Assembly: GCA_963924565.1 (NCBI GenBank)
Contig: OZ004609.1
Coordinates: 26,102,001 to 26,166,000 of the forward strand
Source: Ascidiella aspersa
Lineage: Eukaryota
DNA: 64,000 nt
Direction: 5' to 3'
Part shown: positions 1 to 64,000 of the stretch, piece by piece
Layout: every line of letters begins with the position of its first letter
How positions within the stretch are numbered: position 1 is the stretch's first letter
Translations under genes and position numbers: made by a program
The notes under the pieces: generated by a model
Databases searched by the model: none
What the model was told of the DNA's origin: nothing
The model's input: only the letters and a program-made list of their open reading frames with translations

Positions 1-345
1 ACGTCTGGAGTCAATGTTTTATTGTCAACATATATAATTTTAGTTGTACATTTTTCACTACCCAGTTCCCACTATAAATGAAAATGAATTTAGATGCAAA
101 AACTACAAAAGTGTATCTGCGCTTTTAACATCGACCACATGTATTATACTGGCTTTATTTGGTTTGAAATACATATATGATGTAGGATTGAATTTAACAA
201 TTATATCATCCTAGGGTGACCACAAAGGGTTAAAAGTCCTGTTTATTTACCTCAATTATTTTACAAAATAGTAGCAATCATACAAGAAATATATACAGTT
301 TGTGCAATTTTTAAGTTAGAATATTAAACAGTTCTGTTGTTTTAG

Positions 346-470
346 GTGATATGGAAGACAGCAGTACATTCAGGCACCATGATGTAGTAACTGGGGCACG
401 TTTAACCTTAAATATTTGGAAGTCCTGGGCCTCGCTTATACGTGCTTGTGCCAGAGGCAACATTTCAGAT
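346..470 (+). CDS. ANKRD60: ANKRD60-like exon (end of ubiquitin-like domain)
   Basis: ttttag|GT GAT ATG...TCA GAT|gtaagc; not in the ORF track. Confidence 0.8.
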
Positions 471-3400
471 GTAAGCAATTCCAACAAAAAATGTGCATTA
501 TTTCACCCGATCCGTTAGAAATCAGTGCTTTTCTAAGCAAAAAGGTCTACGGCAATCAGGGCATCCAATGGCAGAAAAGTCTAGACTTTTAGACCTTGAG
601 GTCCTGGCAATGCACTGATTTGGACCTTTAGGTAAACTTCCGGCGAAGATAAATTAAAAATATTCAATAAAAGTTCAGAAAATATGAGATAGGATTAATA
701 ACACTTGACCCACCTAAACCCTAACCCAAATAATGTGCGTTATTTTTATAATTCTTTAAATGCTGGGGGAAAAAGCCCAAACTCGGATGGTTTCTCGTCC
801 ATTGTATTTAAGATTATTACGTCACAAATTGAGGTATTGGGGCCTGAAGCGTTATAATTATTAAATTATCGCACATTATTTGGGTTAGGGCGCTGGTTAG
901 CGTTTGGGTTTGGTTGGGTCAAGTATTGTTAAACTTAATCTACTTATGCACATTTGTTAATGCAAATTAGTGCATTGTCCAAGACCTCAAAGTCTAAAAG
1001 TCAGACTTTTTGATTCTTTGAATGCACTGATTGTCGTAGACCTTTTTGCTTAGAACTGCACTGATTTCTGACGGATGGGGTGATTATTTCTAAATAAGTA
1101 TATATTTTATATGTGCTACAGAGCTCTACCAAGCATAACTTGGTAACTGTGTGTCATAAAACATATTTTGAACAGACCCAACACAATTTGTTTTAATTTA
1201 TTTCAATTATCTTCTTTTTTTACTTTAAACAAAATTAAGATTAGATTTATAGTTAAAAGGGCCTGCAGTAAATTAGGTACAACTGGTAGGACTAAACTTT
1301 GGTAGAAATTAGTTGACACTTTTATGTCCTTAATAAATTGACAAGTGTAATATATAGGATTTGGTTTAATGTTTTAAAACTGTCCTTAATATGGCCAGGT
1401 CATGGAACTGGGAGTGACAGTTGACAGCAACTATCGAAATCCCAACATCAAACAAATGTTGCCAGAAGCAAAAAAGGAGTGTTTTCTATCCAGGGCAGCC
1501 ATTGCATTGTATGTTGCTGTGCATAGAGGCCACATTACGCTCATACAGGCTTTACTACAAACTGGTAAGAACCAACTAATTCAAAAGCTTGCCAAGTCAT
1601 AAGCATTTTCCAGTTGATATGGCTGTGGTTAACTTGAATTTACAGTTCACATCAGTAGTTATTTAGTGCAGGATGGACTTAAGATTGCAACAAATAATTT
1701 CGTTTTTTGCTCTCCAAACACTATGAGGTCAAAACTCATTTGTATATATTTCCATAGTAATTATTTCTTTTGTTGAACTACGAAATATTTTACAACACCT
1801 TCAAACGGCCTGTGGATGAAAAAACTTGAATCGAACCCTAACTTAAGCTACCTATGATACCTATGGCTTGTCGGCCTCTGTTAAACACATTTCTGTTAGG
1901 TTCAAAATTTAGGCCCATAATACTTTAAAAATGTACTCTGCGAGTGTTGTTCAGCCGATTTTTCTTTTAATCAGTTTCTCTCAAAGGAAAATTAGAACCT
2001 GCAAATATACCTTTAAATATTGCGAAACAAAAGAAAGTATAACCTCTTCAAAATCTTAAGCCTTTGATTCACCATTTTAGTTCCAAATTAATAGGAATAA
2101 GCTAAGCTGAATAATATTTAGATGTAAACAAAACAATTTATGCTGTGGGAGAACACAACAAAGAGTATGCGTAGTGCTGTGCGGCATAATAATAAGAGAC
2201 TGTACACTTCAGTTATAGGTGTTTCCTCGCTTGCGATAAAACATCTGTACTGTTTAGATTTTGTAATGGGCTTTGCTCATAATATGCATATATATTCCAT
2301 ATGTATGCTATTATTACCCCAACCAAAATGTGCGTTATTTCATATTAATATTATTAAATTGTTATCTAGTTATACCTATTCTTGTTTTAAATATTAATTC
2401 TACTGTCTCTGCAAAGCACAAGTAAAATAAAATAAAAAAGTTTAACTCGTTGGTTGTTGCTCCATATATAATAATGGATAATTTAACTTTAAGAAGATTT
2501 CCCACAGGTGTATGGAAATTCGTTTTACTACAAGTCATAGGTCAGTCGAAATGATGTGTATCAAACTGCGGGATAGCGCTTTTTCTAGTAAAAAGATAAC
2601 GCAAAAATGAAAAAAAACAATTTGTTTTGACCATTAATATAGATACTGTCTATAAAAGAACACAAAAATATGATTTACGAACTCTCCATTCAAAAAAAAA
2701 ATTCTCTCTCTAATGCTCTTCAATATCTGTCTACAGGAGTGGACATAATGGCTACTACCAAACATGGTCGAAATGTTCTTCATGTCGCTGCTGCCAATGG
2801 CCAGAATGCATCCATAGAGCTACTCCTGCAGTATTGTGCGGGTAAAGGCAAATTTTTATCACATTGTTAAAATCTGAAGACCAACCAAAATTCAATATTT
2901 TGACCGATATAATAATTTTTTAGGTTTTTACTAACCAACACAAAATAACCAATTTTTTTTGTATACCACATATATGGTAATGTATCACTCTATCTTTAGT
3001 AAAATCATTAAATTTGCTTGTAAAAAGGTAGGCTGGTTTTTCACCGGTAGTGTATATCATATAATTACAAAATAGCCTTTTTATATACACTATTGTAGTG
3101 TTGAGCCAGCTATTTGTTCCATAATACTGCATAGATATTATAAATAATTTTGTAAAGTACACATAATTCAAACTCAGGATAGTGCGGATTTAGGATGTAA
3201 AATTATCATTAGTAGATGCTTTATGATGTTACATTTTATTTTTTAGGACCCCTTATTAACTCTACTGATAAGCTTGGTGAAACTCCGCTTCAAACTGCTG
3301 CAACTTGGGGACACAAAGCCTGTGAGGGTAGACTCTTTCTTTTTCGGGTAAAACATATTTTTAAATGTTTTGGATTGTTAACGGAAGGTTTCTTTTGGAT

Positions 3401-4373
3401 TGCCGCATTTGGTATTAATAGTCTTCCTAGGTATATATTAGGTCTAATTATTTAAGGGGTTGTATCAGGGTATTTAGTGAATGTTGAGATAAAACCAGGG
3501 TGCAATTGCTTAGAAACCTGCAAAACTCCTGTCAGTCCTCTTTTCAAACAGCATATGCTTGAACAATTTTCTCAAAATAAAGTTGAACCTAGACCAAGGG
3601 TTTTCAGACTAAAAAGCTTGGGGCTGACTCAAGTAATATAGAAATGCACAGCAAACTTTCTACAAAAGATAGTGTTAGTATTACTACTAAATAACATTTA
3701 TTATTATCATTATAATGAACAGTATACATTTAAGTCCATAACCTGTTTCATTTATTTTAAAACATGACTATTCTTTCTCTAATTAGAAAAATAACACTAT
3801 AAAAATACTATTAGAAAAGTGAACATTTATACTATAATTTAAAGTGGCGCAAAAGAGCTGGAAACATGAAGAGCACGGCACCACTGACACGTAATCAGCT
3901 TATGGCTCATCAACTCTTTGATTCATCATCAAAAACATGGCTTAATGGCAGTCAGAGCCAAATGTATGCGTCCAACATTCTTCCTCCTCAGGTAAATTGT
4001 TCTACCAAGATTCTGTTGCCATTTCTTGAAGTTTGTTTTAAATTTTGGTTTGTTGTTTTACCAGGAATTCCAAGGCACTGGAATCGAGTCCAAAAAGAGC
4101 CACTTAAGCTTGGTGCGCGAACAAATTAATAAGCCCACTTCCACACGTAGCAGTCCGGCAAAAGTAATACCTTCTCGTTCAAGCAAGAGAAGCCGCACAA
4201 CTGTTTCAGATGGTGCTGTTCTGACTAAAGGAAAAGTGAAAGACGGAATCGAAGAAATCTTTCCAATTTCTGTTCAAGATATTCAAGCCTCTGGTTACGG
4301 CCAAAGTGAACACAGAAATACCTCATTAAAACATCAGCCTGCCTTTAGCAAAACTGTAAAACAATATGTCTGA
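346..4373 (+). CDS. ANKRD60: Ankyrin repeat domain-containing protein 60-like (ubiquitin-like domain end plus ankyrin repeats); 5'-truncated by the window edge, 6 exons visible
   Basis: Exons 346-470, 1399-1564, 2737-2841, 3247-3347, 3845-3991, 4065-4373 have AG/GT boundaries in consistent phase. Peptide GDMEDSSTFRHHDVVTGARLTLNIW...LGVTVDSNYRNPN...SRAAIALYVAVHRGH...GRNVLHVAAANG...DKLGETPLQTA resembles recalled vertebrate ANKRD60 (LMDDTTLKFHDVVPG..IW; QRAFVALYVASHRGH; GRTPLHVAAAMG; DAKGETP). Confidence 0.85.
504..1082. mobile_element. Foldback/MITE element with ~120-bp imperfect terminal inverted repeats in an ANKRD60 intron
   Basis: 504-~625 (cacccgatccgttagaaatcagtgc..ttctaagcaaaaaggtctac..) is the imperfect reverse complement of ~961-1082. 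A second inner inverted pair is ccctaacccaaataatgtgcg / cgcacattatttgggttaggg. Flanked by a 7-bp direct repeat attattt (497-503, 1083-1089). Confidence 0.85.
1399..1564 (+). CDS. ANKRD60: ANKRD60-like exon (first ankyrin repeat)
   Basis: ccag|GTC ATG GAA...ACT G|gtaaga; ALYVAVHRGH. Confidence 0.85.
2737..2841 (+). CDS. ANKRD60: ANKRD60-like exon (ankyrin repeat)
   Basis: ctacag|GA GTG...GCG G|gtaaag; GRNVLHVAAANG. Confidence 0.85.
3247..3347 (+). CDS. ANKRD60: ANKRD60-like exon (ankyrin repeat)
   Basis: ttttag|GA CCC...TTT CGG|gtaaaa; DKLGETPLQTAATWGH. Confidence 0.85.
3845..3991 (+). CDS. ANKRD60: ANKRD60-like exon
   Basis: ttaaag|TGG CGC...CCT CAG|gtaaat; phase 0 matches the previous exon. 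Confidence 0.75.
4065..4373 (+). CDS. ANKRD60: ANKRD60-like terminal exon
   Basis: ttaccag|GAA TTC CAA GGC...TGA, after a 73-bp intron. Confidence 0.75.
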   Translation, partial: EFQGTGIESKKSHLSLVREQINKPTSTRSSPAKVIPSRSSKRSRTTVSDGAVLTKGKVKDGIEEIFPISVQDIQASGYGQSEHRNTSLKHQPAFSKTVKQYV

Positions 4374-5030
4374 CAGTATTAGTGTTAAACAAGTAGAGCA
4401 CAGTATAGCCTCAGCCAATCCTAGTTTTAGGATACACCTGCATATATCTATACTGTTGAACTTGTGAAAAAGTATGGTGTTTTCTTAAGTTTATGTGAAT
4501 TTGTTTTAAAAAATATTGTGATGCTTGTGTTATTTGTTTAATTAACCTGCCGTTTAAGAAGCAATCTATCCTAAATGCACTTAAAATGTTTGATTTGATT
4601 TACTACTGCACTGTTTCCACTGTGCCATGATTGGCCTGCTTACCTGTTGCTTGTCTTTGTGTTGTTCACCGGGTTTCGTGATAATAATATATCAGTGTAT
4701 CTGGCAACAATTATATATCCGCTTAAAAATTCATCAATTCTACGTTTGTTGGGTATTAATAGCTTTATTTGTCAATGTGATGGTAATCGTTTTAACTTAT
4801 ATATTGTAAATGTAGAAAAACCTGATGTAGTGTTTGGTGGGTATGCTGTGATTTTAATATTATTATACACATTTAGTCAAATAAGCGTTTATTTTTGCAG
4901 ATGTCTGGCATAACATAACCTTTAGGTGGTTTTCTGTTGCCAATCAACTGTGCTGAAAGTTGTATTAGACATGGTAACAACATGAGATATAGTCGACAAA
5001 GGGTCTTTTTGTGAATGTTTCAAGACAACA

Positions 5031-5225
5031 ATGTCTTCTACAACAGTCGTCAGTCCAAATGATGAAGTCTTTGTCGATGTTGAACAGAACAATCACCTTA
5101 TTCCAGGATGTAGCAAAATTGTTAAAAGCAAGTCGTGTTCGTCGTTGGGAAACTCCATAGAAAGCAGGAAACTCAGACCAAGAAGGGGAAGCAGTAAAAT
5201 TGAAGAAAGGGACCTTGTAAAAAAG
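5031..5225 (+). CDS. SIRT7: SIRT7 exon 1
   Basis: ATG TCT...AAA AAG|gtatcc; start codon inferred from the ORF. Confidence 0.7.
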
Positions 5226-8200
5226 GTATCCTTACCATTTGTATTTACCTGTATCCTTACCATTTGTATTGGTATCCTTACCATTTGTATTTACCGAGTA
5301 TCCTTACCATTTCTTTTTACCTACCATTTGTATTTTTATCTCGTCAATATTAAAGGGGGTTGCTCTATGTCAAATGTTGTCAAAAAATTGTGCGAAATGT
5401 CTGTATTTCAGATTAGAGCCGTTGTTGACCAAACCACACTTAGTTGTGACGATCTTCTTTTTTTGGAGCAACACAAGCCTCTAGTGAAGCTTGTCAAACA
5501 AAGGAGATCCAGCTACTCCAAGCTCAAAGAAAGATGCAAAGAGGTTTGTCTACAAGAAGCACTTGTTGTAACAGAAGTTATTAAACTGCAGTCTATGGAC
5601 CCCTTGGGGTTACATGGACTAGATTTAGGGGGTAAAGGCTTAATTGAAATCTATATGTATAATTTTAAAAATATAATGAACTAAAAGACTATTTAATTGA
5701 AAAAATAATAGAGTTTAATTAAAAAATGCTTTGGCACTAATGTATTTCGATTCTGTTTCATTTTAACATTTGTTGGCCTGAAAACAGCAGGCTTCTTAAC
5801 TCCATTTTTTGTATTACTTAATCTTTTATAATTTTATGACGACCTTGACCATGCAAACCAAATAACTTTGAAGGGGTGAGTGTTAAAAATGTGAACTACT
5901 GTTTTAAGGATATTAACAATTTATTGGTTGTTGGCAAATTTTCAATATTTTGGTGAGAATTAAAAAAGCTGTCAGTATACTTTTGTTCTTATAACAGTTA
6001 ACTTTAGTAAATTAAACTTTGAAAAGTTTTTAGGGAAGTATTCCTTGCAAACCGCATTTTTAGTAGATTTGCTAGTTGTGCAATTTTTAAACCGATTTTT
6101 CCATAAATAGTTAACATCTTAGGTAATAGGTAATCATGTTTATTTTTTTAGAAAAAGTTACTTATATGCCTGGAATATTAACTACTCTTTGTGCGTTCAT
6201 GTTAGGACATGTCACATTTGTTAATCTTTTGGCAGTACTGCTTGCCCAAAAGTCACCTTCAGTAAAAATACTGAAGCAAATAATAGAACCAAGTTTTTCA
6301 AAACACTTTTCTGAAAACACAGGTGGAAGATGAGCCGATCATCTTGAAGCAAAGCTGTCTTCGTCTGGCAGAAGCTTTGAAGGCCAGCAGACATGCAATC
6401 CTCTATACAGGAGCTGGGATCAGCACTGCAGCCAATATTCCTGACTACAGGGGGGTGGATGGTGTATGGACTAAACTGCAAATGGGAAAGAGCATCGCAA
6501 TGGGTATGTATTTATGTAATCTAAACATTATGCCCAGAACAGACCTGTAAGCATTGGTAGTATCATGGAGTATTGGTATTTATAACACCTCTTATTACTA
6601 TTTAACTTACTATGTAGGGGAATCTTATGCTTTGTATCTTATTAGATAACGGTGTCATGTCTAATTGGTAAATTGTAGCAACGTCTGATCTAATTCCAAT
6701 TATTTTACTCCCAAGTTTGCAATACTATGCTAGGTAAAACTGAGGCATGATACTTATTGATAAGGTTATGTTAACTACGTTTTGGACTGTAATTTGCATT
6801 TGCAATAATATACTGGTTAGTGGTTACCTTCAGTTGTTACTTGCTATTATTTTTGAGTCCCAAGGTCGAATGGACTGAGTTTAATGAACAACTATGGCTG
6901 ATACCTACTTAACTTTGCTATTGGATGAGTACCAATACTACCACATAGTAAAGAATATCTGCTGCCAACTAATTGTATGGCGTTATTTACCGCATTATTA
7001 TCTGTTTCATTTTAACCAATTTACTACAATACAAGCCTAAAATTGAGACTATGTTATAAAGTGGGGATTTGAATGTGTATTGTGTATACTTAAAATAAGC
7101 ATATGCCACGAACCCGAAACTAGGTCAGTTTTGTCAAGTAGCTGACGTATTTGTGTTATAAACTGTCGGCGTCGTTTCAGACCAGAGCCTGGTTACGGCT
7201 GAGCCTACCTACACTCACATGGCGATCCGGAAACTGGTCGAGGTTGGTCTAGTGAAGCACGTGGTGTCACAGAACTGCGATGGGCTTCACGTGAGAAGCG
7301 GGATGCCACCTGACAAGTTATCGGAAATCCACGGCAGCATGTTTGCCGAGGTGAGGACTTATAATTAATCGTACTCCGCCGCACCTCTTTGTAGCTTTAT
7401 GTTTAAGTCAGAGGTTCTCAATCGGGGAAATTTGAGATTTGATCCCAAAACACTTTTAGTTTGGGGTGAAATACATTGATGCAAGTTATGAGCAGAGCCC
7501 GCTTTAAAATCTATAAAATGTAGGTCATTTTCGCAAGCGATATGAAATCTTGACTGAGCTGTACACCTCTTAATATTACGTCACAATGCGCTTTTTTGTG
7601 CTTCCAAATTATACTAGTAGATTACTAGTTTAATTTGGTAACAAAAAACGGCTGAAAAACGAGTTATCTAATTTCTTCGTATATTGACAAATTTACAGCT
7701 ACTGTTTTTCTAAGGGGCTTTAGAGTTTTGAATAGCGCTTAAAGGGGTCCTCGGGTTCAATGACGTTGTAAACCACTAAGCTAATTGATGATAAAACTAT
7801 AATGTACGTCGCACTTTAAAAATGGTGCCGCACAAAAACTGCGGTGGCAAAAACATACGGCTCTAGGATTTTCTTGTGTGGCTTATTTGATAAACATTAT
7901 CACACGGAAGATTAAACATTTCATGAATAATATAATCTGTGCTTATATTAAGCATTTCTGTGTAACAACTTCTATATAGCAATAACTACGCGGATTGTAA
8001 TTTAGTGTTAAGCTTTGCAACTCGTAACCAAAAATATGTTATGTTATGTTATTCGTTTTTATGTGTAATTGCAACTCTTATTCACTCCGGACGGACAACT
8101 GTATAATTGGTCATTGGACTTTTATATACCGTTCTAAATAATATTATAATACTTTCAATTTTGTTAAATATACTAGTCATGCTAAAAAAACATACTAAAG

Positions 8201-11077
8201 ATTTATTGGTATTGTGTAGTATGTTCACAGTTTAACAAAGACTGAATTTGTACACTGTTTTTAAAAGCATATTTTTGCCGCAGGTTTGTGTTGAGTGCCA
8301 CAAGAACTTCTACAGGATCTTCGACGTCACCGAACTCACAGGGTTGCGACGTCACATGACGTCACGAACCTGTGACGTGTGCGATGGCAAGCTCAGGGAC
8401 ACGATCGTACATTTCGGGGAACGTAGTGCTCGTCAGTGAGTTAAAAGTTCCAACAATCTTGCAAAAGTAGTTCTCTTTTTCATGACTTTTATTTCGGCCA
8501 TCCTGCCATTTATTTACCTTCTCCAATTTCTAATCTGCCATATTAATAGTTCTGATTTGAAGAACATTTACGCTATAATATCAAAACAAAGCTAAACCAT
8601 ATTAAACTTTCGATAACTGTTTTTGTTTCATGTGTAATGCTTACTGACAGACATCTGGTTGAAACCCGAATGCTTTTAACGGGTATATTACATTTGGCCT
8701 CAAAAGAACCAAAGCGCTATTTAGTGGTGTCATTTTTCAGTGATCAAAGTCTGTCCACTTGAAACGTGGTGACTGACCAATGACCATTCTATTGAGATAT
8801 TTTACCTCCCTAATTAGAAATAAAATTTTCAGCGTGTTTATTGTCGCTTTATTGCCTCTCAGTCCAGTTTTTTATGTTTGTCTATAAAACCACGGGTTCC
8901 GTTTTGTCACATTTTATGTTTCATTTTTCTGTTCTTACGGGCCACTCCATTTTGTTCGGCAGCTGGCCGCATTTTTGGGAGCAGGCTGAAAAACACGCCC
9001 AAGAAGCTGATCTAGTTGTTTGCCTTGGCTCAAGTTTAAAGGTGCTCCGTTCCTACAAGCAACTGTGGCATGCCGACAGGTATTACCTTGTTGGCAGGGA
9101 TTCACATCAATTGTTCACACATTTTATTGGTTTATAAATAACCTAACTCCATTCATCCAAGTTATTTGTTTGATAAGGTTTACAACTTTACTTGGCCTGG
9201 ACTTTTTGCATCTACTTCCTTAAAAAAAAAATTTTGCTTGTGGTACGTTCTATTTTGAATTCATTTACAGCGTAATGGATAGTTGTGGTCAGATTGGAAT
9301 AAATGCACCAAGAGATTCTAAAACAGGCCAACATATATTAATGTTATGGAATTATCTAGCGGTTCTACTGCGAGAGGTTGCCCGCGGCCCCTGAGCCCCC
9401 GTGCTCTAGTGACGTATTCCTAATTATTTATTGTGTTGTGGGATGGTTGTATTGCGATATAAATTACGCGACTACTCGTTTATAAATGCTAGTAAAATTC
9501 TTGTATTATACCATTTTAAACCATTTGCGTATTTGGACTCTGTTTTTATTTTGGCAAGGCAAACAGCAAGGGTGGCGCAAAATCGTAAAGCGTTCCTTGT
9601 TAAGAAAAAGAGTTAAGACACACAACATCCCCTTCTTACTGTAAAATAGGTGAACCAAACCAAAACTTGACTAATAATAAAGATTTTTTGAACCAGCTGT
9701 GTTTTAATGTTGCTACAGCGCACCATTCACTAACATTCGATTTAAAAGCCTACTTTCGTTCGCACAGACCAAAGAATCAACGTCCCCGCCTCTACATTGT
9801 CAACATGCAGTGGACGCCCAAGGATTCACAGGCCCACCTAAAGATAAATGGTTGGTGATTTCCTCATTATGTCGCCTGCGTGTCAATTTTTCAACGTAAT
9901 TAGGAAACACTTCACGGCGTACTCTTGCTGGGCGTTCTCGTTAACCAATACACCTCGTGCTTTCCCAATAATGGCTTTGTGCAGTATGTCGTGCAACAAA
10001 TTTTCCGAGAAATTGTTTTAAATGAGATTATACTTTGGCCGCCGTTTTGATAGTATTAATCCCGGTCGAGTCACCATTTTCGTTCTTGCGGAATTGTTGC
10101 TGTGGCTAGAAGATTTGGACAAACCACAATACTTCTCACACTTTTTTAAACATTACCTAAAAGAAACTGTTAGAATTTTAACAAGGTATTATTTATGTTA
10201 ATGTAAACTTTTTCTGGTTTGATATATCGATTGTTTGTATGTGTTTGAAGGACGTTCTGATGAAGTCATGCAACAAGTGATGTTACATTTGGGTCTAAAC
10301 GTAGACGGTTACCAACGGTAAGCGCATGTTATTTGTAATGTTGTTAGTTTTTGCAATCGGCAGTGATTTGCAATCAATTTAAACAAATATCTAGAGTCGG
10401 ATTTTTCCTTTAATACTTTTTTTCCTTTAATAAAAAAAATTTGACTTCCTAAAATTTACACAAACCCTTTCCTAATACTCAACGCATACATATAAAATTA
10501 TACGACAATATCACGTTGCTAAACTGATGTTGGCTCTGTACACCAACATTGTATGCTCAGCGTGGTTTGCTTTAGTCATTTAAGACCGGGCTTACTTTGG
10601 CCAAAGTCGTAGAGTACTGTCTTGTATATAGTTAAACAAAAACCTTCGAACAACGTTCCTAGTCTTGTTCCCCATTTGGCATCATATTAAGTACGTTTGT
10701 ATTACTACAATCTTCGGCCGTGGTTCTCCGAAATGCCTGGTGTTTTTAGCGCGAACGATACCCTTCTCAATCTCGCCGCTCCCGTGCAAGCTTCGGAACG
10801 CGAAAGTTTCCGAACGCTATGCATCAGCGTTCCGCCCGACTGCACCCGCTTCGCCGAGTGCTCGACGCGACTAAACACCCGAAAAGTCGCCATCGTCGGT
10901 GACGATCGGACTGAGGGTGCTGACGTCGACGGAGATACGTCACCTGACTTGGAAGAGCTAGCCTCGGCGCAGTCGTCGTCGCGTGACGTGGTGGTTCCGG
11001 GCTGGTTCGGCAAAGGCCGACGAAAAGCCATGCCGCGGAAAACCCTCAAGAGACGGAAAAAGAAAATCCGTGACTAG
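5031..11077 (+). CDS. SIRT7: NAD-dependent protein deacylase sirtuin-7 (class IV sirtuin), 9 exons, 474 aa
   Basis: Exons 5031-5225, 5412-5543, 6323-6503, 7181-7350, 8284-8435, 8963-9079, 9768-9850, 10251-10317, 10750-11077 total 1425 nt in consistent phase. Motifs: [27 protein letters not shown], catalytic HG, zinc ligands [36 protein letters not shown], and the SIRT7-type C-terminal GWFGKG plus a basic NLS-like tail. Confidence 0.95.
5226..5335 (+). repeat. Tandem repeat (21-26 bp unit, GTATCCTTACCATTT core) at the start of SIRT7 intron 1
   Basis: Copies start at 5226, 5251, 5272 and 5298, followed by a partial copy. Confidence 0.9.
5412..5543 (+). CDS. SIRT7: SIRT7 exon 2
   Basis: tttcag|ATT AGA...AAA GAG|gtttgt; basic helix [16 protein letters not shown]. 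Confidence 0.85.
6323..6503 (+). CDS. SIRT7: SIRT7 exon 3 (NAD-binding GAG motif)
   Basis: acacag|GTG GAA...ATG G|gtatgt. Confidence 0.95.
7181..7350 (+). CDS. SIRT7: SIRT7 exon 4 (QNCDGLH and catalytic His)
   Basis: tttcag|AC CAG...GCC GAG|gtgagg; [33 protein letters not shown]; missing from the ORF track. Confidence 0.95.
7409..7778. mobile_element. Degraded hAT-type MITE relic in SIRT7 intron 4
   Basis: cagaggttctcaat...ggggtcc...gttgtaaaccacta resembles the CAGTGGTTCTCAAC/GTTGAGAACCACTG ends seen elsewhere in the window; no clear TSD. Confidence 0.45.
8284..8435 (+). CDS. SIRT7: SIRT7 exon 5 (zinc-binding module)
   Basis: ccgcag|GTT TGT...CGT CA|gtgagt. Confidence 0.95.
8963..9079 (+). 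CDS. SIRT7: SIRT7 exon 6
   Basis: cggcag|C TGG...GAC AG|gtatta; [14 protein letters not shown]. Confidence 0.9.
9768..9850 (+). CDS. SIRT7: SIRT7 exon 7
   Basis: gcacag|A CCA...AAT G|gttggt; [15 protein letters not shown]. Confidence 0.9.
10251..10317 (+). CDS. SIRT7: SIRT7 exon 8
   Basis: ttgaag|GA CGT TCT GAT GAA GTC ATG...CAA CG|gtaagc; [16 protein letters not shown] resembles human GKCDDVMRLLMAELGL. Confidence 0.9.
10750..11077 (+). CDS. SIRT7: SIRT7 terminal exon
   Basis: ttttag|C GCG AAC GAT...TAG; [10 protein letters not shown] and [10 protein letters not shown]. Confidence 0.9.
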
Positions 11078-11879
11078 AATAACTCGCTGTCGTCACGCCG
11101 ACGTCGACGGTGCCTTTAAATATAGTCGGTCAAGTTTTACCTCCAGGCTACGTTGCTTCATTATGTGCGTCCTTTTTTTATTTTTTGTACCCTTAATTGG
11201 TCATAAAAGCACAGGTTACTTGCCGCGTCACGGCGAATTGCAAGGAATAAGTGTGGCCACGTTTGCTATTTTTAGTAAAAGCCGAAAATACCGTAAATCA
11301 CTGCATTTACAGCTGTTATCTTCTTTAAGAAAGCGGCTTTTTTATATCGTTGTCGTGTCCGTTTATATTGGTACTAAAACTCCGCAGTGACGTGCAATCT
11401 TCCTGCGAATCACCTGTATTTCGATTTAACCCTTTACTTTTATGCACCGCCCGTGTTTTAGTCGCTTTTTTGTTTTCTTCATAGATTGCATTACGTTTAC
11501 CTGATTTGTGCAGCGCTCTATTTTCTAAGGTGTACTATACTCCCATAAGTATAACCCCCAACTACAATTTTATGTACACATAGCTGTCTTTGTAATTTCA
11601 CAGGGTTGGATTGCACGAATTTCGGTCAACGTCATATTGAACAATTTCGTTGCTCAACGAGGCGATTTTTTTAGGATTTTATTATTTTACTGTAAAGTGT
11701 CGTTTACGTTGACCTTGCCGTTTTACAGCTTTGCGTTCAAATATACGGAATAAAACGCCAATCCTTGGTAAGTAACTATAGTTGCGAGGCGACGAGTTGC
11801 TTTGGAATAGTGATCGGCACTATTTTGTTTCGAGGAAAAATAAATATGAAGGGATCGCATAAGCAGGCTAGAAGGACTC

Positions 11880-12320
11880 CTGCAATAAGACCGAAATAGA
11901 ACAATATGAAGGTCGGAATAAAACACAGTTCGGAATAAGACCAAAATAGGAATAAAACCTTACAGTCGTAGTACCGTCTAAATCGGAATAAGTCCTAAAC
12001 CCGTCGGAATAAGATCTAAATGGTCGCAATCAGGCCTGAACAAAACTTTAGCAAACCCCACCCCTAACTACATCACTAACTCCCCTAATAATTTCAACCC
12101 CAACCCCTAACAGAGAAAAAAATCCGATGTCAAACAGCGGCGCCTTAACGGCACCGGCAAACGTCGACACCAAAACGCCCGATGCCAGACTGCTGGTCGT
12201 CCCGATCGTCCGATACCCTCTATATACAGTTTCAGGCGTTCATTTAGACGTTAATCCAAAGAATTTAGGGCGTACTCCGGCAGAATTAGGTCTTATTCAG
12301 ACGACTTCGATCTTATTCTG
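11880..12320. repeat. Foldback-like repeat with GGAATAAGACC sub-repeats and internal CCCTAAC tracts
   Basis: About 6 direct (g)gaataagacc-like units at 11883-12020, inverted ggtcttattc/gatcttattc at 12289-12319, and aaccccacccctaac/aaccccaacccctaac in the middle. Confidence 0.6.
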
Positions 12321-15010
12321 TATTGGATGTTACTGTGTTTTTGCGTTTAATATTTCGTTTGTCTTAAAACCAAGGTTTTATAGATTTTTCTGCTTTAGGT
12401 ATTGTTGCGTTTTAGTTCTTATTGTGTGTTCCCGGGTAAAAGTTTAGTTTCTTGTTTGCAAATACAAAAACTTGTTAAGCCATTAAAATCTTGTTATTCT
12501 ATTTGCTCTAAGACTTTCCCTTGTGAAATCTTTCCTTTTGTTTATTAGTCATTTATGTTTTAAATATCGAAAAATAAAACGTGGGACACTCCTTAAATAT
12601 GATTTCCGCCTGGTTGCGCTCGCGATCAATTTGCCTCTCTTGGAGCGATCACTGAACAAGTCTAAAAATTTTGAATCACCAAAAGCCTTGAACGCTTTAA
12701 GTCTCGTGTTGTCAACCTTTGTTGCCTTTCCAACGGTTTTCTAACTTCAGAACAATTTAAGCAACCTTTACAACTGCGTAAGTAAAGTGCATTTTACAAG
12801 GAAGCGCTACGGCACTCCGTAAAAAAAGCAGTTCAATATGATGTTTAATTGTTTATATTGACAAAGTACTATTCCTGTCAAGATTATCCTTGGTTTGTCA
12901 TTCGATGTTTCCCTTTATCACAAGACGGTGCTTCGTTAGCCTGTTGTATAGGAACCGTCGACAGCCACTCTAGACCTTAACGGCACAGCGTTACTCACTT
13001 TTTGGCCCAATCGGTTTCTTCTTAAGATTTGTAAGCGTTGGGCTCTTCCAGCAATCACGTTGCAGAAATACCAAGTAATACATGAGCAATAACTTTTACA
13101 CTGGGTTGCGGCAACACAGTCTGCAGCTTTGTTTTGGGTCGTTTAAAAAGATAATATGTCATTGTTTTGTTGTAAACACTGACGTAGACTGATAACGAAG
13201 TTTTATCTGAATATCTTTTTTCCTTTGATTGACGTTATCTAACACCTTACAAAATTGCTTTTAAATGACGCTGATTATAAAATGCCCCAATGCATCATTC
13301 TGCTAATATTATAGCGCAATGGTCAGAAACCACCGGTGAGGAGTTGGTTAATGGTCCGTAGAAGGTATAGGTAGGTAGTGCTAAAAAATCCGGCACGCCG
13401 GGCCAATTCAAGCATTTATTTTTTTGTCTTTTGAAATATTGCATCATAAAAAATTATTTCTACATACGCAGTTTGGCCAATATCAACGTCTCTTCCTTCC
13501 ATAAATGACGTGAGTTTAAAAGTCATGTTTGGTTGATTAAGGAAATATGTTGAAGCTGAATGATTCACTAACCTATAGGTCAGTGGACAGGGGCGTATCC
13601 AGTGAGTGGACACCAGGACATGGCCCCCAAACTATATTTTTTACAGCTTTCACCTGACTAAATTCTCTAAAAATTCTAAACATTTCATATAAGTTGATTG
13701 TGTGTAGGGTCGCAAGATGTTTACAAAACCCAAATTTTAGTCGTACTCCTAAAAGTTTAACCGCCGCTTTCTTACTTGTCGGCCTGTCCTTCGTTCTTCA
13801 TCATATTGCTACTAGTTTAGGTTTTTCTATGACGTAACTATGTGTTGCCTTTTTACGTACCTTCAGAACTTGTTGCACAAAACAAGCTCAAGTACTAGAA
13901 ACACTTTATTTTTTTCGAAGGCCAGTCCGCGATAATATTTCAGTTTTAAACCGGTCCACGTGGAAAAAAGGTTGCCCACCCTTCCGTAGCGTATATCTAC
14001 ATTGCCCTATTTGTATTGAAATGTAAAACGCCGATTTAAATATGTTGTTTACTTCTCTAAATACAGATTTTTCACAGATAACAAACATATGCATTTGTCT
14101 ACTATTTTAGAAGATTTACCTAATTTTTGCCATTTTTTACAGTTTACACTTTACTTCCTGTTTATTCAACGCACTGAAGTGCGTTAAATGCCAAACCACT
14201 CTTGTAACTCTTGATCGATTAAATCGTTTATTTCAACTCGCAGCACGCGACATAAATGCGTCGACCACATGGACGGCGACAAGCGACACGAAAAAGAGCC
14301 TCGGAAATAAACTTAGCAATAAAATAATTTGCTTAATTGAAACTTTCAATAGGGATTGATAAAAGAAAAACGGTTCTGTTGTTTCATAAAGACAACATCG
14401 ATTCCACGGCGAACAATTAAGGTCGTCATACAATCGCGCTGCGTCAAGCGGACGTATATTTTATTTCTTAGGGTATTAGAGCCCCAGAAATGCTGTGTGT
14501 GTATGAACAGTTACATGTAGCACAACACATGTTTGTGCAATACCAGTTGTACGCTTGCCCGCGTTTCAAACAAAACAATAAATAACTGGTGTGTTTTTCG
14601 GACGAACGCGCTGTGACAGCTTAAAATCCAAAGTTCAAATTCGATGGCGCGCACGTAGTATGCTACGTAGGCTTTGCAGGCACAGTGTTGTCGGTTTTTC
14701 TCAGGCGGCTTTGGTGCGTGTGTGGGTGGATAGTACGGAAAACAATCTCGGCTGCGTTAAAAAACAAGAACGCCGCGGCAATTACGCCGCGAGAACAGGC
14801 CATTGCAGCGTTTACAGCTGCGAGATTTCACGTGCACGGTAGTAATGGTCATATAGTATAGTACGAAAAGAAGAAAAGTGAACGTTAGGAAAGAGTACGT
14901 TGTTCGGGGATAAGTACATGTCGCACGCTCCTTGCTCTTCGACTTTAGCTCTTCTTCTCCCAGTTCGACCTCCAATCGTCAGCCAAGGTCGCTCGATTTC
15001 CAAGCGAGAT

Positions 15011-15059
15011 TCATCTCGAGCCGTGATTGGCTAAGGTTTCTTGGACGTCGCGTTGGGCG
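15011..15059 (-). CDS. Irx: Irx terminal coding exon
   Basis: ttcgttttgcag|C GCC CAA...AGA TGA; accepts phase 2; AATAAA on the minus strand at 14465-14460 and 14166-14161. Confidence 0.6.
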
Positions 15060-18000
15060 CTGCAAAACGAAATGCAGAAGTTAAACACTGCAACATTACA
15101 TAGTGCGCAAAGACTATTGGATAACAACGCGCATGCGCTGCACTCCATTGACAAGCTATACAAAAAAACGACGGAGTAAATGTGTGTTAGAACTATAGGT
15201 GTAATCAGAGTTAAAGTCCTCAATTATTCCTATAGTTGGATTGCTCTTGCGGACTTGATTCTGAACAAAAAAGTATTTTTAAACCAAATCATGGCAATTA
15301 ACCATGTACTTAAATTGTGTTTTTTTGTGAATCTATACGAGCAGTAACTTGCCCATGAAAAAATAAAATAAAATATCCCATCCCACGCATTATCTGACTG
15401 TTTTTCTCGTATCGAAACTGCGATTACATTTTGCGCAATAATCAAACTCTCGCCTTAGTTGCATATTCTAGCTCGAAGAAAACACGCGCTCATAATTATG
15501 TGCTAGCTTGCCGTGGACTTAACCCCACCTGACCATTCAATCAAATCACATTTATCGCATGTGTAGAGAATCTGCTAAAGGCTTTGTTTCTCAGCCAAAA
15601 AATTGCGACCGTAGGGTTAAAAATGCGTGCATACCGCACATTTTGAGCCATGCGGTGCCCTGCGCGATCGGGTCCTCACAAAACGACGAACAGGTGTCTC
15701 CAGTTACCTAAGCGCGCCGCAAATAATAAGGCTTCTCGCGCACCTTCCAGGCAGTAAACAGAGCTGCTGTTGCGCGCTTCGAGTCGGGCCACCGTGTGCG
15801 CGCGAACGTGCAGCGCGCTACAAACGGTGCTCGGCCTCGCACCGCGAAAATATTAATAAACCGTAAAGTTTGCGCCGTGTCTATTATTAGAACAAAGCTA
15901 TTGCTGGAGGGGCGAATGGAGAAACACGCCTTGCGGGATAAGGACGACATGGTTCATAAATCGCCGAAAGGTTGCGATGATTTAACAAATAAGAGAACCT
16001 TGATTTGCCGAGGCTGGTTTTGATTGCATTTTTGATATTTCGAGCAGCAAATGAAGGTTCACAAGGTATTTTTACCTGTCCCAATATTTTTCTCCTACCT
16101 ACTACGCTTGTGTTTATGTAAACAACTGTTAGCCTTTCATTTCACTGCGAAATAAATTCCGACGAGGTTCCCGCATTTTTAGGCGATTGCCGGCTGTGGC
16201 GAAAAAAACACTAACTGAGAGTCGTCGAGGCGCTGAACCTGATGCGACCGCGATGCGATCGGCTAAATCTCCGCGAGGGAATTCTGGAGCGTATACCGCG
16301 CGAGAATCACCCTAAATATTGACACGCGCACGCGCGCCCTGCCAAGAGGGCATCGCCAAATTGTAGCCGTTTCGATCAAGATAGCCGCCGCTCCGTTTGC
16401 GTTTCATAAAAGGCGCGCGCCTCTAATACGCTCGGCGAGGGATAAATTGGGCAGGCCGAAATCTTTTAAGGAGACGACAAATCGGTCAATGATCGGCGGG
16501 CGCTCGCTGATAAGGTCGCTAAAACATCAGCATTTGCTGTCCGCTAATGACGGCCGACGCCTGCGCCGTGTTATTGCAAGGCGGTTTTGATCCGACGAGG
16601 ACGAGCGGTGGTCCTGAGCCTCAACAGCGCATAAGCTGAGCAGGCAAAAAGGACCGGTTTGTGCCGATGCATTGCAGGAGAGTTTTGACTGACAACAGAG
16701 CTATGGCGTGGGCTTTCATTCCTATGCTAATTGCTGGCACTCCCGCGCGTGTATTTTTAAAAGGCAGCGGCGCCTGGTCGGCCCCAGAATGCCGACCACC
16801 GATCCCCATCGCGGCGACAGCTTCAGACCACTGACCCGCGCTCAACGTCCGTTTTGTTTTCTCTGTTTTGTTAAATTGGATCACTTGCCCACGGTCGTTG
16901 TTGGATTTGAATCGCTTTAATTTTTCACGCTTTGATTGGATGTATTTATCAAGCCAGACCGCCATGTTAAGCGCTAAATCTTGTTTTTCAATGTAGTCTA
17001 TATTACGTCACTTGAACGTGCCGTTATATATTGAGATTCAACTGTTTGAATCGATGTCATTTCTTTTGCACTTCGGATCGTATTATTTTTTTAACATTTA
17101 AATTGTTTCATTTTTAACACTTTAAACCGTTGTCATTAGTTATGCTTTTAATCTTTGTCACTTTTTACGCTCTGAGTCGTTGTCGTTTTTATGCGACTTT
17201 GAAAATTAGGTTTTGATCGCAACTGATGCTCGGAGCTTATTTTAAGTCGTTTCGTGCCATCGACCTCCCTTCAGATTTAACTGCTTTGTAACTGTCCGAT
17301 CGCGCGCTTAATCAATGCAAAAATCCTAAATTGTTTTAGACAGGAGGCTGGCAGTCGGTCGTCGCGTATAATTGCAAGCAATTCGTGCCAATCTAACCAG
17401 CTGCAAGGATCAAGTATGACAATTAAGTATGAATTTCTATTGGTTGAGCCATCTTCTGTTGGTCATCAGACAGCAGGTAATTTGTTACTGGAATTTAAGA
17501 ACCGCACTGAGTGCATTCGGGTTGCTTTCGAAAACGCGAAAAACGCCCTATACCGCGCTTGAGCATTTTTTTAGGTTGGGTTGATCCCAATCTGTTTTCA
17601 GTAAACTAACTGTTAAGATTATGTTGTCTTGTCTGTCAAGTTTGCTGCTATATGCCCTTTTGCGAGAGTTTCGCCTTCGGTTGCAACTTTAAAATTGCTT
17701 TTTAATCGAAAGCAAAGTCGGATTTTAGAGTATAGCGTTGACTTTTGGACCACCAGGTACACACACGCGAAATTTAATTAACGTAATGCCTCCCTCCCAT
17801 ACAACTGCTTAGACGATTTATACCACTTTGCAATATTATGCGTTTATACTTTAAATATTGAACTTTCGCCGGTGATATCCGGATGCGATTTCGCGCAAAA
17901 CAAAATAAACATTCGGCGACTGTGCGCCGACAGGAAGACAGTATAGTCAAACGAAAGCGATCGCCTTTAGTAGATACAAAAACCATTGACGTTATTAGAC

Positions 18001-21000
18001 CAAACAAGAACCTATATTCAATAAGGGAGTTTTTTTATTGTAATATGGAAAACTATAAATGAATGCTTGTGCGCTCGAACTGATTTAGTTACAACGTTAC
18101 TCGTCCAACTTATTTCCGATGGATTTGACGAGAAAAATGTGACAAAGAACATTACACGCCATTTCGATAACAGTGCTGCACAGCTTATCGCAGTCATCGC
18201 GCCAGAGTTAAAACCCTCCTGAAGTGTGGACCCGTTTGACAGATCGCCCGCCATATACAGAACTATATACAGAAGCCGCTACGTTTAAGGATGCAGTCTG
18301 ACGACATTGCACGTCTTTGGCATGCACTCAGTTCCCCTATCCGACGCCACAACCTCCCACTAAATTCGCCGTGTGGTGTAAACGTACAATAGATCTATTC
18401 CAATCACATCCCAAACCCCACTTGCGCATATAAACGCATTAGGTATAAAAATAGCGTATTATGTGAGCCGCAAACATTTTTGGGTGGACAGGTCTTAAAC
18501 AGGTCCCCCCTCTGCTTATAAACGCATTTGGTATATAACAGTATTAGCTGTAAACAAGGGTCTGAAAAAAATGTAAGTGCCCGTTCCTCGGTAAATTCCA
18601 TACGTTGGCGCAACCCCGAGCCATCGCAAGCTTGGCGTGTAAAGAGCGGCGCGGGGCTGCCTTTGGTCAGCTCTATACGCTTAGCTGTTTACTGCACGAG
18701 TGTTTTGGAAACAGGCGTCGGGGCCGCGACGGCCGGTGAAAGTCGGCGGTTTCAACCGCCGTATACTGCCCGCCGCCTAATCTGGCAAGCGGATCTGCTC
18801 AGAGTATTGAGGCAAATGCCGATCCACTGGCTGGGCCATGCGCGATCCAGGACGACGCTTTGGTTTGAGATTCGCGCGAGGTTTTAGCGATTTGGCTCGG
18901 TCTGGCCGCCGTTTGGGCTGCGCGATTGATACGATCTACGGTTGCAAACTTTTGTAAACACGCCATAGCCGCGCGCGCGCCGGGGAGAAAGGCACGCGGC
19001 GCCCCGCAAAGACTAACGATTCCTTTGCAATTTAAATTCTTGGCCTTATCGTGGGGGAGGAAGGCTTTGGCGCAACCGGTGCGCCAACCCAAAGTCAAAG
19101 CGGCTCTCTCGACAAGGCACCGGCATTCGGACCGCTTAAAGGCAACAAAAAATCGACTAGAGACACCCGGGCGCGGTGACCTCTCGACCCCTGTCGGATT
19201 GCTTGGTTTGTTAACGCCTGTATTGTGCAGACTTGGCCGCCCGGCGCAACCATCAGGCCGTATCTGGCGTGTCGTCGGCTTCCTATTAGCGATGCGCGAG
19301 CGCTGGATTGCGTGTAAGCGCCGGCAGTTCACATCGAGTACTTACTTGGGCGATGCCCGGTGCTCCACCACGCTGGGACTCGTCGACGCCGGCGACCCTG
19401 CGCGAGTAAACAAAACTCGTTGTAATTATTGGCACGCAATTTCTTTCTGATGCTGCTGGCCAAAATTAAGGATCCGCACATAATTACTTTTGTTAAAAAC
19501 GCAAAGCCGGTTGCGAGAACAAAATTAGCTGGGTTTTGTCAGTGGTTTCTTTATGTAAGTTTCAACAGCGCTTTCATTTTAACGTAATGTTTTTTGTTAA
19601 CGTTTCGCTGAATATTGCCTTGATGTTTTTATTTTGAGGAAAGCTTGAATGGGTGACCAAATGGTCTTTTCACTGTCCCTATGTTCAACTACTTTTTAAT
19701 TTGTCTTTTGTACCTAACGCATTAAGTAACAATAATTTAAATGTGTACAGACGAGTGTACACATAAACAAAATTAGTTTTGCAGCCCTTTAAGTTGTACA
19801 GCCATTCATCGGATAAGTTCGAGTACCACCAAGTTTTTTTAAACCCATAGGTAAAGTTAACTTTTAAATACTTTGAGTAGACAAGACTGTCACCGTGTTT
19901 TTTCCAAAAGAAAAACTTTCGGTCTGGCATCACCACATCAACATACACTTTGATTTTTATCGCGTTTTTAAGGCTTTTCGTGTAACTGTTGACCGTCTTC
20001 TTAGGCTAAAACATTGTCGATTTAACGCATCAGTTTTGTGTTGAGCCGGCTTATAATTGCGTCCTCCGCCTTTCGAAGTAAAAATAAATAGAAAGGTGGA
20101 AGCGAATTTTTGAATATAAGCGTTTGTGGCGTCGCGCGGTTTCGCGTTTCTGTGAAAAGCGGCGGGAATAATGGGCGTAAATAGCGTCGTAATCTTATGT
20201 ACACGGCCGTCAACACGTTGCAAGATCGCCGGAACGCGTGGCCGTGACCCAGTTTTTCGGGAAAACGTGTTGTTGTTTGCATCAGGGCTCTTCTCCACAA
20301 GGACACCCGAAAGGCGGATGAGCGCAGCGCTGTCGTATCCGCTGTCTCCTCCCGAAAGAAACAGTTTTTTTAAGCCGGGGATCGACATTTCAGTCGGCGC
20401 TCGCGGACGAGGCCGATCTGGTGGGAAACTGGCCGCTGTCGGAGATAGGCGTTCGAGATTAGAATGCAGCGGGACGCTCGCAATCGGCCCTCTCTCTCTT
20501 GCCTAAACGAAGCTATTACGGGAGATGCTGGTCCTCGATAGGACGCGCGTTGGCCCGACGCGGCTGGCGCACTGCGGTCGCGGCCGCATACACAAAATAA
20601 ACCAACTCGGTCCTGGTGCCCTTTACCGGCGCCGTATCTGTATAACTTTGCCGGCGCTGAAAACCTGAAATTTCGCAATGCTTTATTTGTGCCCTCTCTT
20701 GGCTATATATGCGCTTCACCTTTTCCCTCGTTATTAAAGCGAACTGGAATGGCACCAGTAAATTCACGCCTCGTGTATAGAATTTGATTGACTGAGCCCT
20801 TGGGAAAATTTTTATAAACCTTTTGTGTAAAAATATGGATTATTTTCACTGTTTATAGTGATTGTGAAAATCGAATAATATGAAAGCGGTAATATTGACA
20901 CTCTTATCCCGTTCTAAACTAGTGCACACTCGTTAGTTCATATTTACCAAGTATTCTTAAAATGGAAAACAATACTCTTTAAAATCTTGATGAACCCTTT

Positions 21001-24000
21001 AACAATTTGATGCAATACATCGAAAATGGCACGACAACACTATGATCCCCATGTATTTATATTTAATGTACTTACTTGAAAACGTGCTTTGATTGACAGG
21101 TGGCGACAGTGACGACATGGCCGGCTGTTGCTTGCCCGTGACGTCAACGATAGGCGAGGGGTGCACCTGGGGGCGCATGTCGGACCCTGCCCCGTCGGCG
21201 GGGTAATAGGGGGCGCCGAACATGGAGGTACTCGTGCAGCTGCTAGGCGCTTGGCCGTAATACGGACCTCCCACGCCTATTTGTCCGTAGCGGTGGGGTA
21301 GAAAGACTGGCCTCGAGTTTGGAGGGCTGATGACGGCGGGGGAAGGCGAGGCCTCTGTGTCCAGGGCCGCCCCGGGCTGCTCGCCCTGTGTGTAGAGGTT
21401 AGTGGACGTCTGCATCCTGTCCCCTTGCCTGGGAAAGAAGGGGCCCGTTGCGCCAACAGCGGGTGGCGGGGGCAACCGGTCGACTGTGTAGTAGTCCACA
21501 ACGTGGCCGTATTCGGCCGATGCATAGGGCGAAACCGGGTCCACCGACCGGCCCAGATTGGAAGGGTTTGGGCTGGTTCCGGGTATCTCCCGGCCGCGAG
21601 CTTGCGTGTACATGCCCGGGTGGCCCAGGTAGAGTTCCTTGGCCTGTGAGCCGCCACCGCCGACGCGCTGGTAAGGGTCGATGCACGCGTACTGCCGCTG
21701 GTAGTCGCCAGGCGATCCGACATCGGTCCGTCCATCGGTCGACTCCGAGCCGCCGCCTCCTCCAATGCTACAGGACTCTGGCGCGGCGCGAAGAGTGTTG
21801 CTGTTGCTGCTTGGGTAGCCATGCTCGCTCCAAGACTGCGCCGGAGGATAATGGAAGTCGGCGCGCGGCTGTCCGTCGCCGGGCTCCGTGAGGTCGGGTG
21901 GACTTACAATTCCGTGCTGGTGCCGCGGTACGATGGCGCCCGGGCCGCCAAAGGCGCTGGCTGAATACTGCGACGCGTAGCCCGGGTTGTGCTCCATGTC
22001 GTGTCTCTCAGGGGCTCCGATTACCGGAAATGGGCGCTGGTGGTCGTTGACCGGCGACCAGATGCCGCGATTTGGGCCTTCGGGAGGAATAAAGCGATCG
22101 TGGCCGGGATCGCAGGTTAGATTTCCCGCCGTCGCGAAATCGCCGTCGCGTTGCGTCGGGTAGCTGACGCTGCTCGTCTTGTCGTTGCTGCTGTGCGCCG
22201 ACGCCGGACCCGAGTTGTACGAGTCGACTCGCTCGTCGTCAAACACGGCCGGATCCTGCTGGTGCGGGAAACTCGAGTTCAGCGAGTCGTTGTTGTTGGT
22301 GCTGGTCACCTCCCGTTCCGCCGAGTCGTCTGAGTCGCCGCCGTGACCGTTCTCCGATTTGTCTGTTTGAAACGAGTTCGAATTAAAACGCTGCCGAGTG
22401 GATGAATTCCAATGGTTGGAGCTCGGAATATTGCGAGGCTTGTTTCAAGTCAAACGCCTGCTTTATATTTGGTTTGAAAAATTGTTTTATAGAATATGTA
22501 TAGCGAAAGGATATATGTATAGCGATAGACATTAAAGTCAACAATATAAGTAATCATAGCATCACCAGGTTTGGTTTAACTGAAGTATACTGGTTGCATC
22601 TGTTTTGACTGCTGTACATAAAATTTCCGCAGCAATACGAGGGGTTTAAGGGGAACTCCCTTGGCCGTCGGTCGGTTTGTTTTGGTTCGATCCTGGGAAA
22701 CGCGAGGTCTGTTATTGGGCGCAACGGGGCGCCACGGGCGTCCGAGCGGTTCCACGACGCCGGCAGCGCCCGGCTTGTAATCGAGTTGTAATCGCGGCGG
22801 ATTACAAGGCGCCCGGCGAAAATTCGCGCCCAGACAAAATAACCTGGCGGCAGCGACGGCGCCATTTCTTGATCGCCGCTTCGAAGCTATTGTTCTTGTC
22901 GCGACCCGACGGCAGCATGCATGGCGCGCGCGCGTATTGCCATGCACATTGTTTGTAAACAATCGCCGCTGTCCCGCGTCACCCGGTTAAGGGCCATTGG
23001 CGACCCTTGTCTGTCCATCAAGCACCTCGGATCGGCTCATGGCGCGGATTACGGCTTGCTTCGCCGGTTGCACGTCGACGCCCCACGCAAAGCGACTTAC
23101 TCGTTGAGTATTTTTCTTTATGGCGCCAGGGGTTTTTTGGCCCGCCGCTTGTATGCCACCACTTTTTACCTAAAATACGGACTTTCCGCCGAAAAATGCA
23201 AGGAGGTCTGTTTTTGGCCCATTCCTGTGATTATCTTAAAAAAAATCGGCTTTCTCTGTAATTATCTTCTTTAAAGGTTTCATTTAGATCTCAAAACATT
23301 TCACACAGTTCAGTGGATAATTAAGCTATAGGAGAAATCTACCGTTTTGAACAGCTTGCCTTTATATAGCGCCTCAGATGTTTCGAAATGACCATATGAC
23401 CAATCCCTATCGAGCTTTAACGGAGGCCCACGTTATGTGTGTCGTCATTCCCGAAATAGCACTCGCATTTTCAAATAATTTGATGAATGCCGAGAATCTA
23501 ACAACCAGGCCTAAAACAAACTTGGTGCGGAAGTGAATAGAACGTGATATTTAGTGGAACTGAATATCAGGGTTATAAAACTGTCTTCGTTAATTAACAT
23601 TTGAGAACCATTTAAAACAGCTATTGGCCCAGTACTCAACTGGCAACATAAAGACCCGGCGTCCAATTAAATCTAGACAACGAACACGTAGTAGTTTTAC
23701 CAAATCTACGTGAACATTGACCCCTCGGAGCGTACAATTGAGTGTAGACGTGCACACCTGACGCACCTAGACATTCGTAATCGCAACGGATGACGTAACA
23801 CGCGGTTCGCGGCGGTGTTGTCAATCGGTATCATGAAAGTCGTTTCCAGATTTACTTTGTTGAACATTGCGTCAGACATATTTGTGTGATGGATTAGAAA
23901 ATTTCGAACCCCACAGCCGACCATCCCTGAATACGACAACGCAGCCTATACTGTGGGCCGCATCATACCATTTTGCCATAAAATATTCTTAGTTTAACGC

Positions 24001-27000
24001 GAAACTTGGAAACTTATAAAAATCACCGGTTATTAACACAAATAGGCAGGCAGGCAACCGTGGGACTTGATTGCAATAATGTTAAGGTATTTACTCGGGG
24101 TTATGTCTTGCAATAATGTTAAGTCGGGGTTATATCAAGTTATAATTGTTATGGATTATAATGATAAAAATGATCCCCGCATTTTTTTTTCTTGGTGCGC
24201 CACAAGCTAAAAGGTTAGTAAAACGACTGATTTAGAGTATTCAACACGGGATCAAGGCATTAATGTCACAGTTCCTAGTCTTAAAAAACAAAACATTTCG
24301 TTAAAACTAAGCTACCACACTTTACGCGTGTGAAAGGCTTTATATTTAATAAAAATATAGTAAAAAGTTCTAAAATGGTTTCAAAGACATCGACATAATT
24401 ATGCTGATCGCACATCAGTCCCGACAGTTATGCCTTGGCATAAACCAATCAAATTCGAAACCCAGTTACGCGGACACACACCACATATAACGCACATGAA
24501 GCCCATTTTGTATATGCACAGTTTGCCTACCACCGTCGTCGTTGTGCTGCGAGTCGTCGTCATCACCGTCTTCCTTCTTGTCCTGCTGAGAGCCGCCCGA
24601 GCTCTCGTTTGAGCGGTTCTTGGGCACCCACGTCATCTTGTTCTCCTTCTTAAGGCGACGCCGGGCGTTGGCAAACCAGGTCGACACCTTAAAAATATCG
24701 AGATTTAAAGCTCGGTGTCTGTTTGACGTTTACCTGGCCGACTTTGCCGTGTTTGCTAGTGACCTAACAAAAGGCAATGTAAGGTAAACGGAGCTATGGC
24801 TAAAGCTTATAGCTGCTATTTTAAAATTCGAACGTAGGCTGGCAACTATTGTGTGAGGTGATCGCGTCCTTCAATATAAGAGTTGTCTCTGACCTCTTGC
24901 CACAAGTTTTTATTGAGAAATGGCACGAATCAAGGTGGGTGAAGAGTTTAAAGTGGCAAATTGCTGGAGAACTGCACATCCAACGAAAAGCGGGTGGCGA
25001 AGTAACTCGAAATAAGACTTGGTGGAAATTACGTCTTTCAGTTATCTGAATCATCGTAAAAAGGTGTGAATGTGAACTTGTATCAAATAATAAATTACGT
25101 CTAAAGATATTTCAAAGTGTATTTTTTGTTACAAGGTAATGCTGTGATTTGTTACTGTACATGTTTTAACGTTTGGACGACAAAACAAAACAAAATCAAA
25201 CACAGCCCATCCCGATTAAATTTTGAAAACGGGACAATACATCTGGAAATATGCAAGGTCCATTGAGATTATATGAATGGATGTATGTTTATTTATGGAA
25301 ACCGAAATATTGACAACAAAAAAAGATTTATGTTTTTTTGGTTTTGTACGTTTTCTTTACTTATGAATATTAAAAAAAAACACAAACGTTCGTTTTTATC
25401 TGCCTATATATGTCGCCCTGACATAAACTCTTTAGACAAGGGACAGGGGAAAACAAATCTCCCTTTATTTATTTTTCACCTGGGTAAGAGTCATCTTGGT
25501 AATGATGGCGAGCATGATCTTTTCTCCCTTGGTTGGATAGGGGTTCTTCTTGTGCTCTTGCAGCCAGGTCTTGAGCGTGTTGGTCGACTCCCTGGTTGCG
25601 TTTTTCCTTCGCACCCCATCGTTCATGTCCATGCTGCAGTACCTATGGTAAACAACCGTTTGTGTACTGTGCGTTTGTAAAGAACCTAGTTGGGAACAAA
25701 CTAACGTGATATACGCGCGGCGTTGATGCGATTGTGTCGCTCTATAGTCCGAGTTAAATTAGTTAGGCGATGATCAGTCCCTTACGAGGTTTCGAGCGGT
25801 TTTCGCCTGCGGTGGCGCCTGTCAAACGAGCAGATTTGCATTTAGGTTTTGTATCAACAGAAACTCAGCTGTGAGGAAGGGCTTAAACGTGGGCCAGAGG
25901 CGGCTTTGTTCAGGAATTCGGTTTATTTACGATTGAGCGGTGGCTATTTCGGGATTTTGAGCGAACCAATTTGGCGTACACTTTAAAAGTCGTTCCGAGA
26001 AGAGCGAAAAACAAAAAAACATATTTTCAACCTCGATCTGCTCTTCGACAAAATTAACTCGAAAACTCACGAATTAGGCGCACAAATCAAAGGCGGTGGC
26101 CTCCAGGTGTGCTACAAATACCGATTAATCGGCGCGGTACGCTTTAAATTAACGTGGTCGCGTGAACGTGCGGCTGTTTTCAAGTACCGCGCCGCGGAAC
26201 TGGGCATACCTCAAAAGGTCTTCTCCTGGACTCAACATGGCTCGGCGCGCATATAAACACGAACACCCTAAGCGTAAGGTTATAACATAGGACGCAGCTA
26301 TAGGCTTTGGGTTTTCGCAGACGCGAGGATCGTCATTCGACAGCCTGTAACAAACGAAGCTTGTCTGCGTGAGGGTATGTCCGTCCGTGTCGTCGTGCGC
26401 AATCGAAATGGTAAATCCGAATACTTGCGCCACCTGAGCCGCCGCCGCTCCCCACGGCCACACAACAGCGGCGTCGGATTGTCAATAAAACGGCAGTGGT
26501 AGCAGCGGCAGCAATCAGGGATTGCCGTCAGTCAGCTATCGAGCTGCAGTGACATCACAACGGGTAATCGGATTTGGCCCGCCACACCCGACTCGCCAAG
26601 GCGCAACGGTATCGAACGACGTAAACATTTTTGGGTGTGCTCCGCGACGTGATCTCAAGGCGTTTTTATAGGCCAGGTTTGCCTTTTCGCTGGTACACTA
26701 TGCCTGCTACTAGTTTGCTTAATTGTCCTTTAGAGACCAACTGCTTGCCTTAGATTAGTGGTCTGTAAACATTTTTGTTCCGTCTCTATATTTATTAAAA
26801 TTCGGTTTGCGGCTCGTCACCTATACTGAAATGATTCGTCAACGTTTTACAGTGGCTGTAAAGGTATTCACGATTCTTTTAGCTTTAACAATGCTACACA
26901 AAAATAGATAAAACATTTTTTACTTAATTTTAGGAGTACTTTAACGCTACATAAGTTGTAAATTTCTTTGTTATGCCACTGTGGCTCACTGACCTCGTGA

Positions 27001-30000
27001 CTCATTTGAGCTGAGTTGGAATGAGGTTTCGATAAGGCGATTTTTTCTGTTTGGATTTTAACCCCGATCCTCTGGCCCCCAAGTTATGAACGGATTGGTA
27101 ACGAGCACAGTAAAGAAAGTGAACGGGTTGCGTGAGTTCGAAGCTGCTTACGTAACAACCGGTGCTTTTAGATAGCAACGCGGCTGACCTTTTAAAATTT
27201 ATCGGCGCGGGTTGAGCGCTTTTGTAAATACAAAAATTCCCTATCGCGAAATCGGTCGCAGTTCCGCGAATTTATTAAATTGCCAAGGCGCATTGGTTTA
27301 TGCTGTAGATTCGCGTGCATACATAGGTTCCTGATAATCGCGCGTGTCGTTCGAGGCTATAGTCGCGCATTCCACTGCAAAGTGCGGCCGGACTTTTTCG
27401 CGTTCGGAACGTAATCGCTTTCATGTAGTTCGATTTCGAAAACAAGCCACTTCAAGTCGAATTTTCGAATTTGCGCCCGGGTGTGTTTCTTAGCACTATA
27501 CGCAATTCGTCTCACCTGGCCATTTCGTAGCCGCACGCCTTTCACCAGCTCGCCCGTGCTGTTTTTATTCTATTTTTAGGACTCGGTGGGCGATAAAAGT
27601 AGCAGCGGGCGCCGCTCCGGCTCAGAACCCCGGATCGGGTGCAAAACAAAAACGCCTGGTAACGATGAGGGGGCAAAATATCGCCATGAAAAACCTGGAC
27701 GTGACGTCCATATGCGCGGGTCAGCGTTGAGTTTGCAGCGCGCCAGATTGACAACACGGCTTTTGGCACGGACGCCGGGCCCGCTTGCTGGCACAACAAA
27801 CAGGCAAGCCTATAGCTGAATGCGATCAGGTCGGGCTCGACAGGCCCGGCTGCGAAACGGGGAAAATCGCGCGTGTGCGGCCAGATTATCGCTCGGCGCA
27901 TTCTTTGTCCAATGCGGTCGACTCTCTTCTCATGCGTCTTAAAAGACCTCGATGGCTCGGTGCGATTGCGTAACCGCCCGGGTCCGGGCTCGTTTCACAC
28001 GCGGCGCTGACGAACGCGAACCCACGCGCACCCCCGCGTTCCCTGGCAACGCCATCGCACCAGCAACCGATATAGACCGTGCGGGACTTTCTGCGGCGTC
28101 CTGGACGGGAGAAATACGCGCCGCGGCTGCAGCAGAGGCTGTCCTTGCAATTTTTGCTGTACGCATATATACGTGATGTTTGCGAACATCGGCTTTCCGC
28201 GAATCGCGCGGGAAGACCGCGATAGGAACAGTGTTCTCCAGTTGGTCACTCGATCGACCCGTTCGCGTCTTTGATGTCACACCGACAAGACTTCTAACTG
28301 TGGCGAGACTGATCCGTGGGGCGTACAAGCGGACACTAACCTATGTGATTTGGGATGCTGTGGCGCGTGAGTCATACCGGCGGCGTCGCATACCTGCCTC
28401 GCCTTACACACAACAAGCAAGCGGCAACTGTCTAACCCAGGGATGTCCGACCTGGTGCCCGCGCTGAAATTTTTGTGCGGCCCGCTAGTCATTTTAACTC
28501 CAAGAAGTATTTTGAGCTTTGATTATTGGCCTAATTAAAATGTATTAGTCAGCTTTTAGGGGCGCAGTAATAGTACATAATGTGTAAAAATATATATATA
28601 ACTATAAAGGCCCGATTACACTACCGCTGCGCTGAACTGAGCTGAGCAAAGCATAATTCGGTTCTGCGGCCCGTTGAATTATTTTAAGTGACAATCCGGC
28701 CCACTATAATAAAAGATTGGACATCCCTGGTCTAATCAAAACCGAGACTACGCAGACAGTCGCAATCACACCGCCATTTTGTGTCTACCAGTCGGTGGGT
28801 CGGCAGCATCGATATGTAGTTACACGCTTGCGCACACATGCGCGACACAAACGCCATCGCTTATCGCGCCACAGGTATAGGCGACCAACGCGACGCGCGA
28901 CCTGCGCATCATGGAAACAAAGCGGGCCACTGTTTTCGACGTTTTGCTTACCTGTCGTAAGGGTACTGGGGTCCGAACGTGTTGTCGTAGGGGTAATAAC
29001 CGGGCGGGGGCTGGGGGTAAGCGCCCGTCCACATCTCGCCGCCGGCGGGCTTCATGTCGTAGCTCGGGCCCTGAAAAAACAAAAAGGCATTTTAAGCGCG
29101 CTACTCTTCCATTGTGGTCAATGCCTTTAAGTCAGCTTGTTATTAAGTTAAAAATACCTGCGTGAATAATTGTTCTGCTTATTCGTATATGGTTATCAAA
29201 TAAATTACGTTCATGCAAGCAGCGGAAATTGTGATGTCGTGGCAATTAAAGGACAGTGCTCATTAACACGAATAAATATGCTTGCGACGTTTAACAAACG
29301 CATATAGCATTGTCAGCCAACGATAGGAAACCAAAAGGCATATACAGAGGGTCAAATATAAAGGGGGATGTGTAACTAAAGATGCGCTGGGGTTCCCGGC
29401 ATCAGAGCCCACGATTTTTACAGAAACTGGCAGGTAGAGGCCGCGAATGGTACTTACACGGTATGCAGCGTGCAATGGCCGAACGATCTGCGGCCGCCCT
29501 GGTGCCATTGCTATGAGGGCCGCCGTTGCAAAAAGGCTCGCTTTTCCCCATAACGGTAAGCAAACACCACAATGGTGAAAACGGCAACAATGCCCGCGCG
29601 TCCGGAAGGGCCCATATATGCGGCCCATTGAGCCGCGCGACAACGCCGACCAACACACACAAACCTTGTCGATACGGGGTCGCTATGACGCCCTGCACGA
29701 GCCGACGAGCCGTCCATGTGCATTCGATGGTCGGATTTTATTCACGTGTTAAACGCGCTGCTAAATGCTGACTGTTGACTTCGGCGTATGCCGCCCGGTC
29801 AAACCCAGGGAAAGTGGGAAAAAACTATTGGTTCAGTGGGCTGGGTTTGAAGTAGCCAGCACTTTGTTTCCATTGTTTTTATGCGAGTCATTTAAACTAG
29901 CCATGGTGTTAAATCAAAAGCCACTAAATTATTGTAAAAATGGTGCATGGCGTACGATTATAATGTACCGCGTCTCTAGATTTTATTACGTTGTCGTAGA

Positions 30001-33000
30001 AAACGCATTAAGTCCTAAAGCTCAACTTTTGTTTAGGGTACACGCATTATACCTCTCGATAGCTATTGGCCTGTAGGAGTCATATTCAGCGTTTTTTCGA
30101 CAACCTGTAAATCAGTGCAAATATTCGGCAATCGGTTCGAGCAAAATGGTGCCGAGCTTTGAAGTGGCCAGGCACACTGGTGATTACTTCACGCGCCCGT
30201 GGCCTACGCTCTTCTCCGGGCAGCTGAAACGAAAGCGCAAATTTTAAGCTGTGCGACAAAACTTTTTAATTGCCCGTTTGTCGCCAACGGGCCCGTGTTG
30301 CCCAAACTCACGTCACAAACTGATCGGGTGCTGTGCGAAAAACAAACTGGCCAGGAAATCTGTCGACGACACTTCTACGAAAGCGTTTGTGGGTCCGTAA
30401 TTACGCGATGTGTTTTCGCTCGTTGGAGGAGAGAAAAATGCTGATGCGAAGCGCAGATGTCGCATGCTGGTGCGCGCAATTCCTTATTTTCTCCAAAATT
30501 GTTTATCGTTGCGAGTGAGCTGTCGATAAACGAATGCGAGAATGAAGCGAGTTTCTCTGGATTTTCGAATCGGTATAAGTATGTATTGAAAAAAAGTGCG
30601 ATCTGCGTTGCTTTAATTTGTACAAGCAATGGTGGGCCGCCATCACAAAATCACAAGTTTACCCCCCAATAGTTTTTATTATTGAAATATTGAGATGTGT
30701 ACGGCTGTGATCTAGCTTCTCCAAATGTGCCTTATGTTGCATATTAAACAAACAGTCATTGGTTTTTAAACGCAGTCGCTATTGCAAAGCTGCAAATAGC
30801 ATCCAGATTCCAGGCAGGATAATGGCGTTAACTGCATTAAACTGCGCAGAGCCCCTTGTTTGCGAGGAAGCAACGATTTATTAGGGAAATTAGCAATTAC
30901 CCCGAACCCGGTCCCGTTCGAAAGTAAGTCGTTTAGGCGAACAATGCCCGGGCAGCAATCGACCGGCCGCAAATGGCCCAGTAATCGCAGCATTTGGACG
31001 CGGGTTGTTTTTTAATGGTTTATACGCTCGTTTACAACAAAAAGATTGGCGCCTGGGAGACACAGGTTAATTACGCCAGGCGATTTTCATCGGGGCGGGG
31101 ATTTTCTTGCTCGCATGTCCGACGGTCGAGTAAACGCGACAGGGAATAAACACACTTGAACAGGGGACGGTGGTTAGTCGTTTAAATTTCCCTGGAAAAA
31201 AACATTTAGGGAAGTGTAAACGCCTTACGTCATTCAACGGCAATGCGGGCAACTCTGTTTCTGTTTTCGATACAAGTTTAGAGCGATAAGTTTCCCTTAA
31301 ATGCGACAAACGGAGGATGTGTTAGCATTGTTGATAACCAGCTATAACAACGCAAACTTACACAGTCGCAATTGCGTTCTGCAGTCGATCATCGCTCGGC
31401 GGCAATTAGCGACTCGCTTGCCGGCCGCTGCGAAAAAATTTCCCGAAGTCTCGCCGATTACAGACAATTACGGGGTCGACTGACGCATGAAGTCGGGTAG
31501 TTTCCATGTCGCATTTTGCTCGCGACTTCTGGCAAGCGGCCGGTTCGAGGAAGCTCGCTTTCGAGGTTTTCCGCCGATTTCGCCACGCACATAAAAACGC
31601 CCCCGATAACTAGGACGTAAAAGCACACCAGAACAAAACTGAAAAAATCCGCCAATGATAGTGATGAGGTGTGCGTCGAAATTCCCCGTAAACGTCCTGT
31701 TAGCTTTCAACATGGTACATTTGAACTTTAGGGCAAAAGCCAGTTTGGTGGTTTTAATAACCGTTTAAACGTTTAAATTTGCGTTTGACCAGGGTATTGC
31801 TTTGCTCACAGCCTTGCATCATCTTGCTTGTTATTTTCCAAACAAATTATTTTGAAAACAATTTTAGTAGAAATATTTAAATTTGTAACCCCGATTATAA
31901 GTACAAATGTGTAAAGCTGGGCCATTTAAAAAAAACAAATTACGCTTTAACATTGTGGCAGTTAGTTTTGAAACCTGCAGCATCATAAGTTGTTTGCTTT
32001 CAAACGCGAATTTTGTTTAATTTTTATTTCCTCACTGGTAAGGTATAACTTGGGCATAGCAAACCCTTAATTTTTTCAATACACTTTCGTGTATAAGAGT
32101 AGCCTGATTGTAATCATAAGATTCGATCAGTAAACATGCGCAACATAAAATGTCCCATTGTCCCATGACTGTTACTAAAAACAAAAAATCCGCCCGGTGG
32201 CGTCAATGAGTAAGCCGAGCAGTCAGGCTGCTGGCCTTCGATTCAGTCGGCTATGGCTTAGCCCAGCTGGAATAAAATGCGCCTGAAGCTGTCCGCCTAG
32301 TCGTTTCTTTTTCGTATAAGATATAATTCTAGCAAGGGAAAGGTAACAATATTTCGCCCCGATTGTTGCGTTAGTTTTTTTAAAGCTCAAAAACCCGGGT
32401 CGAGAGTATCTGTTTTACAAAATACCAAATTTGTGCCAAAAACGCGAAAAACTAGCGGAAAAGCAGGGCTTGGCTTTTTGCAAAATGCCAAGTTGGACTA
32501 TCGCTCAAGCATTTTGCTGCGGTGCTGCTATATCGCCTTTGAAACGCCGACCTGAGATTATGCGCATTAACTCGACCGCAGTTCGGTTCTTATCACATAC
32601 CTCAGCCGTGCAAGCCGCCCTCTGACCCCTGCCTCGGGTTACGCGAGTTGTTTGACACCTTCCGCTTTATACACCTATACACCTTCCGCCCTCGTCGCGG
32701 CCAAACTGTTGCAATAATGCGGCCGTAGAAGTTCGGTTTAGCTAAAGCTTATAGCGCCAGCGTAAACGAGAAACCCTATAGCACTACTTTCCAACTGCAG
32801 GATCAAGTTGATCAAAGCACATCTCTACAACGAAGTATAGTGGTGGCATGCGACGTTCTACTGAAAACACATTAAATTGGCCAACAGCTTACCCATATAT
32901 GCGTTGTGGGCCTAAGGTGAAAGCTAAAACAGGGCGACCACAATTCAAAGCAATCCGCACCGTGCAATTTACAGCATAATTTTAAGCGAGCGCGTGTCGT

Positions 33001-34269
33001 GGACCGCGATAATTGATAGATTCAATCAGCTATCTGCTTTAAGCAATCGGTTGGTCGCCCCAAAATAAATCTCCCGCGAAAAGAGGGCGAATCAGAGTCT
33101 CCATTGAGGAGAGGTGTTGCAAAACGAGTAAAGCGCCGTTTCAAGTGGGTTGGAAAGCGTCAAATCAAGTGGCCGCGCCGAGGCCGAGTGCAAATTAAAT
33201 CTTTAAAAACACTTAGAAGAAACGAACCTGTAAGGTCAAATGTAGCCATTTTAAGGTTGTTGATTGCGCACACCTATGAAAAGGCAATGATGATTTCAAA
33301 ACACTTGTTATCCAGGTGAAGTATTTTCGCAGTTAAGAAATGTTAGAACTCGGTAAATTATTGACAGGGTTGTTATGGGATATACGTTTCCAAAAAAATG
33401 TATCAATTATTCTGACATGATTATTACCGCATACTGAGTGTCGTAAAAGGTTTATAAAAATAAACTATATAGACACGCTAGTAATTTTCACCTTTAAGTT
33501 TTACTGGAAGAACATCAAACGGCGATAAACCAGCCAATTATAACGCTTTTCGCTCGGCGGCCGAAAAAATTCTTAACCCAGCTTGGCCAAGGCAGCGCTT
33601 ACGAGACGACCGGAGCGGCGCCCGAGATGAAACGAGTGCCGGCGGCGCGTGGGAAGCAAGCTGATCAAAATGAATCATTAACAAGAAGCCGCATAAAAAT
33701 TCATCAGCGGCCCGCTGCCGAGATCGCGAGTCCCGGGATCCACACACACGCTTGCCAGCTCGCTATCTCGGCGCGCATTAATTATATTGCGCTGTAATTG
33801 CCGCCTGTCGCGGTCGCTAACGCGCTTGTCGCGAGACGCGCCGCGGCGGCCGGCGCCATTTTACAGCGCGCGAAAGCAGCGACAACAATGTAACGCAACT
33901 CACCAGCGCCGAGTAGTAGGGCGAGTGCTCGATTCCAGCCGATCCGTAGTGCGGGGTGATGAGTCCCGGCGCCGTGGCCACAGCCCCGGGCATGGCGCCG
34001 TAGTTAGTTGGCGACGCCAGTGCCGACGATCCGGCCTGCGCGCCGTACATGTTGAGGCCCGACAATTCCGATTGCATTCTGCCGGGAATCAGGCACCCGT
34101 CGGCGGCGGGATACGAGAAGACGGCCTGGGGTCCGTTGACCGCGCCCGCGTTGCTCGATCCGCTCACGGTAGCCACTATCGACGGCGAGCTTCCCGTTGA
34201 ATCAGCGAAATAGGCCGTCTTGTGGTTGTCGTTAGGTCCAAGACCAACCGGCTGCGGGATAAGCATCAT
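15011..34269 (-). CDS. Irx: Iroquois-class TALE homeobox transcription factor (Irx4/6-like), 7 exons, ~730 aa
   Basis: Minus-strand exons 34269-33904, 29070-28952, 25642-25480, 24687-24531, 22362-21076, 19397-19346, 15059-15011 total 2193 nt in consistent phase. Homeodomain [44 protein letters not shown]|[20 protein letters not shown] has the conserved TQ|VS intron. [18 protein letters not shown] precedes it as in vertebrate Irx4/6, and an acidic tract follows it. The last two exons are less certain. Confidence 0.93.
19346..19397 (-). CDS. Irx: Irx exon 6 (52-nt small exon)
   Basis: ttttgtttactcgcgcag|GG TCG CCG...CCC AA|gtaagt; phase 1 in, phase 2 out. Confidence 0.65.
21076..22362 (-). CDS. 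Irx: Irx exon 5 (large P/G/S/Y-rich exon)
   Basis: aaacag|AC AAA TCG...TTT TCA A|gtaagt; GC-rich codon usage, overlaps the 436-aa ORF. Confidence 0.9.
24531..24687 (-). CDS. Irx: Irx exon 4 (homeodomain helix 3 and acidic tract)
   Basis: tttaag|GTG TCG ACC TGG TTT GCC AAC...GGT G|gtaggc. Confidence 0.97.
25480..25642 (-). CDS. Irx: Irx exon 3 (homeodomain helices 1-2)
   Basis: ccatag|G TAC...ACC CAG|gtgaaa; this frame is not in the ORF track. Confidence 0.97.
28438..28729. mobile_element. hAT-superfamily MITE in Irx intron 2
   Basis: TIR cagggatgtcc/ggacatccctg, subterminal gcggcccg motifs, 8-bp TSD gtctaacc/gtctaatc (7/8 match). Confidence 0.85.
28952..29070 (-). CDS. Irx: Irx exon 2
   Basis: tttcag|GGC CCG AGC TAC GAC ATG AAG...GAC AG|gtaagc; GPSYDMK..GYYPYD..QYPYDR. 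Confidence 0.92.
33904..34269 (-). CDS. Irx: Irx exon 1
   Basis: MMLIPQ...[10 protein letters not shown]...SPYYSAL|gtgagt; Irx-like N-terminus. Confidence 0.85.
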
Positions 34270-37200
34270 AGGTAAGGTTTAGGTTGGCGCAGCTGAACTG
34301 CTTATCCGAGTGAAAATTGCATAAAAATTCGCTTTCAAAATTGGCGAAACTAGGCGGTTTCTTTGTCTGACAGCTTTAGCGAGCGCTAGTTTTTCCTGAA
34401 AAGCAACAACAAATAGATCAATTAAAAACCTGATTGCGAGCTCGACAAATGGACCTGCGCCCTCCGCTCCATATTAGATTCGATTGAAAATCGACGCGAA
34501 CCATCTCATACGGGCATTGCTCTCGCGCCGGAAAACGAAAAAAGGTTGGGCTTTGGCTCACTGCAAAAAAGAAAAAGGAGCGGAGCGGCGTTTCGCTCAC
34601 TCTCGCTCGCACCCTTTCTCTTTCTTTCCCGCTGGACAAATCGTAGACTTGTAAAATGGGTCGTCGCAACCGCTTAAAACCGTATTTAAACGTGTTTGTT
34701 GATTATACACCGAGTGGAAGCCCAGCATTTTGGTGCCTTCTATTTTCAGACTGATATAAGGTCGCTTGAGCCGGGGTTTGAATGGTGTTTAAAAAATTGA
34801 AAAATGTCCCAAAAATTGTACCTGCATTTCTTTTATATCAAATTTTAGAAAGTGATGAGAACAGTAAACGTGATCGGCAAACTCCAAGCTAACGTGAACA
34901 CCTTTGTTTTCATATAAACAAACATTTTTTTCTTAATGCCAGTCTCCTATTCGTACATTTCCTGTTCCTTATTATTGTTTTACTGTTTTCCTCTGGCACA
35001 TCCCAAACCACTGTAGATATAAATTGTACTAGCGTTTATATTAACGGTGTGATGTGCGAAATACAGTGTGATAAGAAATGCAAAACGCCAAGTAGCGCGT
35101 ACTACACACCAACGCGAGTGGCTTGGGCGTGTCCACAAATTTACCAGCTTTCTCGCTATCTACAGGTTCTTTTATATCTTACGCATGGATTGTAAACATA
35201 GGTCCTTGACCTTGGCATCTTATGGGACTTTCTACCTGAGGTTTGAATCTCGAACACAGGGCCGTTACCATTGAGTCTAGTATTGCCAGTGACGTGGGGC
35301 AATGTAAACGTAAATGTTCAACAGAGGCCGCTAAACGTTTGAACTACACCACGTCCAGAGGTGAAACACGGTATCCCTAAAACGTGCCTTGTGCGAGGGA
35401 CAAGTGTCTTACCTACGTGTCACAGCGCATGTTTCTGAATTATCACGCCTCTATTAATTGTAAGAAATAAAACTGTGGAGAAAGTAGCACTATTCAACAG
35501 ATTTGTGCAAATTAGAAACCGCTAAGTTTTCCATGGCCAATTTTCAGGAACCTGGCGTCGGTAATTTCCGGTTTGCCGGGCCAGTAATCGCTCGTCGTAG
35601 CGACGCCGCAGAGTGACGGGGCTTAACGAGACGCACCGCGGCCTTCGCAACAGTAGACGTATGATTAAAACAGTCGTATACCAACATAGAGGAGTTTGAC
35701 TGGCGGCGGGGCGTTTAAACGCGTCGCATTAAATTGAAACAAGCAGAAGGCAACGGCGGTTTCCTATCTCGCTGGGCCAAACGCGGAATCCACCTTCGCA
35801 AAGTGCCGGGCCTAACGACCGGGTGTCACGCCGAACCCGTTGTTCTTTGCGGCTTGGGCAGGCCGTTATTAACGCGACCACAGTCGCAAAGAAAATCGCC
35901 CTTCTGCGGTGGCGCGTATTCTTCTAATCGTTCGGGCCCGGCCAGTCGGCACTTGACTTGTAGCAGCTTTCCTAGCGGTCCCAGAAAGCCGCCCATTGCT
36001 GCTGATCCCTGCCAGTGCTGTGACGCACGTGCGAAGCCGCCAAGGCCCTAGATCTTTCCCGTGGCTTCGAAGAAATTGCCGCCCCGCGAGTTTTCACGGT
36101 AACGCGTGACGATTTACGAGGCTTTCGAGAATTTCCAAAAGCCTTTTGATGCATATCTTTGGCAGCTGATTGTGTTTCAACAAGCAAAGAGCACCATGGG
36201 ACACGTACAGTTTTCCTTTAGTTAATTTTTTGGCTGTTTTAACCCTTTTTTTACTGTACCGTGTAATTCTACTCAACCCAATTCAAAAAGTAAACAAAAC
36301 CTAAAAAAAATCTGCACGTTAAGTATAGACGGCGCCTATAGACGGTTACTACATAGTTATAATCGATTCAAGTTTAAATTTAGATTCAAGAGACCGTTTA
36401 TATTATGAAGAACAACACACTGATTACAAAACGATCGTTGTTGTGTGTCAGTAGCTTCAGCTAGAGGAGTGCCTGCAATGTTATGTTAGGCCTCACGCAC
36501 ATTTGATCCAACTTTGGTTTGTCCTTATCGTGAAATCAAAACATAAAACAAGTCCTTTAAATTTCAGTTTTGTATCGAAACGCGCGTTTTTGTTTTGCCT
36601 GGCCTGCTTCGCTCGCCAAGCCATGTGCATACGGCGATTTTTCTCGCAGCGTATGATTTGGACTTGCGATAGCGCCCTCCTTTACTAAACACTGGTGCGA
36701 TAACGCGACGCTAATGCACATGACCGTGCCGAAAACGCCCGGTTCCTCAAGTTCTTGGGGTCGCGATTAGCGGCAGTTAGCCAAGGCATTAGCGGCACGC
36801 TGCATTAACGCGCTTTGCTTTAAAGGGCACCGGCATATTAATAGCTCGTCGCTGTTTTCGAAGAAACATTGCCATTACGGCTTCGTGACGAACGCGTCGC
36901 ATCGGTCCGCCATTTTTCCGGCGCCAACTAATCGCCGCCAGCCACGATTTTGTTGATTAAAACGAATTTTGCATCTCTATACAGCCTGTTTGTTTGGACG
37001 GCGTGGCCGCTCGGGGTTCGCTGTTCTATTATTGGAATCCCTGAGATAGTTTGGTCACCTTATTTACTCCGCTATCAGGTATCGGAGCTTATTTTAATTT
37101 ATTATTGTAATTATTATTACATGCAGGAAATTTGCAGTTTGTATCTTAGTTTTTCTTGATAACGGGTAAAACATATTTGTTTAATAATTTTGAACAAACG

Positions 37201-39892
37201 CATATACAATTTTTAATTTAGAGGTACTTTTTTTATAGCCATCGACATTTTTTCGCACGATAAACATCTTTCATTTTTAATATATTTTTACTTTTACAAA
37301 CTTTTTCCTTTTTTACTGTTGTAGATCAACAAGTTTTGGGGCTAAATAGCTTAAAATATGTATATAATACATCAACATTTTGATTTGGGATTCAGAGAGG
37401 GAGTAATGTCGGTCTGTTAAAACTGTTCTATAGAGTATTTTATATTGTTGGCGTATAAAAACTATAAAAAATACATAAAGAAGTATTAGAAAGGTGTTTC
37501 ATATTGTTAATGCTTCTGTACACTAAGTGCTTTGATATTCATTCTATGTCTAACTACAATTCCAGTCATTATGCTCCAAAATACATTAATAGTATTTTTT
37601 AGGAGGTTATAACGTTTTTTACTATGTGGTGTTAAAATATGCTGAAAAATACACTACAGAGGTAAATTCTAAATTCTTAAAAGAGAAAAGTCACCAACCA
37701 CAAAAATCTGGGCAGACGAATTAAATCTATAAAAACAATTTTTTAGTATACAACAAAATATATTATACATGCTGTGTTACAGGCAAATCATATAGACTAA
37801 TTATTATTCTTTCTTGCCTAAATTTCTAAACCATTTATTAAATTCTGAGATGATTAACTTTAAGTTGAAGTCCTAAACTTTGATTAATATAAAAATACTG
37901 TTATTCTGCGTCAGCTAATAACATGAATAGTTGCGAGCAATAACGAAAATAAAAAACATTACTGCACAGCATCCCTACATAATAAACAATATTTTCAATT
38001 CTTTGCAACCTAAACCCTGACGTAATTAGTTTCATCTAAAACGAGTATTGGCCTTAAATGTATCTCGAAGAGGAACTAGTTGTTAGTGGGTTTTCCACAC
38101 TGAGACTCTGACCAAATATATTATCTTGCCTTTTTCTGCAAATTACCTGCCCAAGCAAAAAAACAGTCAGTCAGCATGAGTAACACAGCCATACCAGAGC
38201 GTTTTTTATTTAAAATTGGAGTGTTAACCATATATATATCATATATATTTAAAATTTTTAACCATTTACTTTTTGAAAGCAATAAATTAAACAAAATTGA
38301 ATTATCTCAGAGTTTACCTTTTACTTAAATTTTTACAAATATTTTTAAGGAATGAAAACAAACAGAGCATAACAGGCTAACTATTTTGTATGAAAAAATA
38401 CATGCCCCCAATTTGTGCCCTCTATAAAAACAAATACAAAAATATTTATTGTAGTCAAGTAAAAGAAATAATTTTTAGTTAAACACTTGAATACAAAATG
38501 GTTTTAAAATCAGGAAGTAGCTTTTCCGGGATTTGCACACTACTTTATCTTTTTCCCTGTTTTTTCAGTCAATTATAATTTTCAACGCTAGCCTTAAGTA
38601 CCTATAGAACAGACAATAAAAAGTTTTCCATGCCTTCGAACAGTTAGCACGCCTTTGCTGGCCGCAAAAAGCAAATAAACTGACTTTGCTGGCATGCCTC
38701 AACGACTAAACACCGCAAATCAGCATTTAGACTGATCATGGGTCTGTTACTGTACACTAAAGCCACATCCGTGGGTTAGCAGTCGATTTTCCGCACGTTT
38801 TCGCTTGCAAGGCGTAAACTTGAGGGTTGATGACGTACTCGGAAGGTAAATGTCACCGGCCAAGATCGCCCAGTACCTTCTCGATTACTCACGATTGGAT
38901 GAGTTGTCTGCCGATTGTTGCGTTGGGGCAACGTAAAGAACAGGAAAACTCCCGCGTGTGTAACCTTTACGAAATGCCGAAGCAAAACAAATGCGTTTGA
39001 AAGCTACATATCACGAAACGCGGCAGACATGCACTTCCAGAGGCTATTTTAGACGGAAGGAGTTTAATTAAAGGTACCGTGGATTATTTGAAGGGAATCG
39101 TGTTAGGCAAAATTAGATGCGCGTCGATCAGAGATGTAATCTGCTTATGTTGCTCTACTGCAATGCTACATTCAAGTCCCCACCATATTTAAAATGTATA
39201 TATTTCGTATCAAGGACCAACGCACAAATCTGGATTAGATAAGCTCCATATTCAGATGTTTTTATTTTTATATAAAAATATTAGATAACGGCTGCGATAC
39301 TGGGTATTGGCCTCGAAGGTTACTCCATCTCACGCAACCGGTTTTCTACGGTTAAGATGAAACATAACTGTAAGCAATGAGTCATTCCATGTCATAACAT
39401 TTATTAATTTTAACATATTGCGGTATACTGCAAAGTTATGCTGTTGTTTTTGAAATATGATTAAGTTTTTTTTAATATTTTTATATAAAAACATTATTGA
39501 ACTAGCTCCACTCAAGTTATTTTAAAAATAACAAAGATCTCAGGCATCCCGTTTACAAAAATGTTCAACGAAAAATTTTTGGGAATGCAAATGCACACTA
39601 AGCAAATCAACAAGCCTCACGAAAGGTTACGGGATAAACGTACTCAACTGAAATTAAAACCGAGACCTAAAAAACTAAATAAATGCTTAATATTTTTGTT
39701 TCTAGGCTCATTTTTTGTTTTTAAGGTCATTAAAAGATCCTTGGTAGTTGTTTCTTTTCTACTCTATTCGACTTTATTGAAAAACAGTGGTGCACTAGTA
39801 AAATTTTAAGCTTAACAACCCTTTTTATAACGTCACTTGTCAGCAACAACGCTGTTTCAATTGGACAATCAAATTAACCTCATTAACCTGGT

Positions 39893-39990
39893 GATGTGTG
39901 GTTTGTTTATGGTGTTTTGTGGGTTGTTTATGTTATTTTGTGTTTTGTTTCTGGTGTTTTGTGGATTGTTTCTGATGTTTTGTGGTTGGG
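39893..39990. repeat. Degenerate TG-rich minisatellite
   Basis: About 4 imperfect units like tgtttatggtgttttgtggg / tgtttctggtgttttgtgga / tgtttctgatgttttgtggt. Confidence 0.6.
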
Positions 39991-40341
39991 TAAAGTAAAA
40001 CAACCAGTTTTGTCAATTTAAAACCAAATCTGGAAAAATGTAATGCTTTTGATACCCCTTTTTACTTGTTACGTTACCCCTTGGGGTTCGTGGCCCCAGG
40101 ATTGGAACCACTGCAATCAAACAAACCACACAACACATTGGCATCAGATTTTCGTACATTTAAATTTTTCATATATTTGTGTACATTTATATAGAAACAG
40201 GACTTAGTTTAACTTCGTTACTGTCGTCGACCATAGTTCACAGGAGTGGGCCTAAGTGTATAGAACACAAACCTATTTTCGCATTCCCAGTGTGGCGCGC
40301 GTTTGCCGCACAAAACAAAAAGCTGCCCTGCGTTTGCGCGA

Positions 40342-40391
40342 CGGAAGTGACGCGCGAGCGCTTCTCGGCCAGCGCTGGGGCGGAAGTGACG
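40342..40391 (+). promoter_or_regulatory. Duplicated ETS-CRE composite motif (CGGAAGTGACG x2) with a GC box
   Basis: Exact 11-mers at 40342-40352 and 40381-40391; GGGGCGG at 40377-40383. Confidence 0.45.
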
Positions 40392-40931
40392 TGGTGAAAG
40401 CGGCGCCGGGACTCGAGCTGCGTCAGGTGTTGTTCCTGTCCGCTATGGAACAGCCATAAGCTGACGGAATCCACCTGCGTCCAATGCACGCGTCCTTCCG
40501 TCGACCCAAAGCACGGCTGTAACATCAAACGCATTTGCGCCATGGTTACCATACATTGGCCATCAAGCGACGCTCTTTGTTTGGAGCGACGATCCGTCCA
40601 CAAGACCATCCCGGATCAGCAATGTTTTGGCTACAGGCGACGCGTCGTTTGCTGAGATGAACCCGCTTGCTGCGGATGCTGTTCAGGGGTCCTTTACGTT
40701 TAGCATGATTGACTGTGCATTTGCTGTTTTTTTTTGCGGGATTTTGAGTTTCCTTGTTGCCTGGCGCGTTGCGAAACCCCCATAAAGAAACACTTAGAGT
40801 ATAATACTTTGGAAGGTCTAACCCGAATCTGTTGACCTCCAGGACACAGATATGTTCATTCTTATTAGGAGTACGCTCATTACTTTTTGTTAACTATACG
40901 ACTTTCATGAGGAGTAAGACTAACTTTAATC

Positions 40932-40934
<3 letters not shown>

Positions 40935-40962
<28 letters not shown>
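40935..40962. repeat. (AT)n microsatellite
   Basis: Uninterrupted AT dinucleotide run. Confidence 0.95.
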
Positions 40963-40965
<3 letters not shown>

Positions 40966-43890
40966 AACTTCTTAGAGACAATACATTAGGGCAGTTGCTT
41001 CTTTTTTACTTGCGACACACCAACAAAACTAAAAATAATTCAGCGGCACACTCACGAATTACATGTCAAAAATTTAGAGTCGCACCCTTTTTCAAATTTC
41101 GAATCAGAAAACATTGAAAGAATATTGCATATTCAAAAACTTAAACCTAATAAATAGGCTTTTTGCTTTTTTGCTAATTTTTTTTTTTTTTTGGAACAAA
41201 AGCAAAATTAATTTATTCAATCACAAAATGCCAGTAATACATTTAAAATATTTTTTTTCTGAGTTCAAGCGCGTGGATAATCTTCCTTTCCACTTCGGTA
41301 TGTTTAAACAAATGTTGTATATTTATACTCATGTTTTTTTAGTTTTAAACTTGAAGAAAAGATCATACAGCTTGATTTTTGCATAAAGACAAAACGCCTG
41401 CCTTTATGAAATGTACATTTTTCGTGTTAATTCCACCGCTCTACACCAACAAGAGAATGCATATGCGACGCGTCCACGGCTTTTAACACAGGATTGCGTT
41501 TTACAGCTGAAGCACATTGTATAAATGTACAACGTCATTGTATAAATGTACAACGGTTGCGACGCTTGAAAATCAAATGTTGGCGTCCAGCACAAGTCCA
41601 GGCCTTGTCGTTACAAGAAGCCCCACTAAGCAGGGATGTCTTGCCAGTACTATATAGTGGTCGCTATAAGTACACATTCCTCGGCCGTTTCGACAATGGC
41701 GTTTTGACCTTGACGACCCTTGATAAAACTTAATTTATTGCATATAAGTTTTTTGCAGGCTAATACCAGAACAATCAGAAATAGGGTGCACAGCCAGCAA
41801 GCAAAGGTACGTCCTTCAAAATTCGGAGTATTGTTTGGAAATGTGGCAGTGCAAGCAGATTTCGTCGGGCGAATGGTCCCAGGCCGGATACTGACGGACC
41901 CATTTTTGTGCTAGATTGACGCCCATCAATTATGGGCAGATGGGACAGATTGCTTTTATTCCATTCGAGGCTAACATTTAACGTCCGCCAAGTGGCATTT
42001 CACGGCGAGGAAGCCCCTGTGCCTTCACGTGCACATCTCGACTGGCCAATTCCGCCGCCTGTGTGACTAAGACTGCATTTGACATTCAAATCATCGCGCT
42101 GCCGACCGCAGGCATTTCGCAGATCGCACTGATTGAACACTTTTCCGCCTTTTGACATTTTTGTAACGTTGCCTGCTAACGGAAAAGCCCCCCAGTTGTA
42201 CGGCATTTTGCACATCGACGTGCGGCGGCAACGCCCTGTGTTCGGCTGCGCTGCGTTTTGCAGGATTCAACACGTCAACCCATTCCTGAACACATCAATG
42301 TTAGTGCACAACGACAACGGACTCTACATTTATATTGTCGAAATCTTTTTTTCAAGCCGAACTTTAGGCGTAAGCTTAACAGTTCGGCAATGATACACCT
42401 AAATTAACAAAATGTTGTGATTCTGTTTAGTTTTGGTCTGTATTATCACTATAGATATTGAATCGCTATAATCTTGATTTGCTACTTGTGTCAAAAACAA
42501 CTTAGCTTTTGTCACATCACTGTTGTGAAATAATTAATTAATCCCTAAAAAAAAATTAATTGGATTTTGATAGATGTCACATTCTAAACATGGTTGGAAG
42601 GCACTGATTCTAAGTATGTAGTTCAGAAATCTCTTCTAAAAACTTGTAAAAAGAAGGATTAGTGTCTTGAACTGCATATTTTTGCAACGTTGCATTAAAA
42701 ACAGAAGATTTTCCCCTGTATTTTGGCTTTTGAACGTTTTTTTTTGGCTCTAAAAGTCAAAATTTCAATAATATCATTGTTAAAAATTCGTCGGATTTCG
42801 TTTTTTCGTTTAACTGAATAACAACCATACTGTAAGGGCCTTTCCCACGGGTTCCACACTTCAAGTACAATCCGAGCTCGCAGCAAAAAGCGGATCGAAT
42901 CGTTTGCGGTCGGGCGGCAGATGCTCGAACCGTGTCGGCGAGTCATCATCTGTGACTGATCCCTTGTTTAGCCTAATGACGAATGACCAAGTTATGAGGT
43001 GTGGCGCCCGCCTAAAACCGGACGAGAGTGGGGTGGGCTTTTTGTAATGCGACCAGCGTGCCGTGCCCGATGTACCTTTCCGCTCGCCAGAGCCGCTTTC
43101 TAATTAATTTTTGGCACGAAATGAGAAAGGCCAATGTCAGAAAGCCGAACGGTTTACTTTTTTCCCACGCCGCATGGAAATCCCTTGCTTCCGCTTAGCA
43201 CGTTGCCAAATGACGTTTGCATATGGGATCCGCCGCCGTTGTTGGTTAATCCATCATTCGCGTTAACTGGCGCTGCCTCGATCCATCTCAATCTTCGCGC
43301 CAGGCAAGGCAAGTCGGCCCTCTCCTTTCCAGATGGGCAAGGCCTGACGGGTCGCGCCGATAGCGACAAGAAATTAATAAGGCCGCGCTTGGCGGACCCG
43401 GGTTCGGCGGCGGCGAAGATTCGATTTCGCCCGGGCGGCCCGCATATAGGAACAAGGGTCGCGACTTTCGGCGCGCGCCGGCGACTCTAATGCGATTTGC
43501 ACTGACCGTGCGAGGTCGGGCGCCGCGGCCTGCGCATCGATTGACACCGAAATCGCGCCCAAATAGCCCCCGACGCGCCTCTTTAATTTGCCTTAGGCAA
43601 CCTTCGCTGCCAGTATTTAGTGCACGCCATCGTTTTACCCCCCCCCCCCCATCTCCCGTCCCTTAACTGTGACGACATATGCGCTGACCTCAGCGTTGTC
43701 CAGGCGTAACGCCACTCGCGACCCCCCCATTAACCCCGCTTTCGGAATTTGTAAGGACGATCGTTCCCGCGGGCGACGCACGAATCACCTTTCAGCGCCT
43801 TAATTGAGAGGCTTAATCCGCGCTTTTTTCTCGTTTTTTTTTATGCGATACTTATCCGTTTTAGGAGATTGGTTCGTCAACAAGATTCCT

Positions 43891-43960
43891 AAAGGAGTTT
43901 GAATTTAAAAGCAAAGGAGTTTGAATTTAAAAAGTAAAGGAGTTTCAATTTAAAAAAGTA
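43891..43960. repeat. Tandem repeat, 3 x ~23 bp (aaaggagtttgaatttaaaa)
   Basis: Three near-identical units differing mainly in A-run length. Confidence 0.9.
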
Positions 43961-44332
43961 GTATATAAATTGATTTTTAAATTAACCTTGATTGCGTTAC
44001 CGTTACAGGCCTACTACATCGATACGTGAATGATTTCAAAAGAGTACATCTTCGGAGTAAACCGTTGATATAATGTACAGTCTCATTTGAAAGACAATGG
44101 TTGCTTTCTTCGCGAACAAAAATCCTAGGTTAAGTAAACTTCGTCTAAGTTCGTCGAACAGGCTTTTTATGAACTCGCCTAAAGCGTCCGCGAGGTGACA
44201 CGACGAACACAATAGAGTCGCCGTTATCCAAATGAATACGCTGTAAACGATATATGACCGCCCCCCTTTACAGCTACTGTACACTTATACATCAAGTTGC
44301 TTCCTGTTTTGTAAAGAAAGTGTCGCTTATAA

Positions 44333-44571
44333 CAGTGGTCTCCAACCTATAGGTCGCGACCCCATGTCGGGTCGTCCAAACAAGTATATTAAAAGTGTGA
44401 AAAATTAAAATAATATTGTGTTTTTTTTGTTGAAATTAAATCGAAGTATTAATTTAAACTTCTTATTTTGGTACGCATGTGCAGCCATAGCTCTCTGAAC
44501 CTCTAAAAACAAACTGGGGTCGCTTGTAAATGCTGATTGGGGTCGGGTAATAAAAAGGTTGGAGACCACTG
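44333..44571. mobile_element. hAT-type MITE
   Basis: Perfect 16-bp TIR cagtggtctccaacct/aggttggagaccactg, subterminal ggtcgcgacccc/ggggtcg; TSD not recognisable. Confidence 0.8.
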
Positions 44572-47500
44572 CCGACCTGAAAATAGCAAAAGTGCGATTT
44601 AGGTAGAAACGAAATAGAGTTTAGAACTGTTTTAAGCCTGCCAAAATTTTTATGATCATTAAATGCAAATTTTTGAGGTATTTTGGGGCATCGTTACCTG
44701 AAATAAACGTCATAAGCTCACGTATACTTTTGAAAAAATCGCAAATAAAATTCATAAAGTTCTTTTCAAGGGTAACGCTATATAAAAGTTTGGAAACACG
44801 GGTTTTATATCCTCCCAAATCAAGTGATTTGTTTTTCGATCAGCCGCCGTTCAGACCCAACAGAACCAGCAACCCGAACGATACCACGCCAAGGCGATTG
44901 CGGTCGTGTCGACGCAGCGTATACTGTGGCTGGCATTGTGCCCCGGCAATGATTCGGCATTCGGCGCAATCCAGCTGTCACATTGGTTGACGGTCTAAAT
45001 TAACCGCCACGCCGCTGCCCAAACCGCCATCAACTTTTCGCGACTTTGGCAATCCGCAGTAAGGCTTGTGCATCACGCTCCCAACACGCGCCCGCTGCAC
45101 GTGTGCTGTTGTTTACTACCACGAAACGCGGGGAAGTGTTTGGGATTGCTGGCGGTACGGGGGGAGAGGTGGCGTGGAGGGTGCGCGGCGCAAGTTGTGT
45201 GGAGTGGGGGAGGGAGGGGTGAGGCGTGCGTGGTGCAGGTTAGGCTTCAACTCTGACATGCCACACGGTCTGGCTGCCGACAGGATGGCTTGGGTTTCAT
45301 CTCGCGGCCGCGCGGACAATGGGCCGACGACGAATTGCGCGTGTTCGCCTGTTCCGGAGTGACAAACTTTCGTTGCGCGGCCCGCTGCAAAAGGGGGAGG
45401 TGTGGGTGCAAGGCTTCGCAACTTTCTTGCGCGCGGCCAACTCTGGCATATTAAGGCGCCTGCAGCCGAAAGGACTTGTTAGCTTGTTTCGCTAGGTTTT
45501 ACCTAAGTAGATGCCAAAACACTTAACATTCTACTTTTAACTTTCCTTTCATATCAGTCGGCAAACGTTGGAAAGAGAACTTAATAAGGAAACTTTAACA
45601 ACCTTAATAAAAATAGAGTTCTGGGCCACCAAAATGGCCTTCTTTGGAGCTTTTTTGCGTTTTCCAGGAATGCAGTGTATGGGGCGCACGCCGCGGTTTG
45701 AGCGGTTAGCGAACTCCAATTGCGCGTGCGTTAAATGCCGTTTGCGGTTGCGAGCCCCGATTGTTTCGCCTCGATTTCAGTCTCGTCAATGGAGTGCGCT
45801 GCCAATGCCCGATCAACAGGGTTTTCGATTAGCGAACATGGGTGTGAAGCATCTAATGGCCTTGTTACGCAAAACGAGACTCGAATGCAACGCGCGACAT
45901 GCGGTGGTGCGAGATGGCTTGTAACTTATATATGCTGTATATATATCGATTTTATTTTTAATGTTTCATAACGAATCACCGTCATGTATAATAAACACAG
46001 TTTTCAATACTAAATATTTGCTTTTCAATACTGAATATAGCATATTTTGTTGGTCAACCGCTGTTTTATAACATCTGGCGAAAGTTCGTTCGTGATATAC
46101 AATAACTTCAGTATACTTGTAAGCGTTTGTAAACTTCTCACTCGGAAAACACAAAGCTTTAAAGCAAGGCAATGTGTGTTTCATGTGGCCGCGGATACAT
46201 ATGGCGGGTGTAGACGTCGAGTTACAAAATACAGCTGCCTTAATCTCACCTTCGAGAAGACACAAATCACTGAAAGGCAAGACCTGGTGCGCAATGCTTT
46301 TCCGCGGTCACATATGTTACGAAACTGACATGGTTTAGGGGAAAAACGTTTAGGTTTCTTTGATATTGGCTGACAGTTTGAGGCGAATTTTTACGTCGGC
46401 CGAGTGTTTTGTTGTTTAGCATTAACGCGCACAAATATTTACGAGTGTACATTAAAACCAAAAGTTTATAAATCCGACCAAACTCATTTGTTCATCGTTG
46501 TAGTTGTGGAAAACGTTCTGAGATTTCGGCTCTCAGGTTTCGGTTAGGCTGAGAGTATCCCAAACTATTCCTATTTTACATTTGATCTCCCTTTTTCACT
46601 TCAGTCGCCTAGTATTTTCTGCTTTTATAGTTTTACGTAATACAATGGCAAGACGCCTCGTGTAGCACTCATCCGACAGGGCGTAAATCAGGTTCCCTAC
46701 TATTTAGAGTAATACCTTGGCCAACCATAGGTAGCCCAAGGTGTTATTTGAAAAAAACGCAATGTTTGGTGCGCAGGTGTACCTCTTCCGTGTAAGTGGA
46801 CTGCACAGTGATCGGTCATCGCCATGAGCGCGAATGTCGGGAACGGCTCGCGGAAGACGCTGCATTATGGATGGACGCGGGCCTTGTACTTTTAATCGCG
46901 TGTGACGCGATATATTATTCATAACGGGACCTTCGGAAGGCGCCGGGCAGCGCGGTGAACGCGGCCAAAAATCTGACGACAGTTCCGATCGCCAAATTGA
47001 CTTGTCGTGTCGGGGCCCACCCGACGGCATGGCGCAGGCGCGGACAGGCCGCAGCTCGGGCGCAGAAAAGCTCGTGGGAATCTGTAGGTCGGTACGTCAC
47101 GTGATTCGTCACGCGCCGCTTGCGCCCGTCAACGGCGCCCGGGCGAAAATGAAGTTTTCTTGTCGCCGATGTTCATGGTCGCCGGGCCCCGGGTCTCTGC
47201 GCGCTAATGCGCTTAGGGCTGTTTCGCGACACCAAAATAAGCCGAAATAAGCCGAAGGCGAAACCCGGAATCGGTCGCGTGTGACGTCAACGCGAGCGAC
47301 CCCGAGCCCTGTCGCCCGGGGAATTCCCAAAGCGACAGTGTAGACCGCGGATTGCTCGGCGGGCGGCCTTCGGTTATCTGTGTGAAAACTGCAAAAATGT
47401 TCGCGTTGAATGTTTTCCGCCTCTGCTACGAAATACCGCGCTCGTCAACGGGTGTTTGACCCTCAAGTCAAAAGGAGATTTTATTAACACTACAGACCAT

Positions 47501-50500
47501 AGAGAGTTAATGACCATAGCAATGTCGTCATTTGGTATCAGATTGGACGGCTGTACGTTTTGCCTAAAATATTCGGAATCTGCAGTGGCATCAGCCGGAG
47601 TCGTTCGATGGTAAGTTAAATCGCCTCGTCAACGTGAAGGTGGCCAACTGGCCAAACACATCAACAACTTTCTTTGGGCCACAATTCGGACTAGTTTACA
47701 TGTAAAGATGAAAAAAAACGAGCGGTGGAAATAAGGTCGATGGCCGAGCATCAGGCGAGTTCCGAAAATATCGGCGCACATCTGGGAGTTCGCTCGGCAA
47801 GATTCCAGCAAAATCCGAGCCTCGAAGACCAGCCACGCACCCGGGATATTTAGCTCGAGGCCTCATTAAGCAGAACGGCAACGTACATAATATTCTCATT
47901 ACGCGGGGGCCCAGGGATGGGCGCGGTGAGGCAGCCTAGCGCCGCCGTCGCCTATACTCGACAAAAAGCACCAGCCGCCGCGTCCGCCGCAAATCCAATG
48001 TCACAAATGTCAGCTTCACTTTCGTCTCGGGCCGGCGGGGGCGGTCCGGCATTAATCTGCGCGCCCGAGATAGTCATCTCACCCTGACAGCTCGTTAATA
48101 ATAAGAGACAGAACGTAATTCAGTATTCATTAGGCGCCCAGGAGCCTTTTGGCGCGTGCCGCTTTTGGCATTAAACACAGACGAAGGTTCGCGCTTGCAT
48201 CGTATATTTTTCAGCATTAAATTCGAGCGAATTTCGATTCCAGTCGTCGGCGCCGAAATGCCAGGGCCTGGCACGTGTTTTTCTGACCTTGGTCGCGAAA
48301 GGTCGCGTCGTGAAAACGTGCGACACATCGCGCGGTGAGCGCGTTTTAAATTCGCTTTCCAGGCTTAATTCTCTGCATGTGAGTCTATACGTTCAATTCC
48401 TGGCTTCCGCTCGATTTCCACATTAAATACCAGTTCAGACGTCCAGTGTAAAGTAATGTGTAATATTAAATTAGTTACGTCTCTTAAAGATCTTCTTTAT
48501 CTGATTGTTTTTATCATGCAACATTTTGAGACATCGGATGGTATGCCAACCTTAAGGCTTAAGGTCGGGGGTGTACAAACTAATTTTTTTCTAATTTTTT
48601 GCATACACTTAAACTAAACAACGCGACGTAATGACAAGATGTATTTTTTTTAACTTTAAACAATTGCTGTTTCTGTTTAACTGCGTTCGCAAAAAGACAC
48701 AAAAAACGGAAAGAAAATCTCAATATAATCAACAAAAATACTTCTGTTCAACAACGATAGCGTTAGACTTTGCCATTTCTAATAAAAGCAGCACATCGAA
48801 TTTTTTTTCAAAGACTTCAGAAAAGCAAGACCCCGCGTGCTCACAGGCACACATATCGCGCGAATTCACGGCCGCGTAATTTCACGGCTGCGCGTTGCTT
48901 ACTGCCCGGCGTCAAGCATCAAGGCACTTGACTCTGCATAATTCACGGCGAGGCCGCGAGCGCTGACTCCTTGTTTACGGATCGCGTCAAGTCGCGGGCC
49001 TTGGCGCTGACAAGTCACGTGACTCGGTCGAGGGCCCCTCGCGGCGCTGCCAAGACCCCTCGGGCTCGGCTTTAGCGCTCGGGATGTGGAATTAAACCTT
49101 AATCCGCGACCTTTGCGTCCGCTTGTTTGGCGAAAACGAACAAGCGAACGGACTAAGTTACGCGCCGCACGATTTTTTTCGGCCTCGGTAAGAGAGTTTT
49201 AAAAACCTGAAAGGTGCAACGAGCGATTTCCACGACCGCACCCACTAAAGGTCGACTCTCAATCAATCTCCTTCCCTTGGTTAATTCCCTTTTAAGACAG
49301 GCGTCTTACCCTCAGCGAGCGGCGTTGTAATAAAACCACGCGAGAAATCATTAAAGCAAGGGACTGAAACACGCGAAACATTTGTAACATGCAATGGAGT
49401 TTATTGTTTTAAATAAATAATCTCTTTCAGTAGCTCGTGTGTTTCAGTGTGCTGAGGCAAATAGCTTATGTTCAGCAATGAATTCAAACCTAAAATTTGC
49501 TAATTGATCTTTTGTAATTTCTAGTAATCCACTGTACTGTTGACCTCGAGTAGTATATTTTGCCCCTGAGACCATTCGTTTAAAGTACCATGCCTGTCGC
49601 AAGTAACCGCCAAACCGTAATGTTTGGATGAAAACCTCTATTGTGCTTAAAAGGATACCGCAGGATACCGAAATATTCTGTGGCAACATAATATCACATA
49701 CATAGGCCTGCGTGCCTTTGCAATCTATTACAACAAGTCAGTCAACTCGATTGCCGTGTCACTGCGTCGCTTTAACGAAGACGCGCAGTTGCATGAAAGG
49801 CATCAGGTAGCGCGTGCAAATACCTGCCACAATTTCAAATCAAGGTCGAATTTAATAGTATGATGGTTGGCAAATGCAGTGAGACGAGACAAAAGCAAAA
49901 AACCAACGCCCATACATAAGAGGAAAACACAGTTTACCTATTTAAATGGATTTTAAATTCTGTAGTGAAATGAACGAATAGAGATAAATTCTAATGCAGA
50001 CAGGCGGTCCTTTTGATTTGAGGTTTTTAATGCTAGCAAAATATAAGAGGGTTTTATTAGGGAATGTTATGCGTATTTCGGGCCTAAAAACGAAACATCC
50101 ATCAGGTACAACATAGTGTCTGCCGTCACCCAAAAGCATTGTATAACCAGTGCAGATTTGACTGATCCAAGTGAACCCCACACGTTTCGCATGCCTTTGT
50201 TGCTATAAATCCGTTCGCCACTATTGCCATCGACAACACAAGATTAGCTAGGATCATCCGAGAGAGACCAGCCAAATGTAAACAAGCAAATCGGTTAAGG
50301 TTTACCGGTCTTACTGCGGTCAAGTTCGGACACGGCACTCACTTTAAAGCAACGACTGTTCTTCAGAAGTGAAACGAAGCAAGGCCCGGATTATCCATAG
50401 CTGTTATGTACAACTTTGGACTGCGTTCTAGGTGTGTGTACATGCCGTACGTCATGCAACCTTGAAATATGGACTTTAGTTTTTAAGTCCTATACACAAT

Positions 50501-53500
50501 ATATTAAAAAGCAACAAGATGCTACAAACGCCGTAGAGTCGAAAACTTTTCGAGCAGCTGCAGCCCATTATTTAGCCTGAAGATTCAGTCAAGCCAATTT
50601 GCGGTTACGGGAAAGCACTATAGGTTTGTGTCGAAAAGAAATATTCAAGAGTTAAGTATGAAAGACAGCAGCCTCCTGATGGGTTCGTCGTTGACAAATA
50701 AAGTTTTTTCGGCGACATGAACACTTTTGCATTATTTATAAGTGGCAGCATTCATCTGACCAGCAGTCCAAAATCGGCTGCAAATGAATAATCGGACATT
50801 GGTGAAACTCTTCTTCGACCCTTCTCTTCTTGGTTATATTCGTGTTTGTGTGTGGGTTTGGGTAGTTGACCATCTAAAACCCTCAGTAATTATCCACGAA
50901 CTGCAAGTGAGATATGTTCGATGCAACAAATATGTGCAAAACATTAAAACCAGCACTAACTTTAGAGCATCGCCATATGGCCCAGTGTGGCCCTTTCGCG
51001 CAACCGCGTTCTTTGTCCGTTTTCAAAACGCGCGTCTCTCGTACCTGTCTGACCACAAAAGCGTTCCCAGTCCGTGTCCGGACTTCCTATCGACGTCACC
51101 GCCAAACGTATGCACAACGAAGTGAAAGTGAACAACCTCTTGTCAACTTGCCGCTCGAACCGAGCCAACGCGCTCCGCCATTTTGTATTTCTACAGGGGC
51201 GCGCGTGTAACGCTTTCCGGAAAATCGAGAACTAATTCCGGAAGGCCGCAACTCGCCGACGGTTTGTCTAAATCGCTTCGACTACTGTTAATTAATGTAT
51301 CTGAATCTAGCAAATTTACACCCGCTCCTGAAAAGACTGTAATCTGGGTTTCGGCACGCGATGACTAAGTTATCATAAGCGCAAGATTTCCGCCAAGCCT
51401 AACGTGCGACGACCGAAAGCTTGCAAGAAGCGACGTCGGCCGGAAGTTCCTCAAATCCGTGCCAGGGCCAGACGTCGAGTTAATGTGTTTCGAGTTCGGA
51501 GGCGCCGCGGCCAATGTTTGCCGAATCCGAAAGTGTATCCGCGGCTGCCTTTGAAGCCGGGGCGTCGCGAAGGCTTCATCCTGGTGGAGCGAGTGGCTTA
51601 TCAGTCGTTGCACGCGGCGAGGGGCGAGCATGAGCCAGCATTGAGAGGAGAAGCCCGGGTGTAGGCGACCTGCCGGTCGTGTGTGCGCAGCAGGGCGATA
51701 CATTCCAGCGCAAACACGGCTACCGCTCGCATCCGCTCGGGATGCTGAATAAGCCCCTTTATCCGCGCGAGCCTCACAGCACCACACCGGGGCCCCGGGC
51801 CAAGGAATTCGGTCCGGCTTTATCGCGCGGACATGTGTAATAAGTCGGGCGCGTAATTGTTCGGCAAATACGCCTTATCGGTCACCTCCCTCTTTATTTC
51901 GTATCTGTTGCGCCGCGCGCCCACCCGCTCTCTCGTTTTCTCGCTGGCCGCAGCCAAATTGAAAAGTGCTGAAAGAAGCCGCTTGTGCTTGGCAGCTGCC
52001 GAAGCTGCTCGCCGCTTTCGACTGCGCAGGAGACTTTCCTATATATTTGCCTTGTCGCATAATTCGCATTCTCAGTAAGGAATGACACAAGCGCTGACGA
52101 TAGCACGACCGCAGACACGAATTTCATTGGGTGATGCCAACTCGACTTTAGTTTATTTCCCGATTTTCGAAATATCGAAAACAGTGCCTGATTTGCCCCC
52201 GTAATGTAAACCCCTTACTTTCAAACATCTGTTTCCAGGTATGTCAAACGCCACTGATGAGCGACAGTTCAGTCCCTTATCGGATACCTCCCAAATGCAT
52301 TACGTCACTTTTTGGGTCCACCACTGATTCACACGATTATGTAAGGGCTTTTCTAGGAGAAATGATACTTGTAAGGGTCTTACGGCCCCAGCGATTATAC
52401 CATTAGAACTATCGTAAACAAATAAAATGCTTCATCTAGTATTTACCCGGCAACAAAGCTTACAATATAAGTTAAAATGTTAATGCTAAGTCAAGCTGTT
52501 AAGTATATTTCACTTTGTGTTATAGGAATATTATTTGGTTTTATTTGACCCTTTCATTCATACACAATTCCACGTTTTTAAATTATATTCATAATCCAAG
52601 AAAGCGACACTTTACTTAATATACAAAGCTTATTACTCTCTTTTTTCATTACTATTTTAACGACAATTTTTAGGTAACGAAACGGTTTATTTTTATTAAT
52701 GATTTTTACATTTTTTTATCAACAGAAAACAAGCCATTTATACAAAAAAATCACTCAAAACTTTGACAGAACTTTTACTGAAATTAACTGTTTAAGGACA
52801 AACAAAAGTCGAAAAAAAGTTCCCAAAAAATAAATTGTGCACAAAAATGTGATCTTCAACAGTTTAACATACCGCATAAGGCTATAATTGTGCAGTATCC
52901 TACGTCACGAAATAACCAAAGCAAACATCTATTCCATTTTCTGAAATATCACAAAATTGTAGAGTTCGGGGTACATTAGGCTAGGCTAATATCTCACATG
53001 AAACACCTGCTGCAATGACTAAAATTACAAAAACAATAGCACAAATTTTACATATTTTTCTATTAATAATCAATATCATACATAACTAAGAAAACAACTT
53101 TTCTCTATAAGACTAGAACAACTAGAATTTTTTAGCGTTTAAAATAAGATTAGAATTTTATATAAAGCTTTTCCCTTTTCTTAAATGGGATAAGAAATAA
53201 CTACCGAACTAAAACTGAAATTAAACTAAAATCTGATCCAGAATTACCTTTAATTAATTTACAGCAATTTAATAAAATCGCAAAATAATGTTCCGACTGA
53301 AAAACGCCATTGGTCAAACGAGCATATTAGGGCACAATGTACAAATTGGATTAGAATTAGAAATACTCTCACATTGCTCTATTTCGTCTAAGCAGGCAAC
53401 TGGAATTATTTGACCAGTTATTTCACTATAGCATGATTATACGATTAGGTACAGATGGCACAAAAAGCCACATCATATTGTGAAGTCAACATAACATTCA

Positions 53501-53659
53501 CGGGCCCAGTTAAAAATAGCGAATATCCAATGGCATTAAAGTTATAGGGTTCATTTTTACGTGAATTAATGGTAGCTATAGTGTTTGTTTAAAATTATTC
53601 AAATATTAAATTTTACCTTACTTCTATATTTATTTAAACATTTTAGGAAACTATTAACT

Positions 53660-53879
53660 TTGGAACACAATACACGGGTTTCTTTAGTAATTTCAATAAA
53701 AATATAAAAGCCATAATATTTGATAAAAGCGACATTTACAGACGTTTCAGCATTAACTCATGCCATCATCAGTGTAAAAAACAAGTGAAGATAAAAGCGA
53801 TTGCGATAGAGCAATGTGAGAGTATTTCTAATTGCGAAATGTCACTTTTATCAAATATTATGGCTTTTATATTTTTATT
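53660..53879 (-). mobile_element. Small Penelope/retrozyme-like insertion with an internal inverted repeat
   Basis: 13-bp direct repeat gaaactattaact (53647-53659, 53880-53892), 47-bp inverted repeat (53691-53737 vs 53837-53883, 1 mismatch) and an internal hammerhead motif. Confidence 0.6.
53735..53778 (-). ncRNA. Minimal type I hammerhead ribozyme
   Basis: Minus strand UUUACA-CUGAUGA-U-GGCAU-gaguua-AUGCU-GAAAC-GUC/-UGUAAA: 6-bp stem I, 5-bp stem II, intact core, palindromic ACGU stem III. Confidence 0.75.
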
Positions 53880-56800
53880 GAAACTATTAACTGTTCTACA
53901 ATTGTTCTCTGCTGAATTTGCTTGCGATTTGTTTCTCAAATTAAATCGCTCAAACTTATATGGAATGCAAGTGCTTAGGCCATGTACTTATAAGGCAGTG
54001 ACTTAAAAACAACCGTGATCTTTTCCCGTCTAAATATAGTGGCCATATTTAGGTCGGGCCGTTAATTATAGCAGAAGCAAAAACCCTGTTTGTTGCAGTG
54101 TGCGGCGTTCGTGTGGGCGCCACCCCGCTTAACTGCGATGACTGCATGGCACGATGATCGTTATTAAAAAAGGCCGCCATATCTCCGTGTAGCACAAAGC
54201 CGGTCTCTATACGGGCCGCACAGGGCGTGACAAAATGATCGCAGAATTCCATTTCGGGTGCGATCGCAGGCCCATTTCACCTTTCACGACTTGTTAGATC
54301 CCTGTTTGCATCTCAAACTAAATCCGTTAACTCGTGAAATCGTTCGCTTCCAACGTGGAAGGCTTTAAAAATAGATTGATAACATCAATTGCTCTTTCAA
54401 ATGGCAATTCGTGTGGTCCGAAATGTTTTTTTTTTTTTCAACTTTTCACGTAAAACTAATATAAATTTCACATTAAACTCAACCAGTGACGAAAATATTT
54501 TGGCATTGTCCAAGTACTGTTTTCAATATATGGAAACTTTTGTTATTCTGTCAAATACTGTTGCCAGACAAATATAGGATCTATCAAGATTCAATACGCA
54601 CGAGACTTAAGTATATACCGAAAACACAAGTGACATTTAATGCAAAGCACCTCAAAGAACGCAGAGCGAGACAACTTCGGCAAACTCCAAAATGATATTC
54701 AAATCAAACTTTTTATACGTCGCTAAGCAAAGAATTATAATCGTCAGTTCATGTATTCCGCTCCTCCCATGGGAAACTGATTAAGAGGTAGACACTTTTT
54801 AAGACTCATATCAATTTGGTTTCTGGTCGACATTTTACCAACTATCATTTTTGCCAGGCTGTAAGCAACATATTGACAAAAATCCAAAGAGTGCAAAGTG
54901 TGTGGTAGTACAGGCACGTTTTTACCGTACAACTGCCAATATTTAGAACTTTGTCGACGCGTCTGGACGAATTCCGCGGCATTTTCTGTCACGGCCATAT
55001 TAAAACACCGGATTTCACTCGAAAGCGCTTAATAGGTCTTTTGATGTGGCAAATTGCTTGCCCTTGATGGGACAACTGATCACAGGGCTCTTATGTTAAA
55101 CGTGTCGCCATTGACGAAAAGTTCAAACTGCCTCGGTGACCCCAACACTTATAGTTTAAAGCGCCTGTTGTATGACGTTATAATTTGTAATCAGTGATCA
55201 CGTGCCAAAATGCGGGTCGACGCCCTCTTTTGCCGCAAGGAGAAAATGCAATTAGTTAATCGTTCGCGGTCGCGTTTCGGGTTATGAGAAAAGCTAAGCG
55301 CGCTCTCCAAATATTGTTACAACCTTATAGCCTTGCCAGAACCTCGCTTTATGGTAATCGCAGTAGACTTATTTTACTTCCTGATTTTCGTTAAATAGGC
55401 CCCGAAGTGCGGTGTTTATATTTGAATAAATAACAAACGAGTTTATCATCCTATATTAATCTCGTTTGAAGTGAGCATACAACTTTTTCAGACGAGCAAT
55501 CTGCGGGGATTTTCAGAGTTTTGTTAATATACATCAGTTGTTCAACGGGTGTGATATTATAAACGCTTGCTTTGTTTTGCGGTTTCCCTATTAAATAACA
55601 TCCCAACGTCCAAAATACTAATTTGACCAAAGGTGTAATTAACGGGGGTATATTTGTGGAGTCAAGAATGGTATATCATATTTTTCGGTGAAACGCCAAA
55701 GCAACTAACAATGGGATTATATATTCCACATAAAAAGTCAAATGCCCTAATACAAATTTCGGTAACAGTAAAGCGCTATACCACTAACAAATTACTGCTA
55801 TTTTAAATGGCCGTTTCTTTTTTTTCATTTTTATCTTATACCGTAGAAATAAATGGGTGGAAAAAGGCGCCAGAAACTATAAAAAAGTGCGATTAAGCCA
55901 GGGTTTATAAAGGTCGAAAAACCGGTAGTTTTTTCATTTTTTAGCCTCCCTGTCACGATGACGCATCTAATGAACGTAATTACTCTTTTCAATTATAAAG
56001 TTATTACCTACAATTTATTTGAATAAACACCAATAGAACGATCTTAACGACCTTATTATTTGCACTCAAATAGGCGTTGCATAATTATGTAAATACTTGG
56101 AGATACTATATCGGTTGAGAAAGTTATCTCATTTCATTGTCAAAATTACCCTAATAAAACTGTCAAAATACCAAAAGGTTACCAATTCCTTGGCTGAACG
56201 AAAGTTTGCGAACTAACGGGACGAGTACAATCTGACCAAAAAGGACAAAATATAGCACGAAACGAAATTTAGGCGAACGTATTCGTTATGGTACCGACCC
56301 TCGAACTGGCTGCTGGGATAGATGTTGCATCGGTTATTTCATCGTTTGTATGTGCGTTTTTATATCTTTGGTTTATCGTTTGTAGGCCTACGTGTGTTGT
56401 TCTTTTCACTCTTTTTTCTCACTCACGTAGATTTTCCTTTTCTCACTCACGTAACGCTTTTCCATTTTTGCACTTCAAATGTTCACGCTTTATTTCTTAT
56501 CTTATCACGATTTCCGTTGGCACCTCATAATTAGTTATAAATTGGCACACCAGTTTTCATTTCGTTGTGTTATCCGAGCAAACCTATGATGGCTGTCGGG
56601 TTTGGGGAGAGAGCTTGTATAACATTAGGAGCCTTTGTAATTGACGTTTTCTGCCCATTTTTTAGACGCTGGCCGTTTCAGGTATTTCGTTGTTCGACTT
56701 ACAGTTCGCCTATATAAATACAGTTTAAAGACACTTCGTGTAACGCTTGGCATCCGACAGGCCGTTTAGTATAGGGATCGTGCAGTTTGGCGTAAGATAG

Positions 56801-58724
56801 AAACTCGACCAGAATCATCCTGAGGCCACGCGAGTCCCAGGGCCCACGTAATTGCGGCTCGGGCGATTAGCGCGTTTCCAGTTCCGCGAAACTTCAAGGA
56901 GCCGCGCGCCTTAATTTGTTTTGTTTTTCGTCGGTCGTGTCGCTTGACCGTCAGCATTGCGCCAATTGCTGAAAGGTGTGGAGCCGGGGAGAGGCCAATC
57001 ACGGCGCCAGACCCGCCAGATTTGCGTTTGTCCAGCCCAATGCGACGCGACCCCTCGCAAGCTGGCAGTCACGTTGGGTCAAGCACAATAACATGCTGGA
57101 GTGGCGGACTCGTTTTACCGTCACGTTTTTGTTCGCGCCGATATAGTAGCCGTGGACAATCGTGACTTTTAAGGCAATCCAAAGAAAATATTGTAGCCTA
57201 AACGAATCGTGAATTGTTTGAAATATGCGCCCGGTTTCGAGTGGAACGGCATCGCCCTAATGATGACGTAAACTGGGCTTTTTGTGGGCGTTGTTTTTTG
57301 GGGTTTACCTCGAAATCGAGCGCCGCAGTGGCCAGGAGTTTTCGCTGACAGGATTACGAACGGGGAACGCAAATCGGCTTGGGCGCGATTTCAAATTGGT
57401 TTTGCACGCCTTTAATCGCGGAAATCCCGGTATGCCGACTCAGGAGAGCCTTCTTATGGAGAACCGGTAAGGCACCGTCCATAGCTGCTTCTCCGCGTTA
57501 AAAAGCGTGCGCCTTTTCGATCGAGAACCGCCCGTAAGCGATGGGGGCGTCGCGCGCCTGCGACCGTCGCATTCATCACTGCTATCCAATTAACCCGGCG
57601 CGAGACCGCCACGACACCACTTACTTAATTAGGGGACAAACGGCGCGCAGATTAAGCCGGGTAGCGCCGTTTGTTTTAAACCGGTAGGCCCAGGGATCGC
57701 CGGGGCCCGAACCCTACGGCTCCGGGATCGATTCTTTACGATGGCCTTTTGCGAGAAAATCCAGGCAAGAGTTTACGCGATCAATATCGGGAATCGGCCT
57801 CCGCGGTACACTGTTGTTGTTTTTCGGTCTTTCTTCGGGTAAACACGCGCCCGTAATGTATAAACCTCGGCGAAATTGGCGCACTGAGGTTTTCAGAGTA
57901 CAATATCTACGGAATTTGTGACGCTAATAAGCTGACATTTTTTCGAGTACCTTGTTTAGGCTTTAACAATCCAACATCACACTTTTAGCGAAATTTATGG
58001 ATAAAATAATAATCTTCTGCTTCGGCCTATGCTTCTAATCAGGAAGCTCTGCTGTTGATTTCGACTTAAAAAAAGGCGCTTAAAGTCAGCATACCTTTTT
58101 ACCAGCCCAATTTAGAACGGAGTTTTCAAACCGGATATATTTTCTGTATTTTTAGGTTTATGGATCAGGCGACTATGCCAAATAAGCCAACTCTCTTCTG
58201 CCCAGAAGGTCACCGCACGAAGTCAAGAACTGTGGGTCAAACCGTTTGAAAAAGCGCCAGCAGTTGCGACGAGGCGGCGCGAGTTAATGTGACAGCTCGG
58301 AATATACAATGTGTCAGGGGCGCGCCTAATCGCCGCCCGGGCATCGACGAGCCGTGGCAGGCTTGTTTACCTGGGGCTGGCGCGCTTGTTTACGCGAATT
58401 TGGCCTGGGCGACACACAACAATGGCGCCGCGTGCCGCCGCATGCTCGTTAAGACACAATCTTTTATCTTGCCTTTATCGCAATTAACAACCTTCTGATG
58501 GGCCGCTTGCATCTCGCGCTTTTTCGGCTTACGCGTTTAGCGCCACGAAGACTAAAAATAGACCGACGCGCCTCCTAAAAAAGCCGTTGTCTAAAGATGG
58601 CGCAGATAGGTTTGGAACGTGGCGCGATCAGCCTCGGGAATCAACTTTTAGCGGCGGCCGCTTCATATTTCAGCGTAACATGCGAAGCGGTCTTTACTGA
58701 GGGGTCTCCCTGAAAAGGCTAAGC

Positions 58725-58869
58725 CAGTGATTCTCAACCTTTTATGGCTTACCGCACCCTCAAATATAAATATGATTTTTGGCACCCCGACAGGAATTTC
58801 GTTAAGTATTTTACTGAAATGTCACTATAAATGAAACTGGAACAACACAATCAACTTTGAGAACCACTG
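58725..58869. mobile_element. hAT-type MITE A of a tandem pair
   Basis: TIR cagtgattctcaa/ttgagaaccactg; TSD ggctaagc/cgctaagc. Confidence 0.85.
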
Positions 58870-58877
58870 CGCTAAGC

Positions 58878-59092
58878 CAGTGTTTCTTAATCAGGTGAAT
58901 GGTTCACCCCAGGGTGAATACAATTTTTGCGAGGGGTGGGTGAACCGTCAGAAATGGATGATAGCCTGCGAAAAGTCATTTGTGCTGTTATATATAGACG
59001 AGATAGTTTTATCATATCATGAGACAAGGATAATTGAAATCTGGAAATAGATGCTAGAGGTGAACAAAACTAAAAAAGTTCAAGAAGCACTG
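58878..59092. mobile_element. hAT-type MITE B of a tandem pair
   Basis: TIR cagtgtttcttaa/tcaagaagcactg; perfect 8-bp TSD cgctaagc (58870-58877, 59093-59100). Confidence 0.85.
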
Positions 59093-60397
59093 CGCTAAGC
59101 GATGGAACGCGTTGACCCCAAAACGCAGCGCGCCCCGTCGATTGTAATGACACAAATTTGAGCGGCGACATCTGGGATTTCCGCGCGGACACATATAGAT
59201 CCGCATTTCATCGGAAGCCGCGGCGCTTCTGTCCAATTGGCCGTTATGCGTTATGCAGCGGCGGCGGCGGCGCGGCGACTCGCGTATGTTGGTGGCATTC
59301 CGCCCAATAAAACTTGATTCGATTTGTAGATTCCGGTGCCGCTGATCAGCAGCCAGCGCCGGTAAAGAGGCCATACTGATGCTACCGTATGTCGTGGCCG
59401 CCGCTGCCGACTCTATAGATCTGCCAGCCATCGATCGGCACGCACCGAGGCGATTTGTCAAGGCGCTAGAGTTTCATTAAACGTTCAGCGTCACGCAATA
59501 TGCGCGCGCGACGCGAGACGTCCGGACAACTTGGATCGATCGGCTTTCGGTGGCAGATTACTTGCTGGTGTCCGACTGCAGGACGACACTAATTGGAAGA
59601 ACGATTGCGCCTCGTTGAGCGTCTCCTCGTGCTCTATGACTTGAAAGTTTAATCCCGAACGTCTAGCGTTACCTCATGCTTATCCCTTTGACTGCAGTGG
59701 TTCCTAATCCTTTACCTGGAGGTCCTTTTTAATTAAAAAGGGCATAACTGACTTGTAAATACGATATAAATAATGTGGTGTGCGAATCAAAGACCAGTAA
59801 AATAACTTTATAGTGCTTAGTTTAAAATAACAATCGTGTTTGTGTCAAAAGCATTACGCTGTTTTTCGTGATTTGTCTTTGAACACTCTGTTTTGTCCAA
59901 TACTTGATATTTGATTTCTATATTAATTCCCGACATTTTGGACAAAATGTATCGCATTTTAATCCTATACCAAATGACATCATTACTATGCTCCAACAAA
60001 GCAATAAGTAAAGTTAAAACGTTCAAAGACCGTTTTTCGAGCTTATTTGGCCTAAATTTTCTTAAGCGTTGGGAGATTTGTGACCTTCATTTGATAACCT
60101 ATAACATTATATATGATAGGTTTACAAGGTCGCTAGTCAGGGCTGAAATTCCTTTATCAATTTGGCACCGGATTGACATCAATACCACCCTATAGTATCG
60201 GACGAGTGTCGATACTACCACTTGGCATAGGGTATCGGCTCCGATAACCTCGGACATACCTAGTAAGAACTGTCTTGTTTAATAGAGCGAACAATGAGTG
60301 ATAAACTTTGGCGAAAGAATTGTTTGCAATTATTTTGCAATTCTATTTGTGCCTTTTAGTTAATAATCCGGAAGCATAAGGAACTGTAAAGTCAACT

Positions 60398-60878
60398 TGG
60401 ACAACTAGATTTATTTTGGCTTTTTAAAATTAGATTAGAATTAGACCATTTCAGTTTTTACAAATTAGATTAGAATTAGAAGTAGATCATTTTACTTTTC
60501 TCGAATTAGATTAGAATTACCGAATTCTTCAAAAAATAAATTTCCACTACAATTTAACTAGAACTAGCATACATTTAATTATTCACAATCAATCTAATTT
60601 AAATCGCGAATAATTCTAATATGAAAGTGAATGATAAATAAATATGTATGTGCTAATTTGTTACCCTAATTGACAAAGCAATGCTTTTTAGACTGTTGAA
60701 ATTACATACAAGCCGTTCCAAACAAAGAGCTTTAATCCAAATTCTTTGTTTTGACTGAGAGACTAAAATACCGCCGTAAAGTAGAATTTTTGGTAAAATC
60801 CGAATTAGATTAGAATTAGAGAACACGCATTTTGCTTTAATTCATTGAATTAAAAAACTAGAATTATTTAGTTGTCCA
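60398..60878. mobile_element. MITE-like element with AATTAGATTAGAATTAGA sub-repeats
   Basis: Terminal inverted tggacaacta/tagttgtcca; four internal aattagattagaatta copies (60428, 60463, 60504, 60804); a related degraded copy lies at ~53110-53415. Confidence 0.65.
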
Positions 60879-63800
60879 TATCTGCTGTCAAATATGTTAT
60901 GATGGGTTCCTTAAGGGCGAAACGTATGGTAACCAAAGCTCTTACAAAGGAAGATTTTATCAAATTGCATAAACAAATTTAAATAGATATTATCAATAAT
61001 AGGGTAATTTTAAAATAACAAAAATGGCCAAGCTGTCTGTGTCTGGCCTTCGTAGACACGCTTTTGTTAAAGAGTTTGAAGAATACCAGTTTTATGCCTT
61101 ATCCAAAATTTAAAAAGTTTTTTAATCCGTAGCCTTGAAATGTATAGTGTTTTACGTTGTTACCCCCGCTACTGTCATAACCGTTCGGTTGTCAGATACA
61201 GATGGAAAAGAGATGAAAGTAAGAAATATTGGAATTGATAGAATGACAGTGAGTCGCAAAGGTTTCTTTTAATTTTGAAAGAGTGGTCTTTGAAACGATT
61301 TATATCTATATAAAAAAGACTATGCTTAAACAAGACCATTTTGACTTGCAAAGGTGTTAAATTGGTCATATTTTAATTTCCGAAAGCAGGTACACCAATC
61401 GCATTCAAATTTGTAGAATATTGTTCTAACAGGTATGTTTTGCAAAAAGTTTGCCGCTATACCCACATTTATCTTCTTTGTTTTAGTTTGTCGCAAGGTC
61501 GAAAATCGCTCCGTCAAGTCGGACGCTGACGTAAAAGAAAAGCAAACGCAAGTGGGCCTCGAGTGCGCGGCTCCTAGCCATTGTCACGACGCGTTCAAAT
61601 TCTCGCCTTGGCGAACTACGCGCGGCTCAAAAACGGCGGCGCCTGCGCTTTGATGAGCCAAAAACGCCGTCATAGCGCCTTGAAATGAGGCCTGGCAGTC
61701 TCAATCAGGCGACTTTGCGTTTCCCGCGCTTAATTTCTCCGCCAATTATTCGCCTTTGAACCGTCCAGCGCGGCGTCATAATGAAATGCTTGGCGGTCGG
61801 AAGGGCCGGACGAAAACAACGCGGTTAGGTGGGCGTTGTTTTGTGTTGAAGAGAAAAAGTCTACTTTTCCTTGAAATGGCCTCCGAAACTGTGTTCTGAA
61901 AGGGAAATTGGCCCGAAAAGGTTGATTGCTGTCGTGAATCGCGGCCTTTCCAATAAAAAGTGTACCCGGACATCGCTTCAACAGGTTAGCCTGGATATCG
62001 CCAATTCACACCCACAAAAAAACAGCAAAACAGGCCAAATGCAAATTGAAAGTAAATCCATCATAAGCTTAAGCAACCATTTCAGTCGTACGACGAAAAC
62101 GCTCCGTATATATCGCAACTGAAATTCGCCATTTTAAAATATTTTCATTGATTGGTAAATCTCGTCAGGGATTAAATCCCTCGCATCCCGGTGGCACTCA
62201 TAGGTAGACGCCGTCAAAGTGTTGTTTCCCCGTAAGTGGCCCTCCGCCGCTCCGATGACCTAATGAGATCGAGGCCGTCTACTAAGTTTCAGATTAAATC
62301 GAACGGCGGCCCGGCACCGAGCGACAGTAAGAGTTCTTTATGTCAAGTCTGTCGCAGCGCATTAAAGCCCGACCGTGGCCTTGCCAGGCTAACTTGCAGC
62401 GACAGGCGCAATATAGCGCTATCATTAAAACGCACAAAGACTGCAGCCGCTTACAAAACCGATCGAAACGTCAACTTTTTTTTTTTTTTTTTCTATTTCT
62501 ACTCTGATTTAACTGTTCGTATTAGGACCACGAAAATGTTTCACGTTTTGCTTTAAAACATCACCAACTTTTTAGATAAAAATCAAATACACATCGCCTA
62601 TTTAGAATCCAAAAATAAGACAGTTTTCAGTTTAAATTAAGAAAATAAAATTACGAATAAATGCCATTTTTATGCATGTTTTCGTTTTGTTTGATAGATA
62701 TCTGTTTTCAGTGCAGTAACCTGACTATATGTTTTTCGCAGTAAAAGTGGCCTATAAACAACAAAGCATGTAAACGCGTCACATTGTAAAAAGACCTTGT
62801 CTAACTTTTCAAGGCCCTACAGCATTCGACGCAATATGACAAATTCAAGTGTCGGCCACATTTTCGGCCGGGGCAATTCGTCAATCACGAGCAAGTGATT
62901 GCAACGCGAGAGTCCGTCATTTTCCACCGCTTAGTGCTGGCAACAAAATGGCACTGACGTCAAGTAACAGGAGTGCAAACCAACTCAATGCCCTATACGC
63001 CGGTGACAGATTGACCGTACACGTTCGGCAACGGCCATTGCATTGCTTTGCCCAACTTCGACGTTCGCGGCAGCTGCTTCGCTAATGGAGAAACGGCGAG
63101 GCCACAAAACTGTCGTTGGAAAGTCTAAAATACATCATCAGAGGAATAAATTCGAACTAACGATCGTTTACGTTTGCGTTTAACGCAGCGGTAGGAGTCT
63201 GACGAAAAGCATTTTATGAGCAATTATTCTTGCCGACCCAGGGCGTTAAGTGATTCGCCTCCGGCGAGTGGCCATGGACACAGTTTCAGTAATTACACAA
63301 GTTAGGAGTACATGGTGGAATCCGTGAGAAAGTTACTTGGCTAAACCAAACATAACGGGCATAAAACAAGTTCATAGTAGCAAGTTTTTTTTTTATTTAT
63401 ATTATATATCATCACAAAACAGCTTTAATTTCCATAAATTAGTAAGGCCTGAAGACAAAGAACGTTTCGAGTTGGTATTTCTGTTAACTTTAAAATTTGC
63501 CACGGGCTTAGGGGAGGAAAATAGCTCTTCCAACGTTAAAAATACGTCATCGGATAGATTTCATTCCGTATATGTAATCATTCATCGCCACATTACGAGG
63601 TAATGTCATTTGATAACAGACAAGATGATGACGTGGAGACAACATGGCGTTGTACGATTCCCGTTGCATAACTTTATCGATAAAAGGGACGGTTGAATTA
63701 AATGTGATGAATTTACAATACGGACAAAGTCTATAGCTTGTAATGAAAACAGACATCGCCTATTCTGCAACCACTAAAAATAACCACTCAATTGAATCAG

Positions 63801-64000
63801 AGTCCTCTAACCAGAGGTGAATTACAGCGCTTAGCGACGATAATAATAAACCAGGCGAACGTAGCCTGACGTTATAAAAACGCATCGAGACATATTTACA
63901 AACTTGATGACTGCGTTCTATAATTTGTGGCCGCCAAAGATTAAGGCCAATTTTTTTTCGGCTGACATCCTACGTCAAAATAGGACAATATATACGTCCA

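Follow-up and report, generated by a model that had tools for sequence, protein, structure and literature searches.

A 233-base insertion in the window (the whole 64-kb stretch of Ascidiella aspersa DNA analysed here, to which all coordinates refer) is a 5′-truncated copy of an endonuclease-positive (EN+) retroelement of the Penelope/Poseidon type. It belongs to a family of dispersed copies, the longer of which carry reverse transcriptase (RT) and GIY-YIG domains next to the same hammerhead ribozyme (HHR); it is bounded by a target-site duplication (TSD), is missing from an empty allele and contains at its internal junction 28 nt derived from its own flank. The best joint explanation, to which we give a probability of about 0.85, is a truncated and polymorphic Penelope stub with a 13-bp TSD, built from two cDNAs that were probably primed at either end of a staggered cut and then united by end joining, and carrying a hammerhead predicted to be inert.

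The insertion and its empty allele

In the alignment of reads to the locus, the empty allele runs from position 53646 directly to 53880, skipping 233 bases; 13 letters at this joint agree with either side. It is found in four raw DNA reads from three starts in run X7, about 1% of which was sampled, and in one contig of 2035 bases in X1. The contigs of X2 end at 53659 and start at 53880 exactly, a heterozygote pattern that would hint at the filled allele. Since the empty allele is seen in reads and in a contig, the exact 13-bp direct repeat at 53647-53659 and 53880-53892 is a true TSD, as an earlier note on this DNA had proposed when describing a young retro-insertion and suggesting a search for the empty site. 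It also follows that the insertion is polymorphic, that the 4-nt element overlaps at both ends are real target sequence, and that the donor of the junction insert is older than the insertion. Between 53200 and 53646 the empty allele of X1 differs from the window by five substitutions and two gaps in ~450 bases, which indicates a high allelic diversity. The parts of the locus are as follows:

53355..53382, plus strand: single-copy flank DNA from which the templated insertion was copied, spanned by the empty-allele contig with no differences listed
53647..53659: TSD copy at the element 3′ (tail) end; its four element-proximal bases also fit the element template
53660..53801, minus strand: tailed arm, comprising the terminal ~150 nt of the element (tail and 3′ portion of the pseudo-LTR, pLTR)
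53660..53690, minus strand: Penelope tail of ~30 nt, on the tailed arm only, of the type described in PMC8557442, PMC3846280 and PMC11167929
53660..53735, minus strand: open frame from the ATG at 53735 through the tail and into the TSD, likely the first ~26 codons of the element ORF
53733..53734: private 8-nt deletion between short direct repeats, directly 3′ of stem I of the hammerhead
53802..53805: 4-nt linker with the same letters that the tail-less arm has at its end
53806..53833: 28-nt templated insertion that repeats the flank at 53355-53382 in inverted orientation; its final 4 nt (53830-53833) are common to the tail-less arm
53830..53883, plus strand: tail-less arm, which repeats element positions from about -85 to -32 in inverted orientation and lacks the hammerhead core
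53880..53892: second TSD copy, four bases of which overlap the tail-less arm

Read along the minus strand, the order is thus TSD (53892-53880), tail-less arm (53883-53830), 28-nt insert (53833-53806), linker, tailed arm (53801-53660) and TSD (53659-53647). The inverted repeat of the window is the overlap between the tailed arm and a second, tail-less copy of the element 3′ end: segments 53684-53737 and 53837-53890 match over 54 nt with 94% identity, and include the 47-nt core, with one mismatch, from which the inverted repeat was first recognised. Two features had been overlooked in that description, the inverted flank copy and the private deletion. The 28-nt insert matches the flank perfectly in inverted orientation, and genome-wide only donor and insert match it; the 4-nt linker next to it is likely an aborted first join. 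Compared with another copy of the family (L003), the tailed arm shows two substitutions and one 8-nt deletion, the latter exclusive to the window locus among loci L001-L110, whereas reads from other copies retain the 8 nt.

An open frame running from just 3′ of the hammerhead through the tail fits an ORF that begins within the pseudo-LTR, and the ATG at 53735 is likely that start by analogy with the elements described in the available text of PMC11167929 and PMC3846280. The frame extends by further shared codons in copies L096, L100 and L090. The first two have ~16 common in-frame bases past the usual tail end, likely a glimpse of the missing 5′ part of the ORF. A short repeat motif of the ATTAGA type at 53343-53365 lies next to the donor of the insert. 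It is found again in the flank of locus L025 and, at 60.4 kb (60429-60519), in a 41-bp tandem, and is perhaps another small repeat family.

The hammerhead motif

Positions 53778-53735 of the minus strand read directly as a minimal type I hammerhead motif, whose letters, stems and core, as originally described, were all verified in the window:

53778-53773 paired with 53740-53735, minus strand: stem I, 6 bp
53772-53766, minus strand: CUGAUGA box
53765, minus strand: extra U between positions 9 and 10.1
53764-53760 paired with 53753-53749, minus strand: stem II, 5 bp, with a G-U closing pair
between 53741 and 53740, minus strand: predicted cleavage site, after GUC

The 3′ side of the motif is GAAAC-GUC, with a palindromic ACGU and no loop 3. 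The core elements CUGANGA, GAAA and UH are all present together with stems I and II, and so are the extra base between 9 and 10.1 and the palindromic 15.2-16.2 positions by which minimal hammerheads of Penelope-like elements (PLEs) are recognised in the available text of PMC4209133. The usual, though not absolute, G10.1-C11.1 pair is G-U in the window copy and family-wide, so that the motif is filed as a variant. A strict descriptor, the kind of search proposed for this motif in the earlier note, matched once (53778-53735) in the whole 64-kb window, against a mean of 0.01 matches in shuffled windows and any match in one of 100 shuffles. A looser core-only pattern gave two matches, a number reached by 12 of 100 shuffles and therefore not significant, and an Rfam scan of 52500-55000, also proposed at that time, returned no match at E≤10. 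In folding calculations, the minimum-energy structure of the 44-mer differs from the hammerhead (-10.4 vs -7.3 kcal/mol). Stem I pairing amounts to only 2-9% in a context of 351 nt, a value of little information since it is lower still in a single-arm control copy, and the two-copy cofold, a method uninformative here, gave no dimeric hammerhead. Inside the pseudo-LTR, an 11-nt direct repeat (53722-53732 and 53790-53800) flanks the hammerhead on both sides.

The G-U closing pair had been read as possible CpG decay of a G-C pair in the window copy. In the same context, 137 exact matches in the genome carry U at position 11.1, none C and two A, and only one of 93 sampled arms has C there, which makes G-U the state of the family and speaks against decay in this copy. 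CpG decay in the family ancestor is possible, because a second hammerhead family has G-C at this pair. This second and more diverged family (L111-L116 and L118-L130), with G10.1-C11.1, accounts for most of 107 pattern matches. Covarying stems, which had been anticipated in other genomic copies, are found between the two families, where 6 of 11 pairs, spread over both stems, are changed on both sides, with the weak statistics of 11 hand-picked sequences and in effect one event per pair.

The element family and its longer copies

A search of the genome with the unit gave 847 candidates, the best 40 of which were scored, with matches on nine contigs, and a 32-nt core pattern gave 137 exact matches genome-wide against none for the control. 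These core matches do not equal a number of insertions, because one single-armed stub was copied together with its flanks, at 85-98% identity, within segmental repeats close to the ends of contigs C2-C5, and its duplicates (L057-L064, L076-L079, L081 and L131-L133) inflate the copy counts. The 30 loci fetched have a constant 3′ end and are truncated at varying points on the 5′ side.

Directly upstream of the hammerhead, and on the same strand, an RT domain (RVT_1) was detected in L034 (E 4.2e-9) and, below the Pfam cut-off, in L005 (E 9.6e-6), and a GIY-YIG domain in L032 (E 3.6e-7) and L005 (E 1.7e-5). These longer copies carry, upstream of the 3′ pLTR, RT followed by a C-terminal GIY-YIG; all three are frameshifted or truncated, and this region is absent from the window copy. 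Other copies, and in some of them broken RT/GIY-YIG sequence of the kind that the earlier note had proposed to look for, were thus found, in agreement with its assignment of the hammerhead to a Penelope-type retro-insertion. Judged by eye, the linker between RT and endonuclease (EN) in the translations of L005 and L032 has no Zn-finger-like CxxC, a motif present in Neptune and Nematis according to the available text of PMC8557442; by the criterion of this source, the sequence points to the Penelope/Poseidon clade. Further traits of that clade are found as well: the hammerhead lies within the pLTR, and copies have a 30-40 bp tail at one end, an inverted 5′-truncated copy and a TSD. A PDB sequence search with the RT-EN fragment gave no matches.

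Among the best-scoring candidates there was neither a full-length copy nor a pLTR-ORF-pLTR tandem, the longest body being ~2.1 kb in L033. Searches for a source copy with an ORF query, with the 5′-most piece, by tail run-on, and at two same-strand pairs near contig ends all ended without a full-length element. Because no full-length or tandem copy was found, we infer the source RNA.

The locus had also been described as a ~220-bp non-autonomous unit, that is, a discrete ribozyme-bearing element, retrozyme- or MITE-like, which would move as such. The insertion is indeed compact and non-coding, with its own TSD, a long inverted repeat and a hammerhead. However, its arrangement is absent from all other fetched loci, its junction is unique in the genome, and arms and junctions vary from copy to copy, with arm lengths from ~30 to >1600 nt and longer copies reaching into RT/GIY-YIG. 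Moreover, Tandem Repeats Finder detected no array at the locus, and no same-strand pair lies within 1 kb among the 100 of the 137 core matches listed. The proposal is largely refuted by these observations and we consider it hardly tenable. A MITE or other fixed non-autonomous unit was rejected on the variable arms, on TSDs of 9-14 bp rather than of fixed length and on the unique junction, and a non-LTR retrozyme on the absence of a head-to-tail tandem of hammerhead units in the window and among the listed core matches.

Arm geometry and the mechanism of integration

Work in vitro with the Poseidon protein of the anole, a predicted dimer, indicates in the available text of PMC11167929 that it cleaves and extends both strands and uses two start sites bounding the tail. 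The geometry of the arms in Ascidiella was compared after removal of duplicates by their 3′ flank (L043 and L069 were dropped as further duplicates), loci without a match being dropped, L005 reclassified from the longer fetch L031, and the arm end of L021 set by hand. Among the 53 independent two-armed insertions, with the 3′ ends outward, 41 have a tailed and a tail-less arm, one has two tailed arms, two have both arms tail-less and nine have an arm ending elsewhere. Of the 44 insertions with arms ending at the two start sites, 41 thus have exactly one tailed arm. Tail sequence was the selection criterion for two of the four samples; the other two were tail-blind, and there 16 of 18 insertions are mixed (p 0.0007 against an expectation of 0.5). 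Among 36 two-piece loci, the arm extending further 5′ is the tail-less one in 25 and the tailed one in 11, so that neither is consistently nested in the other. Of 40 mixed loci, 29 have a TSD of 9-14 bp, most often 12 bp. In mixed loci the mean overlaps between target and element are 1.6 and 2.3 nt, vs 0.4 and 0.5 by chance, values inflated by the choice of the longest match and, on the tail side, also by the tail-pattern sample and by same-copy template extension. Of 37 junctions, 16 overlap, nine are blunt and 12 have inserts; the window copy is the only one with a long flank-templated insert. At one locus with two tailed arms (L006:1380-2080), 120 bases or more of the flank itself are present as an inverted duplicate, which would reflect either inverted duplication at a later time or the repair of a break at an insertion.

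Priming from both ends of the target is the mechanism we consider the more probable, and it is preferred to fold-back because of the 41/44 one-tailed insertions, the occurrence of either arm as the longer one and the 28 nt of flank DNA at the window junction. In this mechanism, the GIY-YIG nuclease of the element would cut both target strands 13 nt apart, and the two 3′ overhangs would each pair over ~4 nt with the element RNA, at the tail end in the first case and ~30 nt inward of it in the second. Both paired overhangs would prime cDNAs that stop early, the tailed one after about 150 nt and the tail-less one after about 54 nt. At its free end, the tailed cDNA would then briefly copy the other end, snap back on its own flank ~270 nt away, copying 28 nt, and anneal by 4 nt to the other cDNA, in a synthesis-dependent microhomology-mediated joining. 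Two cDNAs from two overhangs would in this way be joined head to head, as suggested by the counts together with the available text of PMC11167929. The hammerhead would be a passenger of the pseudo-LTR; in the same source, the Poseidon hammerhead needs protein and is dispensable for insertion in vitro. In general terms, Penelope integration would be two-ended and asymmetric, with tail-end priming on one strand and priming ~30 nt inside on the other, 2-4 nt of RNA pairing and head-to-head alternative end joining, a generalisation towards which we lean slightly. In the titles and abstract openings of the openly accessible literature searched, we did not find this asymmetric two-ended model stated.

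Some observations count against two-ended priming. A long flank-templated insert is present in only 1/37 junctions, and within an insertion subfamily variants are mostly common to both arms (22 shared non-majority states), as fold-back would also give. Moreover, the use of start sites is alike on both strands in vitro (PMC11167929, available text), which does not predict the one-tail asymmetry and for which the two-ended model does not account. The alternative, proposed for rotifer Penelopes in the available text of PMC3846280, is that the inverted arm arises by self-priming (fold-back) of one strand, with a later, asymmetric loss of sequence from the middle of the palindrome. It is favoured by the shared variants and by the 25 of 37 junctions that are blunt or overlapping, but the nesting of arms goes both ways (25 vs 11), though later palindrome deletions could mimic this. 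In the window, the tail-less arm retains bases deleted from the tailed arm, target overlaps of 4 nt occur at both outer ends, and the junction contains target-flank DNA, which indicates that it was made at the target site. In two other loci (L066:1437-1606 and L067:1452-1598), the tailed arm consists of the ~31-34-nt tail alone, joined to a longer tail-less arm, a layout hard to obtain by fold-back. Altogether, we regard self-priming as unlikely. With odds a little better than even, the window copy, for which there is an empty allele and which contains 28 nt from its own flank, would be a direct footprint of the joining step, and as such argues against self-priming of the inverted pLTRs. Its value lies in offering a clean case for how Penelope-like elements finish integration and why their inverted ends have a one-sided tail. 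Thanks to the empty allele the target is known exactly, and the counts across the family (a single tail, non-nested arms and end overlaps) stand as predictions for the in vitro Poseidon system.

Ribozyme activity and the neighbouring homeobox gene

One neighbouring exon of the window is of interest here, and, judged by its motif, presumably belongs to an Irx gene:

25465-25758, minus strand: Irx-type homeodomain exon (Homeobox_KN, E 5.5e-10)

The insertion lies ~28 kb from this exon; the most distal of the candidate exons is ~19 kb away. Downstream of the homeobox gene, the exon at 8814-9137 (plus strand) matches SIR2 weakly (E 0.027, below the cut-off) and possibly belongs to a sirtuin gene.

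The idea that the ribozyme could cut transcripts running towards Irx, acting in cis as a regulatory RNA cutter or terminator, accords with the location of the insertion on the same strand as the homeodomain exon, with its intact core and with a stem II that is one pair better than the family majority. Against it stand those distances and the absence of the insertion from other alleles. According to the available text of PMC4209133, moreover, a single minimal hammerhead shows no cleavage in vitro and dimers show low cleavage. The strict descriptor found no second hammerhead in the 64-kb window to serve as a partner, and the inverted arm is without the core; given this and the behaviour of single motifs in PMC4209133, the hammerhead of the solitary non-coding stub is predicted to be inert. 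That of the parent element probably cleaves only as a dimer or with the help of protein. In one RNA run (X8, ~6% sampled) the depth is zero in both flanks of the insertion, and the X8 reads on the element come from other copies, since they continue into other sequence. A role in cutting Irx-bound transcripts is thus unsupported and, in our opinion, highly improbable.

Comparison with known systems

Taken as an element, the window copy is unremarkable, one among many Penelope stubs; both its layout, including the inverted tail-less copy of the 3′ end, and its type of ribozyme have been published. In the available text of PMC3846280 and Fig. 2 of PMC8557442 there is a close likeness to Pen2a/Pen2 of Adineta vaga, which share the inverted truncated pLTR, a one-sided tail of ~31 nt, TSDs of about 9-14 bp, a pLTR including the ORF start and a heavy 5′ truncation. 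The window copy differs from them in having no ORF body and two very short arms, and in the flank-templated insert at its junction, for which the available text on Pen2a/Pen2 contains no mention.

With the Poseidon element of Anolis carolinensis (PAc), as presented in the available text of PMC11167929, the family shares RT with a C-terminal GIY-YIG, a pLTR hammerhead near the ORF start, a tail bounded by two start sites and AT-rich targets. In contrast to PAc, for which both strands used the start sites alike in vitro, insertions almost always have one tailed and one tail-less end, and the likely ATG of the window copy is located just 3′ of the hammerhead instead of in stem II.

The hammerhead itself resembles the minimal HHRs of metazoan PLEs (PMC4209133, available text) in its conserved core, the extra base between 9 and 10.1, the palindromic 15.2-16.2 positions and the lack of loop 3, as well as in its genomic occurrence as dispersed single copies and close opposite-strand pairs. 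It departs from them in the family-wide G10.1-U11.1, where G-C is highly conserved, and from the Schistosoma motifs in the lengths of helix II (4-5 bp vs 7-8 bp) and helix I (6 bp vs 4-5 bp). Non-LTR retrozymes, as far as the available text of PMC7229834 and bioRxiv 10.64898/2026.07.22.740005 describes them, are likewise PLE-related, non-coding and AT-rich, with type I hammerheads; those, however, are head-to-tail tandems with canonical hammerheads, whereas the window holds a single minimal motif in a head-to-head insertion.

Finally, the junction is similar to the snap-back insertions of synthesis-dependent microhomology-mediated end joining (SD-MMEJ) by polymerase theta, as reported in the available text of PMC5728401, in that the insert forms a new inverted repeat with the flank and ends in a microhomology. 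It differs from them in that the joined ends would be those of cDNAs and that the donor is ~270 nt away, and the polymerase of the snap-back copying could be the element's own RT.
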